Origin: Spirochaetia bacterium | GTDB lineage: Bacteria > Spirochaetota > Spirochaetia > UBA9216 | Length of the DNA stretch: 64,000 nt | Reading direction: 5' to 3' | Assembly (NCBI GenBank): GCA_963677925.2 | Contig: CAXXYH010000004.1 | Coordinates: 320,001-384,000, forward strand | Part shown: positions 1 through 64,000 of the stretch, one piece after another | Layout: the number at the start of each line of letters is the position of its first letter | Position numbering within the stretch: position 1 is the stretch's first letter | The notes under the pieces: model-generated | Databases searched by the model: none | The model's input: the letters and a program-made list of their open reading frames with translations, nothing else | What the model was told of the DNA's origin: nothing | Translations under genes and position numbers: made by a program

Positions 1-1083
1 AATGAAGCCTCCCGCCTGCTTGTTTCAATGGTTGATGCAGATGAAATACTAAAAACCACAATGAACATCATCGTGGATGTTTTAAAGTTCGACCGGGCGC
101 TTCTCATGCTTATAGACAACAACAATGAGTATCTGGAATACATACACTCCACAGGCGCAAAGAAAGAAGAAGTCGATCTTAAACTGAAAAACTACCGCAT
201 ACCGCTGTCAAGAAAAGAAAATATCCTGATAAGAACTACACTTGACGGCAAACCGGTTCTTATAAAAAATGCAGTTAGGGCCGGCCTCAACCCGAACAAC
301 CTTATCATCCGCGAATTCAGTCCTAACTCTATAGCATTCTGTCCGCTGATAACCTCCAAGGGTGCAATCGGTATTCTTGCAGCCGACAGGATGGTTTCCG
401 ATAAGCTCATCACAAGGAAAGAACTCGAACACCTGTCCATCTTTGTAAACAACATGGCTGTGACCCTTCACAAGGTCCGTCAGGACGAAGAAATCGAACG
501 CAGCTATATCAATACAGTCAAAGCCCTCGTAAAGGCCATTGAAGAGAAGGATCCGTACACTAAGGGTCATTCCGAACGCGTGTCGCTTCTTGCAACCCGG
601 ATAGCTACAGCCATGGATCTGTCCAAGGAAGAAGTGGAATTCATCAACATCGGCAGCCTTCTCCATGATGTCGGGAAAATCGGAATTCCTGAATCAATTG
701 TAAGGAGCCCAAAAAAGCTCTCTGCTGCAGAATACAACATTATCAAATCTCACCCTGAAAAAGGCGCAGAAATTGTCAGCCCCATCAGGAGATTCAAAGA
801 TCATGTCTACCTGATTAAATACCATCATGAGCATTTTGACGACACAGGATACCCTGCAGGCCTTAAAGGCTATGAAATTCCCGTTGGAGCTCAGATTGTT
901 TCCATCGCAGACACCTATGATGCCATCACATCTTCAAGAGCATACAGAAAAGGCCTGCCAATGCAGGAGGCCGCTCTACGGATTGCGCAGGCCAGGGGAA
1001 GACAGTTCAGTCCTGAAGTAACAGACGCATTTCTGCGTGTTTATGAGACCGAAATACTCTCCGGACGCCTGAAATTAGGCTAG
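1..1083 (+). CDS. GAF + HD-GYP c-di-GMP phosphodiesterase (5' truncated by window edge)
   Basis: Frame is open from base 1. GAF-like region, then KDPYTKGHSERV, LLHDVGKIG, HHEHFDDTGYP and ADTYDAITSSRAYR motifs. Confidence 0.9.
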   Translation, partial: NEASRLLVSMVDADEILKTTMNIIVDVLKFDRALLMLIDNNNEYLEYIHSTGAKKEEVDLKLKNYRIPLSRKENILIRTTLDGKPVLIKNAVRAGLNPNNLIIREFSPNSIAFCPLITSKGAIGILAADRMVSDKLITRKELEHLSIFVNNMAVTLHKVRQDEEIERSYINTVKALVKAIEEKDPYTKGHSERVSLLATRIATAMDLSKEEVEFINIGSLLHDVGKIGIPESIVRSPKKLSAAEYNIIKSHPEKGAEIVSPIRRFKDHVYLIKYHHEHFDDTGYPAGLKGYEIPVGAQIVSIADTYDAITSSRAYRKGLPMQEAALRIAQARGRQFSPEVTDAFLRVYETEILSGRLKLG

Positions 1084-1207
1084 CCTTCTAGTACTTTTTC
1101 ATTATAACCAAAAATTAATAGAAATTCGAAAAAAACGACTTGCCACGTCCAAATTCATGTGATGAAATGATTATTACACAAAAATTAGTAAAAAAGAGGA
1201 CGTTGCC

Positions 1208-2086
1208 ATGAAATTAAACCTATCAAAGTTCTGTCAGACCCGTTTCAATGTAATGATGTTCAAAAAGTTCAACCCTTACCTGTGTTTCAGTTACATGCAG
1301 ACACTAGGAAAAATTTACTACGCGCTCAATAAAAAAGAGAGGGATCTAATCAAAACTAACATTCGGGATCTGCTTGAAGGTAGAGATGAACAATTCATCC
1401 GGAAGACAACTAAAGAGGCTTTCAGGGGTATTTTCACTCACTACTTTGAGAAAATGTTTTCAGCCTATCGTAACTATCCTGAAATAAAGAAATTCATGCA
1501 GCAGAAATTTACAATTGAAAACGAACACCTCATCCAGAATGCGCTTGCTGAAGGCAAGGGTGTTGTTCTTGTCACAGCACACTGGGGAGCAGTGGAATTT
1601 ATTCCCTGGCTTCTGGCTCTGAAAGGCTACCCCATCAGTGTTATTCTTGAATGCCAGACAGATCTCCTGATGGAATCTTTAAATGATAAAACCCGCTTTG
1701 TTGACGCGGAACTAATAACTGAAGACAACTGCAGAAATGTACTGTTTGAAGCCTTCGGATGCCTCAGCAGAAACAGGGTTCTCATGACAGAATGTGATGA
1801 AGTTGATAAATGGAGAAAAAGGAAAACCCAGACTATTAACCTCTTCGGTAAAACTCTTTATTTTGACAACACACTTGATGTTCTGGCAAGAAAGGCCGAC
1901 TGTCCGGTTATAGGAACCTTCCTAAAAAGAAACGGAAACGGAACTTATACACTGTTCTGTGAAGAAATTGAACGCGGAAGAGGGACAGCTAAGAACGCAC
2001 TTGAGATGTGGCAGAAATATGTTTCCGAGAATCCTGAACAGTGGTATCAGTGGAAAAAGTGGAACAAGATGAAGGCTGCCGTCTAA
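1208..2086 (+). CDS. Lysophospholipid / LpxL-HtrB-family acyltransferase
   Basis: GKGVVLVTAHWGAVE (HxxxxE) and NPEQWYQW C-terminal motif; SD AGAGGA upstream. Confidence 0.8.
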   Translation: MKLNLSKFCQTRFNVMMFKKFNPYLCFSYMQTLGKIYYALNKKERDLIKTNIRDLLEGRDEQFIRKTTKEAFRGIFTHYFEKMFSAYRNYPEIKKFMQQKFTIENEHLIQNALAEGKGVVLVTAHWGAVEFIPWLLALKGYPISVILECQTDLLMESLNDKTRFVDAELITEDNCRNVLFEAFGCLSRNRVLMTECDEVDKWRKRKTQTINLFGKTLYFDNTLDVLARKADCPVIGTFLKRNGNGTYTLFCEEIERGRGTAKNALEMWQKYVSENPEQWYQWKKWNKMKAAV

Positions 2087-2862
2087 TTGAGTTTTGTATC
2101 GGCAATCTTTTTTTCAATATTCTCCTGCAGCGTTTCGAAGATAAAGGAATGGATCCGGTTTTTAGTTGCCGGGTCTGTTCTTTTATCAAAAAGAAGAACA
2201 TAGATAATATTGTTACCTTCCGCACGGCGGCCGATAACAGGCCCTGAAACCCTTGCAAGCTTTCCTTTCAGTTTGACCTGCATATCAGAAAGAACGGTAT
2301 TCTGGGGAATATTCACATCATCGGTAGTAGAAAAAGCCATACCGACAGAACTGATATCTCTTATTATTCCGGAGCGCAGGCTTCCGTTAAAATTAAAATT
2401 ATATTCAGTATTTTTAAGTTCGCTGCTGTCGATTCGGAGGTACTTTCTACGGCCTTTTGCCTCATTTGCTTCAAGAGTCTTTAAAATAATTTTTTTGCTC
2501 TGCTCAAGCCCCAGTTTAAGAATGACGTACCCGCAGGGAATCATAAGATCCATCAGGTACTTTTCAGCCATTGATTTATCTTCATTATAGGTTACTACAC
2601 CAAGCATGGCTGAATTGTCATCACTTTCCATCATCTCTTTAATATATTCAAACCAGTCATTATCTTTAAGAGCTTCATCAATATTTACAAAGACAATGGG
2701 ATCCTGATATTCGGATATCAATTTCCTGAGTCTCTGATGATCGCGTACCTGATATACTGCATACTCATTTTCAACCAGCTCTTTAACCAGTTCCTGTTTT
2801 ATCACACTATGAGGATATAAAAAGAATACCACTTTGGAATCGAAAGTGTTGCTGCCGTTCAT
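2083..2862 (-). CDS. PilZ-domain c-di-GMP receptor with degenerate REC-like N-terminus
   Basis: RRKYLR (RxxxR) and DISSVG (DxSxxG). Start moved to ATG 2862 because of SD AGGAG. Confidence 0.8.
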   Translation of the reverse strand: MNGSNTFDSKVVFFLYPHSVIKQELVKELVENEYAVYQVRDHQRLRKLISEYQDPIVFVNIDEALKDNDWFEYIKEMMESDDNSAMLGVVTYNEDKSMAEKYLMDLMIPCGYVILKLGLEQSKKIILKTLEANEAKGRRKYLRIDSSELKNTEYNFNFNGSLRSGIIRDISSVGMAFSTTDDVNIPQNTVLSDMQVKLKGKLARVSGPVIGRRAEGNNIIYVLLFDKRTDPATKNRIHSFIFETLQENIEKKIADTKLN

Positions 2863-2943
2863 CAAGTCTCCTGAATTAAGATTAGGCCATGTTCCAATTT
2901 CAATCAAGCTGTAATTTTTCAATTTCTGTGCTATTTTTAACTG

Positions 2944-3498
2944 ATGAAATTAATTTCTTTCCTTGGAAACAAGGGTAAAAAATATGAAAAAACAAGGCAC
3001 AACCTGGCCTGGATTGTATCAGAAGATGTAAATAATCTTAATTCTGCGGTCTGGAATTCCAAATTCAATGCAGACTTCACCAGCTTAAAAAAGAACGGCA
3101 CAATTTATCTTTTAAAACCAATGACTCTAATGAATCGAAGCGGGCAAAGTATCGCCGCGGCTATGAATTTTTATAAACTGAAACCTTCTGATCTTGTCGT
3201 TGTTCATGACGATCTTGAACTGCCGTTCGGAACAGTCCAGCTTAGAAAAGGCGGCGGCACAGCAGGTCATAACGGATTAAAATCCATTGTCAGCCAGATC
3301 GGTGCTTCAGATTTCATCCGCTTCAGACTCGGCATTTCAAGACCGCCCTCCGGCTGGAACGTTTCAGATTTTGTACTGAGCAGGTTTTCACCAGAGGAAG
3401 AGGCTGAACTTGATGACTATGCAGCTGCTGCGGCCGCAGTAATCGACAGGCTTATCGACGGGAACTCTGTCGATGAATGTAAAATCAAACTCATTTAG
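2944..3498 (+). CDS. pth: Peptidyl-tRNA hydrolase
   Basis: LGNKG..YEKTRHNL, KPMTLMNRSG, VHDDLELP, GGTAGHNGLKSI motifs. Confidence 0.97.
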   Translation: MKLISFLGNKGKKYEKTRHNLAWIVSEDVNNLNSAVWNSKFNADFTSLKKNGTIYLLKPMTLMNRSGQSIAAAMNFYKLKPSDLVVVHDDLELPFGTVQLRKGGGTAGHNGLKSIVSQIGASDFIRFRLGISRPPSGWNVSDFVLSRFSPEEEAELDDYAAAAAAVIDRLIDGNSVDECKIKLI

Positions 3499-3544
3499 TT
3501 GAAAAGGCTATTATAATAGCATAGTCTTATATCGGAGATTATTG

Positions 3545-4096
3545 ATGTTCGTTGAAGCTGAAGTATGGAATGTAGCACACACAGATCAGGGATATGCAGT
3601 ACTGGTTAGACCGGTTGGAACAAAATCGGCTTCACCAATTTTTATTGGACAGCTTGAAGCCCAGTCCATTCTGGTCGGCATGAGCGGAATCCCGATGCCC
3701 AGACCTAATACTCATGATCTTATGATGACCGCACTTACTGAAACCGGTTGGACAATAGAGAAAATTGAAATAAGCGAACTTAAAGAGGGAATATTCTTTT
3801 CTTCTGTAAAGATGACAAACGGCGAACAGACGCTTGATCTGGACTCAAGACCCTCTGACAGCATAGCTCTGGCAGTAAGAGCAGGATGCCCAATTTTCAT
3901 ATCAGAAGAGCTTATTGATGAAACAGCCGTTTCACTTCATTTTATATCAGATAAACTTGAAACATCAGACTCGGAAACAGAAAACCTTAAACTTGAACTT
4001 GAAAAAGCACTTGATGAAGCGGTAAAGCTTGAACACTACGAGGATGCTGCTAAAATCAGAGACCAGATAAGAAAGATGGACGAAGATCTATTCTGA
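3545..4096 (+). CDS. Bifunctional nuclease (DUF151) with C-terminal UVR domain
   Basis: PIFIG..EA, RPNTHDL, DSRPSDSIALA; EHYEDAAKIRDQI UVR motif. Confidence 0.9.
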   Translation: MFVEAEVWNVAHTDQGYAVLVRPVGTKSASPIFIGQLEAQSILVGMSGIPMPRPNTHDLMMTALTETGWTIEKIEISELKEGIFFSSVKMTNGEQTLDLDSRPSDSIALAVRAGCPIFISEELIDETAVSLHFISDKLETSDSETENLKLELEKALDEAVKLEHYEDAAKIRDQIRKMDEDLF

Positions 4097-4115
4097 ATAA
4101 AAAAACAGGCCAAAC

Positions 4116-4144
4116 TTGACCAGAAAATTTTTAACATGTAAACT
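4116..4144 (+). promoter_or_regulatory. Sigma70-type promoter
   Basis: TTGACC-17 nt-TAAACT ending 8 nt before ATG 4153; no SD. Confidence 0.7.
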
Positions 4145-4152
4145 GTTTTCAA

Positions 4153-4797
4153 ATGGGCAAAATTAATCTTATCAGCGGCGATCAGCAGTTTTCAGAAATT
4201 TTGAAAAACAGAATCAGAAGATCTGGAGGGCTTCCCGTAAACCTTTTAGAAGAAACCGAAATTGACTCAAATATAGAGTCAGATGAAGGTGAATCACAGA
4301 TTCTATGGAATAAAAGATCATCTCTGTCGGCACGAAATGCTGTTTTAAGCTGTATAAACCGCTACGAACGCATTGACGAAGCTTTTATATGCTATCAGCC
4401 CGAAGAACTAAACCGGGCTTTTCATGAAATGTCCGCACCGGTTTACGATCTCCAGATCGACCGCTGGATACGGGGTTACGGATATCTTCTGAAGGAACTG
4501 CTGCATGTTTTTATCAAGCAGAAATCCGGCAGACTTTCACTGATACTTTCATCTGATGATTCCAGGCTTATGACCCCCCTTGAATCAGCAGTTTATTCCT
4601 ACCTGAGAACATTTATAAAAAACCTTTCATCATTCTACCAGGATGAACCTGTCTCAATACTCTGCTTCGAAACTGACAGCAGAAATACAGGAGAGTTTTT
4701 TGATTACATTTTCAGGATAATCGATGACGGAAAATACTCACCCGGAAAGGTATATAAATATTCTGAACGAAAAAGTCTTTTTGATTTTAAACGCTGA
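4153..4797 (+). CDS. Hypothetical protein, degenerate SDR/Rossmann-like
   Basis: Segments resemble short-chain dehydrogenase elements but no GxxxGxG or YxxxK motif. Confidence 0.45.
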   Translation: MGKINLISGDQQFSEILKNRIRRSGGLPVNLLEETEIDSNIESDEGESQILWNKRSSLSARNAVLSCINRYERIDEAFICYQPEELNRAFHEMSAPVYDLQIDRWIRGYGYLLKELLHVFIKQKSGRLSLILSSDDSRLMTPLESAVYSYLRTFIKNLSSFYQDEPVSILCFETDSRNTGEFFDYIFRIIDDGKYSPGKVYKYSERKSLFDFKR

Positions 4798-4803
4798 GAT
4801 TTG

Positions 4804-4832
4804 TTGAAATTCCACTCCAATTAGGATATTGT
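4804..4832 (+). promoter_or_regulatory. Sigma70-type promoter
   Basis: TTGAAA-17 nt-TATTGT ending 7 nt before ATG 4840; no SD. Confidence 0.6.
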
Positions 4833-4839
4833 TCTCTCT

Positions 4840-6069
4840 ATGAAAATATGGTTGAAGCTTCTAATTGGTATCGTTGCAGGCATTCTGCTGGGCATTTTTG
4901 TTCCTGATTCAAAAATTGATATTTTATTTCTTGAAAAGTTTTCTTCTCTCGCCGTAAATCTCGGCAGATACATATTGTTCCCGCTCATTCTTTTCAGCGT
5001 AATAATGGGAATTTATCATCTTAATCAAAACAAGAAGGTTCTAAAACTTTTTATAAGAACAATTATTTATATGCTAATCGCAACAGCCTCACTGGCGGCA
5101 ATCGGGACGGCATCTGTACTGGTGCTCTCACCGGAAAGAATACCTATTTTCATTGAAGAGAGCTCCAGAATAAGCCTTCCCGGATTATTTGAAACTCTGA
5201 TGACAATATTTCCGAAGAACTTTTTCAGAGCCCTGTTCATTGACGGAAACCAGCTTCTGCCGGTTTTTATAATGGCGGTACTAATCGGATTCAATCTCAA
5301 CTTTGACAAAGTAGTAACACGCACCGCAGTTCAGGTTTTCGACTCACTGAAATCTGTGTTCTATCACATCAACTCATTTATTATTGAGCTGCTTGGATTA
5401 ATCATCATTCCTTCAGTCTGGTATATAACTGCACAGATTTCAAGAACCGCAGAAATTGCTCCGTTCACACAGATGCTTCTTGCCATTCTCATTGATATCA
5501 TTTTTATAATATTTGTACTTTACCCGGTTATAATCTACCTGCTGACAGGCAGAAAAAACCCTTACCGGTACATTTATGCAGCACTTGCCCCATCCCTCGC
5601 TGCATTATCAACAGGCGACAGTCTTTTCTGTCTGGGACTTCAAATTAAAAACAGCCGTGAAAATATGGGTTCAACCCCTGATGCCGGATCCGTTAACCTT
5701 CCCTTTCTTGCCGTTTTCGGTAAGGCCGGAACTGCAATGATCACCGGCATCTCCTTTATAGTAATTTTAAAATCTTACTCCAGTCTCGGGCTTAATCTTT
5801 CAGGTGTCATCTGGGTGATTGCTTTTTCATTTCTTTCATCGTTTATAATCAGCCCCTTCCCTGGAAGCGGAGTTTTTGTTGCTGTATCAATGCTATGTAC
5901 TATTTACGGAAGAGGTCTTGAAGAAGGCTATCTGATTTTAAAACCGGTCATTCCGGTTCTCCTCAGTGTCAGCGTCATGCTTGATGCAATGACAAACTCA
6001 CTGATATCAATGCTGTCCTCCAAAAAGACCGGACTGCATGATGATATTCCAATCAGCAATTTCAGCTGA
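4840..6069 (+). CDS. Dicarboxylate/amino acid:cation symporter (GltP/DctA family)
   Basis: 409 aa polytopic membrane protein with family-like layout (PKNFFRAL, ALSTGDS, GKAGTAM). Confidence 0.75.
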   Translation: MKIWLKLLIGIVAGILLGIFVPDSKIDILFLEKFSSLAVNLGRYILFPLILFSVIMGIYHLNQNKKVLKLFIRTIIYMLIATASLAAIGTASVLVLSPERIPIFIEESSRISLPGLFETLMTIFPKNFFRALFIDGNQLLPVFIMAVLIGFNLNFDKVVTRTAVQVFDSLKSVFYHINSFIIELLGLIIIPSVWYITAQISRTAEIAPFTQMLLAILIDIIFIIFVLYPVIIYLLTGRKNPYRYIYAALAPSLAALSTGDSLFCLGLQIKNSRENMGSTPDAGSVNLPFLAVFGKAGTAMITGISFIVILKSYSSLGLNLSGVIWVIAFSFLSSFIISPFPGSGVFVAVSMLCTIYGRGLEEGYLILKPVIPVLLSVSVMLDAMTNSLISMLSSKKTGLHDDIPISNFS

Positions 6070-6080
6070 ATATTTTCTGC

Positions 6081-6779
6081 TTAAAGATTAAAGCGGAACC
6101 CGATTTCCAGATTGATTTTTAACTGGTCATAAAACGCGGTTCCGCTGCCGTCCCACAGATTGTAGAAAGGCAGATCGGTTCCTGCTTTAATATTCAGAAT
6201 ATATGAATCCGAAAAATTCCAGTTAAAAAATCCGCCGGTATAGAGGCTTAAAAATCTGGCTTTTGCAAAATAATACTGTCTTACAAGCGCTACATCATCT
6301 CCGGCATTATCGTAGCCAATCAGGGGCAGTCTGAACAGAAGCGAGGGAGCGCCTGTTACCCCCAGTTCAAACTCTTCAGAGAGCGGGAAGATAACACCTG
6401 CTTCCGGTCTTATATCGATAGAAAGTATTTCAATTCGGTCTGCGTCTTCCCGGGTTGCAGGAACCGGTCGCGAAACATCATCACTGAAAATAACTGTATA
6501 CGGAAAATAGAATCTGATACCGGGATCAAGATAGAAAAGATCGCCTATCCTCATAGGGACCGAAATACCGGCCGGATAAATGATAAATGGCGATGCTGCC
6601 GAACTGATATTGGCGTCAGTTTCAGAATTAAATACAAAGAAACCCGCACCGGTTACTGTTATTCCTATAATATCAAAGCCGGGTAGAATTTCAGCCTCGG
6701 CAAATATTACCCCTGAAGGAAGTATCAGGAAAAAAAGGAGAATAAACAAAAACAAAATTTTTGGGGTTCGGTTTTTCAT
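6081..6779 (-). CDS. Putative outer-membrane beta-barrel protein
   Basis: Signal peptide MKNRTPKILFLF..., alternating amphipathic strands, C-terminal IGFRFNL. Confidence 0.55.
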   Translation of the reverse strand: MKNRTPKILFLFILLFFLILPSGVIFAEAEILPGFDIIGITVTGAGFFVFNSETDANISSAASPFIIYPAGISVPMRIGDLFYLDPGIRFYFPYTVIFSDDVSRPVPATREDADRIEILSIDIRPEAGVIFPLSEEFELGVTGAPSLLFRLPLIGYDNAGDDVALVRQYYFAKARFLSLYTGGFFNWNFSDSYILNIKAGTDLPFYNLWDGSGTAFYDQLKINLEIGFRFNL

Positions 6780-6783
6780 ATCT

Positions 6784-7968
6784 TCAGAATATATCACCAA
6801 AAGCAAGCGAGATCAGCCCGGCTCTTCCAATCTCGGGGAAACGGAATTCTTCCCAGGACAGCAGATAGTTACTGCCGTCCGACCATATTCCTGTATACCG
6901 GAAATCTTCAGGAAGAACCGGAAGCTTAATGATCCTGAGTTCATCTCCGCAGACAATAATCTTATTACTGTAAAGGATGTTCCATCTGCCCTCAGCGTAG
7001 CAGGCTTCCAGAACAAGCGGAGAACGGTATGCGTTTCGTCCATCGTCTGACCGGCTTATAACCGTAACCGGAGAAAGGTGATCCTCTAAACCGGAGAGAC
7101 CGGCACTCTCAGAATTCATGTTCAGATAAATAATCCCCGCATCTCTGATTTCATCACCTAGAAGGCCCTCACCTGCCGCCCTCCGGAATCCCCGAAGAGC
7201 AAAGGGCGTTGACTCAATATCTACAGGATTATACTTTGCTCTGAAATAAGATTCATCAATTTCATTAATAGCCTTACCCTCATTATCATGCTGAAGGTAA
7301 CGGAACAGGGTCTTCTTTTCATCTGAATATTTCCACGCAATAAAAAATCCTTCACTGGTTCTGATAATCTCTACAGGTTCCCAGCCTTCATCCATACCGT
7401 TTACGGCAATATCAATAAATTCAAAACGATCCGCACCGGATCCGGCAGCACTGTAGCGAACAAGCTGAGCAGAAGGTTTCCTGACGCCTGCATTATCTGA
7501 AAAGATATCATCCCCGAAGAAATGAAAGAGAATATCAGAACCGCTTCCAAGCAGGCTTCCCAGGCATCTATACTCTGCCTGGCGCATGAATGAAGTTTCG
7601 TTCCCGGATTTTATTTCAGGAAATATCGGAAGACCGTTTTCAAAGAAGATTACCTTTGGCAGAGCCCCGTTTATTCCGGCAACCACACCCTTTGTGCCGG
7701 ATCTAAAGTCTGCAATATGCAGCTGATCGGTCCAGGCTATGAAATCTTTAGCCGGAACAAGGCTGAGAATTCTTCCAGCATCAGGATTATCCCGCATCGG
7801 AACAGGAAGCAGCTGTCCTGAGTCGTTTAAATAAAAAATACCGACTTTTTCAGTGCTGCTTCGATAATCAAATACAGAAACATCCGCACTAACAGCTCCT
7901 GAAAGAAATATTAAAAAAAGAAGTATACAGCAGGAGACCGGAGAGAGTAATTTGCTTTTTATTATCAT
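6784..7968 (-). CDS. Hypothetical secreted protein
   Basis: 394 aa ORF with signal peptide (AVSA), tightly packed in an operon. Confidence 0.6.
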   Translation of the reverse strand: MIIKSKLLSPVSCCILLFLIFLSGAVSADVSVFDYRSSTEKVGIFYLNDSGQLLPVPMRDNPDAGRILSLVPAKDFIAWTDQLHIADFRSGTKGVVAGINGALPKVIFFENGLPIFPEIKSGNETSFMRQAEYRCLGSLLGSGSDILFHFFGDDIFSDNAGVRKPSAQLVRYSAAGSGADRFEFIDIAVNGMDEGWEPVEIIRTSEGFFIAWKYSDEKKTLFRYLQHDNEGKAINEIDESYFRAKYNPVDIESTPFALRGFRRAAGEGLLGDEIRDAGIIYLNMNSESAGLSGLEDHLSPVTVISRSDDGRNAYRSPLVLEACYAEGRWNILYSNKIIVCGDELRIIKLPVLPEDFRYTGIWSDGSNYLLSWEEFRFPEIGRAGLISLAFGDIF

Positions 7969-7971
7969 ATG

Positions 7972-8661
7972 TCAGTCAAGAACAACGGTTTCAACCATAT
8001 ATCTAATACTTGGGCCGTTACCGTCGAGAACCTCTTTTTCAACAACAAAAACTAGTGATTTTTCATCAGGAGCGAACATTACCTGTTTAATCCTGTATTT
8101 CATCACATCTTTTCTTTTGTAATTGGGAAGACCTATTGTATAGGTCTTAGTATTGGTGTTTTTATCGGTAACTGAAAGGTTGATATAAAATGAAGCGCTG
8201 GGCTCCTTCTCTGTTCCAAACCTCTGTTGAATCAGAGCGACCTGATACTTACTGTTTTTAGTAAAGTCACGGAACTCCAGCTTATCTTTCGGTTCGTTGC
8301 CGTTTATAAGCAGATATACAATTCTGCCTTTGTTCAAATGATTAATACTGAACTTCTCAACCGCATCGGCGGACTCTTTCATAAGATTAAACAAGGCCCC
8401 GCTGCCGTCCTGTCCGGGCTGTGTACTTACAGAGTATTCCTTTTCCATAAGTCCGTTTTCAGCGTACCTGTTGGCTTTTACTGCTACTGTATGAAGTTCT
8501 GCATAGGGTTTAGTGGTGCTGCTGTCTATACCGTAAAGACCGAACATGAAATACTGTGAATCATCTGAAAATCCGAGATTTACGTAATTAGCCACATCAC
8601 CGGCAAACAATGAAAATGTACAAAGCAGCATCAGGATTATCATTAAATATTTCTTGTTCAT
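7972..8661 (-). CDS. DUF2259-family secreted protein
   Basis: FAGDVA..VNLGFSDDSQYFMFG; SD GGAGG before ATG 8661. Confidence 0.75.
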   Translation of the reverse strand: MNKKYLMIILMLLCTFSLFAGDVANYVNLGFSDDSQYFMFGLYGIDSSTTKPYAELHTVAVKANRYAENGLMEKEYSVSTQPGQDGSGALFNLMKESADAVEKFSINHLNKGRIVYLLINGNEPKDKLEFRDFTKNSKYQVALIQQRFGTEKEPSASFYINLSVTDKNTNTKTYTIGLPNYKRKDVMKYRIKQVMFAPDEKSLVFVVEKEVLDGNGPSIRYMVETVVLD

Positions 8662-8741
8662 TAGTAGCCTCCATTTTTGAATATCGTACATTTTTACTCT
8701 TTTCTATAGTAAAAATATAAAGTCATATTTATAATATAGAT

Positions 8742-9506
8742 ATGACTTTACGGCTTCGAAACACTTCCATGCTGCTGCTTTCTGTGCTGATCTCTCTGAT
8801 GACGGCTTCTTTCATCATTCTGTTTGCAAGAAGTGCCGGAAGATCGGAGTCTGTAAACCTTCTGCAGTTTTTTTCAGTTCTAGCGACGATGGCGTTCGCA
8901 ACTGCAGCATGCTTTGTTATATTTGTATCCTTTAGAAATACCGCATCAGCAGAGATTTTCTTTTTCTTTCTCTTTCTGTGCAGTTTCTGCTTTGATATGT
9001 TCAAAGAAGGCCTGATTATAATCAACGACATCAGTCTGCCCTTCTCCTACAGTATGTTCATGACCAGAGTAGTCTATTTCGGAAGATTTTTCGGTATTGT
9101 TGCACTTTTCTGCAGCGGACTGTTTTCTACAGGATTGGAATACCAGAGAATGAGCATGATGTTTCTAATCAGTGTTATAATTGCCCTTGGCCTTGTGTCT
9201 CTTCTGCCTGTTGACTTGTCAAAAAATATTCCCGGTGGAACAAAAGAACTGGGAAGCTTCCTTGAAATTTATATTGTTCTGATTCTGCTTCAGCTGATTT
9301 CAGTAATTAACTTCATAATTGCAAGCAATAAAAATGAAAATACAGACTACCTGTTTCTTGCCGGCGGCCTTGTTCTTACAGTTGCCGGAAGGGAGCTTTT
9401 ATTTCTTCTGCCCGGATTAGTTGCTGCGTCGGCCGGATTTATCCTGCTCGCTTCAGGAACAGTTATATTCGGACTTAAAACGCACAGAATTTATCTTTGG
9501 GAATGA
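8742..9506 (+). CDS. Hypothetical multi-pass (about 7 TM) membrane protein
   Basis: Highly hydrophobic 254 aa ORF; TATAAT 6 nt upstream of ATG. Confidence 0.65.
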   Translation: MTLRLRNTSMLLLSVLISLMTASFIILFARSAGRSESVNLLQFFSVLATMAFATAACFVIFVSFRNTASAEIFFFFLFLCSFCFDMFKEGLIIINDISLPFSYSMFMTRVVYFGRFFGIVALFCSGLFSTGLEYQRMSMMFLISVIIALGLVSLLPVDLSKNIPGGTKELGSFLEIYIVLILLQLISVINFIIASNKNENTDYLFLAGGLVLTVAGRELLFLLPGLVAASAGFILLASGTVIFGLKTHRIYLWE

Positions 9507-9510
9507 TCCT

Positions 9511-10140
9511 CTAGAGAAGAAATGCGGCAGCCAGGCCGGTGCCGAGCGGAATCATGAGGTTATCCAGATCCTTGATTGGAACCAGCTCCAGAACCGTTGA
9601 AATACCCGCTATAAGCAGAGATACATATAAGTCAGAAGTTATTACCAGTGTCACTGCAAAAACAACGCTGAAGCACGACAGAGAGCCCTCAAGAGTCTTT
9701 CCGCGGAAGCCTGGCAGTTTTACACGGCCGAAGGTCTTACCGCCGAGGCTGGCGGCACTGTCACCGAAAGCAAGTGCATAGATAGCAATTGAAGCTGCAG
9801 GAAGAGGAAAAAGAATAAGGGCAAGCATGGTACCGACAGCCATTGTTACCGGACCGCCGACAAAGCCGTCCTTATCCCTTGTTCTTGCCGCACGCATCGT
9901 AATCCCGGAAATCAAAATCACCCTTTTACCTTTAATTCTCATGTATTCCGACCAGCAGTAAACAACTACAACGGCGGCAAGGAGAATTTGGGTTATAAAA
10001 AGATTAATGCCGGCCAGCAGCGGTACGAATGCCGCAAAAAGGTGTATAACCTTCCTGAAAACTTCTGTCTTTAATTCTGATGATATATATTGCAGAATTC
10101 TTTTCCCTGTTAAATTTTCGGTGAATCTGATGTTACTCAA
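9511..10140 (-). CDS. CTP-dependent diacylglycerol/polyprenol kinase (SEC59/DGK1/VTE5 family)
   Basis: RKVIH, LAFGDSAASLGG..FG and KTLEGSL, DNLMIP motifs. Confidence 0.85.
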   Translation of the reverse strand: MSNIRFTENLTGKRILQYISSELKTEVFRKVIHLFAAFVPLLAGINLFITQILLAAVVVVYCWSEYMRIKGKRVILISGITMRAARTRDKDGFVGGPVTMAVGTMLALILFPLPAASIAIYALAFGDSAASLGGKTFGRVKLPGFRGKTLEGSLSCFSVVFAVTLVITSDLYVSLLIAGISTVLELVPIKDLDNLMIPLGTGLAAAFLL

Positions 10141-10177
10141 TTCCGGTACTCCAGTATATTACTTTCATTGATACTTT

Positions 10178-10193
10178 TGCAAATTCCATGCCA
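10178..10193 (-). promoter_or_regulatory. Sigma54 (-24/-12) promoter
   Basis: Minus strand TGGCATGGAATTTGCA = GG-N10-GC with near-consensus flanks, 38 nt upstream of the start codon at 10140. Confidence 0.8.
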
Positions 10194-10316
10194 TTGCTGT
10201 TCATGATTTTACAAAAAATTATTTCATGGCTATATAAGGATTTATCGGACATTCTAAAAACAAAAAAAAGAAAAGTTTTAAAAAGTATACTTTTTTATAC
10301 AGTCAGCTGTAAAAAT

Positions 10317-10359
10317 AAAAAAGAGCCGGTCAAGACGATTGCTTAATCAGCTCTTTTTT
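10317..10359 (-). terminator. Intrinsic terminator after mrp (possibly bidirectional)
   Basis: AAAAAAGAGC...GCTCTTTTTT stem with T-tracts on both strands, directly after stop at 10364. Confidence 0.7.
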
Positions 10360-10363
10360 TCAA

Positions 10364-11176
10364 TTATTCTACAGACTTCACAATCCGGTCGATAATACCG
10401 CTTAACATCTTAACCGCTTCAGAGTCCGGATGCGCCTTAAACACATCAAGCCCCTTATCTTCGGCTTCCATCAGTTTCTGGTCAATTGGAATTCCGCCAA
10501 GGAATTCAACATCCATCTCTCCTGCAGCTTTTTCGCCTCCGCCCTTACCGAAAATGTAGTGGGTTTTTCCGCAGTCCGGACAAACAAAACCGCACATATT
10601 CTCTATAAGACCTATTACCGGAACCTTTACCTGCTTTGAAAAATTTATACTCTTTCTGGAATCAAGCACAGCTACATCCTGCGGTGTAGTGACAATTATA
10701 CTTCCATCTATTTCAGGTATAAGCTGACAGACAGAAAGAGGCTCATCACCTGTTCCCGGAGGAGAATCAATTATCAGAAAATCAAGATCTCCCCAGTTTA
10801 CTTCGGCCAGTATCTGTTTGATGAATCCCATTTTCAGAGGGCCCCGCCAAACAATCGGTGCATCCTGATCATTCCCTGTCATTGCAAGGCTTACAGCCTT
10901 AAGATTTTCATTAACAATCGGAGCCTCAATTCCTGTATCCGTCTGATAGAGGAGCTCGCCCTCAATTCCGAGCATTTTCGCAATATTCGGTCCATGAATA
11001 TCAGTGTCAACAATACCGACTTTATATCCCTTTTCAGCAAGCCCCCGGGCGATATTAACTGAAACCGTAGTCTTGCCTACACCGCCTTTTCCGCTCATGA
11101 TGACAATTTTATGCTTGATTCTGGCCATTCTTTCGGCCAGCTGCTTTTCCTGCTGTATCTGTTCTTCAGTTTTCAT
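10364..11176 (-). CDS. mrp: Mrp/NBP35 (ApbC) Fe-S carrier ATPase
   Basis: SGKGGVGKTT, DIHGPN, IDSPPGTGDE, VTTPQ, ENMCGFVCPDC. Confidence 0.93.
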   Translation of the reverse strand: MKTEEQIQQEKQLAERMARIKHKIVIMSGKGGVGKTTVSVNIARGLAEKGYKVGIVDTDIHGPNIAKMLGIEGELLYQTDTGIEAPIVNENLKAVSLAMTGNDQDAPIVWRGPLKMGFIKQILAEVNWGDLDFLIIDSPPGTGDEPLSVCQLIPEIDGSIIVTTPQDVAVLDSRKSINFSKQVKVPVIGLIENMCGFVCPDCGKTHYIFGKGGGEKAAGEMDVEFLGGIPIDQKLMEAEDKGLDVFKAHPDSEAVKMLSGIIDRIVKSVE

Positions 11177-11187
11177 TTATTCACCTA

Positions 11188-11556
11188 TTAATGATGATGT
11201 CCGCAGTCATCTCCGCCGTGATCATGGTTATGATCACAACCCACAGCACCGCCGGTCAGAGTACCGCTTCTGAAAGATTCAAGAACAGTGTTCACATCTC
11301 CGGAAACACTTCCAATAACATCGATGCCGTTTCTCTGCATATTAGCAACGGCACCTCCGCCGATGCCTCCGACAATCAAAACTTTTACGCCGTTATCTAC
11401 CATCATCTGCGGCAGGGTCTGGCAATGTCCGCCAGGATTAGCTTTATACTCCAGATCAGCTACACCATTTTCATTCACCTGAGCAAAAGTAAAACCGGGA
11501 GCCTGTCCGAAATGCCCGGATACCTGTCCATCAGCGGTTGCTACTGCTACTTTCAT
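11188..11556 (-). CDS. NifB/NifX-family metal-cofactor-binding protein with His-rich tail
   Basis: VSGHFGQAPGF, LIVGGIGGGA; tail CDHNHDHGGDDCGHHH; SD AAGGA before ATG 11556. Confidence 0.88.
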   Translation of the reverse strand: MKVAVATADGQVSGHFGQAPGFTFAQVNENGVADLEYKANPGGHCQTLPQMMVDNGVKVLIVGGIGGGAVANMQRNGIDVIGSVSGDVNTVLESFRSGTLTGGAVGCDHNHDHGGDDCGHHH

Positions 11557-12028
11557 TTCCTTTCTCCTTTCTGCAGTCCGGACAAACTCCATAGAACTGC
11601 ACTATATGTCTTTTTATTTCAAATCCGTGTTTTTTCGAAAGAACGGATTCAACTTTCCTGTAAAGATCTATTTCATCTTCAATAAAATCTGAATACTTCA
11701 CAACCCTGAAACATTTCTCGCACACAAGCTGATGGTGATGTGCTGCACTCTGGTCATCTGCCAGAATATATCTGGCCCGGCCCTCTCCAAAATTGTACCT
11801 GGTTACAAGGCCCATTTCATCCAGAAGAATCAGCGTCCTGTAAACTGTAGCAATTCCGGTTGCCGGAGAATCTTCTCTTATTTTTGAGAATATCTCTTCA
11901 GCACTCATATAACCGTCAGCCTGTTCAAGAACTTCAATCACCAGCTGTCTGGGAATTGTCATTCTAAGACCGCGGTCCTTAATTCCGCCCTCAAAATTCA
12001 TGCAGCATGGTTTCTTTCTGTTTTGCAT
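11531..12028 (-). CDS. fur: Fur-family transcriptional repressor
   Basis: GLRMTIPR, SAEEI, IATVYRTL, HHHQLVCEKC, YGVCPDC. Confidence 0.9.
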   Translation of the reverse strand: MQNRKKPCCMNFEGGIKDRGLRMTIPRQLVIEVLEQADGYMSAEEIFSKIREDSPATGIATVYRTLILLDEMGLVTRYNFGEGRARYILADDQSAAHHHQLVCEKCFRVVKYSDFIEDEIDLYRKVESVLSKKHGFEIKRHIVQFYGVCPDCRKEKGNESSSSNR

Positions 12029-12048
12029 CAGTTTCTATCCGAACGTTT

Positions 12049-12070
12049 GATATTGAGAATCATTATCAAT
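12049..12070. promoter_or_regulatory. Fur box over the fur transcription start
   Basis: GATATTGAGAATCATTATC is 17/19 to GATAATGATAATCATTATC; lies just downstream of minus-strand TTGACC-17-TACATT (12100-12072). Confidence 0.85.
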
Positions 12071-12101
12071 AAATGTATAAAAAAAACCGGACATGGTCAA
12101 G

Positions 12102-12488
12102 CTAGTTCAGGCTGACTCCGAACAGAGTTTTGACTGAACTTTGAAGTGTATTTCTTGAAAACGGCTTAATAAGCCAGGAAGCGGAAAGAAGAAGCTCAAT
12201 GGAATTAAGCTGGATTTTTTCAATTTCAAGTTTTCTGCTTTCAGAAGCGAGGAAAAGAAATTTAATCTCTTTCCCCTCATAACTCCTGAGACCCTCCAGA
12301 ACCTCTGTCCAAAGGGCCGATTTAATATCCATATCGACAATTAAAAGCTTAACTTTGGTTCTTTGAAGATACCTCTCAATCTCGGTAATAGAATCACTGC
12401 TCATGATTTCCCATCTATCCTCAAGAGCAAATCTGATATCACTAATCAAAGCTTCTGAATCAGCAAGTAGAACCAACTCAAACCTCAC
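12102..12488 (-). CDS. Single-domain response regulator
   Basis: LLIVDMD phosphoacceptor, FLFLAS, WLIKPF. Confidence 0.75.
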   Translation of the reverse strand: MRFELVLLADSEALISDIRFALEDRWEIMSSDSITEIERYLQRTKVKLLIVDMDIKSALWTEVLEGLRSYEGKEIKFLFLASESRKLEIEKIQLNSIELLLSASWLIKPFSRNTLQSSVKTLFGVSLN

Positions 12489-12490
12489 AA

Positions 12491-13465
12491 TTACATAACA
12501 CTCTTCAATTCCTGAATTTCCGAGAATTCTCTCAGTTTCAGGATAGCCTTATTCTGGATCTGTCTGACACGCTCCCTGGTAATTGAAAACAGTTTTCCAA
12601 TATCTTCCAAAGTAAGCGGTGCTTTTCCATTAAGTCCGAACCGAAGTTTAATAATTTCCCTTTCTCTTTCAGTGAGTTCATTAAGTGAATACTGAAGTAT
12701 TTCCTTTACATTTATCCTGAAAAAATCTTCAAAGGGACCGATATAATCTTCGCCTGAAATAAGCTCTGCCAGATTTGTACTGTTGTCATCATCCACAGTT
12801 GTATCCAGAGATGCAGTGTCGCCGGTACTGTTAAGAATGCTTTCAACCTTTTCTTCTGAAATATTCAGATAGTTTGCAATTTCGGAAGCTTTGGGATCCC
12901 TTCCAAGATCCTGTGTAAGCTCTCTAGATGCGGAATAGAATTTTCTGGCGGAGTTAAGTACATGAACGGGTATTCGTATAGTACGGCCTTTATCAGCTAT
13001 CGATTTGATAATCGACTGCTGTATCCACCAGGTTCCGTAAGTCGAAAACTTACAGCCCTTCCGGTAATCAAAGCGCTCAACAGCTTCTATAAGTCCGATA
13101 TTGCCTTCATTTATCAGATCGATAAGGTTAAGACCCCGATGCTGATATTTTTTGGCGATAGAAACGACAAGCCTTAGATTACTTGTAATCAGATGATTTC
13201 TATGGACTTCTGATTCCGCCTCAAGAAAAGATCTGGCCTTGTCATATTCCTCACGGCTAATTTCAGCGTACTGCAGTCTTTCATCAAGCTCCTGCAGACC
13301 TTTTTTTGTCTCGCTGATATTATACGCAAGATCCAACTCATCATTCCGGGACAGTAACGGATAAACCGAAATCTGCTTCAGATATGAAGACAGGGCATCT
13401 TTTTCTACAGATTCCTGCTCCCTTTCACTTTCACTGTCTATGTACCATACCTCATTCATGCTCAC
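12491..13465 (-). CDS. Group 2 (RpoS-like) sigma70-family factor
   Basis: Regions 1.2 to 4 (NLRLVVSIAKKY, KFSTYGTWWI, TRERVRQI); no region 1.1. Confidence 0.88.
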   Translation of the reverse strand: MSMNEVWYIDSESEREQESVEKDALSSYLKQISVYPLLSRNDELDLAYNISETKKGLQELDERLQYAEISREEYDKARSFLEAESEVHRNHLITSNLRLVVSIAKKYQHRGLNLIDLINEGNIGLIEAVERFDYRKGCKFSTYGTWWIQQSIIKSIADKGRTIRIPVHVLNSARKFYSASRELTQDLGRDPKASEIANYLNISEEKVESILNSTGDTASLDTTVDDDNSTNLAELISGEDYIGPFEDFFRINVKEILQYSLNELTEREREIIKLRFGLNGKAPLTLEDIGKLFSITRERVRQIQNKAILKLREFSEIQELKSVM

Positions 13466-13535
13466 ATAATTACACGGCTAAGACCATAAAAAAATCAGGT
13501 TAGTTTGAGATATGACATAAGAACCCGCCCCATTC

Positions 13536-13558
13536 GCTATAGGGGTTTCCCCTATAGC
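13536..13558. repeat. Perfect 10-bp inverted repeat upstream of the RpoS-like gene
   Basis: GCTATAGGGG-TTT-CCCCTATAGC. Confidence 0.85.
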
Positions 13559-13613
13559 TGATACAGGTATTTGAGTATCCTGCAAAATTTTTGGAGTTTT
13601 GAAATTGCCTTAT

Positions 13614-14618
13614 TTATTTAATCTTTTTTCTTTTCTTTCTAAGGCTTTCAGATTTGACAGTGGCTTCTGTGTTTTCAGCCTCTTTCAGGACCTGTTTTTT
13701 TCTGACCTGATACAGAATTACACCGGTCAAAATCATAAACAGACACAGAATCTGTCCTGTAGTAAAGTTTAGAAATGAGTTAAATAAGGCAGGATCCTCC
13801 GGGGCTGCTCCAAAATTAAGCGGAAAGCCCATATCTGAATCCGGTTCTCTGAAGTATTCAATAAAAAAGCGGACTATACCGTAGCCGATGAGATAGAAAC
13901 TAAGCATTGCCCCGTCGAATTTCTTTCTGTTTTTCAGAACAAACCACAGCACAAGCCACAAAATAACACCTTCAAAGGCGGCCTCATATAGCTGTGAGGG
14001 GTGCCGGGGCAGATTAACCAGTCCGGATTCCGGCAGTTTCATACCTACCTCGGCGGCAACTCTCTGAACCCAGTCAAGTTTTACTGAAAATCTTCCGGCA
14101 TGAGGAAATACAATACCCCAGGATTTGGTTGTAACACGGCCCCAGAGTTCTCCGTTAATAAAGTTTCCAAGACGTCCGAATGTATATCCAAGCGGAATAC
14201 CGGGCGCTGTAAAATCAGCCATCTTAAACCAGCTGATTTTTTTTACACGGCAGAAAATAAGCGTACCGACAATCGCGCCGAAAACCCCGCCGTGGTAACT
14301 CATACCCTGAAGCCCGGTAAACTGTCCGTTTCTGAAGGGTACAAATATCATCCAGGGGTGGGTAATATAATAGTGTTCAGGGTCATAAATAGTAGTTGCA
14401 AAGATCCTCGCACCAATAAGAAGTCCAAGGATACCCCAGAAAAAATAATTAACTATATCATCTTCTTTGAGATTCGGTTTTTCATCTTTTATCTGTTTCT
14501 GCATCAGAAACCAGGCAATTCCGAACGCTATGAGATACATAAGGCTGTACCAGCGGATAGGAAACCCGGGAATTATTTCAGGCTTTATCCATGATGGAAA
14601 GTTTATAAATGCAAGCAT
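13614..14618 (-). CDS. lgt: Prolipoprotein diacylglyceryl transferase
   Basis: IRWYSLMY, GMSYHGG, GRLGNFINGELWGR, RHPSQLYE, RFFIEYFREPD. Confidence 0.97.
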   Translation of the reverse strand: MLAFINFPSWIKPEIIPGFPIRWYSLMYLIAFGIAWFLMQKQIKDEKPNLKEDDIVNYFFWGILGLLIGARIFATTIYDPEHYYITHPWMIFVPFRNGQFTGLQGMSYHGGVFGAIVGTLIFCRVKKISWFKMADFTAPGIPLGYTFGRLGNFINGELWGRVTTKSWGIVFPHAGRFSVKLDWVQRVAAEVGMKLPESGLVNLPRHPSQLYEAAFEGVILWLVLWFVLKNRKKFDGAMLSFYLIGYGIVRFFIEYFREPDSDMGFPLNFGAAPEDPALFNSFLNFTTGQILCLFMILTGVILYQVRKKQVLKEAENTEATVKSESLRKKRKKIK

Positions 14619-17584
14619 TATTTCTCCTTCTGCTTATCTTCCTGCTGATTATAGGGAACTTTTTCGAGAAATCCGCTTTCTTCATTAAAGATAATTTTAA
14701 TTGATTTCTCTTTTTTTGTTATATCAAGAGTTCTTCCATGACTTTCAAAAACAACTCCGGGAAAAACCTCTCCCCGTATAATTATTTCTGATGGAAAATG
14801 CTGCTCAAACCGCTCCTTCAGTGTGAAGATACGGACCCCGCGTTTTTCCATGATTTTCATTAATTTTACCTTCTCCTGCCTCAGCCTGTTTAATCCCTGA
14901 GAATCCTTTTCCTTCTCACAATTTCTCATCTCGGGATCAAGCTTAACAAGACGGTTTTTTATTTTTGTTATTTCCTTCTCTTCTATCTCAATCTGATCGG
15001 CAATCAGATAATCCTGACCGAAAGAAATCTCGGTTCTTGTTCCGGAAAGCGAGCCGATATTAGCAGCCTCAATACCCTTCCTGGCCTGAATTTTCCCGCC
15101 TACCAGGTATCCTTTTTCGGTCATTAACCTGAGTTTACCGTTGCATTTTACCTTACAGCCGAAAACCGCATTCTTTACGATGATGTCTTCAACAGCCAGA
15201 AGCGTAGCCCTTTCAGCAAATGAAACTCTAATGGAATCTTTTGCCCTAAGCAGAGCCTTACCGCCGCCCTTGATACCCTGGTTGACTGTTATGGTTTTCT
15301 CAGAGGAAAGCAGAGACATCTCCGAGTTCATTCCAATGTTTACATTCCCGCCGGCCATAATGTAGAAACCGTTTTTTACAGTTCCTTTAACCTGAACATC
15401 TCCGCTGAACTTGATGTTGCCAACACTGAAATCTACATCACCCTTAACAAAAAATCCTTCCTGAATCTCAATTTTGTTATTTTCATAGATAAGCCTTCCA
15501 CCCTTTTCAGCCATCAGGAAGGTGTTTCCCTCTTCGTCTTTTTCTTCAATGACGTTTGCACCGATTTCAACATTCAGCGGAGTCAGCTGTTTTGCGGGCA
15601 GTGTATTTCCAAGAACATCCCATCCATCCTCAGATTCTCCCTGAATGACCTGAATCTCAGCCAGGATCTCACCCTTTTTAACATTAGTTATCCGATTCTG
15701 ACTTCGATAGTTAGCCTTGCCCTTTTCGTCGATAGAGACCTTGTTTCCGTCAGCCATTTCAGCCAGGAATTTAAGTTTGTATTCTCCAGCATTCTTCGGA
15801 GCCTTTCCCATCGCAAACAGTGCACCACCCACAGACTCACCGTTCCGGGCTTTTTCAACAGCGCTCTTAACAAGATCGATATTTATTCCCGATTTAAGTC
15901 CGGCCTCGGCAATCTGCCTGTTAACCTCTTCAAGCGACGGAGGAATTCCGGTTCCGGCAGCAGGTTCAATGGAAAGGGTTGCAGTCATTTTGTCAGCAGC
16001 AACCTTTACTTCAATTTCGGCATCACGATGGCTCCTGACGCGGAGTATCGTTTTCCCTTCTGAATCGAAGCATTCAAGAAGTCCGTCTATTTCTGAAATA
16101 TACATTCCCTTTTCAAAACGGACATTCTCAAGAGATTCAATTACAGCGCCCTTCGCGGAGGTCTCAATTTCATCTCCGAATACATCGGCACCTTTTTTAC
16201 CTGATGATGAAAGAACAGATGCAAGGTTCTGATCTTTTTTTACATTGGCGGCCCCGCTGATTTCTTTCGGATGATAATCCGCGGCTGAAGGAATATCCTT
16301 AAATGCAGCGGAATCCATTCCTCCGGCCCGCTTTTTTATATCATCAACTGCGGCATCAGAAAGAAGCTGCAGTTCATACTCGACAGAACCGCCCTCACCT
16401 TCTTCAGGAGCTGTACCCTCACATAAAATGAAACGGATGTCCTTCTCTGCGCTTTTTTGAAAATCAAGAATCACTTCCTGAATTTTTTTAAGATCCATTC
16501 CCTTCAGGCCGCTGTTCTTTATTGCAGATCCGGCTTCTTTCAGAACCAGAGGCTTACCGGCGCCGCGGCCCTTATGCATTACCATTTCGGCAACAAGCCT
16601 GTTATCTGATACTTCAATTCTGAAATAACCGTCGTCATCACTGCTTATGATGACATTCTTCAGAACTTTTCCGGCTACAGCGGCAGTGGATATAATCTGG
16701 TTAATCTTCTCGGCACCGACCAGAGCCGATTCAGGACATCCCAGCATTTCCGCCCTTTTAATAATTTCAGCGGGGTCGGGAAGACTGACTTCCTCTCCTC
16801 CGGGATTGAAATTAAGAAGGCATGTGTTCTTGTCTTTTGAAAGTTCCAGATTCCAGTCATGACTTTTAAAGGGTATAACCTCAATCCAGTTCCAGCCGCG
16901 GCGGACAATACCTGTTTCAGTGGCAATAATTGAACTGCCCTTTTTCTCGGTATTTGTTCCCAGCCAGAACTCATCTTCCTGAGAAAGAGGCACAATAGGC
17001 TTTCCGTATACATCCTTGCCCAGTTTACCCGGTTTTGCTGCTATTATATCTGCAAGCTTGTCTTCCTTTTCAGCCCAGCCGGCTGCTATCACATCAGGAA
17101 TCACATTTACCCGGACTTTTTTCTCTTTTTTAACTAGATCCTTTACGGTCTCGGTTTTATCTTTTGCAAAAGGAAGAATACCTTTTTTCTTAACAGTCTT
17201 TTCTACCGGAACTTTTTCTATTTCAGTATTCCAGATTTCAGGTGCCGCCGCATTTTTTAAAAAACGCTCAACATCCTCTTCAAGGCCCTCGGGAATTTTC
17301 AGCTCGGACCACTCACGTTCTTCCGGAACGAGGGGCTCAGCATGATCACCCTCAGCGATGGTAATACTTATCTCTTCATTCGATTCGAGGAGTTTTTCAA
17401 TTTTCTGTTCAAGTTCTTTTCTGTCGAAACCGTATGTGATCTTGTTTTCCGCAATCAGCCGGTTAACGCTCTGTGCATCTATTTCTATTCCGTTTTCATC
17501 CGGAATAAAATGAAGCACGGCAAGCAGAGCCTCATCATCTGTCTCAATGCTGATTCTGCCAAGAAGTTTTTGTTCGCCCGCCAT
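14618..17584 (-). CDS. FapA (DUF342) family protein with internally repeated domains
   Basis: Repeated V..D.M.A/G.DV.G units, GDVDFSVGNI.F.GDV.V.G beta-helix and C-terminal coiled coil. Confidence 0.82.
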   Translation of the reverse strand: MAGEQKLLGRISIETDDEALLAVLHFIPDENGIEIDAQSVNRLIAENKITYGFDRKELEQKIEKLLESNEEISITIAEGDHAEPLVPEEREWSELKIPEGLEEDVERFLKNAAAPEIWNTEIEKVPVEKTVKKKGILPFAKDKTETVKDLVKKEKKVRVNVIPDVIAAGWAEKEDKLADIIAAKPGKLGKDVYGKPIVPLSQEDEFWLGTNTEKKGSSIIATETGIVRRGWNWIEVIPFKSHDWNLELSKDKNTCLLNFNPGGEEVSLPDPAEIIKRAEMLGCPESALVGAEKINQIISTAAVAGKVLKNVIISSDDDGYFRIEVSDNRLVAEMVMHKGRGAGKPLVLKEAGSAIKNSGLKGMDLKKIQEVILDFQKSAEKDIRFILCEGTAPEEGEGGSVEYELQLLSDAAVDDIKKRAGGMDSAAFKDIPSAADYHPKEISGAANVKKDQNLASVLSSSGKKGADVFGDEIETSAKGAVIESLENVRFEKGMYISEIDGLLECFDSEGKTILRVRSHRDAEIEVKVAADKMTATLSIEPAAGTGIPPSLEEVNRQIAEAGLKSGINIDLVKSAVEKARNGESVGGALFAMGKAPKNAGEYKLKFLAEMADGNKVSIDEKGKANYRSQNRITNVKKGEILAEIQVIQGESEDGWDVLGNTLPAKQLTPLNVEIGANVIEEKDEEGNTFLMAEKGGRLIYENNKIEIQEGFFVKGDVDFSVGNIKFSGDVQVKGTVKNGFYIMAGGNVNIGMNSEMSLLSSEKTITVNQGIKGGGKALLRAKDSIRVSFAERATLLAVEDIIVKNAVFGCKVKCNGKLRLMTEKGYLVGGKIQARKGIEAANIGSLSGTRTEISFGQDYLIADQIEIEEKEITKIKNRLVKLDPEMRNCEKEKDSQGLNRLRQEKVKLMKIMEKRGVRIFTLKERFEQHFPSEIIIRGEVFPGVVFESHGRTLDITKKEKSIKIIFNEESGFLEKVPYNQQEDKQKEK

Positions 17585-17586
17585 AC

Positions 17587-18729
17587 CTATACTTTGAAAC
17601 CCTGCCTTGCAGCCGTCAGCAGCTTTGATTTAAGCAGGTTATTCTGCTTTTTCAGTACTGAAATTTCATACTGCTGGCTTTTTACTGTCTCGATCAAATC
17701 CCCTTTTGTAAGGGTTCCGCTGTGAAGCAGGTTTTCAAGCTCCTGTATTTTATAGTCAAAATCTATCTCTGCTTCCATTTCCGCATTCTGGTAGCTTTCC
17801 TCCATGGTCTGGATCTCCAGTGCGGACTGGTCTTCGATACTTTTCTGAAGTATTCTGTCGGTCATCCGGTATACTGCCTGTGAAATTACAGATTCAGGCT
17901 TGTATTTTATTATGGGAAGCCTCGAATTGAGAGCAATGTCCTGAAGATGATCCCTGTAGATAACTCCCAGATATTCCATTTCAACTCCAAGATACTGCTC
18001 GCATGAGCGCTTTATCTTTTCAGCCTTAACAGAGTCTTTCGGATCATCGATCATATTCATAACAATCATCGGCGAAAACGCATTCATCTTTTTCTTTAAT
18101 AAATTATATTTATCAGGATCAAGAGATTCAAGTTTTTCGAGTATTCCGGGAATATAGATCCTCTGCAGCCCTTCGCCATCCGCCGCAAGCTCATCAAGAT
18201 AGGCCTTTGCGGGACTCTTACCGGTAAACCCGGTAGAGATCATCCTGAATACTACATTTTTCAGAAAAAGATAGGCATTAAGTGTTGCTGTCAGCGCCGG
18301 CGCCGTAACAATTATTCCGGTACCCGACATCAGAAAGAAATCCAGGGTATTAAAAGAAGTTCCCGCGCCAAGGTCAAGAATAAGAAAATCGGTATCAAGC
18401 TGACTTAGATGTTTTATCAGCTTCCGTTTCTGATTTATCTGTATATTGGCAAGCCCGGGAATTTCAGCATCCCCGGGGATAAACTTCAGATTTGTATAAC
18501 CGGAATCAAGAAGAATATCTTCAAATTCCACATTATTTCTTGTAAGCCAGGTGCCTATACCGGCCTGGCTTCTTCCGGAGTCAAGCATCATATGCAGGTT
18601 TGAACCGCCCAGATCAAGATCTGCAAGTACGGTTTTTTTACCAGCCTGAGCCAGGGCAATTGAAAGATTTACAGCGAGCAGAGATTTTCCGACACCGCCT
18701 TTTCCACCTGCAACAGGTATAATTTTCAT
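17587..18729 (-). CDS. MinD/FlhG-like P-loop ATPase with C-terminal coiled-coil extension
   Basis: GGKGGVGKS, DLDLGGSNLH, LDLGAG. Confidence 0.85.
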   Translation of the reverse strand: MKIIPVAGGKGGVGKSLLAVNLSIALAQAGKKTVLADLDLGGSNLHMMLDSGRSQAGIGTWLTRNNVEFEDILLDSGYTNLKFIPGDAEIPGLANIQINQKRKLIKHLSQLDTDFLILDLGAGTSFNTLDFFLMSGTGIIVTAPALTATLNAYLFLKNVVFRMISTGFTGKSPAKAYLDELAADGEGLQRIYIPGILEKLESLDPDKYNLLKKKMNAFSPMIVMNMIDDPKDSVKAEKIKRSCEQYLGVEMEYLGVIYRDHLQDIALNSRLPIIKYKPESVISQAVYRMTDRILQKSIEDQSALEIQTMEESYQNAEMEAEIDFDYKIQELENLLHSGTLTKGDLIETVKSQQYEISVLKKQNNLLKSKLLTAARQGFKV

Positions 18730-18848
18730 CTAATCCTCCGGTTATTGGGAAAGTATATCATGAAGAAAAAATCACGCAAAGCCTCAGAAAAAAACATGAC
18801 TTGATGATTATCTCCCGTAACATTAAAATGAATATTGAAGAGGTTTTT

Positions 18849-20291
18849 ATGAAAAACAAAGAAAGATCAATATGGCTGATAGTTACGATAGTACTTGCAG
18901 CAGCTCTGACTTTTTCCTTAATGAGTCCGGGAAGCTCTCTGCAGCTAAGCAGCCAAAAAAATAACGACTACCTTATCAGGCTCGGCAGGCTTTTCGACAT
19001 TATCGAGCAAAATTTTGTAGAAGATGTCTCACCTGAAACACTTTATGAAGGTGCGGCGAAGGGAATGTTTGAAAGTCTGGATGATCCGTACTCGGTTTAT
19101 CTTACAGCTGACGATATGGAGGACTTTTCTGATACAACCACCGGCAGTTTCGGCGGAGTCGGGATGTTTATCTCAAAACAGAGCGGTAAGAGACCTGAGA
19201 TAACAGCAGATTCACCATTCAGAGATCGATATTTTGATTTTGTCGAGGTGATTTCACCGATCGAAGGCTCCCCTGCCTACCGTGCAGGAATATCCGCCGG
19301 TGATTTCATAATAGAAATTGACGGAGAATCGGCAGAAGGCCTGTCTACTGATGAGGTGGCGGACAGACTCAGGGGAGAACCCGGAACCGAGGTAAGTTAC
19401 AAGATACGAAGACTGGGTAATATTGAGCGTGAAATAACAGTCAAGCGGGAAGTAATTGAAGTGCCCACTGTAAAATATGCAATGATCGATGATGAAACAG
19501 CCTATCTTAAAATTGTCCGCTGGACACCATATACCGAAGAGAGTGTCAAAGAAGCGGTAACATTCTTTGAAAAAGCCGGTTATTCCTACCTTGTTGTTGA
19601 TGTACGCGGAAATCCGGGTGGTCTGCTTTCCAGTGTTGTTGATACAGCAGATTTGTTTCTCGACGACGGCATGATCGTCAGTACCAAAAACCGGGATCAG
19701 ATAAAAATTGAAGAATTCAAAGCAACCCGCAGAACCGATGTTGATGAAAGTATTCCTGTCATCCTTCTTATAGACCGAGGCTCGGCTTCTGCATCCGAAA
19801 TCCTTGCAGGAGCGCTTAAGGACAACGAACGTGCATACCTGGTAGGCGAAACCTCCTTCGGAAAGGGTTCAGTTCAGCAGATCAGCGGTTTCGGTAACGG
19901 AGGATTCAAACTTACAACATCAAGATACTATACTCCATCAGGAATAAATATTGACCATATCGGAATTGAACCTCAGAAGAAAATTAAAGAAGAGGAACTT
20001 TCCGATGATGAACTTCTGTCACTCGAAAAACTGATAGAAAATAATTATATCCCCCTGTTTGTGGCAAAATTTCCGGATGCAGGTGAATCCCGTATTTACG
20101 ACTTTATTGAAGAGCTGAAGGCAGACGGAATTGATCTTGAAGATCGTCTGCTGAGACGGCTGATAAGGGCCGAAATAAACCGAACTGAAAATGATCCTCC
20201 CATTTTTGACCTGGATTATGATATAGTACTACAGTACGCGGTTGACCTTTTCGAGTCTGGCGGGTACAAAGATTTAGATATTTTCAGATAA
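18849..20291 (+). CDS. ctpA: Carboxyl-terminal processing protease (S41, PDZ)
   Basis: DVRGNPGGLL, SASASEI, SFGKGSVQ; SD GAGG; promoter TTGATG-17-TAAAAT at 18801-18829. Confidence 0.92.
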   Translation: MKNKERSIWLIVTIVLAAALTFSLMSPGSSLQLSSQKNNDYLIRLGRLFDIIEQNFVEDVSPETLYEGAAKGMFESLDDPYSVYLTADDMEDFSDTTTGSFGGVGMFISKQSGKRPEITADSPFRDRYFDFVEVISPIEGSPAYRAGISAGDFIIEIDGESAEGLSTDEVADRLRGEPGTEVSYKIRRLGNIEREITVKREVIEVPTVKYAMIDDETAYLKIVRWTPYTEESVKEAVTFFEKAGYSYLVVDVRGNPGGLLSSVVDTADLFLDDGMIVSTKNRDQIKIEEFKATRRTDVDESIPVILLIDRGSASASEILAGALKDNERAYLVGETSFGKGSVQQISGFGNGGFKLTTSRYYTPSGINIDHIGIEPQKKIKEEELSDDELLSLEKLIENNYIPLFVAKFPDAGESRIYDFIEELKADGIDLEDRLLRRLIRAEINRTENDPPIFDLDYDIVLQYAVDLFESGGYKDLDIFR

Positions 20292-20306
20292 AGTAACAGG
20301 ATAAAA

Positions 20307-21086
20307 ATGAGACAGTTTGTATTGCCTGATGAATACATCGGGTCCGGACCTATTACGCTGACCGGTGAAGAATACCGTTACCTGACCAGGGTTCTTAGAA
20401 TGGGCCCCGGTCAGATGTTCAACGGTGTAAACCAGGACGGGCGGAAGTTTATTCTCACAATAAATGCTATGGATGAGATCAGCCTCACAGCAGACTGCGT
20501 TGAGGTTGTTGATGAACGCGATGCAAAAGAAGACATGCCGGAAATCATTCTTATTCAGTGTCTTCCCAAGGGAAAGAAGCTCGAAATGATAATACGACAG
20601 GCTGTAGAAGCAGGGGTAGGGATGGTGATTCCCGTACAGAGCGAATACAGCGTACCGGTGATAAAGGAAGACCGCTCCGCCTTTAAAAATGAAAGACTTA
20701 AAAAGATTGCCGTTGAAGCTGCTCAGCAGAGCGGCAATAAGGGTGTTCCTACAATACTTTCACCGGTCAAGATGAAAGAACTTCCTGAACTGCTTCAGAA
20801 ACTTGGAAAAAATTCCGGACAGAAACTTTTTTTTCATCAGGAACCGCTGGCAAACTGGTCTCTTCACAGGTATCTAATCGCAGATACTGAATCTGTTATT
20901 ATTTTTATAGGTCCAGAAGGCGGCTTTTCAGAAAAAGAAACAGATTTTCTGCTTGCATCCGGATTCTATCCGGTATATCTTGGTGACAATATTCTGAGAA
21001 CTGAAACAGCTGCGATATACGCGCTCGGAGCAGTAAAAACAATACTGCTGGAGAGGAAAGAGTGGAAAGCATACTGCCTGGAATAA
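20307..21086 (+). CDS. rsmE: 16S rRNA m3U1498 methyltransferase
   Basis: IGPEGGFS and LGDNILRTETA motifs. Confidence 0.95.
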   Translation: MRQFVLPDEYIGSGPITLTGEEYRYLTRVLRMGPGQMFNGVNQDGRKFILTINAMDEISLTADCVEVVDERDAKEDMPEIILIQCLPKGKKLEMIIRQAVEAGVGMVIPVQSEYSVPVIKEDRSAFKNERLKKIAVEAAQQSGNKGVPTILSPVKMKELPELLQKLGKNSGQKLFFHQEPLANWSLHRYLIADTESVIIFIGPEGGFSEKETDFLLASGFYPVYLGDNILRTETAAIYALGAVKTILLERKEWKAYCLE

Positions 21087-21814
21087 AAAGAATCGACTTT
21101 CTTAAAGTACCTGTAGATATAATTCCTGCCGAGGATCTTGAGGAAGTTTTTAAACATCTTGCGGATAATGGAGAGAAAAATCAGATTGTACTGATAAATT
21201 TTTTCGATCTGATGAGAGCAAGACGCAATAAGGAATACATGAAAACGCTGAACGAAGCGGCTCTTGTAATTCCGACTGCAAAATCGATAATCAGCGGAAT
21301 AAATTTTTTAAAAAAAGGTCAGGCCTTCAGATACAGGCCCTTTGATTTTGTAATCAAGGCTCTGGGTGTCATGGAAATCCAGAAAAAATCATTATACCTG
21401 ATCGGCGGAAAAACTCATTCACTCCAGACAGTCTTCAGCAATATGAAAATATCATTCCCGGGTTTAAATATTGTCGGAAGATATTCAGGCTACTATTCTG
21501 CAGCGATGGAAGAAAATATTCTCGTTGCTATCAAAAAGGCATCACCAACCTTTCTGCTTGCCGGAGACGGCCTTAAGGGTAAGGATCGCTGGCTTAATCG
21601 TCATAGAGACAGTTTCAACCCCGGAATTTTTCTGTGGTGCTCGGAGTGCTATGCTATTTTCAGCGGAAAAAAGGCCAAAGGTTCAAAGAAAAGCTGGGAA
21701 AACGGAACTGAAGTAATTTCTGAAGTACTTAGAAACCCTCTGAAAATTTTCAGAGTATTCATACGGCTTTACTACCTTATACTTTTAGTTATCTACAGAC
21801 TTTCTTCTAAATAG
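21062..21814 (+). CDS. WecB/TagA/CpsF-family glycosyltransferase (divergent)
   Basis: LYLIGG, FPGLNIVG..SGY, overall TagA layout; canonical DG motif not seen. Confidence 0.7.
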   Translation: MESILPGIKRIDFLKVPVDIIPAEDLEEVFKHLADNGEKNQIVLINFFDLMRARRNKEYMKTLNEAALVIPTAKSIISGINFLKKGQAFRYRPFDFVIKALGVMEIQKKSLYLIGGKTHSLQTVFSNMKISFPGLNIVGRYSGYYSAAMEENILVAIKKASPTFLLAGDGLKGKDRWLNRHRDSFNPGIFLWCSECYAIFSGKKAKGSKKSWENGTEVISEVLRNPLKIFRVFIRLYYLILLVIYRLSSK

Positions 21815-21822
21815 AAATTTTC

Positions 21823-22269
21823 CTACTCATACAGACGCATGTATTCATAGGCTTCACGAAGTCTGGGTTCCATATTCCTTGTTATAATACGGCCGGCTAA
21901 GGATCTGATAACTGGAAAAAAGCTCAGAGCACCAATCAGATCGGTAATAAACCCAGGGCAGAGCAGCATTATACCTCCGAAAAGAGCTCCGGCAAGGGAA
22001 AGCATTTCTCTCCCAGGATACAAACCCTCTGCTGATTTTATCTTAATATGCTTTACAATTCCCCGGATATCACGGTATGCAAGAAAAAGACCTGCCAGTC
22101 CGGTTAATGCAGCAACGGCGAGGGTAAAATAAATGCCAAGAAATTCTCCAAGAAACTGAATTAGCATTATTTCAGCAAGCGGGATTATCGATATCAGTAG
22201 AAGCATAAATGCCGATTTCAAAATAAAACCGGTATCCAGCATTTTAAGCAGGAATCTTGTATTTAACAT
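21823..22269 (-). CDS. fxsA: FxsA family membrane protein
   Basis: PLAEI, GGIMLLCPGFITDLIG. Confidence 0.88.
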   Translation of the reverse strand: MLNTRFLLKMLDTGFILKSAFMLLLISIIPLAEIMLIQFLGEFLGIYFTLAVAALTGLAGLFLAYRDIRGIVKHIKIKSAEGLYPGREMLSLAGALFGGIMLLCPGFITDLIGALSFFPVIRSLAGRIITRNMEPRLREAYEYMRLYE

Positions 22270-22316
22270 AGGAAAAAAGATACCACAGCGTCAGAACTTG
22301 GGCAAGCAGGTGCAGA

Positions 22317-22970
22317 TTAATGAGCTTTCATATGAGAAGAAGCGGGAATACACCACCCTGAATGAGTAGAGGTAAGTATCAAATCTTCAGTTTTACAATA
22401 ATCACTGAGTTTGGAACGAAGCCTTGAAACCGCCATATCAGCAGCTCTTGAGCCGGAAACACGGGTATTTAAGGCAGAGTTAAGCAGCTCCCGGTTTAAA
22501 TAAGTTCCCCGATACATCAAAAGCATCCTCAATACTGTTCGTTCACTTTTACTTAGAAATATCCGGCAGGACTGCCTGCGTTCGGGATTATTCAGATGAA
22601 GAAATCCTGATGTCTTAAGATCCAAATCCCAGCCGGTAAACTGAAGTTTTTCTCTTTCCAGAAGTTTACCGCATCTGGCTGTAAGTTCTTCAGGAGTCCA
22701 GGGCTCACATAAATAATCAGCCGCCCCTGCAGACAACGCGGCACTAATATATTCATGCGGACCATAAAGGATAACCGGATTTAAGACTGCAAAAGACTCC
22801 GGTAAAGTCGTAAAGACAGATGTATTTAGAATGTAGACAGAATATTTTTTCTTAAGATCGGGTTTTCCAGTAAAAAAAAACTGTATACCCGGAAAGCTCC
22901 GAATATACAGTTCAATATTAGTCTTTGTTATTACGCTGCAGCCGGAAATATTAATCCTTGCAGCATCCAA
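22317..22970 (-). CDS. OmpR-type winged-helix regulator with degenerate receiver
   Basis: ALSAGAADYL.EPW...EL.AR and SRAADMAVSRLRSKL; no clear phospho-Asp. Confidence 0.7.
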   Translation of the reverse strand: MDAARINISGCSVITKTNIELYIRSFPGIQFFFTGKPDLKKKYSVYILNTSVFTTLPESFAVLNPVILYGPHEYISAALSAGAADYLCEPWTPEELTARCGKLLEREKLQFTGWDLDLKTSGFLHLNNPERRQSCRIFLSKSERTVLRMLLMYRGTYLNRELLNSALNTRVSGSRAADMAVSRLRSKLSDYCKTEDLILTSTHSGWCIPASSHMKAH

Positions 22971-22976
22971 AACGAA

Positions 22977-23528
22977 TTAACCCAGAAAAACCTGTCCGGA
23001 ATTATCGATCGCAAGGATGGTTCTGCATTCAGAACATCTGAACCGCCCGGCTCTGGTTGCCCGAAGTCTTCTGGAACATATAGGGCACTGAAAAATCTTC
23101 GGAAATACATCAGAATTTCTGGTACCGCCGTTTGCACCGAAAAAGTCGACAGCTTCATTAAGATTATCTTTGATGTTAAAAAACTGTGAAAACCCTAAAA
23201 GCTGGAATACTTCATAAACCTTTGGCTGAATCTCAAGCAGAACGAGGTCACCGCCTCTCGGCCTTACGGCCTTCAGAAATGCAGTAAAAGAACCTATACC
23301 TGTACTTGAAACGTAGTTAAGCCCGCTGCAGTTAAAGATAAGCTTTGTAAAACCGGCTTCAATGGCCTTCGTAACTCTCTTCTGAAAGAAGTTCGAGTTA
23401 TAAGTGTCGATATATCCTGTCAGAAAAAGAACAAGACATCCTTCAACACCTTCGACACTCTGAAGTTTAATTCGGAGACTGTCATCTTTTTCTTCATCAA
23501 ATCCGGTTACTATATCATTATTACTCAT
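22977..23528 (-). CDS. STAS anti-anti-sigma factor with C-terminal zinc ribbon
   Basis: GYIDTYN, YVSSTGIG, VFQLLGF; CPIC...CSEC. Confidence 0.88.
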   Translation of the reverse strand: MSNNDIVTGFDEEKDDSLRIKLQSVEGVEGCLVLFLTGYIDTYNSNFFQKRVTKAIEAGFTKLIFNCSGLNYVSSTGIGSFTAFLKAVRPRGGDLVLLEIQPKVYEVFQLLGFSQFFNIKDNLNEAVDFFGANGGTRNSDVFPKIFQCPICSRRLRATRAGRFRCSECRTILAIDNSGQVFLG

Positions 23529-23645
23529 TGTTCCTCAACCCGTGTATAATTTTATCAGTCAAATCATAGTTTTTCAATACGATATTAAATTTATACTATA
23601 TGATCGGATAGTTTTTCAAGAAATTTATAATTTATTTTTAATTTC

Positions 23646-23674
23646 TTGACCGATATGCCTTTAAATTTTAAAAT
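23646..23674 (+). promoter_or_regulatory. Sigma70-type promoter
   Basis: TTGACC-17-TAAAAT ending 7 nt before ATG 23682. Confidence 0.75.
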
Positions 23675-23681
23675 TATGGTA

Positions 23682-24158
23682 ATGAAAAAGCAAGCAATAA
23701 AAATATCAGCAGTATTTTTCATCTTCATGGTTTTGACATGTTTTACGGTTGCGGCCGATCCTGCCGTCAATATGGCAGATCTTTCGATAACTATCAAGAC
23801 CCTTGCAGATGCCGTGAAAGCTGGCAGCCCTCCTGAACCCGGAACACAGGTAATCCTGAACGGAACAGCAATATCAAGGCTGGTTATAGAACCCGATCCT
23901 GCTAATTTCACCGGGCAGATTATTCTGGCAAACGGCAGCTGGGTTAACTCAAATCAGGTTGTGATGAATAAATGCATAGTTCTGCTTTCAGGAGCCAAAT
24001 TTTCAAAAACAATTCCTGTAAGACGTTCCAGAACAGTTGATCCTGAAGAAATTGTATTAAATTCAGAAATACTGATAACCGGATATTTTGCAGGCTCTGC
24101 CGAGACAGAGGAAGGCCTCCTTCCGGTTGTTGTGGCTACCGGCATTCGAAAACTGTAA
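23682..24158 (+). CDS. Hypothetical secreted protein (possible OB fold)
   Basis: Signal peptide MKKQAIKISAVFF...VAA; start placed by promoter position. Confidence 0.6.
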   Translation: MKKQAIKISAVFFIFMVLTCFTVAADPAVNMADLSITIKTLADAVKAGSPPEPGTQVILNGTAISRLVIEPDPANFTGQIILANGSWVNSNQVVMNKCIVLLSGAKFSKTIPVRRSRTVDPEEIVLNSEILITGYFAGSAETEEGLLPVVVATGIRKL

Positions 24159-24164
24159 TAACTC

Positions 24165-25304
24165 TCAGAAAATAATATCTGCCGCTGAAATCTTTTCTTT
24201 TTCAGCGGAACAGGCACTCCTTAAAATAACGTTATATAGTTCTCTGATATTCCCGGGCCAGTCGTAATTAAAGAGAACTTCATATCCGCTGTCGCTCATT
24301 ATTACGTTTAACTGCAGATCATCACTGATTTCGGACAGAAAACATTCAACCAGATCCGGAATATCCTCAATTCGGTCGCGCAGCGGAGGAATATGCAGAA
24401 TCAGAACCTTTATTCGATGGAGAAGGTCTAGCCGGAAATTACCCTTTTTAACTTCCTCATCAAGATTTCTGTTAGTTGCACATATAAGTCTTACGTCAAC
24501 AGGAATCTCATTGTTTCCGCCGATACGTTTAATGGTTTTTGTTTCAAGGGTTCTTAAAAATTCAACCTGCAGGGAGACATCAAGTTCTCCTATTTCATCA
24601 AGGAAGAGGCTGCCTTTATTCGCATGCTCAAAACAACCCTTTCTTTTAACAGCTCCTGTGAATGCCCCCGGTTCGGATCCGAAAAGTTCTGTTCCGCAGA
24701 TTCCTGAAGGAATGGCGCCGGCATTCAATGCATGGAATTTTTTTCTCGCTCTTAGGGAGTAATCATGAATCAGCCCTGCCACCAGTTCTTTTCCGGTACC
24801 GCTTTCACCTGTTATCAGAACCGGAGCGGGAAATTTTGCGAGTTTCATAATATCAAGTTTTAATTTCTTAATTGCCTGAGATTTTCCGGTAAGACGGTCG
24901 ATCTTCTTACCGGAAGAGTTCAGAATTTCATACCTTCCGCTGCACAGAACCCCGCCAAGGATTAACCTGAAGGTTTCCTGCAGTCGCTCCAGATCATCAG
25001 GAATAATCAAATAATCAAGAACACCCTCTTTAAGCAGTTTTACTCCTGCTTTAGTATCAGGATTTCTTGTGAGACAGACAATAGGCGGCTGAGCAAAATA
25101 TCTGCTTGTTTTTCTAATAATCTTTATACAGCTGTGGACATCAACAATGGTCCCGGCCGCGATTAAATCAAACTCACCGTCATCAATCATTTCCAGGGCT
25201 TCCTGAAAAGATCTCACGGTTGTTACTATAAAATCCGCCGGAATAAAAGTCTGGAACAGCACACTGTCATTAAGATTACTCTCAATGTGTAATACTCTAA
25301 TCAT
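24165..25304 (-). CDS. Sigma54-dependent enhancer-binding protein (pseudo-REC + AAA+, no HTH)
   Basis: GESGTGKE, GAFTGA, LFLDEIGE, ATNRNL, WPGNIREL; ends 22 aa after that motif. Confidence 0.9.
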   Translation of the reverse strand: MIRVLHIESNLNDSVLFQTFIPADFIVTTVRSFQEALEMIDDGEFDLIAAGTIVDVHSCIKIIRKTSRYFAQPPIVCLTRNPDTKAGVKLLKEGVLDYLIIPDDLERLQETFRLILGGVLCSGRYEILNSSGKKIDRLTGKSQAIKKLKLDIMKLAKFPAPVLITGESGTGKELVAGLIHDYSLRARKKFHALNAGAIPSGICGTELFGSEPGAFTGAVKRKGCFEHANKGSLFLDEIGELDVSLQVEFLRTLETKTIKRIGGNNEIPVDVRLICATNRNLDEEVKKGNFRLDLLHRIKVLILHIPPLRDRIEDIPDLVECFLSEISDDLQLNVIMSDSGYEVLFNYDWPGNIRELYNVILRSACSAEKEKISAADIIF

Positions 25305-25412
25305 TTTAAATACAGTTTTTATAATTTAATATTATTTTATGCGTAGTATTCTAAATTGAAAATATTAATCCTGCAAGGATTTTCATAATCCAGGCATACC
25401 ACTTTGATGGTA

Positions 25413-25742
25413 TTAGTTCAATTTCACAGCAGTTCCGTAAATCAGGAACTCTGCAGCCCCCTGCATCATGCTGGTAGTTGCAAATTTCAAACCGACTATA
25501 GCATCTGCACCCAAAGATTCAGCATCTTCAATCAGCCTGTCTATTGCCTGCTCACGGGACTCTGCCATCATTTTAGTGTAATCTGTAATTTCACCGCCGA
25601 CGATGTTTTTAAATCCAGCCATAATATCTTTGCCCATATGGCGGGCTCGGATAGTATTTCCACGGACAAGCCCGAAAACCTTTACAATTTCTCTTCCGGG
25701 AACAGAATCAGTAGTTACAAGAATCATTCCGCTGTCGCTCAT
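25413..25742 (-). CDS. YbjQ (UPF0145) family protein
   Basis: GKDIMAGFKNIVGGEI..Y, LGADAIVG, YGTAV. Confidence 0.92.
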   Translation of the reverse strand: MSDSGMILVTTDSVPGREIVKVFGLVRGNTIRARHMGKDIMAGFKNIVGGEITDYTKMMAESREQAIDRLIEDAESLGADAIVGLKFATTSMMQGAAEFLIYGTAVKLN

Positions 25743-26173
25743 TTAATAATCTCCCTGTATTTATCAGTCTTTCTTTCACTAATCCGGTCTGTCAATGCTG
25801 TCAAAAATAAGACTATAACGGAAAACACAGAACCTGCAACCAGTATTTTTATAAAAATTCCTTCCGTGTTATCAGTAAAAAACATAAAAAGAAGGTAGAC
25901 CGCTATTAACAGGTTGAAACCAAGGACCATGAAAAAGCCCAGTCTACCTGAAAATTTGCGCTTTCTGCTTTTATAAAGTTTTTCCAGCCACTCGTCCTGC
26001 GGCGGAGCCGGAGTAAATCCGCTTAACTGTTTTTTCAGCTTAAGCATTGATTTATACTCTTCACGACATATATAACATGATTCTATATGATCTACGACTT
26101 CAGATATTTCACTTTCTTCCAGTTCATTATCTATAAGTGCCTGAGTTTTTAATTTTGCTTCATTACAGTTCAT
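25739..26173 (-). CDS. Zinc-binding (zf-HC2) membrane anti-sigma factor
   Basis: MNC...LIDNEL...HIESCYIC (HxxxCxxC), two TM helices; SD GGAGG before ATG 26173. Confidence 0.85.
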   Translation of the reverse strand: MNCNEAKLKTQALIDNELEESEISEVVDHIESCYICREEYKSMLKLKKQLSGFTPAPPQDEWLEKLYKSRKRKFSGRLGFFMVLGFNLLIAVYLLFMFFTDNTEGIFIKILVAGSVFSVIVLFLTALTDRISERKTDKYREIIK

Positions 26174-26666
26174 ATTCTGCCTCCAGTTTGCTTTTAAGTA
26201 ATTTTCTGGCATTGTAGAGCCTGGACATAACAGTCCCCTTTGGAATATCCAGAATATCTGCTATTTCTTCATAAGAGCATTCATCAAAATGTTTCAGAAT
26301 TATAATTTCACGATGCTGAGGAGGAAGAGACATAACAGCCCTGTATATCTCTCGTTTTGACTCATCTCTAACCGCAGAGTCCTCAACTGAATCACGGCCT
26401 CTGCATAAATCGGGAAATTCCAGACTTGTTTCAGAACCTGATTTTTTTTTGCTTTTATTTATACATAAATTTTTTGTAATTCGGTACAGCCATGGAAAAA
26501 CCGGTCTGGATTGATCAAAATTCTTAAAGTTACGCCATGCTCTGTAAAAAACTTCCTGAGTAATATCAGCTGCATCCTCACGATTAAAAACCATTCTGCA
26601 CGCCGCCGCATAGACTCTCCGGTCATAGGCTCTGAAAATACTAATAAATGCATCTCTGTCGCTCAT
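26163..26666 (-). CDS. ECF sigma factor
   Basis: DAADITQEVF, WLYRITKNLCIN, SYEEIADIL.IPKGTVMSRL. Confidence 0.93.
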   Translation of the reverse strand: MSDRDAFISIFRAYDRRVYAAACRMVFNREDAADITQEVFYRAWRNFKNFDQSRPVFPWLYRITKNLCINKSKKKSGSETSLEFPDLCRGRDSVEDSAVRDESKREIYRAVMSLPPQHREIIILKHFDECSYEEIADILDIPKGTVMSRLYNARKLLKSKLEAEYEL

Positions 26667-26757
26667 ACCTTATTATACACAGATACACACATGGAATATT
26701 CATTTTTTTTCCGGCATTCTTGCAATATGAATACCGGCATGATAAAATTCACTAATC

Positions 26758-27699
26758 ATGAATAAAACTCTGTTACTGCCTTTTAAATTTATTCTAATTT
26801 TCGTTATCAGTATGGCAGTCTTATGCCTTTTTATAATACTTCAGCGCTGGGGGATTAATGCATCTCCTGATATTAACTTTCGTATAAACCTTATTTATTA
26901 CCTTCCCGGAGCGCTGAAAAGCAGTCTTTTTCCCAGCCTATCAACTGCAGTAATTCTTACAGTTTTTGACGACCCAAAGAACAGCGGCAGGTTTTTATCC
27001 ATTATAATAATAGCCGTTTTGTCATTTATTATATTATTTTTCGGGTTTAAAACAATTTCTCTTATTCAGGAATCTTCCGCCGGATACAGTTATCAGCCGC
27101 TTCAGGCCGGTAAATTGCTGAGCACTGAGGACGGAATTATCTATACTTCATCTGTTTCCGACAATGGTTATTCTGGTGTCATAACAAGAAAACCCGGTCC
27201 GCTGAACCTTTTTCAATACTATCAGTCCGGCTATATTAATCCGGAAAATATTGAAAATATCATCCTTGATAACAGCTCTTTTTTTAAGATTGAACCCAGG
27301 AATCCTGAATATAACACTGTTTTTAAATCAAGAGGTCTTTTAAATCAGTACTTTAGCGATATCGAGTTTGTGACTGAATCTATTTATAAAACGGAAAGTA
27401 CAGGCAATAAAGATCTTATATTTATATCTGCAGCTTTCAGCTTATTTTTAGCCGTATGCCTGCTTTTTCTTAATATTACCATCTGGCCGATGTTTAATAT
27501 TATGCTGATTCTGTTTATCCATCGAATGGGATATTATATCTTCAGACTGTTTACATCTGAACTGGATTTTATTACTGACACATTTTTCGGCGGTAACATC
27601 CCTTTTAATCTTCCGCTGATGACAATACTGGCAATAACTGTACTTATTTTGATAGTCGGCGTTTTGTTCAGACCATATAGAAAAAAGAGGGACAACTGA
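26758..27699 (+). CDS. Membrane protein, 3TM-periplasmic domain-3TM (possibly LptF/G-like)
   Basis: Hydrophobic pattern; promoter TTGCAA-17-TAAAAT at 26720-26748. Confidence 0.55.
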   Translation: MNKTLLLPFKFILIFVISMAVLCLFIILQRWGINASPDINFRINLIYYLPGALKSSLFPSLSTAVILTVFDDPKNSGRFLSIIIIAVLSFIILFFGFKTISLIQESSAGYSYQPLQAGKLLSTEDGIIYTSSVSDNGYSGVITRKPGPLNLFQYYQSGYINPENIENIILDNSSFFKIEPRNPEYNTVFKSRGLLNQYFSDIEFVTESIYKTESTGNKDLIFISAAFSLFLAVCLLFLNITIWPMFNIMLILFIHRMGYYIFRLFTSELDFITDTFFGGNIPFNLPLMTILAITVLILIVGVLFRPYRKKRDN

Positions 27700-27700
27700 T

Positions 27701-29419
27701 ATGAAAATGTCGCTTCCTAAACGCTTTCTTATTATCAGTATTGCCTGCTATGCAGCTGCATTTATTCTTTTAATCGGCGTCAGCTTTTTCCAGTTTGCTC
27801 CGAAAGAAATTGATACAAGCTTTCGAACAGTATGGGTTTTCAATAACAGTCTGCTTCTGTTCTTTAATAATCTGATCTCTATACAGGGTCTTGCAGTACT
27901 GCTTACTTTTTCAGTCTTCTACCCCACCGGTGAATACGGAATAAAAGCCCTTACTTTAAAAGCATTTAATCAGACTATTACAATAATTATTGTGATCCTG
28001 CTCTGTTTTACCGCATTATTTTTTACCGGTAATGAAATATTCAAACCCGGAATATATTCAAGACTTGATCTGCTGAAAATACAGACTGAAACCAGCAGAA
28101 CCTACTATGAACAGGCTTTAAAATACCGTGAAGCTGACGAACTTGTAAAAGCAAGGGAGATGATTGAAAGATTTCTAGCTGTAAAACCGGAGGACCCCGC
28201 CGGAGAGGAACTCTATGAAGATATCACCGAAAGGATAAATATACAGTTTGCGGAATCATCAGATGAATATACAGCAAGACCCGGAACAATCGAAACATCT
28301 GAATTGACTTACGAGCAGGCTGTTCTGCTGGCAAGAAATTACCTGAAGAAGGATGATTACTACTCAGCCTACTACTATGCGTCTATTGCTTCAGGCTTAT
28401 CAAACTCTTCAAAAGAAGCAAAAGAACTTTCTGCACAGGCTTGGATTGGCCTTTCTGATGATGCTCCCGACAGAGAAGAAGAAGATGAATACCTCCTTTT
28501 CAGCCGGAAAAAACATGGTGCTGAACTTCTCCTCAGCGGAAGGTCTATCGATGCATATTATCTGTATAAGGAACTTTCAGTTGATTATCCAAACGATCCG
28601 GACGTAAACAAATATTTAAGAGAAAGCCTGTCCGCCGCTGTTAAACTCACATATTTCATAGATGATGCAGCAACTGCACTGAAATTTCCCGGAATAAACG
28701 ATATCTGTTTTATTAATTTAAGTGACGAAACAGAAAAAGAAATTGTTTATATTGAAAAAATGGTCAGGACCGCGGAGGGGATATTCTATAAAGGTATAGA
28801 AGTCCTCGATTTTAAACATGGCACCGGAATTACAGGACACTTCACTGCGCTTTACGGTAAGGCAGTCGGGGATCATATAGTCCTGAACGGTATAGACAGG
28901 GAAAATCCAAATATAAGAGTTTATCCTGAGTACCTGGTAACTGATAAAATGCCGGAGATGTATAACACACTTAAGCTCTACCCCGCGCCCGAGCAGCTTC
29001 GAGGCTTAAGCGCCGATAAGAACATCTATAAGAAGCTGAATCTGCCTGAGCTTCTGGAATTCGAAAAAACGGTCGGCAGCTACGGCTGGAATTCTCAGCA
29101 GATATATTTTGAAATTTTCACACGAATCCTTAATCCCTGCGGTTTTCTGCTATTCTCTTTCTTAATGATCGCACTCGGCTGGAAGTACAGACGGGCACAG
29201 CGGAAATTCCCTCTTGCATCGTTTATACTGCTGCCGATAACAGTTTATATCACCTACCTGGCAGCTGAAACTTATACTTTCACTATAAACACTATCGGAG
29301 CCTTCATGCTGCTTAGGTTCGGCAGCACCTTTTCGATAGCGCTGACGGCGGTCAGCCAGGTTCTTCTGCTTTTAATCACATTCCTGATGATTTCCGGACT
29401 TAACTTAAAGGATGATTAA
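27701..29419 (+). CDS. Membrane protein, 3TM-TPR/periplasmic domain-3TM (possibly LptF/G-like)
   Basis: TPR-like helices (YYEQAL..., AYYLYKEL..YPND) between two TM bundles. Confidence 0.55.
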   Translation: MKMSLPKRFLIISIACYAAAFILLIGVSFFQFAPKEIDTSFRTVWVFNNSLLLFFNNLISIQGLAVLLTFSVFYPTGEYGIKALTLKAFNQTITIIIVILLCFTALFFTGNEIFKPGIYSRLDLLKIQTETSRTYYEQALKYREADELVKAREMIERFLAVKPEDPAGEELYEDITERINIQFAESSDEYTARPGTIETSELTYEQAVLLARNYLKKDDYYSAYYYASIASGLSNSSKEAKELSAQAWIGLSDDAPDREEEDEYLLFSRKKHGAELLLSGRSIDAYYLYKELSVDYPNDPDVNKYLRESLSAAVKLTYFIDDAATALKFPGINDICFINLSDETEKEIVYIEKMVRTAEGIFYKGIEVLDFKHGTGITGHFTALYGKAVGDHIVLNGIDRENPNIRVYPEYLVTDKMPEMYNTLKLYPAPEQLRGLSADKNIYKKLNLPELLEFEKTVGSYGWNSQQIYFEIFTRILNPCGFLLFSFLMIALGWKYRRAQRKFPLASFILLPITVYITYLAAETYTFTINTIGAFMLLRFGSTFSIALTAVSQVLLLLITFLMISGLNLKDD

Positions 29420-30176
29420 CTCTCTGCTTAAAAAGCATATTCTCAAAATTGTGCTGCCTCTAATCGGCCTTATCGCAGGACTGGGAATCTTTGGAATAGT
29501 TTTCGGCCTGATAGCCGGAATCTTTCTGGACAAATTATTATCCGGCCTGATACAGAAAAACCGGATACTGCAGCAGTACAACCGGATAAACCCTGATTCG
29601 GATTATGATGATGAAACCCTGAGACTGTCAGCATCCTATGTATTATGGGCTGTTTACAGCTACAGCGGAATTCCTGATTCAGTCATTCAATACAGCACCA
29701 GGGAAATGTCGGATGGAATATCAATTGATGCAATTCATAATCTCGAAACACTCAAACACAAACTCAACGATGAACAGAGCCTGCAGATTGCTGAATATTT
29801 CGGAACCCACGCAGATAAGGCCCTCAAACGAACGATTGTGGAACATCTGGGAAACGCCGGTTGGGCAAGTGTAATCACAAGAGCCCCTTCGGTAAATAAA
29901 TCAAATATGGTTCTTAAAATAATTCATCTTGCAGGGTTAGGCAAACTGATTCTTGAGAGTCAGAACAGCGACAAAATCGAGGATGACTATCTTATACTCG
30001 GACTATCACCTGATGCGGGCTGTGCTGAGATAAAGAAGGTCTACCACAGATTGGCAACAGAGTTTCATCCTGATAACAGCCACGGACTGACCGAGGCTGA
30101 AACCGAATTGAAAACTAAAGCTTTTATAAGGATAAAAGAAGCCTGTGACAGGCTTCTTGAAATATGCGAAGATTAG
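29412..30176 (+). CDS. DjlA-like membrane-anchored J-domain co-chaperone
   Basis: Gly-rich N-terminal TM; C-terminal DYLILGL..EIKKVYHRLA.EFHPD. Confidence 0.8.
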   Translation: MINSLLKKHILKIVLPLIGLIAGLGIFGIVFGLIAGIFLDKLLSGLIQKNRILQQYNRINPDSDYDDETLRLSASYVLWAVYSYSGIPDSVIQYSTREMSDGISIDAIHNLETLKHKLNDEQSLQIAEYFGTHADKALKRTIVEHLGNAGWASVITRAPSVNKSNMVLKIIHLAGLGKLILESQNSDKIEDDYLILGLSPDAGCAEIKKVYHRLATEFHPDNSHGLTEAETELKTKAFIRIKEACDRLLEICED

Positions 30177-30201
30177 CTGAGGCTTAATTTTCTTTAAACG
30201 G

Positions 30202-31482
30202 TTAATTATCAACCCGCTGAATACGCGCACCGAGAGATTTTAGCCTCTTGCACAGCTTTTCATAGCCGCGCTCAATCTGGTAGACATTTCCGATAACGCT
30301 CTGGCCCTCTGCACAAAGGGCTGCTATTACCATTGCCATACCGGCACGGACATCCGGAGAAACCAGATATGAAGCTTTTAGCCGTGAGGGCCCGCTAACA
30401 ACAGCCCTGTGCGGATCACAGAGTATGATTCTGGCACCCATGCCGATAAGCTTATCTACAAAAAACATTCGTGACTCAAACATCTTCTCATGAATGAGGA
30501 TTGTTCCGTCCACCTGGGTTGCAACTACCGTCATTATACTTGTTAAATCAGCCGGAAAACCGGGCCAGGGAGCATCGTCTATCTTTGGTATCATGCCGCC
30601 CATATCCGGGACGACCTTTAGATCAAGCCCCTTGGGAATATGGATATCAGAACCGTCGGTTTCCCAGTGGATTCCCATTTTGGCAAAACCGAGCTTCGTC
30701 ATTCTGAGATGTTCAGGAGCCGCTTTTTTTATCGTAAGCTCTCCCCTTGTAACAGCAGCAAGACCGATAAAAGAGCCGACTTCCATAAAATCGGAGCCTA
30801 TGTCGAACTGAGCACCGTGAAGCTTGCGTACACCCTCTATATAAAGGACATTCGAGCCGATCCCGGTAATATCAGCACCCATTGCATTGAGCATATTGCA
30901 GAGATCCTGGACGTGCGGCTCAGAGGCGGCATTGCGGATAATACTTTTTCCCTTAGCCATAACGGCAGCCATAATTGCATTCTCAGTTGCTGTTACCGAA
31001 GCCTCATCGAGGAAGATATCCTCTCCGACCAGCTTATTTGCAACTAGTTTAAACACACCGTCAATCTCAACACGGGCTCCAAGTTCGGTAAAAGCCATAA
31101 AGTGAGTGTCGAGTCTTCTGCGGCCTATGACATCTCCCCCCGGCGGAGGCAGAATGACCTTTCCGGTTCGTGCAAGCAGAGGCCCTGCAAATAAAATGGA
31201 AGCGCGGATAGATCTGGCCTTCTCAGGCGGGATTTCGCTTTTAGAAATATTTTGAGTCTTAACCCTATACCGGCCGTGTGCGTCTTCCTTGACATCGGCG
31301 CCCAGATCGGCAAGAATCTCTAGCATTACCCTTACATCTTCAATATCAGGAAGATTTCCCAGCAGGATTTCTTCATCTGTAAGCAGACAGGCGGCTATGC
31401 ACGGCAGTGCCGCATTCTTGTTTCCGCTTGCTGTAATTTCTCCGTTTATAGGAAAACTTCCGTCTATAATATATTTACTCAA
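30202..31482 (-). CDS. murA: UDP-N-acetylglucosamine 1-carboxyvinyltransferase
   Basis: GNKNAALP, RASIL, SVTATEN, PWPGFPAD, IERGYE. Confidence 0.96.
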   Translation of the reverse strand: MSKYIIDGSFPINGEITASGNKNAALPCIAACLLTDEEILLGNLPDIEDVRVMLEILADLGADVKEDAHGRYRVKTQNISKSEIPPEKARSIRASILFAGPLLARTGKVILPPPGGDVIGRRRLDTHFMAFTELGARVEIDGVFKLVANKLVGEDIFLDEASVTATENAIMAAVMAKGKSIIRNAASEPHVQDLCNMLNAMGADITGIGSNVLYIEGVRKLHGAQFDIGSDFMEVGSFIGLAAVTRGELTIKKAAPEHLRMTKLGFAKMGIHWETDGSDIHIPKGLDLKVVPDMGGMIPKIDDAPWPGFPADLTSIMTVVATQVDGTILIHEKMFESRMFFVDKLIGMGARIILCDPHRAVVSGPSRLKASYLVSPDVRAGMAMVIAALCAEGQSVIGNVYQIERGYEKLCKRLKSLGARIQRVDN

Positions 31483-31500
31483 AAAATTAACTCCTGAATG

Positions 31501-32763
31501 CTATTGTCCCGGACAGAAACAAAACTGATTCTGCTGAAAGGGATTTTTGTTCATTTTCAAATTCGCAAGACAAATACGACTCTGGCCGTCTGCTGTAAAC
31601 CTGACAGAAACCCTGTGGTTGAAATTACCGCGATCAGCGTAGGAAAATGGAGTCTCCATAATTTCAGGAAAAATTACCCCAGAAAATCCGTCTCGATCGA
31701 AAAAATTATCTTCTCCCCACTCTTGACTATCGGCAGGTTTAAAAATCTTTTCAAGGATTTCATGGTCTTTATAACCTTCAGCCCTAAGCTTATCCAGATA
31801 TTCAGCCTCAACAGCCATATCGAGAAATCCTGAATAATCTCCGGACCATAAAAGAGCTGAACACCTGTCAAAAAAAGATTTCAGATTTCTGACGATATTT
31901 GTATTTCTGTATTCTGTAAATTCCCTGCTGTTCCATTTATACCAGGTAAGAAAGGTTTCAAATCCTGTACCTTCCTCAAAGCCCTGTTCATGAACAACAA
32001 TATCAAGATACCCGTCTTTATCTATATCTTCAACAAGGGTAATTACAGACAGGTTTTCTTCTATAGTAAAATGGGTTATCCCGTAACCGTTCAGAATCAC
32101 AAGCTGGCGAACAATTCCGGCCCTTGTACGAAAGGATATATCCAGACAATATGGAAAATCATTCCCTATGTGGATTTCAAGCTGGGACATGCCGTTTAAA
32201 ACCTGCTGCCTTGCGACGGGTATTGTATACCTTAGATAAAGGTTTCCGTCAATCTGGTAAAATACCAGCAGAAAATATCCATAATAATCTTTGTCCGAGC
32301 TGAACAGCCTTGAAGAATCAGAGAGCCTGCTGAAAGAGGCATCCGTGTCCTTGTCTCCTTCAACAGCAAGCAGAAGCAGATCATTAAACCCGTTTTTATC
32401 AAGATCATGCTCTATCATTAGCGATTTGCCGTTTACAGTTACTGTCTTCATATTCCAGGGAACCAGATTCTGCGCAGAGGAAACAAGTGCGGGAGTTGTC
32501 AGAGGGGCTGACTCCGGTCTGTCAGATTCATCAGTAACATGGTCTGTGTTTATCTTTTCATCGATGGTATTTTCATTCTGAACAGATACTGAATGTGTCA
32601 CTTCCGGGTTATCTATAGAAGAATCTGCTGCGGGTTCAATTATATCATCTTCAGTCTTTATATTTGAAACGGAGTCCTCAAGAGTATGGATATCTGCAGT
32701 GGAGCAGGACCAGAGGAGAAGCCCGAAGACTGTAAGCGACAAAAAGGGTGAAACTTTCCGCAT
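31501..32763 (-). CDS. Hypothetical lipoprotein with DxDxDG Ca-binding-like loops
   Basis: Lipobox LLWSC after MRKVSPF; DLDKNGFND and DIDKDGYLD; promoter TTGAAT-17-TATATT 7 nt before ATG 32763. Confidence 0.65.
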   Translation of the reverse strand: MRKVSPFLSLTVFGLLLWSCSTADIHTLEDSVSNIKTEDDIIEPAADSSIDNPEVTHSVSVQNENTIDEKINTDHVTDESDRPESAPLTTPALVSSAQNLVPWNMKTVTVNGKSLMIEHDLDKNGFNDLLLLAVEGDKDTDASFSRLSDSSRLFSSDKDYYGYFLLVFYQIDGNLYLRYTIPVARQQVLNGMSQLEIHIGNDFPYCLDISFRTRAGIVRQLVILNGYGITHFTIEENLSVITLVEDIDKDGYLDIVVHEQGFEEGTGFETFLTWYKWNSREFTEYRNTNIVRNLKSFFDRCSALLWSGDYSGFLDMAVEAEYLDKLRAEGYKDHEILEKIFKPADSQEWGEDNFFDRDGFSGVIFPEIMETPFSYADRGNFNHRVSVRFTADGQSRICLANLKMNKNPFQQNQFCFCPGQ

Positions 32764-32899
32764 CTGCTTAAATATACCAGCTAAGATTACTGCATTCAAG
32801 CCTTTGAAAAACAAGGTAAGTTCAGCTCTGCTTTACACTTATGGGAAAAAATGCTTAGATAGGCATACAGAAACCGTATAATCCATCTGGAGCATAATA

Positions 32900-34276
32900 A
32901 TGAAAACAATGAAATTCGGGGGAAGCTCCGTAAAAGACGCAGAAAAGATTAGAAATGTAGCTTCAATTGTAAAAGCTGAATCGGAAAAGACCAAGGTAGC
33001 AGTTGTTCTATCGGCCATGAAAGGTATTACCGATAACCTGCTTGAATGCGCCGATCTTGCAGTTCAGGGCAACACCGCTTATAAGACAATACTTAAAGAT
33101 ATAACCGAAAGAGAATTTACAGCCTTTGATGAGCTGATTGGAAAAGATAACGAACCTGAAGCCAGAGAAAGACTGGCTGAAATGCTTGAGGAACTGAAAG
33201 AAATCCTACTTGGTGTACAGATGGTAAAAGAATGCTCTGTCAGAAGCCAGGATCTGATCGTAAGCTTTGGAGAACGCATGAACAATACTGTATGTGCCGC
33301 CTATCTTCGATCTATTGGAATCAAAGCTACCTATGTTGATACTAGAAAACTGATTCTCACTGATGATAATTTCGGTGCTGCCAGGGTAAATTATCATGAA
33401 AGCTATATGCGGATAAGGGAACACCTTTCAAGTATTGAGGGGATACCCGTAATAACAGGCTTCATAGGCGCTACCGAAGACGGAATAACCACAACACTCG
33501 GAAGAAACGGTTCGGATTTTACAGCATCTATTATAGCAGGAGCAACAGGCAGTGAAATTGTTGAAATCTGGACTGATGTTGACGGTGTTCTCAGTGCCGA
33601 CCCCAGAATCGTTGAAGATGCATTTGTTATTCCGGAACTTACATACACCGATGCGATGGAGCTTTCCTACTTCGGTGCAGAAGTTATTCATCCGTATACA
33701 ATGATTCCTGCTGTTGAGAAAAACATCCCAATTATAATAAAAAATACAATGAACCCTTCTGCACCCGGTACTGTTATTGCTGCGACAATCAAGCCGCACA
33801 GCAGACCGATAACCGGTATCGCTTCAGTAAAAGATACTGCAATTGTAAATATTGAAGGCAGCGGAATGACTGGTAAACCGGGGATTGCAGGAACCGTATT
33901 CACCGCAATGGCTGAAGCCGGTATAAATATTATTATGATATCGCAGGCATCAAGTGAACACAGCATCTGCCTTGTTCTAAAGGAAGCTCAAGCCATAAAG
34001 GCTGTTGAAATACTTAACGAAAAACTTGCTGTTTACATCAAAAATAAGAGAATTGAAGGTGTACAGATTAGAAAGGGACTGGAAATTGTAGCCGTTATAG
34101 GTGAAAGTATGATTGGAACTCCCGGTATTGCAGGCAAAATCTTCAGCGCTCTGGGTGAAGCAAGTGTTAACATCCTGGCAATTGCACAGGGCTCAAGTGA
34201 ACGCAATATTTCATTTGTAGTAGATAAGGCTGATAAAAACCTCGCCCTTAATACCGTTCACAAGGCCTTTTTATAA
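32900..34276 (+). CDS. Aspartate kinase (monofunctional, two ACT domains)
   Basis: MKFGGSSV, TTLGRNGSDFTA, WTDVDG, ELSYFGA, SQASSE and AQGSSE. Confidence 0.93.
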   Translation: MKTMKFGGSSVKDAEKIRNVASIVKAESEKTKVAVVLSAMKGITDNLLECADLAVQGNTAYKTILKDITEREFTAFDELIGKDNEPEARERLAEMLEELKEILLGVQMVKECSVRSQDLIVSFGERMNNTVCAAYLRSIGIKATYVDTRKLILTDDNFGAARVNYHESYMRIREHLSSIEGIPVITGFIGATEDGITTTLGRNGSDFTASIIAGATGSEIVEIWTDVDGVLSADPRIVEDAFVIPELTYTDAMELSYFGAEVIHPYTMIPAVEKNIPIIIKNTMNPSAPGTVIAATIKPHSRPITGIASVKDTAIVNIEGSGMTGKPGIAGTVFTAMAEAGINIIMISQASSEHSICLVLKEAQAIKAVEILNEKLAVYIKNKRIEGVQIRKGLEIVAVIGESMIGTPGIAGKIFSALGEASVNILAIAQGSSERNISFVVDKADKNLALNTVHKAFL

Positions 34277-34301
34277 TTGAAAGTTTTCAAGGGAGAACTA
34301 A

Positions 34302-35600
34302 ATGAAATTTTACAGTACCAGAAATAAAGACAGTAAGGTTACTTTTAAAGAAGCTATATTCAAGGGACTTGCACCTGACGGAGGGCTATATATGCCCGAA
34401 GTAATGCCGTATATGAAGGATATGCTTGATTCATTCGATGAAAACACTTCTTTCAATGAAATGGCGACCGAGGTTGCATACAGACTGCTTAGTGAAGAGC
34501 TTGATAAAGACGCTGTGAAAAGAATATGTGACAGGGCTTTTGATTTTATCCCTGCCATAGTTCAGCTTGATGAAAATGTCAGCATACTTGAGCTTTATCA
34601 TGGTCCATCCTGCGCTTTCAAGGATTACGGTGCATCATTTCTTGCATCTTCCATGGAAGAATATCTTAAGACTGATGATCGCAAGGCTGTCATTCTTACT
34701 GCAACAAGCGGAGATACCGGCAGTGCGGTTGCACGTGCCTTTTATGATAAACAGAACATCGATGTAGTTATTCTGTATCCGTCGGGAAGAGTAAGCCCCC
34801 TTCAGGAAAAACAGCTTACAACACTAGGCAGGAACATCAAAGCACTTGAAGTTAAAGGCTCCTTTGACGACTGCCAGCGAATGGTTAAAGAGGCTTTTGT
34901 TGACCAGAAACTTGCTGTTGATTATAACCTGACATCAGCAAACTCAATCAGCCTGGGCCGCCTAATTCCCCAGTCTTTCTACTACATCTGGGCATGGGCT
35001 CAGGCCAAAAGCAGAGAAAACCTCTGGTTCTGCGTTCCAAGCGGAAACTTCGGAAACCTGACGGCAGGGCTTATGGCTCATCGCTGGGGTATGGGAAATG
35101 AGGGCTTTATTGCAGCAACAAATATCAATGATGTAGTCCCTGAATACCTTAAAAAGGGCGAATTCAGCCCGCGGGCTTCTAAGCTAACACTTTCGAACGC
35201 GATGGACGTAGGAAACCCCAGCAACTTTGAGAGAATGCTTGAGCTTTTTAATGAATCGCATAGTGCAATGTCAGGGATTATAAAAGAAGAAGTTGTAACT
35301 GACGCAGAAACAAAGAAGACTATAAAAGAAGTGCTTGAACAGAAGGGTTACGAGATGGATCCGCATACTGCGGTGGGATATCTTGCTTCAAAGCGTTTCA
35401 CAGAAGCAAATAAGAATGCTCAGATTATCAGCCTTTCAACAGCTCATCCGGGCAAGTTTACCGAGGTTTATGAGGAAGCAACCGGTAAGAAACCCGGATT
35501 GCCGCAGAGACTCCAGGATGTAATGAAACTTGAAAAGAAGTCTGTTGTTGTTGATAATACAACTGAAGCCCTGAAGAATTTTATTAAAGCAACATTCTGA
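34302..35600 (+). CDS. thrC: Threonine synthase
   Basis: GLAPDGGLY, ELYHGPSCAFKDYG, ATSGDTG, VPSGNFGN, DPHTAV, TAHPGKF. Confidence 0.96.
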   Translation: MKFYSTRNKDSKVTFKEAIFKGLAPDGGLYMPEVMPYMKDMLDSFDENTSFNEMATEVAYRLLSEELDKDAVKRICDRAFDFIPAIVQLDENVSILELYHGPSCAFKDYGASFLASSMEEYLKTDDRKAVILTATSGDTGSAVARAFYDKQNIDVVILYPSGRVSPLQEKQLTTLGRNIKALEVKGSFDDCQRMVKEAFVDQKLAVDYNLTSANSISLGRLIPQSFYYIWAWAQAKSRENLWFCVPSGNFGNLTAGLMAHRWGMGNEGFIAATNINDVVPEYLKKGEFSPRASKLTLSNAMDVGNPSNFERMLELFNESHSAMSGIIKEEVVTDAETKKTIKEVLEQKGYEMDPHTAVGYLASKRFTEANKNAQIISLSTAHPGKFTEVYEEATGKKPGLPQRLQDVMKLEKKSVVVDNTTEALKNFIKATF

Positions 35601-35614
35601 TTATTCAGAATAGG

Positions 35615-36697
35615 TTATTCAACATACATTCTAAGCAGCTTTTTACCGTCTGCTGATCTGAAGGGGTTCTTTTTATTTTTAAGGAAGGATTTATAGGTTC
35701 GGCAGGCATCGTAATAGGGCTCAGGGCTCCTGAAGGTTGACAGCAGGTCGCATCTGAATACTTCAAGTAGAACCGGAAACAGAGCGGAAGACATGTCCGA
35801 TTCTATTCTGTATGCCGGCAGGCGGGGAATTGCCGCCGGCAGCATATGTCTTTCTACCAGATAGCATACATTTTTTATCATCTCTGATTCAAAGCCAAGC
35901 TTTTTCATAAATCTAAAGGCTGTACTTGATCCAATCTGAGCATGTCTGTCAAAACGGTTGCCGTCAGCCTGTTTAGAATCGGGCTTGCCGATATCATGCA
36001 GCAGCAGTGCAAGCGACAGCTGTAAATCGGCTGTTTTACGGTAGGAAAATGTTTCGAGTGTATGCTTCCAGACACCTCCTTCGGGGTGATATTCCTTGGA
36101 ATGATCAAGACCGGAGAGGGCGCCAAGCTCAGGCCAGAATTCATCAATAAAGCCTGTCTTTTTCAGAAATGACAGGCCATCAGCCGGATTCTTTCCAGTC
36201 AGAATCTTTTCAAGCATCAGCCTTTGATACAGAACGGAGGGCTCCTCTGAAAATCCGGAGGATCCTTCATTTATCAGTTCTACAGCCTCATCACTCAATG
36301 AAAAACCGTATCGTGAAATTAATACAGCCGACTCAAGTTTCAGCCTCCAGCTGCCGGATTGAGCAGTATCTGCAACAAGCCTGATTTCACGTTTTCTGAG
36401 TTCCGGGTAGCAGCCGGGTTTATCATAGAAAATATTCCGATCACTGTCATAAAGAAGGTTACAGACCGAAAAAGGATGCCCCGGAACCTCATCAACCGAA
36501 TCAATACACTTTATATAGATGCTTTCATCATTTTCAGTAAGCACAGCATCAGCCTCATCTACCCCGGGATATTCAAGCTCATAGTCTTCTCCGGCAAGTT
36601 CCGCAAGATCTCCTATATAGTATGCAAACTTAGGTGTAATTGTATTTTGATCGTAGTATCGTTCAAGAGAGGAGATGCCGTAGAGCAGAGAATTCAC
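35615..36697 (-). CDS. HD-domain protein related to CCA-adding enzymes
   Basis: YHPEGGVWKHT, LLHDIGKP, RHAQIG, ERHM; body resembles class II NTase, head motifs degenerate. Confidence 0.75.
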   Translation of the reverse strand: MNSLLYGISSLERYYDQNTITPKFAYYIGDLAELAGEDYELEYPGVDEADAVLTENDESIYIKCIDSVDEVPGHPFSVCNLLYDSDRNIFYDKPGCYPELRKREIRLVADTAQSGSWRLKLESAVLISRYGFSLSDEAVELINEGSSGFSEEPSVLYQRLMLEKILTGKNPADGLSFLKKTGFIDEFWPELGALSGLDHSKEYHPEGGVWKHTLETFSYRKTADLQLSLALLLHDIGKPDSKQADGNRFDRHAQIGSSTAFRFMKKLGFESEMIKNVCYLVERHMLPAAIPRLPAYRIESDMSSALFPVLLEVFRCDLLSTFRSPEPYYDACRTYKSFLKNKKNPFRSADGKKLLRMYVE

Positions 36698-36714
36698 TCA
36701 GTCCACCTTTGTTT

Positions 36715-38151
36715 TTATAGTTTCAGAGTGTACATTATACCAAGTGAGATATCGTAAATAAAGCGGTTTTCACCTTCCTGCGGCTTCCATATTCCCGCTT
36801 CACCGGAGACCACATCCTCAAGAGCCAGTTCATTCATCACATATCCAAGGGTACAGCCTAACGACAATGTGAAATTATAGAGTTCTGCTTTAGCCTCAAA
36901 GACCGATTTAATTGTATGCTCTAAAACATCTTCATCAAGGAATTTAGAACCGGTATTATCGTGCCAGCTGTCTTCATGCCAGGGATTTGATGGAGATTTG
37001 CTTCCTGATATCACATACTCAAGACCGGCAAGATAATCAATTGGAATATCCTGAAAGAAATTCCATGTATTGGAATATTCAGCCTGTACTGCCGCGCAGT
37101 TTTCACCGTATTTGAAGCCGAGATAATTGTCAGTATAATCGATTGTCCTGGTTTCACCGTCCACCGTGTATGTATCGAGGGGGTAGTAGGTGTACTGGTA
37201 AGGATATGCATTGTAATCTGAGCTTGTTGTGTAAGTGGACTCAAAGACATACTTCAAAGCAAGAGCAGCATCGAATGAAAACTTACCAAAATCAGTATCT
37301 ATTCTGCCGCCTGCAGCCCAGGCCATTTTATGCGGCTGCCAGGGGTTATCTTCATTAAGCCAGTGCAGATTGAAATCATCTATAAGCCATTGTCCGAAGT
37401 AGTACATATCTGCATAGTTATAGTCCGCAAAGAATCCCATAATATAGTTTTCATTGGATGTTGTTTCCCAGGGTCTGCCGTCTGAAATTTTTGTATACTG
37501 AATAAAATACTGCGGAATAGGGCTGATAAAATACTCTGCGTCAAATGAGCGGTCTACGTAAACGGCCGACTCCTGAAGCCCTATCCTGAAATCACCGATT
37601 TTAAGTCCGTATACTTTAAGATTTGCTCCACGATCTACATCATAAATTGCCGAGTTTTCATTTAGCCGTACCCACCTTGTTTCATAAAAGAAAAGATCTC
37701 CGTCATAGGAGAAATCTGCAATGAAAGCCGGATTATTATTTCCGTTTACGAAGAGGGCATAATCTGAATCAAAAATATCCGAGTGTTCCTTCTGCCCTGC
37801 AGTAAAGGAAAAATCATTAAACCAGAAGCTGAGGTATCCGCTTCTCATCATTGAATAGTATCCGCCGACATCGCCCTCAGGCAGGGCAGCAGGGTCCGCT
37901 CCATATTTGCCGTCATTAGCAACGGCCAGATCCGCGTTCAGCTGAAAATAAGGGAGTGTAAAATCAAGAATGAAATCTCCCTGATTGTAATATCCAACAG
38001 TATCGTTGATATGATTATCAATGGAGAAAGCAAGGTCGAGGAAACCTTTTTCAGAACTTGAGGAATCTGTCTCTGATTCCACAGATTCTGATGAGAAGAT
38101 AAAACCGGTAAATAATAAAAGAAAAGCGGGAAGTAAAAGTAGTTTTTTCAT
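36715..38151 (-). CDS. Wzi-like outer-membrane beta-barrel protein
   Basis: Signal peptide MKKLLLL, Tyr/Asp-rich strands, LGFKYGEN similar to neighbour's IGYKYGPD. Confidence 0.55.
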   Translation of the reverse strand: MKKLLLLPAFLLLFTGFIFSSESVESETDSSSSEKGFLDLAFSIDNHINDTVGYYNQGDFILDFTLPYFQLNADLAVANDGKYGADPAALPEGDVGGYYSMMRSGYLSFWFNDFSFTAGQKEHSDIFDSDYALFVNGNNNPAFIADFSYDGDLFFYETRWVRLNENSAIYDVDRGANLKVYGLKIGDFRIGLQESAVYVDRSFDAEYFISPIPQYFIQYTKISDGRPWETTSNENYIMGFFADYNYADMYYFGQWLIDDFNLHWLNEDNPWQPHKMAWAAGGRIDTDFGKFSFDAALALKYVFESTYTTSSDYNAYPYQYTYYPLDTYTVDGETRTIDYTDNYLGFKYGENCAAVQAEYSNTWNFFQDIPIDYLAGLEYVISGSKSPSNPWHEDSWHDNTGSKFLDEDVLEHTIKSVFEAKAELYNFTLSLGCTLGYVMNELALEDVVSGEAGIWKPQEGENRFIYDISLGIMYTLKL

Positions 38152-38161
38152 AGTTTTTACC

Positions 38162-39802
38162 TTATAAAAAGTCAATAAAGTTCTTCAGCGAGAAAATAAC
38201 ATGAGCAGCAATTTCAATATCATTACGTTCTGCGCTTTCAATATGGTTATAGTTGTTTATTACAGACCAGTAAAAATCAGCGCCGAAGCTCAGGAACTCA
38301 AACATCTTATATGTACCGTACAGGTTAAAAATATGTGAGGCTTCCACCGTTCCGGTCGGAGTAATATCATCAGAAGACGGAGCCCATGAGTCGGCAATTG
38401 TCTTTTCACCCTGCTGGAGGTAGGTATAATCAATGCCGGCAGAATATTTATCCTGAACATCATATTTTATTGTAAAATACCATACCATTGAATCAGGTCC
38501 GTATTTATACCCAATCGGTTTCGTTATATATTCATACTGATCGGTTACCAGAGACCAGTATCTTCTGACATTGTAATAATATGGAGAAGCTTTCCTATTA
38601 TACATCCACGGAGAGGTCAAAACCCATTCAGCGCCGTATGACAAGTAGCCATCACCAAGCGGATAAGCACCCTTACCTCCTGCCATATAGCCGAAGACCG
38701 GAGGACCGCCCCCGCCGTCACGATCAGATTCATATTCAGTAGCAAATTCATCCATGGCAACCTGACCATAGATGTTGATATATCTCCACGGATTAATTGA
38801 GACTTCTGCAGACAGTAATGAATTACATCTTTCAGTATCCAGCCAGTTGTGAAAGATCATCAAGTAATTGGAATCATGAATAAGACTGTAATCCTCATCG
38901 AAAGTCACAGACTCAGCTATTGCAGCCTGAATACGGCCGTCCCAGAAGCGGGCTTCAAAGCGGTGCCCCATAAAGGCAGCATAATCTATGGACGTATCAT
39001 CGTAACTGAAGGGTTCCAGAACTGAATACACGCTGGTAAATGTGAAATTTTCCGATCTGAGCTTCATCTGTAGAAAATCATAGTAGGTACTGTAGTCTGA
39101 AAGCATCAGGTTTCCGGATAAGCCGTTTCCCCATGAAAGCTGGTCGCGGCCGAAGTAAATATCCCACCATTCACCGCCGAATGATGACACAGCCCTGAAC
39201 GGCGCGTAAATATCTATTCTTGGACTGGGATCGTCAAAAATCAGATTGGAATAATTATAAGCCACATCTTCGGTATCAGGAGAAGTTACTGTTCTGAATT
39301 CCTCCTTTACCTCAATATCCATAATCATGTACAGAGACTCGGCAAACCAGAACTCCAGAGGTATATCGAGAAAAGAAGAGCGTTCATCATAACCGTAATT
39401 CCATTCGTAACTCTGAGCTGTTTCAGCTTCGGTATCTTCCAGTTCAAAGTGGTAGAAACCTTCAGGAGTTAAAATTAGATCAGTATTGAACTGATAATTA
39501 TCTTCATTTACAAGCAGCTCATCTTTATCTATAAACTCCTGTATATAATCATAAGCCTGTTTTCCAACCTCTGAAAGGATCCGGTAGTGAACCTTTGATA
39601 AAGAATTTTTCACTTCCTGATAAGTCCAGGGTCTTGCAGTTTCCGGCTGAGCCAGCCCGGACTCGTAATAGAGATTATCAATAAGCCGGTATAAATCAGA
39701 TGAAACAGGGAGTACCGTCCTCATATTCTGGGCAAATACTAATCCCGCAGTCAGACTTAATACAATGATCAGAATAAAGAAAATTGGTCGATTTCTGTTC
39801 AC
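38162..39802 (-). CDS. Capsule assembly Wzi-family outer-membrane protein
   Basis: TARPWT, FGRDQLSWGNG.SGNLMLSD, GHRFE, PIGYKYGPDS. Confidence 0.7.
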   Translation of the reverse strand: MNRNRPIFFILIIVLSLTAGLVFAQNMRTVLPVSSDLYRLIDNLYYESGLAQPETARPWTYQEVKNSLSKVHYRILSEVGKQAYDYIQEFIDKDELLVNEDNYQFNTDLILTPEGFYHFELEDTEAETAQSYEWNYGYDERSSFLDIPLEFWFAESLYMIMDIEVKEEFRTVTSPDTEDVAYNYSNLIFDDPSPRIDIYAPFRAVSSFGGEWWDIYFGRDQLSWGNGLSGNLMLSDYSTYYDFLQMKLRSENFTFTSVYSVLEPFSYDDTSIDYAAFMGHRFEARFWDGRIQAAIAESVTFDEDYSLIHDSNYLMIFHNWLDTERCNSLLSAEVSINPWRYINIYGQVAMDEFATEYESDRDGGGGPPVFGYMAGGKGAYPLGDGYLSYGAEWVLTSPWMYNRKASPYYYNVRRYWSLVTDQYEYITKPIGYKYGPDSMVWYFTIKYDVQDKYSAGIDYTYLQQGEKTIADSWAPSSDDITPTGTVEASHIFNLYGTYKMFEFLSFGADFYWSVINNYNHIESAERNDIEIAAHVIFSLKNFIDFL

Positions 39803-39826
39803 TTTTTAAACTCCGATATCAAATTA

Positions 39827-40897
39827 TTATCTTTCAGTATAATTCTGTTCCATCCACTTAAGGTATTCGCCGGATTTAACAGTTTCAATCCAATCCCGGT
39901 TTTCCAGGTACCATTTAACAGTCTCTTTTAGGCCTGAATCAAAGCTGTAAGCCTGTTTCCATTTGAGTTCTGTTTTCAGCCTTGAGCAGTCGATTGCATA
40001 ACGTCTGTCATGTCCGGGTCTATCCTTTACATAGGTTATCAGTTTTTTATAGTAATCCTTGTCCTTGCCCTTAAGTTCAGCAACTATTTCACAGAGACTG
40101 TTCACCAGCCTGATATTTTCCCACTCGTTTTCACCGCCGATATTATAGGAACGGCCGGTTTCGCCGTCATTCACTATAGTCCACACCGCGGAATTGTGAT
40201 CTTCCACATACAGCCAGTCTCGTATATTTTTTCCATCCCCGTATACCGGCAGAGGTTTCTCTTTAACCATGTTTTCAATCATGACGGGGATTAGCTTCTC
40301 GGGAAACTGGTATGGGCCGTAATTGTTGGAACAGTTTGAAAGGGTAATAGGCATTCCGTATGTGTGGTTGTAGGCTCTCACAAGATGATCAGATGAGGCT
40401 TTGGCAGCAGAATAAGGACTTCTCGGATCATAGGGAGTATCCTCATGGAAATATCCTTCATCGCCAAGACTTCCGTATACTTCATCAGTACTTACATGGT
40501 GGAAGAGCTTTCCCTCAAAATCACCCCAATGGTCCCTTGCTGACTCGAGGAGGTTGAAGGTTCCGTTAATATTAGTGGTGATAAACTGTCCAGGCTCGGT
40601 AATTGAACGGTCAACATGACTTTCAGCAGCAAGGTGTATAATTGTGTCTATTTCATAATGCTTTATAACATTGTCAATTTCAGGTTTATCTCTAATATCA
40701 ACTTTTTCAAAGAAATAGCGCTCTCCGCCGAATTCCTTATCTATATCATCAAGGCTGTAGGGATTTCCAGCATAGGTTAGAGCATCAAGATTGACAATCT
40801 TTCCGTTAAAATCCGTCTTCTTAAACATATAGCGGATGAGGTTTGAACCGATAAATCCGGCACCGCCGGTTACGAGTATGTTGGTAAGTTTTCTCAT
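39827..40897 (-). CDS. rmlB: dTDP-glucose 4,6-dehydratase
   Basis: TGGAGFIG, HLAAESHVDRS, STDEVYG, YSAAKA, DRPGHDRRY. Confidence 0.97.
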   Translation of the reverse strand: MRKLTNILVTGGAGFIGSNLIRYMFKKTDFNGKIVNLDALTYAGNPYSLDDIDKEFGGERYFFEKVDIRDKPEIDNVIKHYEIDTIIHLAAESHVDRSITEPGQFITTNINGTFNLLESARDHWGDFEGKLFHHVSTDEVYGSLGDEGYFHEDTPYDPRSPYSAAKASSDHLVRAYNHTYGMPITLSNCSNNYGPYQFPEKLIPVMIENMVKEKPLPVYGDGKNIRDWLYVEDHNSAVWTIVNDGETGRSYNIGGENEWENIRLVNSLCEIVAELKGKDKDYYKKLITYVKDRPGHDRRYAIDCSRLKTELKWKQAYSFDSGLKETVKWYLENRDWIETVKSGEYLKWMEQNYTER

Positions 40898-41199
40898 AGT
40901 ATTTTTATTCCTTTCTTTTTTATTTCCGGTATTATAGGAAGTTGTGAATTATCAAAATCATATTTGGAAAAGCCCAATGCATCAAAACGTATATCATATT
41001 CCTTTGCTTTGGCAAAAATTTCTCGTGGATTAAACTCATTTTCATCAACTATTACAGCCAAATCAATATCACTCCAGGAATCATAAGATCCTTCTGAATA
41101 AGAACCAAATAAAAAAATATTCTGGATTTTGTATTCTTTTTTTAACTCATCACAGAACCTTTTGATAGTTATACGAATGGAATCATCGATTTCAACCAT
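40894..41199 (-). CDS. Minimal nucleotidyltransferase (MNT, MntA-like)
   Basis: 101 aa; LFGSYSEGSYDSWSDIDLAV (GSx10DxD); SD AAGGAG. Confidence 0.9.
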   Translation of the reverse strand: MVEIDDSIRITIKRFCDELKKEYKIQNIFLFGSYSEGSYDSWSDIDLAVIVDENEFNPREIFAKAKEYDIRFDALGFSKYDFDNSQLPIIPEIKKKGIKIL

Positions 41200-42416
41200 T
41201 GATAAATCTCCTTTCCATTTTCTAAAATATATTCTGAACGTGTCTTATCAACATCTTTTGACAGAGATTTTATTCTCTCACCATATCTGCTTGCTATATA
41301 ATAATATGAAAGATCATTAAATAGTTCTTTTCTCTCTTCTTCAATTTTTATACCAAATCCATTTGCTAATCTTAACAAGTCATGTATCCGCGGGACAGAA
41401 ATACCATTATATTCATATAAAGCTTTTAGTGCTTTTTCAATACATTGTTGTACTGTAATTAAGACATAAAGATACCTGCCTGAATCATGCATGGATGATG
41501 CCGTCTCTATATCATATTCTGCATGTTCAATCCAGTTTTCCACTCTTGAAAACAGCTTATTACATTCCTTCAGAAATTTCTCAAGACTTTCCTGCCAGGA
41601 TTCAACATTGTAGCTGAAGACCTTTTTGACTTTTTCCTTGGAAAGAAGCGAGTATTCCGGACGCTTTACCTTTGCAGGAAATTCATAGCTTGTACATGAA
41701 CCAACATTACAATCATTCGTGACTAAACCGAGATTTCGTCCCATCCTGTAAATCTCTGATGCAAATTCAAACCAAGTACACTGGTTTTCTCCGGACAGAT
41801 GATAAAGGCCGTAATCGGTTGAATCAGTCTGAATAATTGTTTTTATCAGTCCTGTGAGCAGTTTAGTCCAGGTCGGGGAACCATGCTGATCATTAACTAC
41901 CTTTATAGAGTCACGGCTGTTCATAAGTTTTATCATCGTAAAAACGAAGTTGGGTCCGTACTGACCATAGAGCCAGGCGGTACGGATGATAAAATGCCTG
42001 CTGTTGGTGCCGGCAATTGCCTGCTCACCTTCAAGCTTACTCCGGCCATAGACTGATACAGGTCCAGTTTGTGCCTGTTCGGAAAGAGGAGTACTGCTGC
42101 TGCCGTCAAAAACATAGTCTGTTGATATATGAATTACAGGAATTTCAAGCTCTGTGGACAGTTTTCCGATATTCCCGGCACCGTCACGATTAAGCGCATA
42201 GGCTAATTCGCTTTCTTCCTCAGCCTTTTCAACAGCGGTGTAGGCGGAACAGTTCACAATCCAGTCCGGTTTATTTACTTCCGCATATTCTTTCAATGCT
42301 TCAGGCTCAAGAATTGAAACTTCCCGATCCGTTCCGCAGAAATCCATGCCGGCCTGCTTAAACTCCTCAGACAGCTCTGTGCCGAGCATTCCCTTATTAC
42401 CGATAATCCAGATCAT
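41169..42416 (-). CDS. rmlD: dTDP-4-dehydrorhamnose reductase fused to a C-terminal HEPN domain
   Basis: aa 1-284: GNKGMLG, STDYVFDG, YGRSK, DQHGSPT. aa 285-415: W...A.YD...A, QQCIEKALKAL, P.IHDL..L, YYIASRY. Confidence 0.9.
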   Translation of the reverse strand: MIWIIGNKGMLGTELSEEFKQAGMDFCGTDREVSILEPEALKEYAEVNKPDWIVNCSAYTAVEKAEEESELAYALNRDGAGNIGKLSTELEIPVIHISTDYVFDGSSSTPLSEQAQTGPVSVYGRSKLEGEQAIAGTNSRHFIIRTAWLYGQYGPNFVFTMIKLMNSRDSIKVVNDQHGSPTWTKLLTGLIKTIIQTDSTDYGLYHLSGENQCTWFEFASEIYRMGRNLGLVTNDCNVGSCTSYEFPAKVKRPEYSLLSKEKVKKVFSYNVESWQESLEKFLKECNKLFSRVENWIEHAEYDIETASSMHDSGRYLYVLITVQQCIEKALKALYEYNGISVPRIHDLLRLANGFGIKIEEERKELFNDLSYYYIASRYGERIKSLSKDVDKTRSEYILENGKEIYQWLKSMIPFV

Positions 42417-42958
42417 TTTAAAACCTTTAAAAAGGGAAGCGTTTCATCTTTGGCAGATACTGAAGGAGTAATTCCACTCAACGGCCATTGCACAGCAACT
42501 TCGGGATCATTCCATTTGATCCCACCGTCAGCTGTCGGTGCATACTCTGCGGTACATTTGTATAGAAAGTGGGTATTGTCTGTCAGAGTCAGAAAGCCGT
42601 GAGCGAACCCCGGCGGGATATAAAACATCTTTCCATTTTCTTCAGTTAACTCTACACCAACCCACTTTCCGTAGGTTTCGGACTCTTCACGAAGATCAAC
42701 TCCTACATCCCAGACAGCGCCTTTAACAACACGTACCAATTTACCCTGGGCATGGGGTTCTGTCTGGAAATGCAGGCCTCTAAGAACACCTTTTGAAGAG
42801 AGAGAGTGGTTGTCCTGAACAAAATCTTCGGCTATTCCAGCGTTTACAAACTCAGACTTTTTGTAAGTTTCCATAAAAAAACCGCGGTCATCAGGAAATT
42901 TCCGCGGTTCAATTATGATAAGTCCTTCAATATCAGTTTTAACAAAATTAAAAGGCAT
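42413..42958 (-). CDS. rmlC: dTDP-4-dehydrorhamnose 3,5-epimerase
   Basis: DDRGFFME, QDNHS.S.KGVLRGLH, PPGFAHGF. Confidence 0.97.
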   Translation of the reverse strand: MPFNFVKTDIEGLIIIEPRKFPDDRGFFMETYKKSEFVNAGIAEDFVQDNHSLSSKGVLRGLHFQTEPHAQGKLVRVVKGAVWDVGVDLREESETYGKWVGVELTEENGKMFYIPPGFAHGFLTLTDNTHFLYKCTAEYAPTADGGIKWNDPEVAVQWPLSGITPSVSAKDETLPFLKVLK

Positions 42959-42976
42959 TATCAGATACTCCGTTTA

Positions 42977-43846
42977 TTATAATGTTTCGATGTAATGCTG
43001 CAGATACTGTCCATAGGTTGATTTTGCGAGGGAGTCTGCAAGGTCTATCAGCTGTTTCTTATCAATGAAGCCCATTTTATAAGCAATTTCCTCGATACAG
43101 GCTATTTTAAGGCCCTGACGATCTTCTATTGTCTTTACATAGTTTGTTGCATCAACCAGTGAATCGTGAGTTCCGGTATCAAGCCAGGCAAAGCCCCTGC
43201 CCATCAGCTGAACTTTAAGCTCGTTCATTTTAAGATATTCGTTGTTAACTGTTGTAATTTCAAGCTCTCCACGGGCGGAAGGTTTAATATTATGAGCAAT
43301 ATCAATAACCCTGTTATCGTAAAAATACAGGCCGACAACAGCATAGTTTGATTTTGGTTCGGCTGGTTTTTCTTCAATGGATAATGCTGTGCCGTTTTCA
43401 TCAAAATCAACAACACCGTAACGTTCAGGATCCTTGACCCAGTATCCGAATACAGTAGCTCCTGATTTCTGAGCTGCGGCTTCCTGGACCATCTGGGAAA
43501 AATGATGTCCGTAGAAGATATTATCACCGAGGATCAGGCAGACGGAATCATCTCCGACAAAGTCTTTTCCAAGAATAAAGGCCTCAGCAAGCCCGTTAGG
43601 GGCATCCTGTATCTTGTATTCAATATTCAAACCAAGATGTGAACCGTCTTTGAATAATTCTTCGAATCTTGAAGTATCCTGAGGAGTGGAAATTATAAGA
43701 ATATCCTTGATACCTGCAAGCATCAGTGTGGAAAGCGGATAATAAATCATAGGTTTGTCATAAACAGGAAGAAGCTGCTTGCAGACAACCTGTGTCGCAG
43801 GAAAAAGTCTGGTGCCGGAACCTCCGGCAAGTATAATACCTTTCAC
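42977..43846 (-). CDS. rmlA: Glucose-1-phosphate thymidylyltransferase
   Basis: [32 protein letters not shown]. Confidence 0.97.
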
Positions 43847-43867
43847 TTTTTATTCTCCTTAAAAAAG

Positions 43868-45172
43868 TTATTTACGTCCTACGCCCTCATAGGTAAATCC
43901 CTCTTTAACTACAAGCTCGGGATCAAGAAGGTTTCGGGTATCAAGAATGATATTACTCTTCATTACCTCTTTTATTCTGCTGAGGTTTAGACCTCTGTAC
44001 TCATTCCATTCCGTAATAATAATCAGAGCATCGGCACCCTTTGCGGCATCATATGCGCTGTGACAGTACATAATATCCGGATACATCTTTGCGAAATTAT
44101 CCATTCCCTTGGGATCATGCGCCTGCACATTACCTTTGGCGGAAAGGATTTCTTTTACGATCGTAATTGCAGGACTTTCACGGATATCATCAGTCTGCTG
44201 TTTAAAAGCAAGCCCCAGAACCGCTATTGTTTTACCTTCAAGCCCGCCGGTCAGCTTAGACAGCTTTTCAACCATTCTGGCCTTCTGCTTCTCATTTGTG
44301 TCTATTACGGATTCAATCAGGTTCATCTGAACACCGTATTTCTTACCAAAACTTGCAATGGCCTTGGTATCCTTCGGAAAACAGCTTCCGCCGTAACCGG
44401 GCCCCGGATGCAGAAACTTGGGACTTATACGTCCGTCCATTCCCATGGATTTAGCCACCTGATGAATATCCGCACCAACAGCCTCTGACAGGTTTGCGAT
44501 TTCATTGATAAAGGTAATCTTTGTAGCAAGAAAAGCGTTAGAAGCGTATTTTATAAGCTCGGCTGTTTCAAGATTGCACCAGACAAATGGAACACTTATC
44601 AGGTTCAGGCTGCGGTACACTTCAAACATTACGTCTTTAGCCTTTTCGGTTGAATAACCGATAACGGTTCTGTCAGGATGAAAAAAGTCCTGTGTGGCAC
44701 GGCCTTCCCTTAGGAATTCAGGGTTTGAAACAACATCGAAATCGGAATGACCTACTTTCTCTTTGAGCGTTTCATAGATCCAGCGGTTTGTTCCGACAGG
44801 CACGGTTGATTTTGTTACTACAACCTTGTAACCGTTCATGTTCTGAGCTATGGATTCAAGAACAGCTTCAACATAGCTTAAGTCCGCTTCCATGTTAGGC
44901 TTTTCAGGAGTTCCTACAGCGATAAAAATAACATCTGCTTCTTTAATAGCAGTGTTTATATCAGATGTAAAATCGAGTCGTCCCGATTCAAGGTTTCGTC
45001 TCAGGTAGTCCTCAACGCCCGGTTCATATATTGGAGAAATTCCGTTTTTAAGAAGTTCAATTTTCTTTTCATCAAGATCTACACCGGTTACCTGATTTCC
45101 GAAATCTGAAAGTCCGACCGCAGCGATCAGACCGACATAGCCTGTTCCAACTACACATATTTTTTTTGACAT
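43868..45172 (-). CDS. ugd: UDP-glucose 6-dehydrogenase
   Basis: GTGYVG, KSTVPVGT, SNPEFLREG, GYGGSCFPKD. Confidence 0.92.
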   Translation of the reverse strand: MSKKICVVGTGYVGLIAAVGLSDFGNQVTGVDLDEKKIELLKNGISPIYEPGVEDYLRRNLESGRLDFTSDINTAIKEADVIFIAVGTPEKPNMEADLSYVEAVLESIAQNMNGYKVVVTKSTVPVGTNRWIYETLKEKVGHSDFDVVSNPEFLREGRATQDFFHPDRTVIGYSTEKAKDVMFEVYRSLNLISVPFVWCNLETAELIKYASNAFLATKITFINEIANLSEAVGADIHQVAKSMGMDGRISPKFLHPGPGYGGSCFPKDTKAIASFGKKYGVQMNLIESVIDTNEKQKARMVEKLSKLTGGLEGKTIAVLGLAFKQQTDDIRESPAITIVKEILSAKGNVQAHDPKGMDNFAKMYPDIMYCHSAYDAAKGADALIIITEWNEYRGLNLSRIKEVMKSNIILDTRNLLDPELVVKEGFTYEGVGRK

Positions 45173-45191
45173 TTAATTAACCTCGTATATA

Positions 45192-45860
45192 TCAATTTAG
45201 AAGATCTTTAAGAAGCCCTTCCGGTTGAGGGAGGTTCTTAAATCTATTCAATACTTTTAATTTTGAATTAAAGACAGCAATTGCAGTTAGAATTATAATT
45301 TTAAAATAAATTCTTAATGAATGATTTTCATAAAACCAACATTCAAGATCTCCCTTATAATTGGCAATTAATGTATCATGTATTTCATTATAATCCATAC
45401 CAGACCTAGCCATAACATCTTCTTCATCTCTAAAGATAATTGAACCAATGCCTGTTAGACCAGGAGTAAGCTTTGAAATAACCAAGCGTTGCTCTTTTGA
45501 ATAATTATTGTATTGTTTTTCTGTAAGTGGACGAGGGCCGACAATACTCATATTTCCAATCCAAATATTAAAAAGCTGTGGCAATTCATTAATTTTAGTT
45601 TTTCTTAGAAATTTACCAACTGGTAATACTCTAGGATCATTCTTTGTGGTTACGGCACCACCTTTCATTGATTCGCTTTTTTTTAACATTGTTGCAAATT
45701 TTATAACATTAAAGAGCTTTTCATTTCTACCCATTCGTTTTTGCAAATAGAATATTTCATGTTCCCCTGTCATTAAAAGTAAAATACATATTATAAATAA
45801 TAATGGAGAAAAAACGACTATAGCAATTGATGAAAACAGTAAATCAAAAAATCTCTGCAT
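45192..45860 (-). CDS. Initiating sugar-phosphate (phosphoglycosyl) transferase
   Basis: RFFD, KFATM, LRKTKINELPQL.N, MSIVGPRP, PGLTG. Confidence 0.9.
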   Translation of the reverse strand: MQRFFDLLFSSIAIVVFSPLLFIICILLLMTGEHEIFYLQKRMGRNEKLFNVIKFATMLKKSESMKGGAVTTKNDPRVLPVGKFLRKTKINELPQLFNIWIGNMSIVGPRPLTEKQYNNYSKEQRLVISKLTPGLTGIGSIIFRDEEDVMARSGMDYNEIHDTLIANYKGDLECWFYENHSLRIYFKIIILTAIAVFNSKLKVLNRFKNLPQPEGLLKDLLN

Positions 45861-45862
45861 TT

Positions 45863-47047
45863 TTACATCCTTCCATCTAAATATTTTCCTGTTTCTTTAT
45901 GTCCAAAATTTGGTATCATTTCGTTAAATAAATTAACTAACTGGTTTTTATCCCAATTTGTTTTTTTTAACAAATTTATCTCATTAAGAAATTTTTCTAA
46001 TTTATTTTCAGAATAATTCAATTTATTCTTGATTATTCCTAGTGAAATAAAACGTTCTAAATCTATAATTTCTTCTTTTGTAAAAAATTCTTCAAAATCT
46101 TTTTCCCCTGTAGTATCACTTTTAAAAAAGTAGCATGGCCATTTCCCTTTATCCGGCATAGTATAAATCAAGTCTCTTGCCTCTTGTTCAGAATTACATT
46201 CATAAGGTTGATAACCTATTTGTTTTAAATATTTTTTTGCTATTGAAGAAAAGGTAATCAAGTTCAATTCGTGACTTAATTTAGGAAAGAAAATATCTCT
46301 ATTTTCACCAAGTAAAATTGACAACAAACAAAGTTGCCCGGCTTCCTCTGGGACAACAAAGTATCTGCGAACATCATTTGGTGCTGAGATTGGTTGTTTT
46401 TTTATAATTCTTTGATTAAAACCATGAAGCAAACTCCCATCTGAAAAAGCTACATTTGCAAACCTTGCAGTAGATATTGGGATTTCTTCACTTTTTTTCA
46501 TAAGAAACATTTCCATAATTCTTTTAGAAGCGCCCATCATATTTACAGGATTAGCTGCTTTATCAGTTGAAACACAAAAATATTTTTTTGCATTATACTT
46601 TATTGATAAATCAATAGTTTTTATCGTATTCAAAATGTTTACATCAATCATTCTCATTAATGTAAATGGATCTTTTTCACTTCTAACATGCTTCAAAGCT
46701 GATAGATTAACAACATAATCATACATCCCTTCACAAATGATCATTCTTTCAAATTCAATACTCCCACAATCAATTGCAAAAGTCTTAAAATCTCCATCTA
46801 TATAACCAATTGATGAACGAAGATCTCTTACAAGCTCAACCATATTGTTTTCAGAAATATCAACTACGTGAAGTTTTTTCGGATTTCTTTTAAAAATTTC
46901 TTTTACAACAGCTTGCCCAATTGAACCAGCTCCACCAATAACTAAAAAACCGGAGGACTTTACTAAATTATTAATGATATTAGCTTGTGAAATTATATCA
47001 TCTTTTAAAATAGATTCTTTTCTTCCAATTAATTTAAGAATATCCAT
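45863..47047 (-). CDS. UDP-N-acetylglucosamine 4,6-dehydratase
   Basis: GGAGSIG, ALKHV, STDKAANPVNMMGASK, RFANV. Confidence 0.88.
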   Translation of the reverse strand: MDILKLIGRKESILKDDIISQANIINNLVKSSGFLVIGGAGSIGQAVVKEIFKRNPKKLHVVDISENNMVELVRDLRSSIGYIDGDFKTFAIDCGSIEFERMIICEGMYDYVVNLSALKHVRSEKDPFTLMRMIDVNILNTIKTIDLSIKYNAKKYFCVSTDKAANPVNMMGASKRIMEMFLMKKSEEIPISTARFANVAFSDGSLLHGFNQRIIKKQPISAPNDVRRYFVVPEEAGQLCLLSILLGENRDIFFPKLSHELNLITFSSIAKKYLKQIGYQPYECNSEQEARDLIYTMPDKGKWPCYFFKSDTTGEKDFEEFFTKEEIIDLERFISLGIIKNKLNYSENKLEKFLNEINLLKKTNWDKNQLVNLFNEMIPNFGHKETGKYLDGRM

Positions 47048-47062
47048 TTCTGATTCCTTATT

Positions 47063-47929
47063 CTAAATTTTATTTAAACAGTAATCTTTAGATAGCAAAT
47101 CTATATCTGTCTTTAAATTTGTATCAACAATTAAATTACCGTAAAGTTTATCATAAACTGCAGGTTTTAGTTTCCTTAAAAAATAACAAAATAATTTAGA
47201 ATTAAATAAAAAAAGCTTCTTATTTATTTTTTTACTAACAGCTTGTACCAATTCTTTTGTAGAAATATTAAATGAATCAGAAATTATTATAATTCCTGAA
47301 GAAGCATCACTATTTAACAATAAATAGTTTAAATATATTAGAAAATTTTCAATATGTAAAAACGTTCTTTGATTCTTTACATCTTTAAATGGTAGAATTG
47401 GAAATTTATTAATTAATTTAATTAATAAACGAATATTGCCAGGGGCTTTTGGTCCATAAATCATTGGGGGTCTAATTAAGAAAACTTTAAAATTTTCGTC
47501 GTTTAACTCCAAAAGTATATGATCTGCTTCTAACTTAGATTTTCCATAATTTGTGATAGGGTTTGCTTTTGTTCTAATATCTATATTCTTATCATTCGCA
47601 TATACAGCAATAGAACTCATTTGTATAAATTTTTTAACATTATTTTTTTTTGCTTGATTTGCTAATTTAACTACAAGATCTCTATTAACTTGATAGTATA
47701 AAGATTCGATTCCTTTTTCTTTTCTATGTGCAATTCCAATCAATGAAAATACTATATCGATATTATTAAAAATAGAATCTGGTATTTCATTTAAATTATT
47801 ACAAATGATTTCACCTTCTAATCCGGTTTCAACTCTGCTTATTACCGTAATATCATATCTTTTAATATTTTCCTTGATGAAATAGTTACCAACATAACTA
47901 TCTCCTCCAATCACTAATAATTTAATCAT
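47063..47929 (-). CDS. NAD-dependent epimerase/4-reductase (QuiNAc/FucNAc-type)
   Basis: GGDSYVG, GIAH, SSIAVY, YGKSK, RPPMIYGP. Confidence 0.8.
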   Translation of the reverse strand: MIKLLVIGGDSYVGNYFIKENIKRYDITVISRVETGLEGEIICNNLNEIPDSIFNNIDIVFSLIGIAHRKEKGIESLYYQVNRDLVVKLANQAKKNNVKKFIQMSSIAVYANDKNIDIRTKANPITNYGKSKLEADHILLELNDENFKVFLIRPPMIYGPKAPGNIRLLIKLINKFPILPFKDVKNQRTFLHIENFLIYLNYLLLNSDASSGIIIISDSFNISTKELVQAVSKKINKKLFLFNSKLFCYFLRKLKPAVYDKLYGNLIVDTNLKTDIDLLSKDYCLNKI

Positions 47930-48746
47930 TTTTCATATACCTTTCTAACACTAATTGATTTATCTCTTTTCTCTCTTTATCAAAAAACCAACCCCACTTA
48001 TTAAAATAATAGATAGCTGCTTTTATATGAACAATTAACAATTTGAAATTCTTATGTGATTCCTTTTGATGTTCATGAATAATTTTAACGTTTGGATAAT
48101 ACATAGTCATATATTTTTTATGTATTCTTCTTGTTATATCAGTATCTTCTCCGTACATAAATATTTTTTCATCAAACAAACCAATTTCTTGTAATACAGT
48201 ACTTCTAAAAAACATAAAACATCCGGATAAATATGGAACATTTAACTCATTATTGTAATCTGTAAACCTTAATTCAAACTTAAAATTTCTACGTTCTATA
48301 ATTGATTTGAAAGGAATAAATCTTCTCCCAATCCAGTCAAAAGGAGTAGGTAATAACTTACACAGATATTGCATATCTCCATTTGGATAGATAATTCTTG
48401 GCATTGCTAAACCTATAGCGAAATTACTATCAAGATATTCAGCAAGTTTATCTAAAACATTTTTCTCAAAAACTATATCAGGATTTAAAACAACATGATA
48501 TTTTTCTTCATAAATACTATCTTTTAATGCAATATTATGCCCAGCACCATAACCATTATTATCTGCCTTTATATATCTAACATTTATATTACCATCAAAC
48601 CAATCTTTTGCATTATCATCGGGTGAATTATCAATAAGATATAATCTTGAACTTCGATCTGAAGAAAAAAAACTATCTATTACTTTTTTTACATCTTTAT
48701 ATCTATTTTTGTATATAACTATTGACCCGTTTATATCATTCTTCAT
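47922..48746 (-). CDS. GT2 glycosyltransferase (rhamnosyltransferase-like)
   Basis: IDNS, NGYGAGHN, LNPD, SGCFM, GLFDE.IFMYGED.D. Confidence 0.85.
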   Translation of the reverse strand: MKNDINGSIVIYKNRYKDVKKVIDSFFSSDRSSRLYLIDNSPDDNAKDWFDGNINVRYIKADNNGYGAGHNIALKDSIYEEKYHVVLNPDIVFEKNVLDKLAEYLDSNFAIGLAMPRIIYPNGDMQYLCKLLPTPFDWIGRRFIPFKSIIERRNFKFELRFTDYNNELNVPYLSGCFMFFRSTVLQEIGLFDEKIFMYGEDTDITRRIHKKYMTMYYPNVKIIHEHQKESHKNFKLLIVHIKAAIYYFNKWGWFFDKERKEINQLVLERYMKND

Positions 48747-48941
48747 GAATATTTCCTGTATTATATTGACTTAGAAATTTTTAAAAATTGTATTACTACC
48801 TAAAACTGCTTTCTACTCATTGAAGCTTAAATCATTTCAGTGCTTTCAGAGTCAATATACTTTTGAACAATAGGACTTTTCTAGTGCTATTTACAAAACA
48901 TAATTATTAAACAATTTTTAATCTCATCTAAAAGTGTCCTC

Positions 48942-50826
48942 TCACTGATATTCTATGATTTCAGACTCTGTAGCTGGTACTAATCTAATAGCTTTGCCTC
49001 CATTTGGTGGTAAATCTTCTTGAATTATAGATGTCGATTTTACTAATAATCTCTCTATTTGAACATCGCTTGAATCGCAACCTGTAGAATAAACAGTCGC
49101 AAGATACCAAATATCATCTGTAAGAAAACTAAGGGAACAACGATATTTTTAGAGTTACCAGTAATAGTACCAACATACCATTCAGTTCCTGATCTACGAG
49201 AAATAGATGCAAACTTTCCTATTTCTCCTAATAATGCGGTAGTTTCATCCTAAGTAGTTGGCAGCGCATCCCAGAATTCTAATTCTTCATTATCAAAACT
49301 ATCCGGACTATCCATACCAATATATAAATTGTAGCGGACTATAAAATAGAACTGTTTTAGCTAGTTGAGTAGCACGAGACCACTCACTTGTTACACGTTC
49401 ACTAAAATAACAAAAAGTATGATCCGCTGCACCCGCTAACATACGCGTATATAGGGATATCAATATGTTTGTCATAGACGGACTACCCTCATCTCCCAAT
49501 ATCCCTTCCTGAGTTAGCAAGTTAGGATAAGTACGGCTATAACCAGTAGGTCGATATTCATCATGAATATCTATTACCATTTCGTAATCTGCAGCCATTC
49601 TGACAGCACTATGTAGCCATTTTGTATAATATTGATTTCTTACTTTTACAAATCCAAATTTTATACCGTAAATACCATAGTTATGATAAGTATTTATAGT
49701 ATCTTTTAAATCATAATTCTCCATACCTACTTGGTTTAGATAAACAAAAGTTTTTAGCCCAACATTATATGCAGACTCTGTAACTAATTGTATGTCTATT
49801 TCATTAATGGGATCAGTAGGTACCGAATTCGGATTAAACTCCTCAGAATACCCCAAACCATACCAGCCAGCATCATAATGTAAATATTGTATATTGTGCT
49901 CTAAAGCAAAATCGATAGCATTAAGAGCCTCTTCAGCGGAAAGTCCTAATCGGATAGCTTTTCCTGGAGTGATCCAAGATGTATCAGACAACTCATTTGG
50001 GTCATTAAGATTGAGAATCAAATATTGTATATTTATCAAATCTGAATAAGAATCACCAATAATTATTACTCGCCACAGAGTAGAATATAGTGTTTTTGTA
50101 ACCACTTCACTATCAATTTTTGTAACAATATTATTACCATCGGCTTCTGAAAATAAAGTTCTACTATAGTCAACCATACGGGCTTCGGTAAGTGCTACAA
50201 CAAGACTACTATTTATTTCGATAGTTAATGGTCTTTCACAATTATTACCAATTGAACTGACAGTTTCCTCAGAATAAATACCTTGAGATTCTTATGTCAC
50301 AAATGCTTTATGATCATCTATAAAATTGAAAGAAGATACTTCGTCTTTGATAGTAACAGATGAAGAATTACCTACATCAGGTATTTCATAATTAAATGCT
50401 ACCCCTTCATCATATGCTCTAATAATAACATTGATATATTCACCACTTGATTTGATCAGCTTTAATGTTATCTCATTAAAATTATTTTCAATATTATTCC
50501 ATTGATCATATGGAGGATCCCAAGAAGAATTTTGACTTCTACTTGAAACTATTTCTATAGAAAGTTCTTCTGTAAACGTTTGTTGATCTAACAAAAGCCC
50601 AAATCGGCTATCTTGAATGATATTAGTTCCATTATATGAAATGGAATATAAAGGTACTCCATATAGGTTTCCGATATCACAAGTTTGAAACGAAATTCTT
50701 AATTTACCATCAGGAGACTCTAGGACTTCTCCAATTACAGGAGAAGTTGGTAATATGCAAGCAGTAATAAAGATTGTTCCATTAAATAATATTACTGCTA
50801 TTCTAAAAATATAAATTATTTTTCAA
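48942..50826 (-). pseudogene. Glycoside hydrolase family 97 (SusB-like) lipoprotein pseudogene
   Basis: SPDGKL, SWITPGKA, DAGWYG, GIKFGF, HDEYRPTG.SRTYPN, PTT*DET, GGKAIRL. Interrupted by TAA 50292-50294, TAG 49250-49252 and frameshifts near 50820, 49311 and 49135. Confidence 0.88.
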
Positions 50827-50956
50827 TATTGTCCAACACATGAATTATTAACAAGTTTTCGGTTCAGAAATATTTGTTTTTAACTTATATTACAAATAGT
50901 TATTAAGATTTTTGTCTGTAAATATTCAACACTCGAACTAAAATAGCAGTATATAT

Positions 50957-51997
50957 CTAAAAATTGTTTAGATATTGAAATATTTTTTTTAACTCATTAG
51001 TAATATTAATTTGAAAATTTTCAAATCTATACTTTTCATTCAACTTCTTAAAATTGGATTTTTCAAGTTTTTCGATATTTTCCAACAAATAAATTAATTC
51101 TCCTTCAGAATAAGGATTAAAATGATATATTCCGGGATCTTTAAATTCTTTTAAGGAACCTGCATTTGATAAGAATATTCTTTTTGAAAATCTCATTGCT
51201 TCAACAACAGGTAATCCAAAACCTTCATATAACGATGGTAAAATAAAAGCTTCTGAATAATAATACAAATTCATCAATTGTTTATCATCAACAAATCCTA
51301 ATTGGATAACTTGATTATCATCATATTTTTTTTTTCCACCAGCTAAAATCAGTTTTATTTTATTATTTGTTTTTTTTATACATTTTATTAAGAATTCCAA
51401 ATTTTTCTGATTTCTTTCATTCCCAACATAAAGAACATACTTATCTTTTATAAACCTTTCTTCAAAATCAGTTTTTACGGTTGATGAATATTTTGACCAC
51501 AAAGGTACAGCAATAGAATCTCTTTTAAAATCTTTCAAAACATCTCTTCTTGTACTCTCAGAAACGGTAAAAATATAGTCAGAATTCTTTATGCTTCTTT
51601 TAACTATAAACCTATAATAAATTGTACCAAATTTATTAACTAAATTCCTATCGGAAAAAAAGTTCTCAATTTTATAGAACATTAGATCATGCACAGTAAT
51701 TATATAATTTATATTTCTTGGTTTTATGAATGAATTAGAGTAAAACATTGAATGTAGGACATCTATATTATATTTTTTAATTATATAAGAAGTAAACAAG
51801 AAATGAAAGACATTATATGGTTTAAGATTCGTTATTATTTGTTCAAAAAAGGCAAACTCATTATAATATCTATTTACTAATAATAGAATATCGCAAGTTT
51901 TTATATTATTTTTATATATATATATCAAGGCTTTAGTATAATTTGATATTCCGGTTTCATTGTCACTTAATAATCTACAATCCAGCAGTATTTTCAT
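50957..51997 (-). CDS. GT4 glycosyltransferase
   Basis: TVHDL, VSESTRRD, KNL, PSLYEGFGLPVVEAM. Confidence 0.9.
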   Translation of the reverse strand: MKILLDCRLLSDNETGISNYTKALIYIYKNNIKTCDILLLVNRYYNEFAFFEQIITNLKPYNVFHFLFTSYIIKKYNIDVLHSMFYSNSFIKPRNINYIITVHDLMFYKIENFFSDRNLVNKFGTIYYRFIVKRSIKNSDYIFTVSESTRRDVLKDFKRDSIAVPLWSKYSSTVKTDFEERFIKDKYVLYVGNERNQKNLEFLIKCIKKTNNKIKLILAGGKKKYDDNQVIQLGFVDDKQLMNLYYYSEAFILPSLYEGFGLPVVEAMRFSKRIFLSNAGSLKEFKDPGIYHFNPYSEGELIYLLENIEKLEKSNFKKLNEKYRFENFQINITNELKKIFQYLNNF

Positions 51998-52009
51998 AAA
52001 CTTTTTCCA

Positions 52010-53203
52010 TTAATATTTTAGACGTCTATGTTTATTAAAAACAATTATAGATAAAAGATGGTTAATAAAATAAATAAAATAATAGCAGATTAACTGAAAA
52101 ATCACAAAGTTTAAAGCTATGTAAAATCTAGCTTTAAATAAAAGAAACAGGTTTGAATAGAGAATCACTTTTAAATAAGCATCTTGTTTAATTTTATTAA
52201 CTTTAAAAATTATAATTGCAAATATTATCGTTAGAATAATAGGTCCTATATAAGGCAATACTAAATGAGCCGCGGCTGGATAAAAATACCCCCCCATTGG
52301 TATAAATTTTTCTTTAATTACACCAACTGTATACATTTCGCTCATATAATTATTAACAGTATATAATGATGTACTTGCACCGATATATGATAAAAAAAGA
52401 TTAATAACTCCATTTAGTGAATATAAAATTAAACTGTAATTATAATTATAATCCACTACTTCAATCGTTTGCATCAATCCATAAGAACCAAAAACACCTT
52501 CACCAATAAAAGGATATAAAAAATTTAAAATATTAACGCCATTCCTTAATATTCCTATTAAAGCAATTACAATAATTAACCCTATAAAATAAATTAACAT
52601 GTTTTTTTTATTCTTTAATGTTAATATATAACTGATAAAAAGAACAAATAAATTTGTTCTTTGTGTATCTACATAACTTAACAGTATAAAACTTAATAAT
52701 ATTATAATTCTAATTTTCTCTTTTTTTCTATACCTGACAAAAATTATTATACCTAAGACTTGAAGTATATTTCTAAAATATGCTGTAATTGACGCTCCAA
52801 TTCCAGAGCGTTCTCCTGAAGTCCAATTGAATTGACTGCTTAAATAAAAGCCTATTGGAAATAATAAAAAATATAGATAGATGGGATTTATTGTTAGCTC
52901 AGGAAGTTTATTACCATAAAAACTTAGATATACTTTTTTCTTGTTAAACAACAAAATTATTGAATATGTAATTAAACAAAAAGAGGAAATTATTATTTGT
53001 TTATTCAAAACATCAAATCTATTTATATAAAGGGTAAATGGTATTGAATTCATATTTGGAAATATTTTATATATAAGATATGGAAAAAAATTATATAAAA
53101 TTATAAAGCCAAGAAAAATCCAATGTATTAAGTTGCTAATTTCAATTTTATTTTTATAGAAAACGATTAAACTGAAAATTATACTTACTAAAAATAATAT
53201 CAT
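52010..53203 (-). CDS. wzy: Polysaccharide polymerase Wzy
   Basis: About 10 TM helices, very low GC, located among glycosyltransferases in a wzx locus. Confidence 0.65.
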   Translation of the reverse strand: MILFLVSIIFSLIVFYKNKIEISNLIHWIFLGFIILYNFFPYLIYKIFPNMNSIPFTLYINRFDVLNKQIIISSFCLITYSIILLFNKKKVYLSFYGNKLPELTINPIYLYFLLFPIGFYLSSQFNWTSGERSGIGASITAYFRNILQVLGIIIFVRYRKKEKIRIIILLSFILLSYVDTQRTNLFVLFISYILTLKNKKNMLIYFIGLIIVIALIGILRNGVNILNFLYPFIGEGVFGSYGLMQTIEVVDYNYNYSLILYSLNGVINLFLSYIGASTSLYTVNNYMSEMYTVGVIKEKFIPMGGYFYPAAAHLVLPYIGPIILTIIFAIIIFKVNKIKQDAYLKVILYSNLFLLFKARFYIALNFVIFQLICYYFIYFINHLLSIIVFNKHRRLKY

Positions 53204-53216
53204 GACTTAATTAACC

Positions 53217-54314
53217 TTATCCAAAAAAGCTATCTATTACTTCAATTGTTTGACTATCAAATCTATCTTCATCAAAATATATAGATACATTATTCATATC
53301 AACAAATTTAAAATAGTCTTTATTCTTTTTCAATTCAAAGATTTTTTTATATAAGTCATTCAAGTTTGAAAACTGATATTTAACTGGAACAAGCCCATCA
53401 TATAATTCATGCATAGGTGCGATGACTGGAATATTTAATGTTAATGCTTCAAGAACGACTAATGGAACGCCTTCAAAATAAGAAGTAAGTATTAAAACAT
53501 CAGTATTTTTATAAATTTTTTCTTTATCACTTTCCCATCCGTGAAATTTGACATTTTTCTCATTGATAAATTTTAATCTTTTTTTAGCCTTAATTAGATC
53601 TTTTCCATCTCCAAAAATGTTAAATATAAATTCATGTGAATTCTTTTTTAAAATCTCATTAATTAAATCAATAAACAAAAAAATGTTTTTTTGTTTATTC
53701 ACCATTCTTCCCACCCAGGTTATTTCTTTATAATTATTTTTATTTTTATTAATAATTATCGATTTCCTTTCGATATAATTATCTATAATTTTTATTTTAT
53801 AATCCAGAACACCTCTTTTTATCCCCAGAGCTCGCTGATACAAGGAAATTGTAATAAGATTATCTATTTTATTAAATAGTAAACTATTTAATAGATCTCT
53901 TATAAATCCAAGTTTTGATTTAATATCGCGTTTTGATTGTAATAATGGGATATAATTGACACACTTAAAATTATTTTTTTTTGCAACAAGAAAACCAAAA
54001 CTTGATAATTCAATATCTCCTTGAACAAAAATAATTAGTTCTGGATTTATATCTTTAAAGATACTCAAAATTTCATTCTTTTTATTTGTAAAAATATGTA
54101 TTAAAGAATAAAAACATTGTGGTTCTTTTGAGAAATAATTTACTGTAATAATACTTATATCTAAATCAGATAACTTTTGATATAACCGTTCATTTTGATT
54201 ACTTATTACTACTGAAATATCATAATGTAAAATTAAAGACTTAATTATTTTGACCATCATCTCTTCATGACCACCAAAATGAATTGTATCATTATATAGT
54301 AATATCTTTTTCAT
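53217..54314 (-). CDS. GT4 glycosyltransferase
   Basis: GGHE, VGRM..QK, SYFEGVPLVVLEAL. Confidence 0.88.
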   Translation of the reverse strand: MKKILLYNDTIHFGGHEEMMVKIIKSLILHYDISVVISNQNERLYQKLSDLDISIITVNYFSKEPQCFYSLIHIFTNKKNEILSIFKDINPELIIFVQGDIELSSFGFLVAKKNNFKCVNYIPLLQSKRDIKSKLGFIRDLLNSLLFNKIDNLITISLYQRALGIKRGVLDYKIKIIDNYIERKSIIINKNKNNYKEITWVGRMVNKQKNIFLFIDLINEILKKNSHEFIFNIFGDGKDLIKAKKRLKFINEKNVKFHGWESDKEKIYKNTDVLILTSYFEGVPLVVLEALTLNIPVIAPMHELYDGLVPVKYQFSNLNDLYKKIFELKKNKDYFKFVDMNNVSIYFDEDRFDSQTIEVIDSFFG

Positions 54315-54323
54315 CTCATCCCA

Positions 54324-55334
54324 TTATAAATTAAATAATTCTTTCCATGAATTTTTAATATTTTTTATTGAAAATTTTGCTGATGCCCTTATTGCATTCA
54401 TAGAAATCTGATGCAAATCCTCTCTTTTCATAATTGAACTTAATTTATCAATTTCCCATGAGTCTACAAGAAAACCATCAACACCATCTGTGATTATATT
54501 TCGAGGCCCAATATGATTACTTGAAATAACAATAAGGCCTTGAGACATAGCTTCAATAATTACTATGCCAAAAAGTTCTTCCCATTCATTATTTTTTATA
54601 GAAGGAACAAAAAGAAAACTATTATTTCTATAAATTTCTGTAAGTTTTTTTTTGTCATCAATGAATCCAAAATATTTAATATTTTCACTGTCTTCTATTT
54701 TTTGTTTTAATTTTCCTTTACCAATTACAGAAATTTCATAATTTTTAAAAAGTAAACTATTTGAAAATGAAATAAGGATCTCGACTCCTTTACATTCTTC
54801 TAATCTACCAACAAAAAGTATTTTATTATCAATCTCCTTTATGCCTGAAAATAAGGGCAAATCAACCACATGAGGTATTGTTCTGATAGGACCCCTATAA
54901 TCTATACTTTTTCTAATAGACCTTTCACTTGATTCTAAAACTGTAACTATTGCTTTAAAATTATCATAAAAATTTTTATTTTTTAATTTAAATTTATCCC
55001 AGTATGGCCAAGAAGTGTGATATATCAAATCATGTCTATTTTTTAACAAATTAAAAACTCTCAATCGTTTATGAAAAGGTTTACATCCAATAACAATTGT
55101 TAAATCTCTTTTAAAAAAGAGATTTATATATTCAATAAAGGACTTTAAACAAATTGATAAATTATCTAATGTTCTTCTCTTGATAATATCCGCTAAAATT
55201 TTTCTTAAGGGAAATAAAAATAAAATTTCTAATTTTATTCCAGATTCTAATGATAATGCTTCGATTGCTTTAAAATAGATTCTCCCGTCGATATCATGAA
55301 AAAGTAATATCTTTTTAGATAATTTTCGCACCAT
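54324..55334 (-). CDS. GT4 glycosyltransferase
   Basis: FVGRLEECKG, EELFGIVIIEAM. Confidence 0.88.
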   Translation of the reverse strand: MVRKLSKKILLFHDIDGRIYFKAIEALSLESGIKLEILFLFPLRKILADIIKRRTLDNLSICLKSFIEYINLFFKRDLTIVIGCKPFHKRLRVFNLLKNRHDLIYHTSWPYWDKFKLKNKNFYDNFKAIVTVLESSERSIRKSIDYRGPIRTIPHVVDLPLFSGIKEIDNKILFVGRLEECKGVEILISFSNSLLFKNYEISVIGKGKLKQKIEDSENIKYFGFIDDKKKLTEIYRNNSFLFVPSIKNNEWEELFGIVIIEAMSQGLIVISSNHIGPRNIITDGVDGFLVDSWEIDKLSSIMKREDLHQISMNAIRASAKFSIKNIKNSWKELFNL

Positions 55335-55342
55335 TAAACAAC

Positions 55343-56314
55343 CTAATTTGAATAATATTTTTTTTCAATATTTTCTCTATTATAATTCCATAAAACTTTC
55401 TGCATTACTACAATTGGATTTAAAAATTTTTTATTAAATAAACTAACATTATTTCTTTTAAAAATAATAATTATTGATAAAATTTTTCTTAATCTGAATC
55501 TATATCTTATAGCTAAGATAACTCTATCAAGTCCATGTAAATTCAATTTGTTAAAATCCTCTTTTGAAAGCCCTCTTTTTAAAAACTTGTAATGGTCGAT
55601 AAAGACCTTTAACCTACAATCAAATACATCTTGAGATATATTAGTAGTTAAACTTCCTTTACCTCGAGTAATACAATAAATGCAATTAGGATCTACTTCA
55701 AATTTTTTATAAAAGAAACCGATTTTAGTAGAAAACATTACATCATTTGAAGCAACAACCTCATCAAAATTGATATTAAATTCATTGAGGAATTTCCGAT
55801 TTATTAATTTAGAACAGGGTGACGTAAATCTATATCTAAGAAATAATTCCTCTTCATGTCCTGGGTTATGTATATAATTCCTTATTAAATTTTCATAGTG
55901 CAAATGTCTATCTGTAATTTCACCAGATTCTAAAATTACACTTGTAGGAATAAAAAATATGACATCAAATGAAGTACTAAAATACTTTGATACAATTTCA
56001 TAAAACCCGTTTAGAAACCAATCATCAGAATCAGAAAAAAGAAGCCAACGACCAGAAGATTTGTTAATCCCTATATTTCGACAAGCGCCAGCACCTTTAT
56101 TTCCTGAGGTATTTGAAAAAAACTTTATATGTGAATATTCCTTTTTAACTTTCAAATATTCAAATTTTTCGACACCATTAGTACTATTATCATCTATAAC
56201 TATGATTTCAATATTTTCCTTTTTCGGTATTGTTTTTAATAATTTTTCTAGTAATTCTGGTGCGTTGAAATGTGGTATTATTATTGAAAGGTCAATCTCA
56301 AATTTTTTATTCAT
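55343..56314 (-). CDS. GT2 glycosyltransferase
   Basis: SIIIP.FN, IDDNST, GAGACRN.G, FSDSDD. Confidence 0.9.
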   Translation of the reverse strand: MNKKFEIDLSIIIPHFNAPELLEKLLKTIPKKENIEIIVIDDNSTNGVEKFEYLKVKKEYSHIKFFSNTSGNKGAGACRNIGINKSSGRWLLFSDSDDWFLNGFYEIVSKYFSTSFDVIFFIPTSVILESGEITDRHLHYENLIRNYIHNPGHEEELFLRYRFTSPCSKLINRKFLNEFNINFDEVVASNDVMFSTKIGFFYKKFEVDPNCIYCITRGKGSLTTNISQDVFDCRLKVFIDHYKFLKRGLSKEDFNKLNLHGLDRVILAIRYRFRLRKILSIIIIFKRNNVSLFNKKFLNPIVVMQKVLWNYNRENIEKKYYSN

Positions 56315-56326
56315 TTTTTCAAACTA

Positions 56327-57583
56327 TTAAAATTTCTCTCCATTTCCAATTCCTATATAAATATTAGTAAAATTATCACTTCTATCACTATATGCATTTC
56401 GTCCATCAATAAATACTGGAATTTTATAAAAAGAATGCACATATTCATTAAAAATCATATGTTGAGTTATTAGAATAGCAGCATCACAATTTGATATTTC
56501 TTTTTCAAAATCTAAATCCTCCCAATATTCTTCTATGTAAGGATCAATTTTAATTACTTTTGCACCTAATTTCTCTAATGTATTTATTACTGGAAAAGCA
56601 GGTGATTCCCTAATGTCATTTACATCGGGTTTATATGATAAGCCTAAAACAAGAATTCTGCTATTTTTTATACTTTTTTCAATTCTATTTAATCCATTGG
56701 TACATAATGACACAGTATATTCAGGCATATTAGCATTTATTCTTCTAGCTAAACTTAAAAACTGGTGATCATAACCAATATCTTTACCTTTCTCAATCAT
56801 ATAATATGGATCTACTGCAATACAATGACCTCCTACGCCCGCACCAGGATAATGAGCCATAAATGCAAACGGTTTTGTTGATGCACCTTTAATAACTTCT
56901 AATGTATTAATTCCCTGTAATTGAAAGGATTGTGCCATTTCGTTTATAAACGCTATATTAATATCTCGGAAAGTATTTTCTAGAATTTTTGTAGCTTCAG
57001 CTGCTTTAATCTGAGAAAGTAATGTAATTTCTGCATCTATCATCTGTGAATATAAAGCTTTTGCTTTTTCTCCACTTTCCTTGTCGATACCTCCAACAAC
57101 TCTTGGGATATTACTTACATTCCATTTTTTATCTCCAGGATTAATACGTTCTGGACAATGAGCAAGATAGTATTTAACATTTGCCTTGTCTAATATTGGT
57201 TTAACGATTTCTTCACATACCCCAGGATAAATAGTTGATTCAATAACAACAATATCATCTTTTTTTAAAAATTTTACTATCTCCTCACAGGCGTTTATTA
57301 TATAACTTAAATCCGGTAAAGTTTTTGATTTTACAGGTGTAGGAACACAAATAATATAATTATTACTTTTAGAATCTTTAATTGATGTATACACCTCTAT
57401 TTGAAATTTGTCATATAATTTTTTGGTATATGTTTCTAAAAATTTTAGTTCTTTGCGAGAATTTATCAGTTCTACTAAGTTCTTATTTAGATCAACACCA
57501 ATTACATGGTTATTTTTGGATGCTGCTTGATATGCTAATGGCAAACCAACATATCCTAAACCAATTATAGTTATATTTTCCAT
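56327..57583 (-). CDS. UDP-N-acetylhexosamine 6-dehydrogenase (WbpA/WecC/TviB-like)
   Basis: GLGYVGLP, CVPTP, ESTIYPG, PERINPG, GVGGHCIAVDP. Confidence 0.88.
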   Translation of the reverse strand: MENITIIGLGYVGLPLAYQAASKNNHVIGVDLNKNLVELINSRKELKFLETYTKKLYDKFQIEVYTSIKDSKSNNYIICVPTPVKSKTLPDLSYIINACEEIVKFLKKDDIVVIESTIYPGVCEEIVKPILDKANVKYYLAHCPERINPGDKKWNVSNIPRVVGGIDKESGEKAKALYSQMIDAEITLLSQIKAAEATKILENTFRDINIAFINEMAQSFQLQGINTLEVIKGASTKPFAFMAHYPGAGVGGHCIAVDPYYMIEKGKDIGYDHQFLSLARRINANMPEYTVSLCTNGLNRIEKSIKNSRILVLGLSYKPDVNDIRESPAFPVINTLEKLGAKVIKIDPYIEEYWEDLDFEKEISNCDAAILITQHMIFNEYVHSFYKIPVFIDGRNAYSDRSDNFTNIYIGIGNGEKF

Positions 57584-57587
57584 TTTT

Positions 57588-58256
57588 TTACTCCTTTAAG
57601 GATAAAAACAAATTCTTATTTATTAAGATTTCTTTTTCTGACATATTAAAAATATTCTTATTTTTTTTTATCTTTTCAATATCCCAATCCCACCACTTGA
57701 TCTCTTCTAACAGATCTATACATTCTTTTGTAAATCTGGATTTAATAACTTTTGCGGGGTTTCCTACTACGATACTATATGGTGGAATATCTTTAACAAC
57801 GACACTTCCTGCGCCTACTATTGAACCTCTCCCAATATTAATCCCAGACAGAATAACAGAATTCGAACCAATCCATACATCTTCACCAATATTAATATCA
57901 CCTTTCGAATCAATCTCATTTAAATTATTACTTTTAAAAAGGTTTTGAAATATATAATAAGAAGTAATTCGATTATATTTATGATTATATTCCTGAATAA
58001 TTACATTTGATGCAATCGAACAAAAACTTCCTATTCTGATTTTATTTATTAATGAAGCAATTCTTGTTCCTGGACCATTTATTGTAGTATATCTACCAAT
58101 TTCAATTTTCCCCACTAAAGACACAACATCTTTAATTTTAGAACCAACTCCTATTTGCTTAATTAAATTATATGAAATCTTAGAAATATTATGTATCTCA
58201 ATATTATTTTTTCTAGCATAATTTCTTTTTATTATACTCTTAACAAACCTTATCAA
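57588..58256 (-). CDS. CatB/hexapeptide-repeat O-acetyltransferase
   Basis: IGSFCSIA, IGEDVWIG, GAGSVV.KDIPPY.IV.GNPA. Confidence 0.88.
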   Translation of the reverse strand: MIRFVKSIIKRNYARKNNIEIHNISKISYNLIKQIGVGSKIKDVVSLVGKIEIGRYTTINGPGTRIASLINKIRIGSFCSIASNVIIQEYNHKYNRITSYYIFQNLFKSNNLNEIDSKGDINIGEDVWIGSNSVILSGINIGRGSIVGAGSVVVKDIPPYSIVVGNPAKVIKSRFTKECIDLLEEIKWWDWDIEKIKKNKNIFNMSEKEILINKNLFLSLKE

Positions 58257-58296
58257 AATTATTCCTTTAGATAATAAATAGAAGATATAAACTATC

Positions 58297-59685
58297 CTAT
58301 TTATTTATTTCTTCCTTAAAAAAATTAGAACTTATTTTTTTTATAGGATACGCGTTTATAAATTCTTCTAATTCTTCTAAATTTTCAGCTATAGAGAAAT
58401 ATTTATTCTCTATAGCAAAATCCAAATATTCATAACCTGGAAGTCTCATAATTATAATTTTACATTCTAAAAGAGTTGCCTCAAAAATCATAGTAGAATA
58501 TACACCCACAACATACTCTATCTCATTTTGTATAAACTCATAGATATTGTCCTTTCTAAGAACTAATTCAAAATTTTCTAATTTTAAAGCCTCTAACAAA
58601 TCAGGATAATCTTTTTGCCAACCATCATATTCACCAGGATGTAGTTTATAATATACTTTAAGATTAATATGCTTTTTAGCATAATTATAAGCAATATTTA
58701 CTAAATCCTCTCCAATAGTTCCTTGAGAAATAAATAAAATTTCTTTACCTTTTTTTATTTTATTAATATCTGTAATAGTCTTTTCTAAATGGGGAAAACC
58801 ATATATGTATACAAATCTTCTATCTATGGGTAATGGTGTAGATTTAAACCAATATTCACCAAATAAAAACATTTTATTTGGAAAATATGGTATATTTTTA
58901 TTATGAGGGAAGCTATAACCTAAATGATACTTGGACATAGTTCCATGCTGAATTTCAATACAATCAATATTATTTTTATGACAAGCTGAGACAATACTTT
59001 CTTTTCCATATGAACAAATCAAATATACTTCTTTTACACAACGTCTCTTAAATAAATTAGTAAAAAAGGATTCTTCATATTTAAATTTTGTAATTAAGCG
59101 TATTACTATTGGATAGAGATCTATTGATAAATTAAATTTCTTATTTAAATCATTTAAAATAGATTTAAGTACTTTTTTATCCTCATCATCTATTATGATT
59201 TCTTTTTTCTTATAATTTATAGTATTTAATGAATTATAGTGTTCAAAATAACTTCTTTCTTTCGAGAATTTTGAAAAATGCTTTCCTTTATCTGGTAAAT
59301 CGACTATCTCAAATTTTTCATTTTTCTTTTTAAGATCCTCTACTATATATTTAGTATATATATCTATATATTTTCCATTTTCATAAGATTTGCGTCCACT
59401 TTCAAAAACAAGTATATCAATTTTTTTCTTTCTTCTTCCTACACTAAAAAACAAACTATTAAAATTTCTGATAAATAAATAATACAATCTTATAATAATA
59501 TTTCTTTTAACTCTTCTTTGAGCAAATCCAAACAAACCCAATGAATTTGCAATTATATTAAAAATAGTATTCCTAACTATTTTCCAATAATAAATATTAT
59601 TTATCTTTTTATTAAAAAGATCGTTCTTTTCCTCAAGATCCCAAAATATTTCACAAATTTTTTTTATAGTAAATGTATTATTCAT
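58297..59685 (-). CDS. Putative nonulosonic-acid (sialyl/KDN) transferase, GT-B-like
   Basis: EIQHG, FISQ, KLHPGE and VYST..FEA motifs; adjacent to wzx and CMP-nonulosonate genes. Confidence 0.55.
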   Translation of the reverse strand: MNNTFTIKKICEIFWDLEEKNDLFNKKINNIYYWKIVRNTIFNIIANSLGLFGFAQRRVKRNIIIRLYYLFIRNFNSLFFSVGRRKKKIDILVFESGRKSYENGKYIDIYTKYIVEDLKKKNEKFEIVDLPDKGKHFSKFSKERSYFEHYNSLNTINYKKKEIIIDDEDKKVLKSILNDLNKKFNLSIDLYPIVIRLITKFKYEESFFTNLFKRRCVKEVYLICSYGKESIVSACHKNNIDCIEIQHGTMSKYHLGYSFPHNKNIPYFPNKMFLFGEYWFKSTPLPIDRRFVYIYGFPHLEKTITDINKIKKGKEILFISQGTIGEDLVNIAYNYAKKHINLKVYYKLHPGEYDGWQKDYPDLLEALKLENFELVLRKDNIYEFIQNEIEYVVGVYSTMIFEATLLECKIIIMRLPGYEYLDFAIENKYFSIAENLEELEEFINAYPIKKISSNFFKEEINK

Positions 59686-59703
59686 ATATTATTAAAATTT
59701 TTA

Positions 59704-61122
59704 CTAAATTCTCTTTTTCAATTTAATTATTTCATTATAAAAAAAAATTAACCCAATTGTAATTAGTAATATTATTTTAAATGATAATGATAAATAATAT
59801 ATATTATTTGGAAGTGAGAAAAAGATACTTACCCCACCACATAGCGTTAACAGAAAAAATATTATTTTATTTATTCTAATGGTCTTAAATTTTAATATAA
59901 ATTTACTATTTACAAAATGAAAGACAAATAAAAAGAAATAAGATATAATTGTTGTCACTGCCGCTATTTGATATCCATATCTTGGAATCAGTAGATAGTT
60001 TAGAACTATATTAATGACTCCAGCTAGTAAAGTAAAAATTGAAATTGTTCCTGTTTTTTTATTATAAAAAGCATAATTACCAAATAAAGTATATAAAAAC
60101 ACGATCACATATCCTAATACTATATATGGAACAATATCTAGTGCCTCTAAATACTTTTTATCTGCCATAATTATAATTAATTCTTTACTAAATAAAATAA
60201 TTAATAATGCAATAAAAAAAATTATTTTTGCATATTTTTCAGCAATATTCTGAATTTCATCATATCTATTTTTTTCTAGTTTTTTATAAAAAATAGGAAT
60301 CCAGGCTTTATTCAGAGCCATTACAACTATATTCATTATCATTCCTACATTATAGGCAAAAGAATATAATCCTGTTTCATTAGTTCCAACCAATTGGTTT
60401 ATAATAATTCTATCAAATTGAGCTAAAATAAAGCCTGAAAGAGCATGAGGAATTAATGGAATTCCATAGGATAATGAATAATTAATATCCTTCCATCTAA
60501 AAGAAATTTTTGATTCTTTCAATAGACAGATAACTGAATAGATACTTAATAATACTGAAATTACTAATTGAGAATAAATCTTTCCATTATATTTTTCATC
60601 ACTTAATGAATAAACCCAAAGAACCGAAAGAATAGTTATTACACTATTTCTAAAGACTGAAAGAATCGCATATTTTCTACTATTTTGATGTGCCTGTAAT
60701 AACGACAGATACATTTGATAAAATATAGTTAAAATGGAAAGACAAATAGAAAAAATAAAAATATTTTCAGAAATTGAGAGTAATCTGGAAATGATAGATC
60801 GGTTTAAAAAAAATATGAATAAGATAAATCCATCAATGATTATTAAAAAAATTAAGTTTGATCCAATAAACGATGGATATTCTCCTTCTTTTTCAAAAAA
60901 TCTTCGAAAAATCGCTCCATGGATATTAAAACCTAGTACAATAGAAAAGATTCTTACATACGAATTAAAAACTGAAACTAAACCATAATCAGAAGGGGTT
61001 AAAATACGCGTGAAAATTGGAATAGTCAAAAAAGCAATCGCATTATTAAAAAAATCAGCTATTAGATAATTTGAAGAATTTAAAACAAATTTATTGTTTT
61101 TTATTGATTTAATGAATTTCAT
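59704..61122 (-). CDS. wzx: Polysaccharide flippase Wzx
   Basis: PIFTRILTPSDYG, FDRIII, GLYSFAY, LNYLLIPRYG; about 12-14 TM. Confidence 0.9.
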   Translation of the reverse strand: MKFIKSIKNNKFVLNSSNYLIADFFNNAIAFLTIPIFTRILTPSDYGLVSVFNSYVRIFSIVLGFNIHGAIFRRFFEKEGEYPSFIGSNLIFLIIIDGFILFIFFLNRSIISRLLSISENIFIFSICLSILTIFYQMYLSLLQAHQNSRKYAILSVFRNSVITILSVLWVYSLSDEKYNGKIYSQLVISVLLSIYSVICLLKESKISFRWKDINYSLSYGIPLIPHALSGFILAQFDRIIINQLVGTNETGLYSFAYNVGMIMNIVVMALNKAWIPIFYKKLEKNRYDEIQNIAEKYAKIIFFIALLIILFSKELIIIMADKKYLEALDIVPYIVLGYVIVFLYTLFGNYAFYNKKTGTISIFTLLAGVINIVLNYLLIPRYGYQIAAVTTIISYFFLFVFHFVNSKFILKFKTIRINKIIFFLLTLCGGVSIFFSLPNNIYYLSLSFKIILLITIGLIFFYNEIIKLKKRI

Positions 61123-61130
61123 CTTCTATG

Positions 61131-62276
61131 TTATTTCTTTAAGAGTCGAATTACCATTTCTCTAAAAGCACCTTCTCCGCCTTTCGAATTAAGGACATGT
61201 TTTACAATCCTTTTATTTTCATCAATAGCGTCTGAAGGACAAAATGAAAAACCAACTGCATTGAGAACCTCAAAATCATTTATATCGTCACCTATATAAG
61301 CAACTTCTTTTAATGAAATATTTTCAATATTACAAATTTCTTGTACTACAGATAATTTATCTTTAATCCCCTGATAAAGATAATCAACTTTTACTTTTTT
61401 TGCTCTTCTTGCAACAATTTCAGTATTCTCAGATGTAATTATACCTGTTCTTATTCCTGCTTCTTTTAGTAATTGAAATCCCATTCCGTCTCTAGTATTA
61501 AATTTTTTCAATTCATTACCAGTTTGATCATAATACATGCCAGCATCAGTCAATACACCATCTACATCAGTTAGTACAATCTTTATTGTCTCTATTGCTT
61601 TGAAATAACTATGATATTTTTTAATTAGATTCTCTATAATTACCAAATCATCTTCTTCATCTATTTCAGTTAAACAATATTCTTCCATTTCATAAGTTAA
61701 AATATTTCCAGAAATTCTATTATTTGACTTAAAAATCTTATCAACAGTACTAATATAAAAAGCACCATTTTCGATTAAAAATCCTGAAAAGTCCTGTCGT
61801 CTTGGCCTGTTAAAGATATCATAATTTAACGCAGTTCCATTATCAGACCATAAAAATCTTTTTGTTCTTGAACAGCTGACTATTGAATCAATTTTTTTAT
61901 CCGAAAACCTCTCTAACGCTTCAGTTAAATCTCTTGCTTCCAATAAAGGTGATGTTGCCTGAATTAGAATAAAGATATCATCATTAGATATGGGCTTTGA
62001 ATTTAGAAATTCAATCATAACACTTTCAGTTGAAGAAGAATCTTCAGCATTTTCTTTTAATCTATTATATATATTTACTTTCTGAAATTTAAATGATTGA
62101 ATTACTGTTTTATATTCTTCAGAATCTATTGCTACATGAATTTCATCAATTTTTTGACAATTTTCCGCTGCTAATAAAGTCCAAAAAATTAAAGGTTTAC
62201 CTGCAATTTTTTTTATATTCTTATTGGGAATGGATTTACTTCCACTGCGTATAGGAATAAAAGCTATTGTTGACAT
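61131..62276 (-). CDS. CMP-nonulosonate synthetase fused to a KdsC-type HAD phosphatase
   Basis: PIRSGSKSIPNKN, QATSP, ENGAFY; DVDGVLTD, GDDIND, GGEGAFRE. Confidence 0.9.
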   Translation of the reverse strand: MSTIAFIPIRSGSKSIPNKNIKKIAGKPLIFWTLLAAENCQKIDEIHVAIDSEEYKTVIQSFKFQKVNIYNRLKENAEDSSSTESVMIEFLNSKPISNDDIFILIQATSPLLEARDLTEALERFSDKKIDSIVSCSRTKRFLWSDNGTALNYDIFNRPRRQDFSGFLIENGAFYISTVDKIFKSNNRISGNILTYEMEEYCLTEIDEEDDLVIIENLIKKYHSYFKAIETIKIVLTDVDGVLTDAGMYYDQTGNELKKFNTRDGMGFQLLKEAGIRTGIITSENTEIVARRAKKVKVDYLYQGIKDKLSVVQEICNIENISLKEVAYIGDDINDFEVLNAVGFSFCPSDAIDENKRIVKHVLNSKGGEGAFREMVIRLLKK

Positions 62277-62277
62277 G

Positions 62278-63147
62278 CTATCCTCTATATTTTAGTTTAT
62301 CTCTTTGAATTGCTTCGATTGGTAAGATTTCCTCTTTTTTATAATGTAAAGACTGTGACGCTGCATTTAAATCTCTAATTAATTTTTTCAATCCCTGAGG
62401 TTCTAATGAAGCAGCATGATCAGTACCTTTCCACGTACGATCTAAAGTAAAATGCCTTTCTATCCATTCAGCACCTAAAGTATATGCAGCTATATCAATA
62501 GCTATACCTAAATGATGACCAGAAAATCCTACACTTTTTACTTTTGAACCGTAGGATTCCTTAAGTCGTAAAATTTCTAGTAGGTTAACATCTTCAAAAG
62601 GAACTGGATATCCTGATGTACAACTATAAATAATAACTCTTGATTTTAAAGTGTTTTTTTCATTAAAAAATGAAAGAATCTTTTTTTCTTCCTCATGCGT
62701 TGTCATACCAAAGGATAAATGAATATCTCCATCATACTCATCTCTTAGGACTTCCAACATTGAGAAATGTGTATTACATGCAGAAGGTACCTTTATAAAT
62801 TCAGGATTTATTTCTATAATTTCTTTCGCTGAAGTAATGTCCCATACAGAAGTGGAATAAACTATCCCTCTTTGTTCGCAATAATTTTTTAATTCCTTAT
62901 GTGTCTTTTTATCTAACTCTAAAAATTCTCTATGTTCCCCATATGTATCACCGTATGAATGCATAGGATTAGGATGTGGTGCATTATACTGTTCTTCAGT
63001 CAATAATTCTTTTGGTGTACGTTTTTGAAATTTTGCGACTGATGCTTTGCAAAAAACGGCTGTATCAATTAACTCTTTAGCTATGTCGATATTCCCTTTA
63101 TGATTACATCCAATTTCTGCAATTACTTTTGGCAGCTTATACTCCAT
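62278..63147 (-). CDS. NeuB-family nonulosonate(-9-phosphate) synthase without SAF domain
   Basis: IAEIGCNHKG, KFQKR, GFSGH, IERHFTLDR, GTDHAASLEP; SD GGAG before ATG 63147. Confidence 0.9.
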   Translation of the reverse strand: MEYKLPKVIAEIGCNHKGNIDIAKELIDTAVFCKASVAKFQKRTPKELLTEEQYNAPHPNPMHSYGDTYGEHREFLELDKKTHKELKNYCEQRGIVYSTSVWDITSAKEIIEINPEFIKVPSACNTHFSMLEVLRDEYDGDIHLSFGMTTHEEEKKILSFFNEKNTLKSRVIIYSCTSGYPVPFEDVNLLEILRLKESYGSKVKSVGFSGHHLGIAIDIAAYTLGAEWIERHFTLDRTWKGTDHAASLEPQGLKKLIRDLNAASQSLHYKKEEILPIEAIQRDKLKYRG

Positions 63148-63274
63148 ATTTACTCCTACAAATAAAACAAATATATATCGTTCTAAGGAAGTGATTTTTT
63201 CCAAATTAGAACTAAAATAATTTTCAAAAATTTATATGGCAAGATTATATATAGTTCCTAAAATTTTCCACTCA

Positions 63275-63781
63275 TTACACAAATACATCCTGCAGAAAAG
63301 TCACTCCCTGCTTCTTCTCAGCATTATCCGGAATATAACTTTCAGCATACAGCCTGAATGTTTTTTCATTTATATCTTTATCATTCCGAATTAATTTCAG
63401 TCCGGATTTTATACATGCATACTCTACAATAAAATCAATATCACTTGCTCCGACCAGAACTATACTTTCATACCCGGTTGCTTTTATACCACCTATAAGT
63501 GTCTCAATCTTATCCCGGTAATCAGCGACATTCTTGAGAGTCCGCTTGAAATACTTGTAGCTGCGCCTGGTAATCTCTTCAACACCGGAGGGAGTAACAA
63601 CATAGCGGATATTCCTGTTATTAACCTTCTTTACCATCAGCCAGCCCTTCTGTACAAGACGTTTCAGGATAGCATTTGTCATCCCGAGAGACAGCTCTGA
63701 TGTTCTGGCAAGCTCACGCTGGCTTAGAGGAGTTGAGGTGTTATGAATACTGTTTAAGATTTCTATTTCTTTTTCGTTCAA
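63275..63781 (-). CDS. MarR-type winged-helix regulator (EPS-associated)
   Basis: SQRELA....LSLGMTNAILKRLVQKG, YVVTPSG. Confidence 0.85.
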   Translation of the reverse strand: MNEKEIEILNSIHNTSTPLSQRELARTSELSLGMTNAILKRLVQKGWLMVKKVNNRNIRYVVTPSGVEEITRRSYKYFKRTLKNVADYRDKIETLIGGIKATGYESIVLVGASDIDFIVEYACIKSGLKLIRNDKDINEKTFRLYAESYIPDNAEKKQGVTFLQDVFV

Positions 63782-63792
63782 GGTTTTATTCT

Positions 63793-63940
63793 AAACCTAA
63801 ATACTTCAGCATTTAGGTTTTACCATAAGTATAAAGAAGTAATTTTAAAAAAATTACTTCAAACTAAAAATGGCTACTAATCGAGCAGTCATTTTTAGTC
63901 AGGCACAATGAGTCCTTCCATTTTTAATTATAAAATGGAA
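63793..63940. repeat. Four adjacent inverted repeats upstream of the polysaccharide locus
   Basis: Stems at 63793-63820, 63836-63860, 63863-63899 and 63916-63940. Confidence 0.8.
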
Positions 63941-64000
63941 AATATATATGGACCCAATTCTGTGCATTCGCCGCCGAAACAGACTGATATGAAATGAGAA

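Follow-up and report, generated by a model that had tools for sequence, protein, structure and literature searches.

An RmlD-HEPN fusion and an adjacent minimal nucleotidyltransferase gene in a dTDP-rhamnose operon of Spirochaetia

The rml operon and the in-frame junction

The window, as we call the whole stretch of 64,000 nucleotides analysed here, comes from an uncultured environmental spirochaete and carries rmlA, rmlC, rmlD, a minimal nucleotidyltransferase (MNT) gene and rmlB as one tightly packed operon, with all genes on the minus strand (Table 1). The stop codon of rmlC overlaps the start of rmlD in an ATGA at 42413-42416 and the stop of MNT overlaps the start of rmlB in an ATGA at 40894-40897, both as an earlier sequence-only reading of the locus had described. 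The MNT reading frame shares 31 nt (41169-41199) with the end of the rmlD frame. The number of promoter-like sites inside the operon (15, versus 13.7 +/- 4.2 in shuffled sequences) and of terminator-like sites (3, versus 5.0 +/- 2.9) was not above chance. No RNA data set was listed as containing 40700-42600.

Table 1. Positions of the rml genes, the fused domains and associated features in the window
Feature	Coordinates	Strand	Evidence
rmlA, glucose-1-phosphate thymidylyltransferase, first rml gene	42977..43846	-	Pfam NTP_transferase, E 5.9e-77
rmlC, dTDP-4-dehydrorhamnose 3,5-epimerase	42413..42958	-	Pfam dTDP_sugar_isom, E 3.4e-74
rmlD-HEPN fusion reading frame, 415 aa	41169..42416	-	
RmlD domain, residues 1-285, full length, SDR motif set intact	41562..42416	-	PF04321 and TIGR01214
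HEPN domain, residues 286-415 and stop codon, Class II / PF05168 type, in the RmlD frame	41169..41561	-	
Shine-Dalgarno-like AAGGAG within the HEPN coding end, 8 nt before the MNT start	41208..41213	-	Direct sequence reading
MNT, minimal nucleotidyltransferase, 101 aa	40894..41199	-	NTP_transf_2, E 3.5e-11; Polbeta, E 2.1e-10
rmlB, dTDP-glucose 4,6-dehydratase, last gene of the rml block	39827..40897	-	GDP_Man_Dehyd, E 1.2e-92; Epimerase, E 2e-67
Near-identical block: last RmlD codons, HEPN, MNT and first rmlB bases	40882..41601	.	Sliding identity

The Pfam domain RmlD_sub_bind (PF04321) spans residues 2-285 of the fusion protein (E 1.1e-90), and the NCBIfam model TIGR01214 (rmlD) is matched at model positions 2-285 of 285 with 291.5 bits, which passes the curated equivalog cut-off of 224.05. 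The SDR motifs G6-x2-G9-x2-G12, T99 and Y123-x3-K127 are present in the window RmlD; among 10 fused proteins G12, T99, Y123 and K127 are invariant, and G6 and G9 are at least 90% conserved. In SDR proteins GxxGxxG is the nucleotide-binding motif, and Thr and Tyr-x3-Lys are catalytic. The fused copy is the sole RmlD of the genome above the curated cut-off and its operon also has rmlA, rmlB and rmlC, while a second PF04321 match (140.5 bits) lies outside any rml operon. The fusion protein would presumably still act as a dTDP-4-dehydrorhamnose reductase. It resembles stand-alone RmlD proteins (PDB 1vl0, 3sc6, 1kbz) in a full-length match over residues 2-284, with 1vl0 matching residues 2-282 at E 1.6e-58, and in its place in an rmlACDB operon. 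In contrast, the six solved RmlDs listed lack any C-terminal domain, at lengths of 286-304 aa.

LEKFLKE closes the RmlD sequence at codon 284 (nt 41565-41567), and the frame then continues without interruption into a HEPN domain, which Pfam places at residues 292-410 (PF05168, E 1.3e-22, 80.6 bits versus a gathering score of 22). The open frame and the two Pfam domains agree with the read-through without a stop that had been claimed at this position, and the HMM scan suggested along with that claim found RmlD_sub_bind, HEPN and NTP_transf_2. A start for a free HEPN had been reported as lacking. Indeed, where free homologues begin (residues about 287-290), the window has neither Met nor a Shine-Dalgarno-like motif, and the same goes for the other fused proteins. 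In the full-length predicted model, one continuous helix (residues 274-311) joins RmlD and HEPN. An out-of-frame ATGTAATAA at the junction might be what is left of a former stop, but the other fused genes do not share it and we treat it as chance.

Errors in sequencing or assembly, or a stop codon lost recently in one strain, would give the same picture. The window belongs to a metagenome-assembled genome, and the single run found to cross the junction, X1, may have supplied the window DNA; a Logan contig of X1 covers 40700-42600 with 0 differences. Over the junction region, runs X2 and X3 gave pieces of 18-151 nt only. The same in-frame junction recurs, however, in independent assemblies and in metagenomes, with HEPN parts 36-98% identical, which refutes an artefact and leaves such an accident extremely improbable. 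The junction is real, and its independent proof is conservation in other assemblies. We also observed one X3 contig that joins opposite strands.

The HEPN domain and its MNT partner

PF05168 is the only HEPN family that matches the domain; the HepT-type families PF01934 and PF08780, with their RX4HXY motif, do not. The RNase motif (Rx4-6H, RX4HXY) is absent and the local sequence reads SRYGERIK. Its lack had been pointed out before, correctly, and is general to the PF05168 "Class II" family rather than peculiar to the window copy. The effector activity of the domain is probably not classical Rx4-6H RNase chemistry. D302, E327, K328, K331, H345 and Y378 are each found in 100% of 23 fused and 96-99% of 129 free sequences, the tyrosine of the RY motif (Y378) being kept in 23/23 and 128/129, respectively. 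R377 is present in 91% of the fused (n=23) versus 98% of the free sequences (n=129), and is replaced in two fused proteins, by K in the same-genus relative of the window and by Q in P0006. Changes specific to the fused clade are the loss of P379, the gain of E380 and a C-terminal IPFV extension.

The AF2 model of the domain (pLDDT 96.9) has 1ufb (TM 0.78) and 1wol (TM 0.76) as its nearest folds. The closest group overall comprises the structural-genomics HEPNs TT1696 (1ufb), ST0689 (1wol), TM0613 (1o3u) and AF_0298 (2hsb) and the human sacsin HEPN (3o10), with profile E values of 6e-14 to 3e-11 and TM scores of 0.69-0.78. The first four are free proteins with no assigned function, none of them fused to a sugar-nucleotide enzyme, and the sacsin HEPN sits at the C-terminus of a giant chaperone-like protein, again a partner of another kind. 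PADLOC gave nothing convincing for the HEPN (best E 0.0037).

The likeness to these non-toxin HEPNs, with HepT further away (TM about 0.55), the absent RNase motif, the replacement of R377 in 2/23 fused sequences and the existence of a decayed copy (L043) would all suit a HEPN that now only gives RmlD a tail for dimerisation or nucleotide binding, or is neutral baggage, followed by an MNT that is a passenger without a role. We consider this decidedly unlikely, since the other family-invariant polar residues and the catalytic residues of MNT are kept in every fused lineage and an MNT gene lies directly downstream in 11/11 fused loci with DNA. In addition, the HEPN dN/dS between the window and its same-genus relative is 0.10, a value from only 7 differences, and 10 divergent fused genes contain no stops or frameshifts.

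The MNT carries the motif G32-S33-x10-D44-x-D46 (GSX10DXD) and matches PF01909 with 43.8 bits versus 21; G32, S33, D44, D46, D69 and R71 are invariant in 7 orthologues. Its length, intact motif and overlap with the fusion frame are as first described, and it matches the PADLOC candidate PDC-S09 (E 8e-12). In 11/11 fused loci the MNT start is preceded, at a distance of 7-10 nt, by a purine-rich GGAG, GAGG or AGGA, a putative ribosome-binding site for MNT inside the HEPN end. The earlier description of a cognate MNT of the HepT/MntA type stood as to the pairing of HEPN and MNT in adjacent genes, and was overstated as to the type, given that the MntA equivalog NF047752 scores 34.4 bits versus a cut-off of 60 and the HEPN is of Class II. 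Prediction of HEPN-MNT binding gave weak support (ipSAE 0.36, versus 0.00 for the best of 3 controls): the mark it passes is reached by 58/80 solved complexes and 2/110 mismatched pairs, and values of 0.60 or less occur in only 7 of those 80 complexes and in both passing mismatches. At least 97% of contacts are shared between the model runs and the partner pLDDT is at least 83, and the pass may reflect likeness to HepT-MntA, because complexes of that pair are already solved.

The best solved-structure match of the MNT is the aminoglycoside nucleotidyltransferase 4ebj (E 2.2e-4), and weak NCBIfam matches to ANT(4')-II and Lnu(F) were also found. Together with the near-invariance of E327, K328 and K331 in HEPN helix 2, the exaptation of HEPN as an MNT substrate-binding domain (Anantharaman et al. 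2013) and free modules among sugar-modifying genes (L030, L034), these matches would fit a split enzyme of the kanamycin-nucleotidyltransferase type, in which HEPN binds a small-molecule substrate and the tether to RmlD holds the pair near dTDP-sugar chemistry. However, the matches fall far under their cut-offs (28.6 versus 350 bits for ANT(4')-II, 22.2 versus 450 bits for Lnu(F)) and cover the shared N-terminal nucleotidyltransferase core only, so that the pair lies outside these families, for which an above-cut-off match including the C-terminal substrate domain is needed. Moreover, a profile of 65 HEPN sequences found no ANT C-terminal domain and no ANT chain in the PDB, most free modules lie outside sugar loci and no result points to a substrate. 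We regard such an enzyme as very unlikely. A possible tie of E327 and K331 to catalytic residues of kanamycin nucleotidyltransferase was dropped as evidence, as the HEPN profile found no ANT in the PDB.

The window pair shares with Class II HEPN/MNT pairs, as described by Yao et al. 2020 (NAR, PMC7641770), the combination of PF05168 and PF01909, the GSX10DXD motif of MNT and a HEPN without RX4HXY but with a conserved Tyr. It also shares the adjacent, translationally coupled genes, and the fused HEPN keeps the near-invariant polar residues of the 129 free members. It differs in that the HEPN is the C-terminal domain of RmlD and the pair sits inside a biosynthetic operon, instead of forming two separate small genes; in the window subfamily the HEPN gene comes first. 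Since the HEPN lies in the RmlD frame, with no start or Shine-Dalgarno motif at the free-protein position, we describe it as a fused variant of Class II. That class is large: Yao et al. 2020 put it at 9,583 sequences, and our profile search for Class II HEPNs recovered 6,728 cluster representatives at E <= 1e-3. Their account of Class II states that no biochemistry, toxicity and AMPylation included, had been published for it, and our own literature searches found none on toxicity or AMPylation of a Class II pair.

Compared with the type VII toxin-antitoxin pair HepT/MntA (Class I; S. oneidensis SO_3166/SO_3165, PDB 5yep and 7bxo), the window pair has in common a HEPN fold beside an MNT, the MNT motif and a Tyr next to a conserved Arg. 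It departs from it in the missing Rx4H motif, the low TM score and the sub-cut-off MntA score given above, and in gene order, which is the reverse of that of characterised MntA-HepT pairs. Fused MNT-HEPN toxin-antitoxin proteins, as outlined in a 2026 NAR paper (PMC13000451), likewise have a HEPN covalently joined to another domain and under MNT control. Their partner domain is the MNT and their HEPN has the RNase motif, whereas the window HEPN is joined to a metabolic enzyme and has its MNT as a separate protein.

Distribution of the fusion and exchange of the cassette

Nine RmlD-HEPN proteins of 406-431 aa, with HEPN parts 55-98% identical, were found among 189 candidates. The fusion is present in 7/401 sampled Spirochaetia genomes from 5 families (G000, G001, G008, G016, G046, G169, G249), and RmlD is fused in 6 of the 122 class genomes with an RmlD above the cut-off, the copy of G008 being cut by a contig end. 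A search of 1.84 billion proteins, from whose top 150 matches 10 longer proteins were scanned with Pfam, gave RmlD plus HEPN in 6, or 7 clusters at 50% identity with the contig-cut G008 protein, and 4 further fused loci were among the 80 metagenome loci kept. The identity of fused RmlDs falls to 43-50%. This architecture search, which the sequence-only reading had proposed, uncovered other fusions, all 11 loci with DNA having the MNT neighbour, and shows the fusion to be a conserved trait, not an accident of one strain. In one locus (L068) the RmlD-HEPN and MNT unit is kept though rmlA follows it and a gene other than rmlC precedes it.

Long RmlD frames in other genomes of the class (L078-L081, L083-L086) were also inspected, and 7/8 proved to be upstream read-through and not C-terminal fusions; L086 has an insertion inside RmlD instead, and L082 is an RmlD-RmlB fusion. 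Five genomes of the same family gave no close RmlD with a protein query, and four of them (G004, G006, G007, G010) have sub-cut-off matches to the RmlD family model.

The free relatives of the HEPN are HEPN-then-MNT pairs in 19/25 free loci of one set and in 58/65 loci with room downstream of another. The closest ones are scattered over many phyla and have dissimilar neighbours, among them a restriction enzyme, HipA, an S49 peptidase and sugar genes. Searches of viral contigs returned no relative, and those of plasmids 2 weak matches only.

The base composition of the cassette is distinct, as had been noticed at first sight: GC is 31% in the HEPN part and 29% in MNT versus 42-44% in rmlA, rmlC, rmlD and rmlB, about 10 points below the flanks, and GC3 is 21-22% versus 37-44%. 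In 6/6 lineages examined the cassette lies 5-12 GC points under the flanking rml genes. Comparison of the window with its same-genus relative (sliding, in 60-nt steps) revealed that the near-identical block is 98.6% identical, with 10 differences in 720 nt, versus 87-91% in the flanks. MNT is identical at 303/303 nt (dS 0) and the HEPN part at 98.2% (dS 0.065), while the rml genes show 87-91% nucleotide identity and dS of 0.55-0.66; as this is one pair of metagenome-assembled genomes, assembly or polishing artefacts might contribute to the block. The opposite pattern was seen between G016 and L089, in which RmlD is 75% and RmlB 89% identical and HEPN and MNT are 41% and 42% identical. In the RmlD tree (42 rows, 17 fused) fused and unfused proteins interleave, with at least 4 changes forced by starred branches and 10 on the tree. 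The HEPN tree (133 columns) is poorly resolved and places the fused sequences in four places, and a single clade of all 26 fused HEPNs was not rejected (AU p 0.927); since the constrained tree was the better one, we do not claim separate fusion origins. Unfused close relatives contain no HEPN/MNT scars, a pattern that fits gain as well as loss of the cassette. Other pairs occupy junctions of rml operons as well: L015 has a Class I MNT and a HepT-like protein with RNVLTHEY between rmlC and rmlD, and L191 has an Unstab_antitox and ParE-like pair between rmlD and rmlB. These data show that the HEPN/MNT module behaves as an exchangeable cassette whose history is partly separate from that of its rml flanks. 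The description of a captured module tethered to a sugar-nucleotide enzyme is well supported, as its free relatives are HEPN-then-MNT pairs in other phyla and a single clade of the fused HEPNs is tenable.

The same data bear on whether the HEPN was co-opted as an appendage of RmlD, with MNT nucleotidylating HEPN or RmlD so as to alter its activity or oligomeric state and tune the supply of dTDP-rhamnose. Such a switch would be consistent with the unit staying together when its neighbours differ (L068), with the retention of the fusion at RmlD identities as low as those given above, with an interdomain geometry fixed by the helix of the predicted model, with the conserved Y378 and intact MNT active site, and with the changes specific to the fused clade. 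On the other hand, only 6/122 genomes have their RmlD fused, close unfused RmlDs interleave with the fused ones, the cassette is exchanged independently of RmlD, and members of this HEPN subfamily occur as fusions with cytidylate kinase and with MNT too; RmlD is therefore not the only upstream gene that is joined in this way. We hold a switch to be unlikely. A particular form of it, in which nucleotidylation of Tyr378 by MNT would control the activity or dimerisation of RmlD and so tie the synthesis of rhamnose glycan to phage attack or nucleotide status, is in our estimate slightly less likely again.

A proposed captured cassette in a surface-polysaccharide locus

The explanation we propose, to which we give about an even chance, is that a captured and still functional Class II HEPN/MNT cassette is anchored in frame to an intact RmlD as a passenger of the addiction or defence type. 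A cassette of PF05168 HEPN followed by PF01909 MNT would have inserted into such a locus, between rmlD and rmlB, and the 3' end of rmlD would then have come to run in frame into the HEPN gene. The HEPN domain and MNT would still work as a pair, like the free modules; MNT would bind the HEPN domain and, by analogy with MntA/HepT, most likely nucleotidylate Y378. The cassette may thus be an accessory, semi-selfish passenger that spreads among rml operons through recombination in the conserved flanks. As it lies in the RmlD frame, it would be cleanly lost only by precise deletion. Among the three candidate functions suggested from the sequence, addiction or a kill switch has the most indirect support, owing to the cassette-like exchange and the other toxin-antitoxin-like pairs at the same junctions; the other candidates are an RmlD switch and action of MNT on a sugar intermediate. 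Counting against the passenger are the missing RNase motif, the replacements of R377, the reversed gene order, the MntA score under its cut-off, the PADLOC result for the HEPN and the outcome of the viral and plasmid searches. The retention over 5 families and the rigid joining helix would also suit an association with RmlD that is adaptive.

Class II HEPN/MNT pairs are counted in the thousands, and a natural fusion gives a handle on a cassette family of untested function, although the Class II lists of Yao et al. 2020 might already include such fusions. The partner, RmlD, is an easily assayed enzyme with solved structures and so a built-in reporter of modification by MNT and of changes in activity; the fusion also fixes HEPN dosage at one per RmlD and offers a clear genetic test. 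Were the switch true, a Class II HEPN/MNT pair would for the first time have a physiological role, and a nucleotide-sugar pathway a new mode of regulation. If the cassette is a passenger only, the locus is a tidy case of a mobile module anchored by fusion to a host gene. Junctions of rml operons collect small toxin-antitoxin-like cassettes able to travel between operons via flanking homology, which is relevant to the stability and diversification of surface-glycan loci.

A conserved in-frame fusion of RmlD with a HEPN domain

Several independent searches showed that the RmlD-HEPN fusion proposed by the sequence-only reading is real and conserved. In the 415-aa protein, Pfam assigns RmlD_sub_bind to residues 2-285 (E 1.1e-90) and HEPN (PF05168) to residues 292-410 (E 1.3e-22). 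The RmlD part scored 291.5 bits against the curated rmlD equivalog TIGR01214 (cut-off 224), and solved RmlDs align over its whole length (e.g. 1vl0, E 1.6e-58); these have 286-304 aa and no extra domain, whereas the fusion protein adds the HEPN. In the full-length predicted model (pLDDT 86.4, pTM 0.81), the final helix of RmlD runs on into that which opens the HEPN, as a single helix, 274-311.

The overlaps read earlier from the sequence are exact: the fusion and MNT ORFs share 31 nt, and ATGA overlaps link rmlC to rmlD and MNT to rmlB. AAGGAG lies 8 nt 5' of the MNT start, within the HEPN coding end, and a similar purine-rich motif precedes MNT in 11 of 11 fused loci. The absence of a start for a free HEPN also held, since neither a Met nor a ribosome-binding motif is found where free HEPNs begin; this applies to the window and to the other fused genes alike. 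Promoter- and terminator-like motifs within the operon showed no excess over shuffled sequence. The surrounding 20 kb place the operon in a surface-polysaccharide locus. Directly downstream of rmlB, a 546-aa ORF gave a Wzi match of 25.7 bits, below the cut-off of 30.1, and may encode an outer-membrane component of the glycan locus.

Features of the rml operon and of related loci
Feature	Position	Strand	Remark
rmlA	42977-43846	minus	
rmlC	42413-42958	minus	
RmlD-HEPN fusion ORF	41169-42416	minus	415 aa
Divergent rmlD stretch	41722-41781		
High-identity block	about 41601 to 40882		
MNT ORF	40894-41199	minus	101 aa; NTP_transf_2/Polbeta minimal nucleotidyltransferase (Pfam)
rmlB	39827-40897	minus	
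546-aa ORF	38162-39802	minus	
Polysaccharide genes	surrounding 20 kb		glycosyltransferases, Bac_transf sugar transferase, UDP-glucose dehydrogenase, weak Wzi-like protein
MNT/HepT-like pair	L015:2401-3143	plus	
Unstab_antitox/ParE-like pair	L191:1102-1601	plus	
RmlD-RmlB open frame	L082:1401-3347	plus	762 aa
RmlD-HEPN remnant	L043:2817-3081	plus	
RmlD with insertion	L086 (G108:C236), 1466-2584		

A search with the HEPN part among proteins of 228-727 aa (189 candidates scored) returned nine proteins of 406-431 aa, all RmlD plus HEPN, with HEPN parts 55-98% identical. The HEPN profile, run against 401 sampled genomes of the class, detected open frames of 406-424 aa in G000, G001, G016, G046, G169 and G249 and a contig-cut copy in G008; these seven fusion-bearing genomes are spread over five families. 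An RmlD above the TIGR01214 cut-off occurs in 122 of the 401, and about 1 in 20 RmlDs is fused. Fusion-matching loci in the species-representative collection are labelled Spirochaetia, Spirochaetales or Spirochaetaceae bacterium. Searching 1.84 billion cluster representatives with a profile yielded 6,728 HEPN relatives at E <= 1e-3. When the 10 longer proteins among the best 150 of these were scanned with Pfam, six proved to be RmlD-HEPN (P0014, P0033, P0044, P0051, P0136 and P0138); the other four are a cytidylate kinase-HEPN (P0116), an MNT-HEPN (P0117) and two with HEPN only. P0013 is the contig-cut protein of G008. P0116 (344 aa), with cytidylate kinase at residues 4-212 and a C-terminal HEPN of the same subfamily at 222-339, is a second pyrimidine-nucleotide enzyme bearing this subfamily at its C-terminus. 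The metagenome scan added four fused loci among 80 kept from 293 relatives.

The MNT gene lies directly downstream in all 11 fused loci with DNA (the window, L014, L015, L016, L024, L046, L068 and L087-L090, with L087 and L088 apparently one species), and rmlB is the next gene in 10. At L068, from a GC-rich spirochaete, MNT is followed by a gap and then rmlA, and a gene other than rmlC lies upstream; despite the changed neighbours, RmlD-HEPN and MNT remain adjacent. One sequencing run spans the junction with 0 differences, and may itself be the source of the window DNA. An artefact, which we hold to be vanishingly improbable, is excluded because the junction is conserved in other assemblies, and not because of the reads. 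The data firmly show that an intact RmlD and a Class II HEPN domain are joined in frame, that this fusion is conserved and that MNT accompanies it.

Origin and probable exchange of the HEPN/MNT cassette

Among free HEPNs, the closest relatives (32-49% identity) belong to HEPN-then-MNT gene pairs from Deltaproteobacteria, Chloroflexi, Bacteroidota, Nitrospira, Clostridia and others. An MNT match lies directly downstream in 19 of 25 free loci of a first set, and MNT in 58 of the 65 free metagenome-scan loci that leave 330 nt or more for it. The neighbours of these pairs are mutually unrelated (TdeIII restriction enzyme and ScpA; S49 peptidase and pyrimidine-nucleoside phosphorylase; FolD; ABC ATPases, HipA, a nuclease; sugar-modifying genes in two or three cases), which is the pattern of a promiscuous small cassette. 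Derivation of the HEPN/MNT part from a free two-gene cassette is well supported. Placing all 26 RmlD-fused HEPN rows in one clade gave a likelihood better than that of the free quick tree and was not rejected (AU p 0.927), so the data allow the fusion to have arisen only once. The RmlD tree, with 17 fused proteins among its 42 rows, intermixes fused and unfused ones and needs 10 state changes, at least four of them forced by well-supported branches. In close unfused relatives rmlD abuts rmlB, and no HEPN or MNT remnant was found there.

Between the window and a same-genus relative with the same fusion, nucleotide identity amounts to 87-91% for the rml genes (dS 0.55-0.66), 98.2% for the HEPN part (dS 0.065) and 303 of 303 positions for MNT. 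Of the HEPN differences, 5 are synonymous and 2 non-synonymous, few counts for the resulting dN/dS of about 0.10. This near-identity block, resting on one pair of metagenome-assembled genomes, begins 40 nt ahead of the junction between the domains. The rmlD stretch that differs most between the congeners (38 of 60 nt identical) lies about 120 nt upstream of the block and may be either a scar left by recombination or a surface loop that varies. G016 and the fused locus L089 share 75% identity in RmlD and 89% in RmlB, but only 41% in HEPN and 42% in MNT. Additionally, the HEPN and MNT parts are GC-poorer than the adjacent rml genes in every lineage examined, by about 10 points in five lineages and, in the GC-rich lineage, by 5; the module is adapted to its respective hosts, yet stays distinct. 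Together, the three findings suggest movement or replacement of the cassette without the genes on either side. That it is a structural or neutral remnant seems quite improbable to us. It is well supported that the HEPN/MNT part, which retains every family-defining residue, is under purifying selection and has had a cassette-like history partly of its own.

Other rml operons carry further cassettes and fusions. At L015, a canonical Class I pair, a 97-aa MNT followed by an overlapping 151-aa HepT-like ORF, lies between rmlC and rmlD-HEPN; the HepT-like ORF carries RNVLTHEY, matching RX4HXY (Pfam HepT-like E 7e-4, below cut-off), and this operon thus has a Class I module in addition to its Class II one. 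At L191, an unfused relative, Unstab_antitox (E 1.4e-8) and a ParE-like ORF (22.7 bits, cut-off 23) occupy the rmlD/rmlB junction used by the HEPN/MNT cassette. The tight rml operon of these spirochaetes is thus a recurrent landing site. C-terminal RmlD fusions arise easily because the downstream gene abuts rmlD. At L082, of the same genus as the fused G169, RmlD is in frame with RmlB, and its RmlD is sister to that of G169 (support 97). The RmlD match of L086 covers 1119 nt for 283 query residues, implying an insertion of about 90 aa inside RmlD. L043, from the same named MAG as the intact fused L024, holds a decayed remnant in which RmlD survives as pieces in two frames and HEPN as its first ~21 residues, followed by an rmlB fragment; it adjoins mobile-element-like genes, an unannotated 216-aa ORF and an opposite-strand unannotated 462-aa ORF.

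The HEPN domain, its MNT partner and their meaning

The HEPN model (pLDDT 96.9) is nearest in fold to the function-unknown TT1696, ST0689 and AF_0298 (TM 0.74-0.78), followed by sacsin HEPN (0.69-0.71) and TM0613 (0.69), whereas HepT toxins are farther (about 0.55); sequence searches agree with this ranking. The Rx4-6H motif, reported missing from the sequence, is indeed absent (YGERIK follows R377), as is typical of the family, and classical Rx4-6H RNase chemistry is unlikely for the fused HEPN. In its passages on PF05168 ('HEPN-T'), Anantharaman et al. 2013 describe the His as often missing. 'Class II HEPN/MNT' denotes, in the text of Yao et al. 2020 on these modules, PF05168/PF01909 pairs with no RX4HXY, a conserved tyrosine and a GSX10DXD MNT, for which that text states that there is no biochemical study; the literature searched yielded no later one.

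All near-invariant polar residues of free HEPNs (n=129) are kept across distinct fused HEPNs (n=23): D302, E327, K328, K331, H345 and Y378 stand at 100% in the latter, and R377, the Arg of the RY motif, at 91%, with two exceptions. Its equivalent is Gln in P0006 and Lys in the same-genus relative (L003/L014), where it is one of only two amino-acid differences from the HEPN part of the window. Compared with free HEPNs, the fused ones lack the Pro of 'RYP', prefer Glu at 380 and have a short C-terminal extension.

Residues G32, S33, D44, D46, D69 and R71 of MNT are invariant in seven orthologues. MNT scored 34.4 bits against the MntA equivalog, below the cut-off of 60, and resembles the PADLOC candidate family PDC-S09 (E 8e-12). 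The predicted HEPN-MNT complex reached ipSAE 0.36, rated weak support for binding, against 0.00 for the best of three controls. Of 80 solved complexes, 58 reach the mark, as do 2 of 110 mismatches; passes at <=0.60 comprise only 7 of the 80 solved complexes, yet both passing mismatches. Contacts agree by at least 97% between runs (partner pLDDT at least 83), and the pass may reflect likeness because similar complexes are already solved. By analogy with MntA/HepT, and given the conserved Tyr378 and intact MNT site, MNT probably binds and nucleotidylates the HEPN domain. A switch acting on RmlD is an unlikely role for this pair, and a split small-molecule transferase is less probable than either that or a remnant. 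We favour, at about an even chance, a captured accessory cassette of addiction or defence type anchored to RmlD.

The component families and the Class II module class are already described; no description of the RmlD-HEPN architecture, of how conserved it is or of its cassette-like exchange was found in the literature searched. As a consequence of the fusion, HEPN output equals RmlD output and depends on expression of the glycan operon, and loss of the fused cassette needs a precise deletion. Rather than a new principle, the fusion offers a useful natural way into the Class II HEPN/MNT family, and also into how glycan operons accumulate TA-like cassettes.
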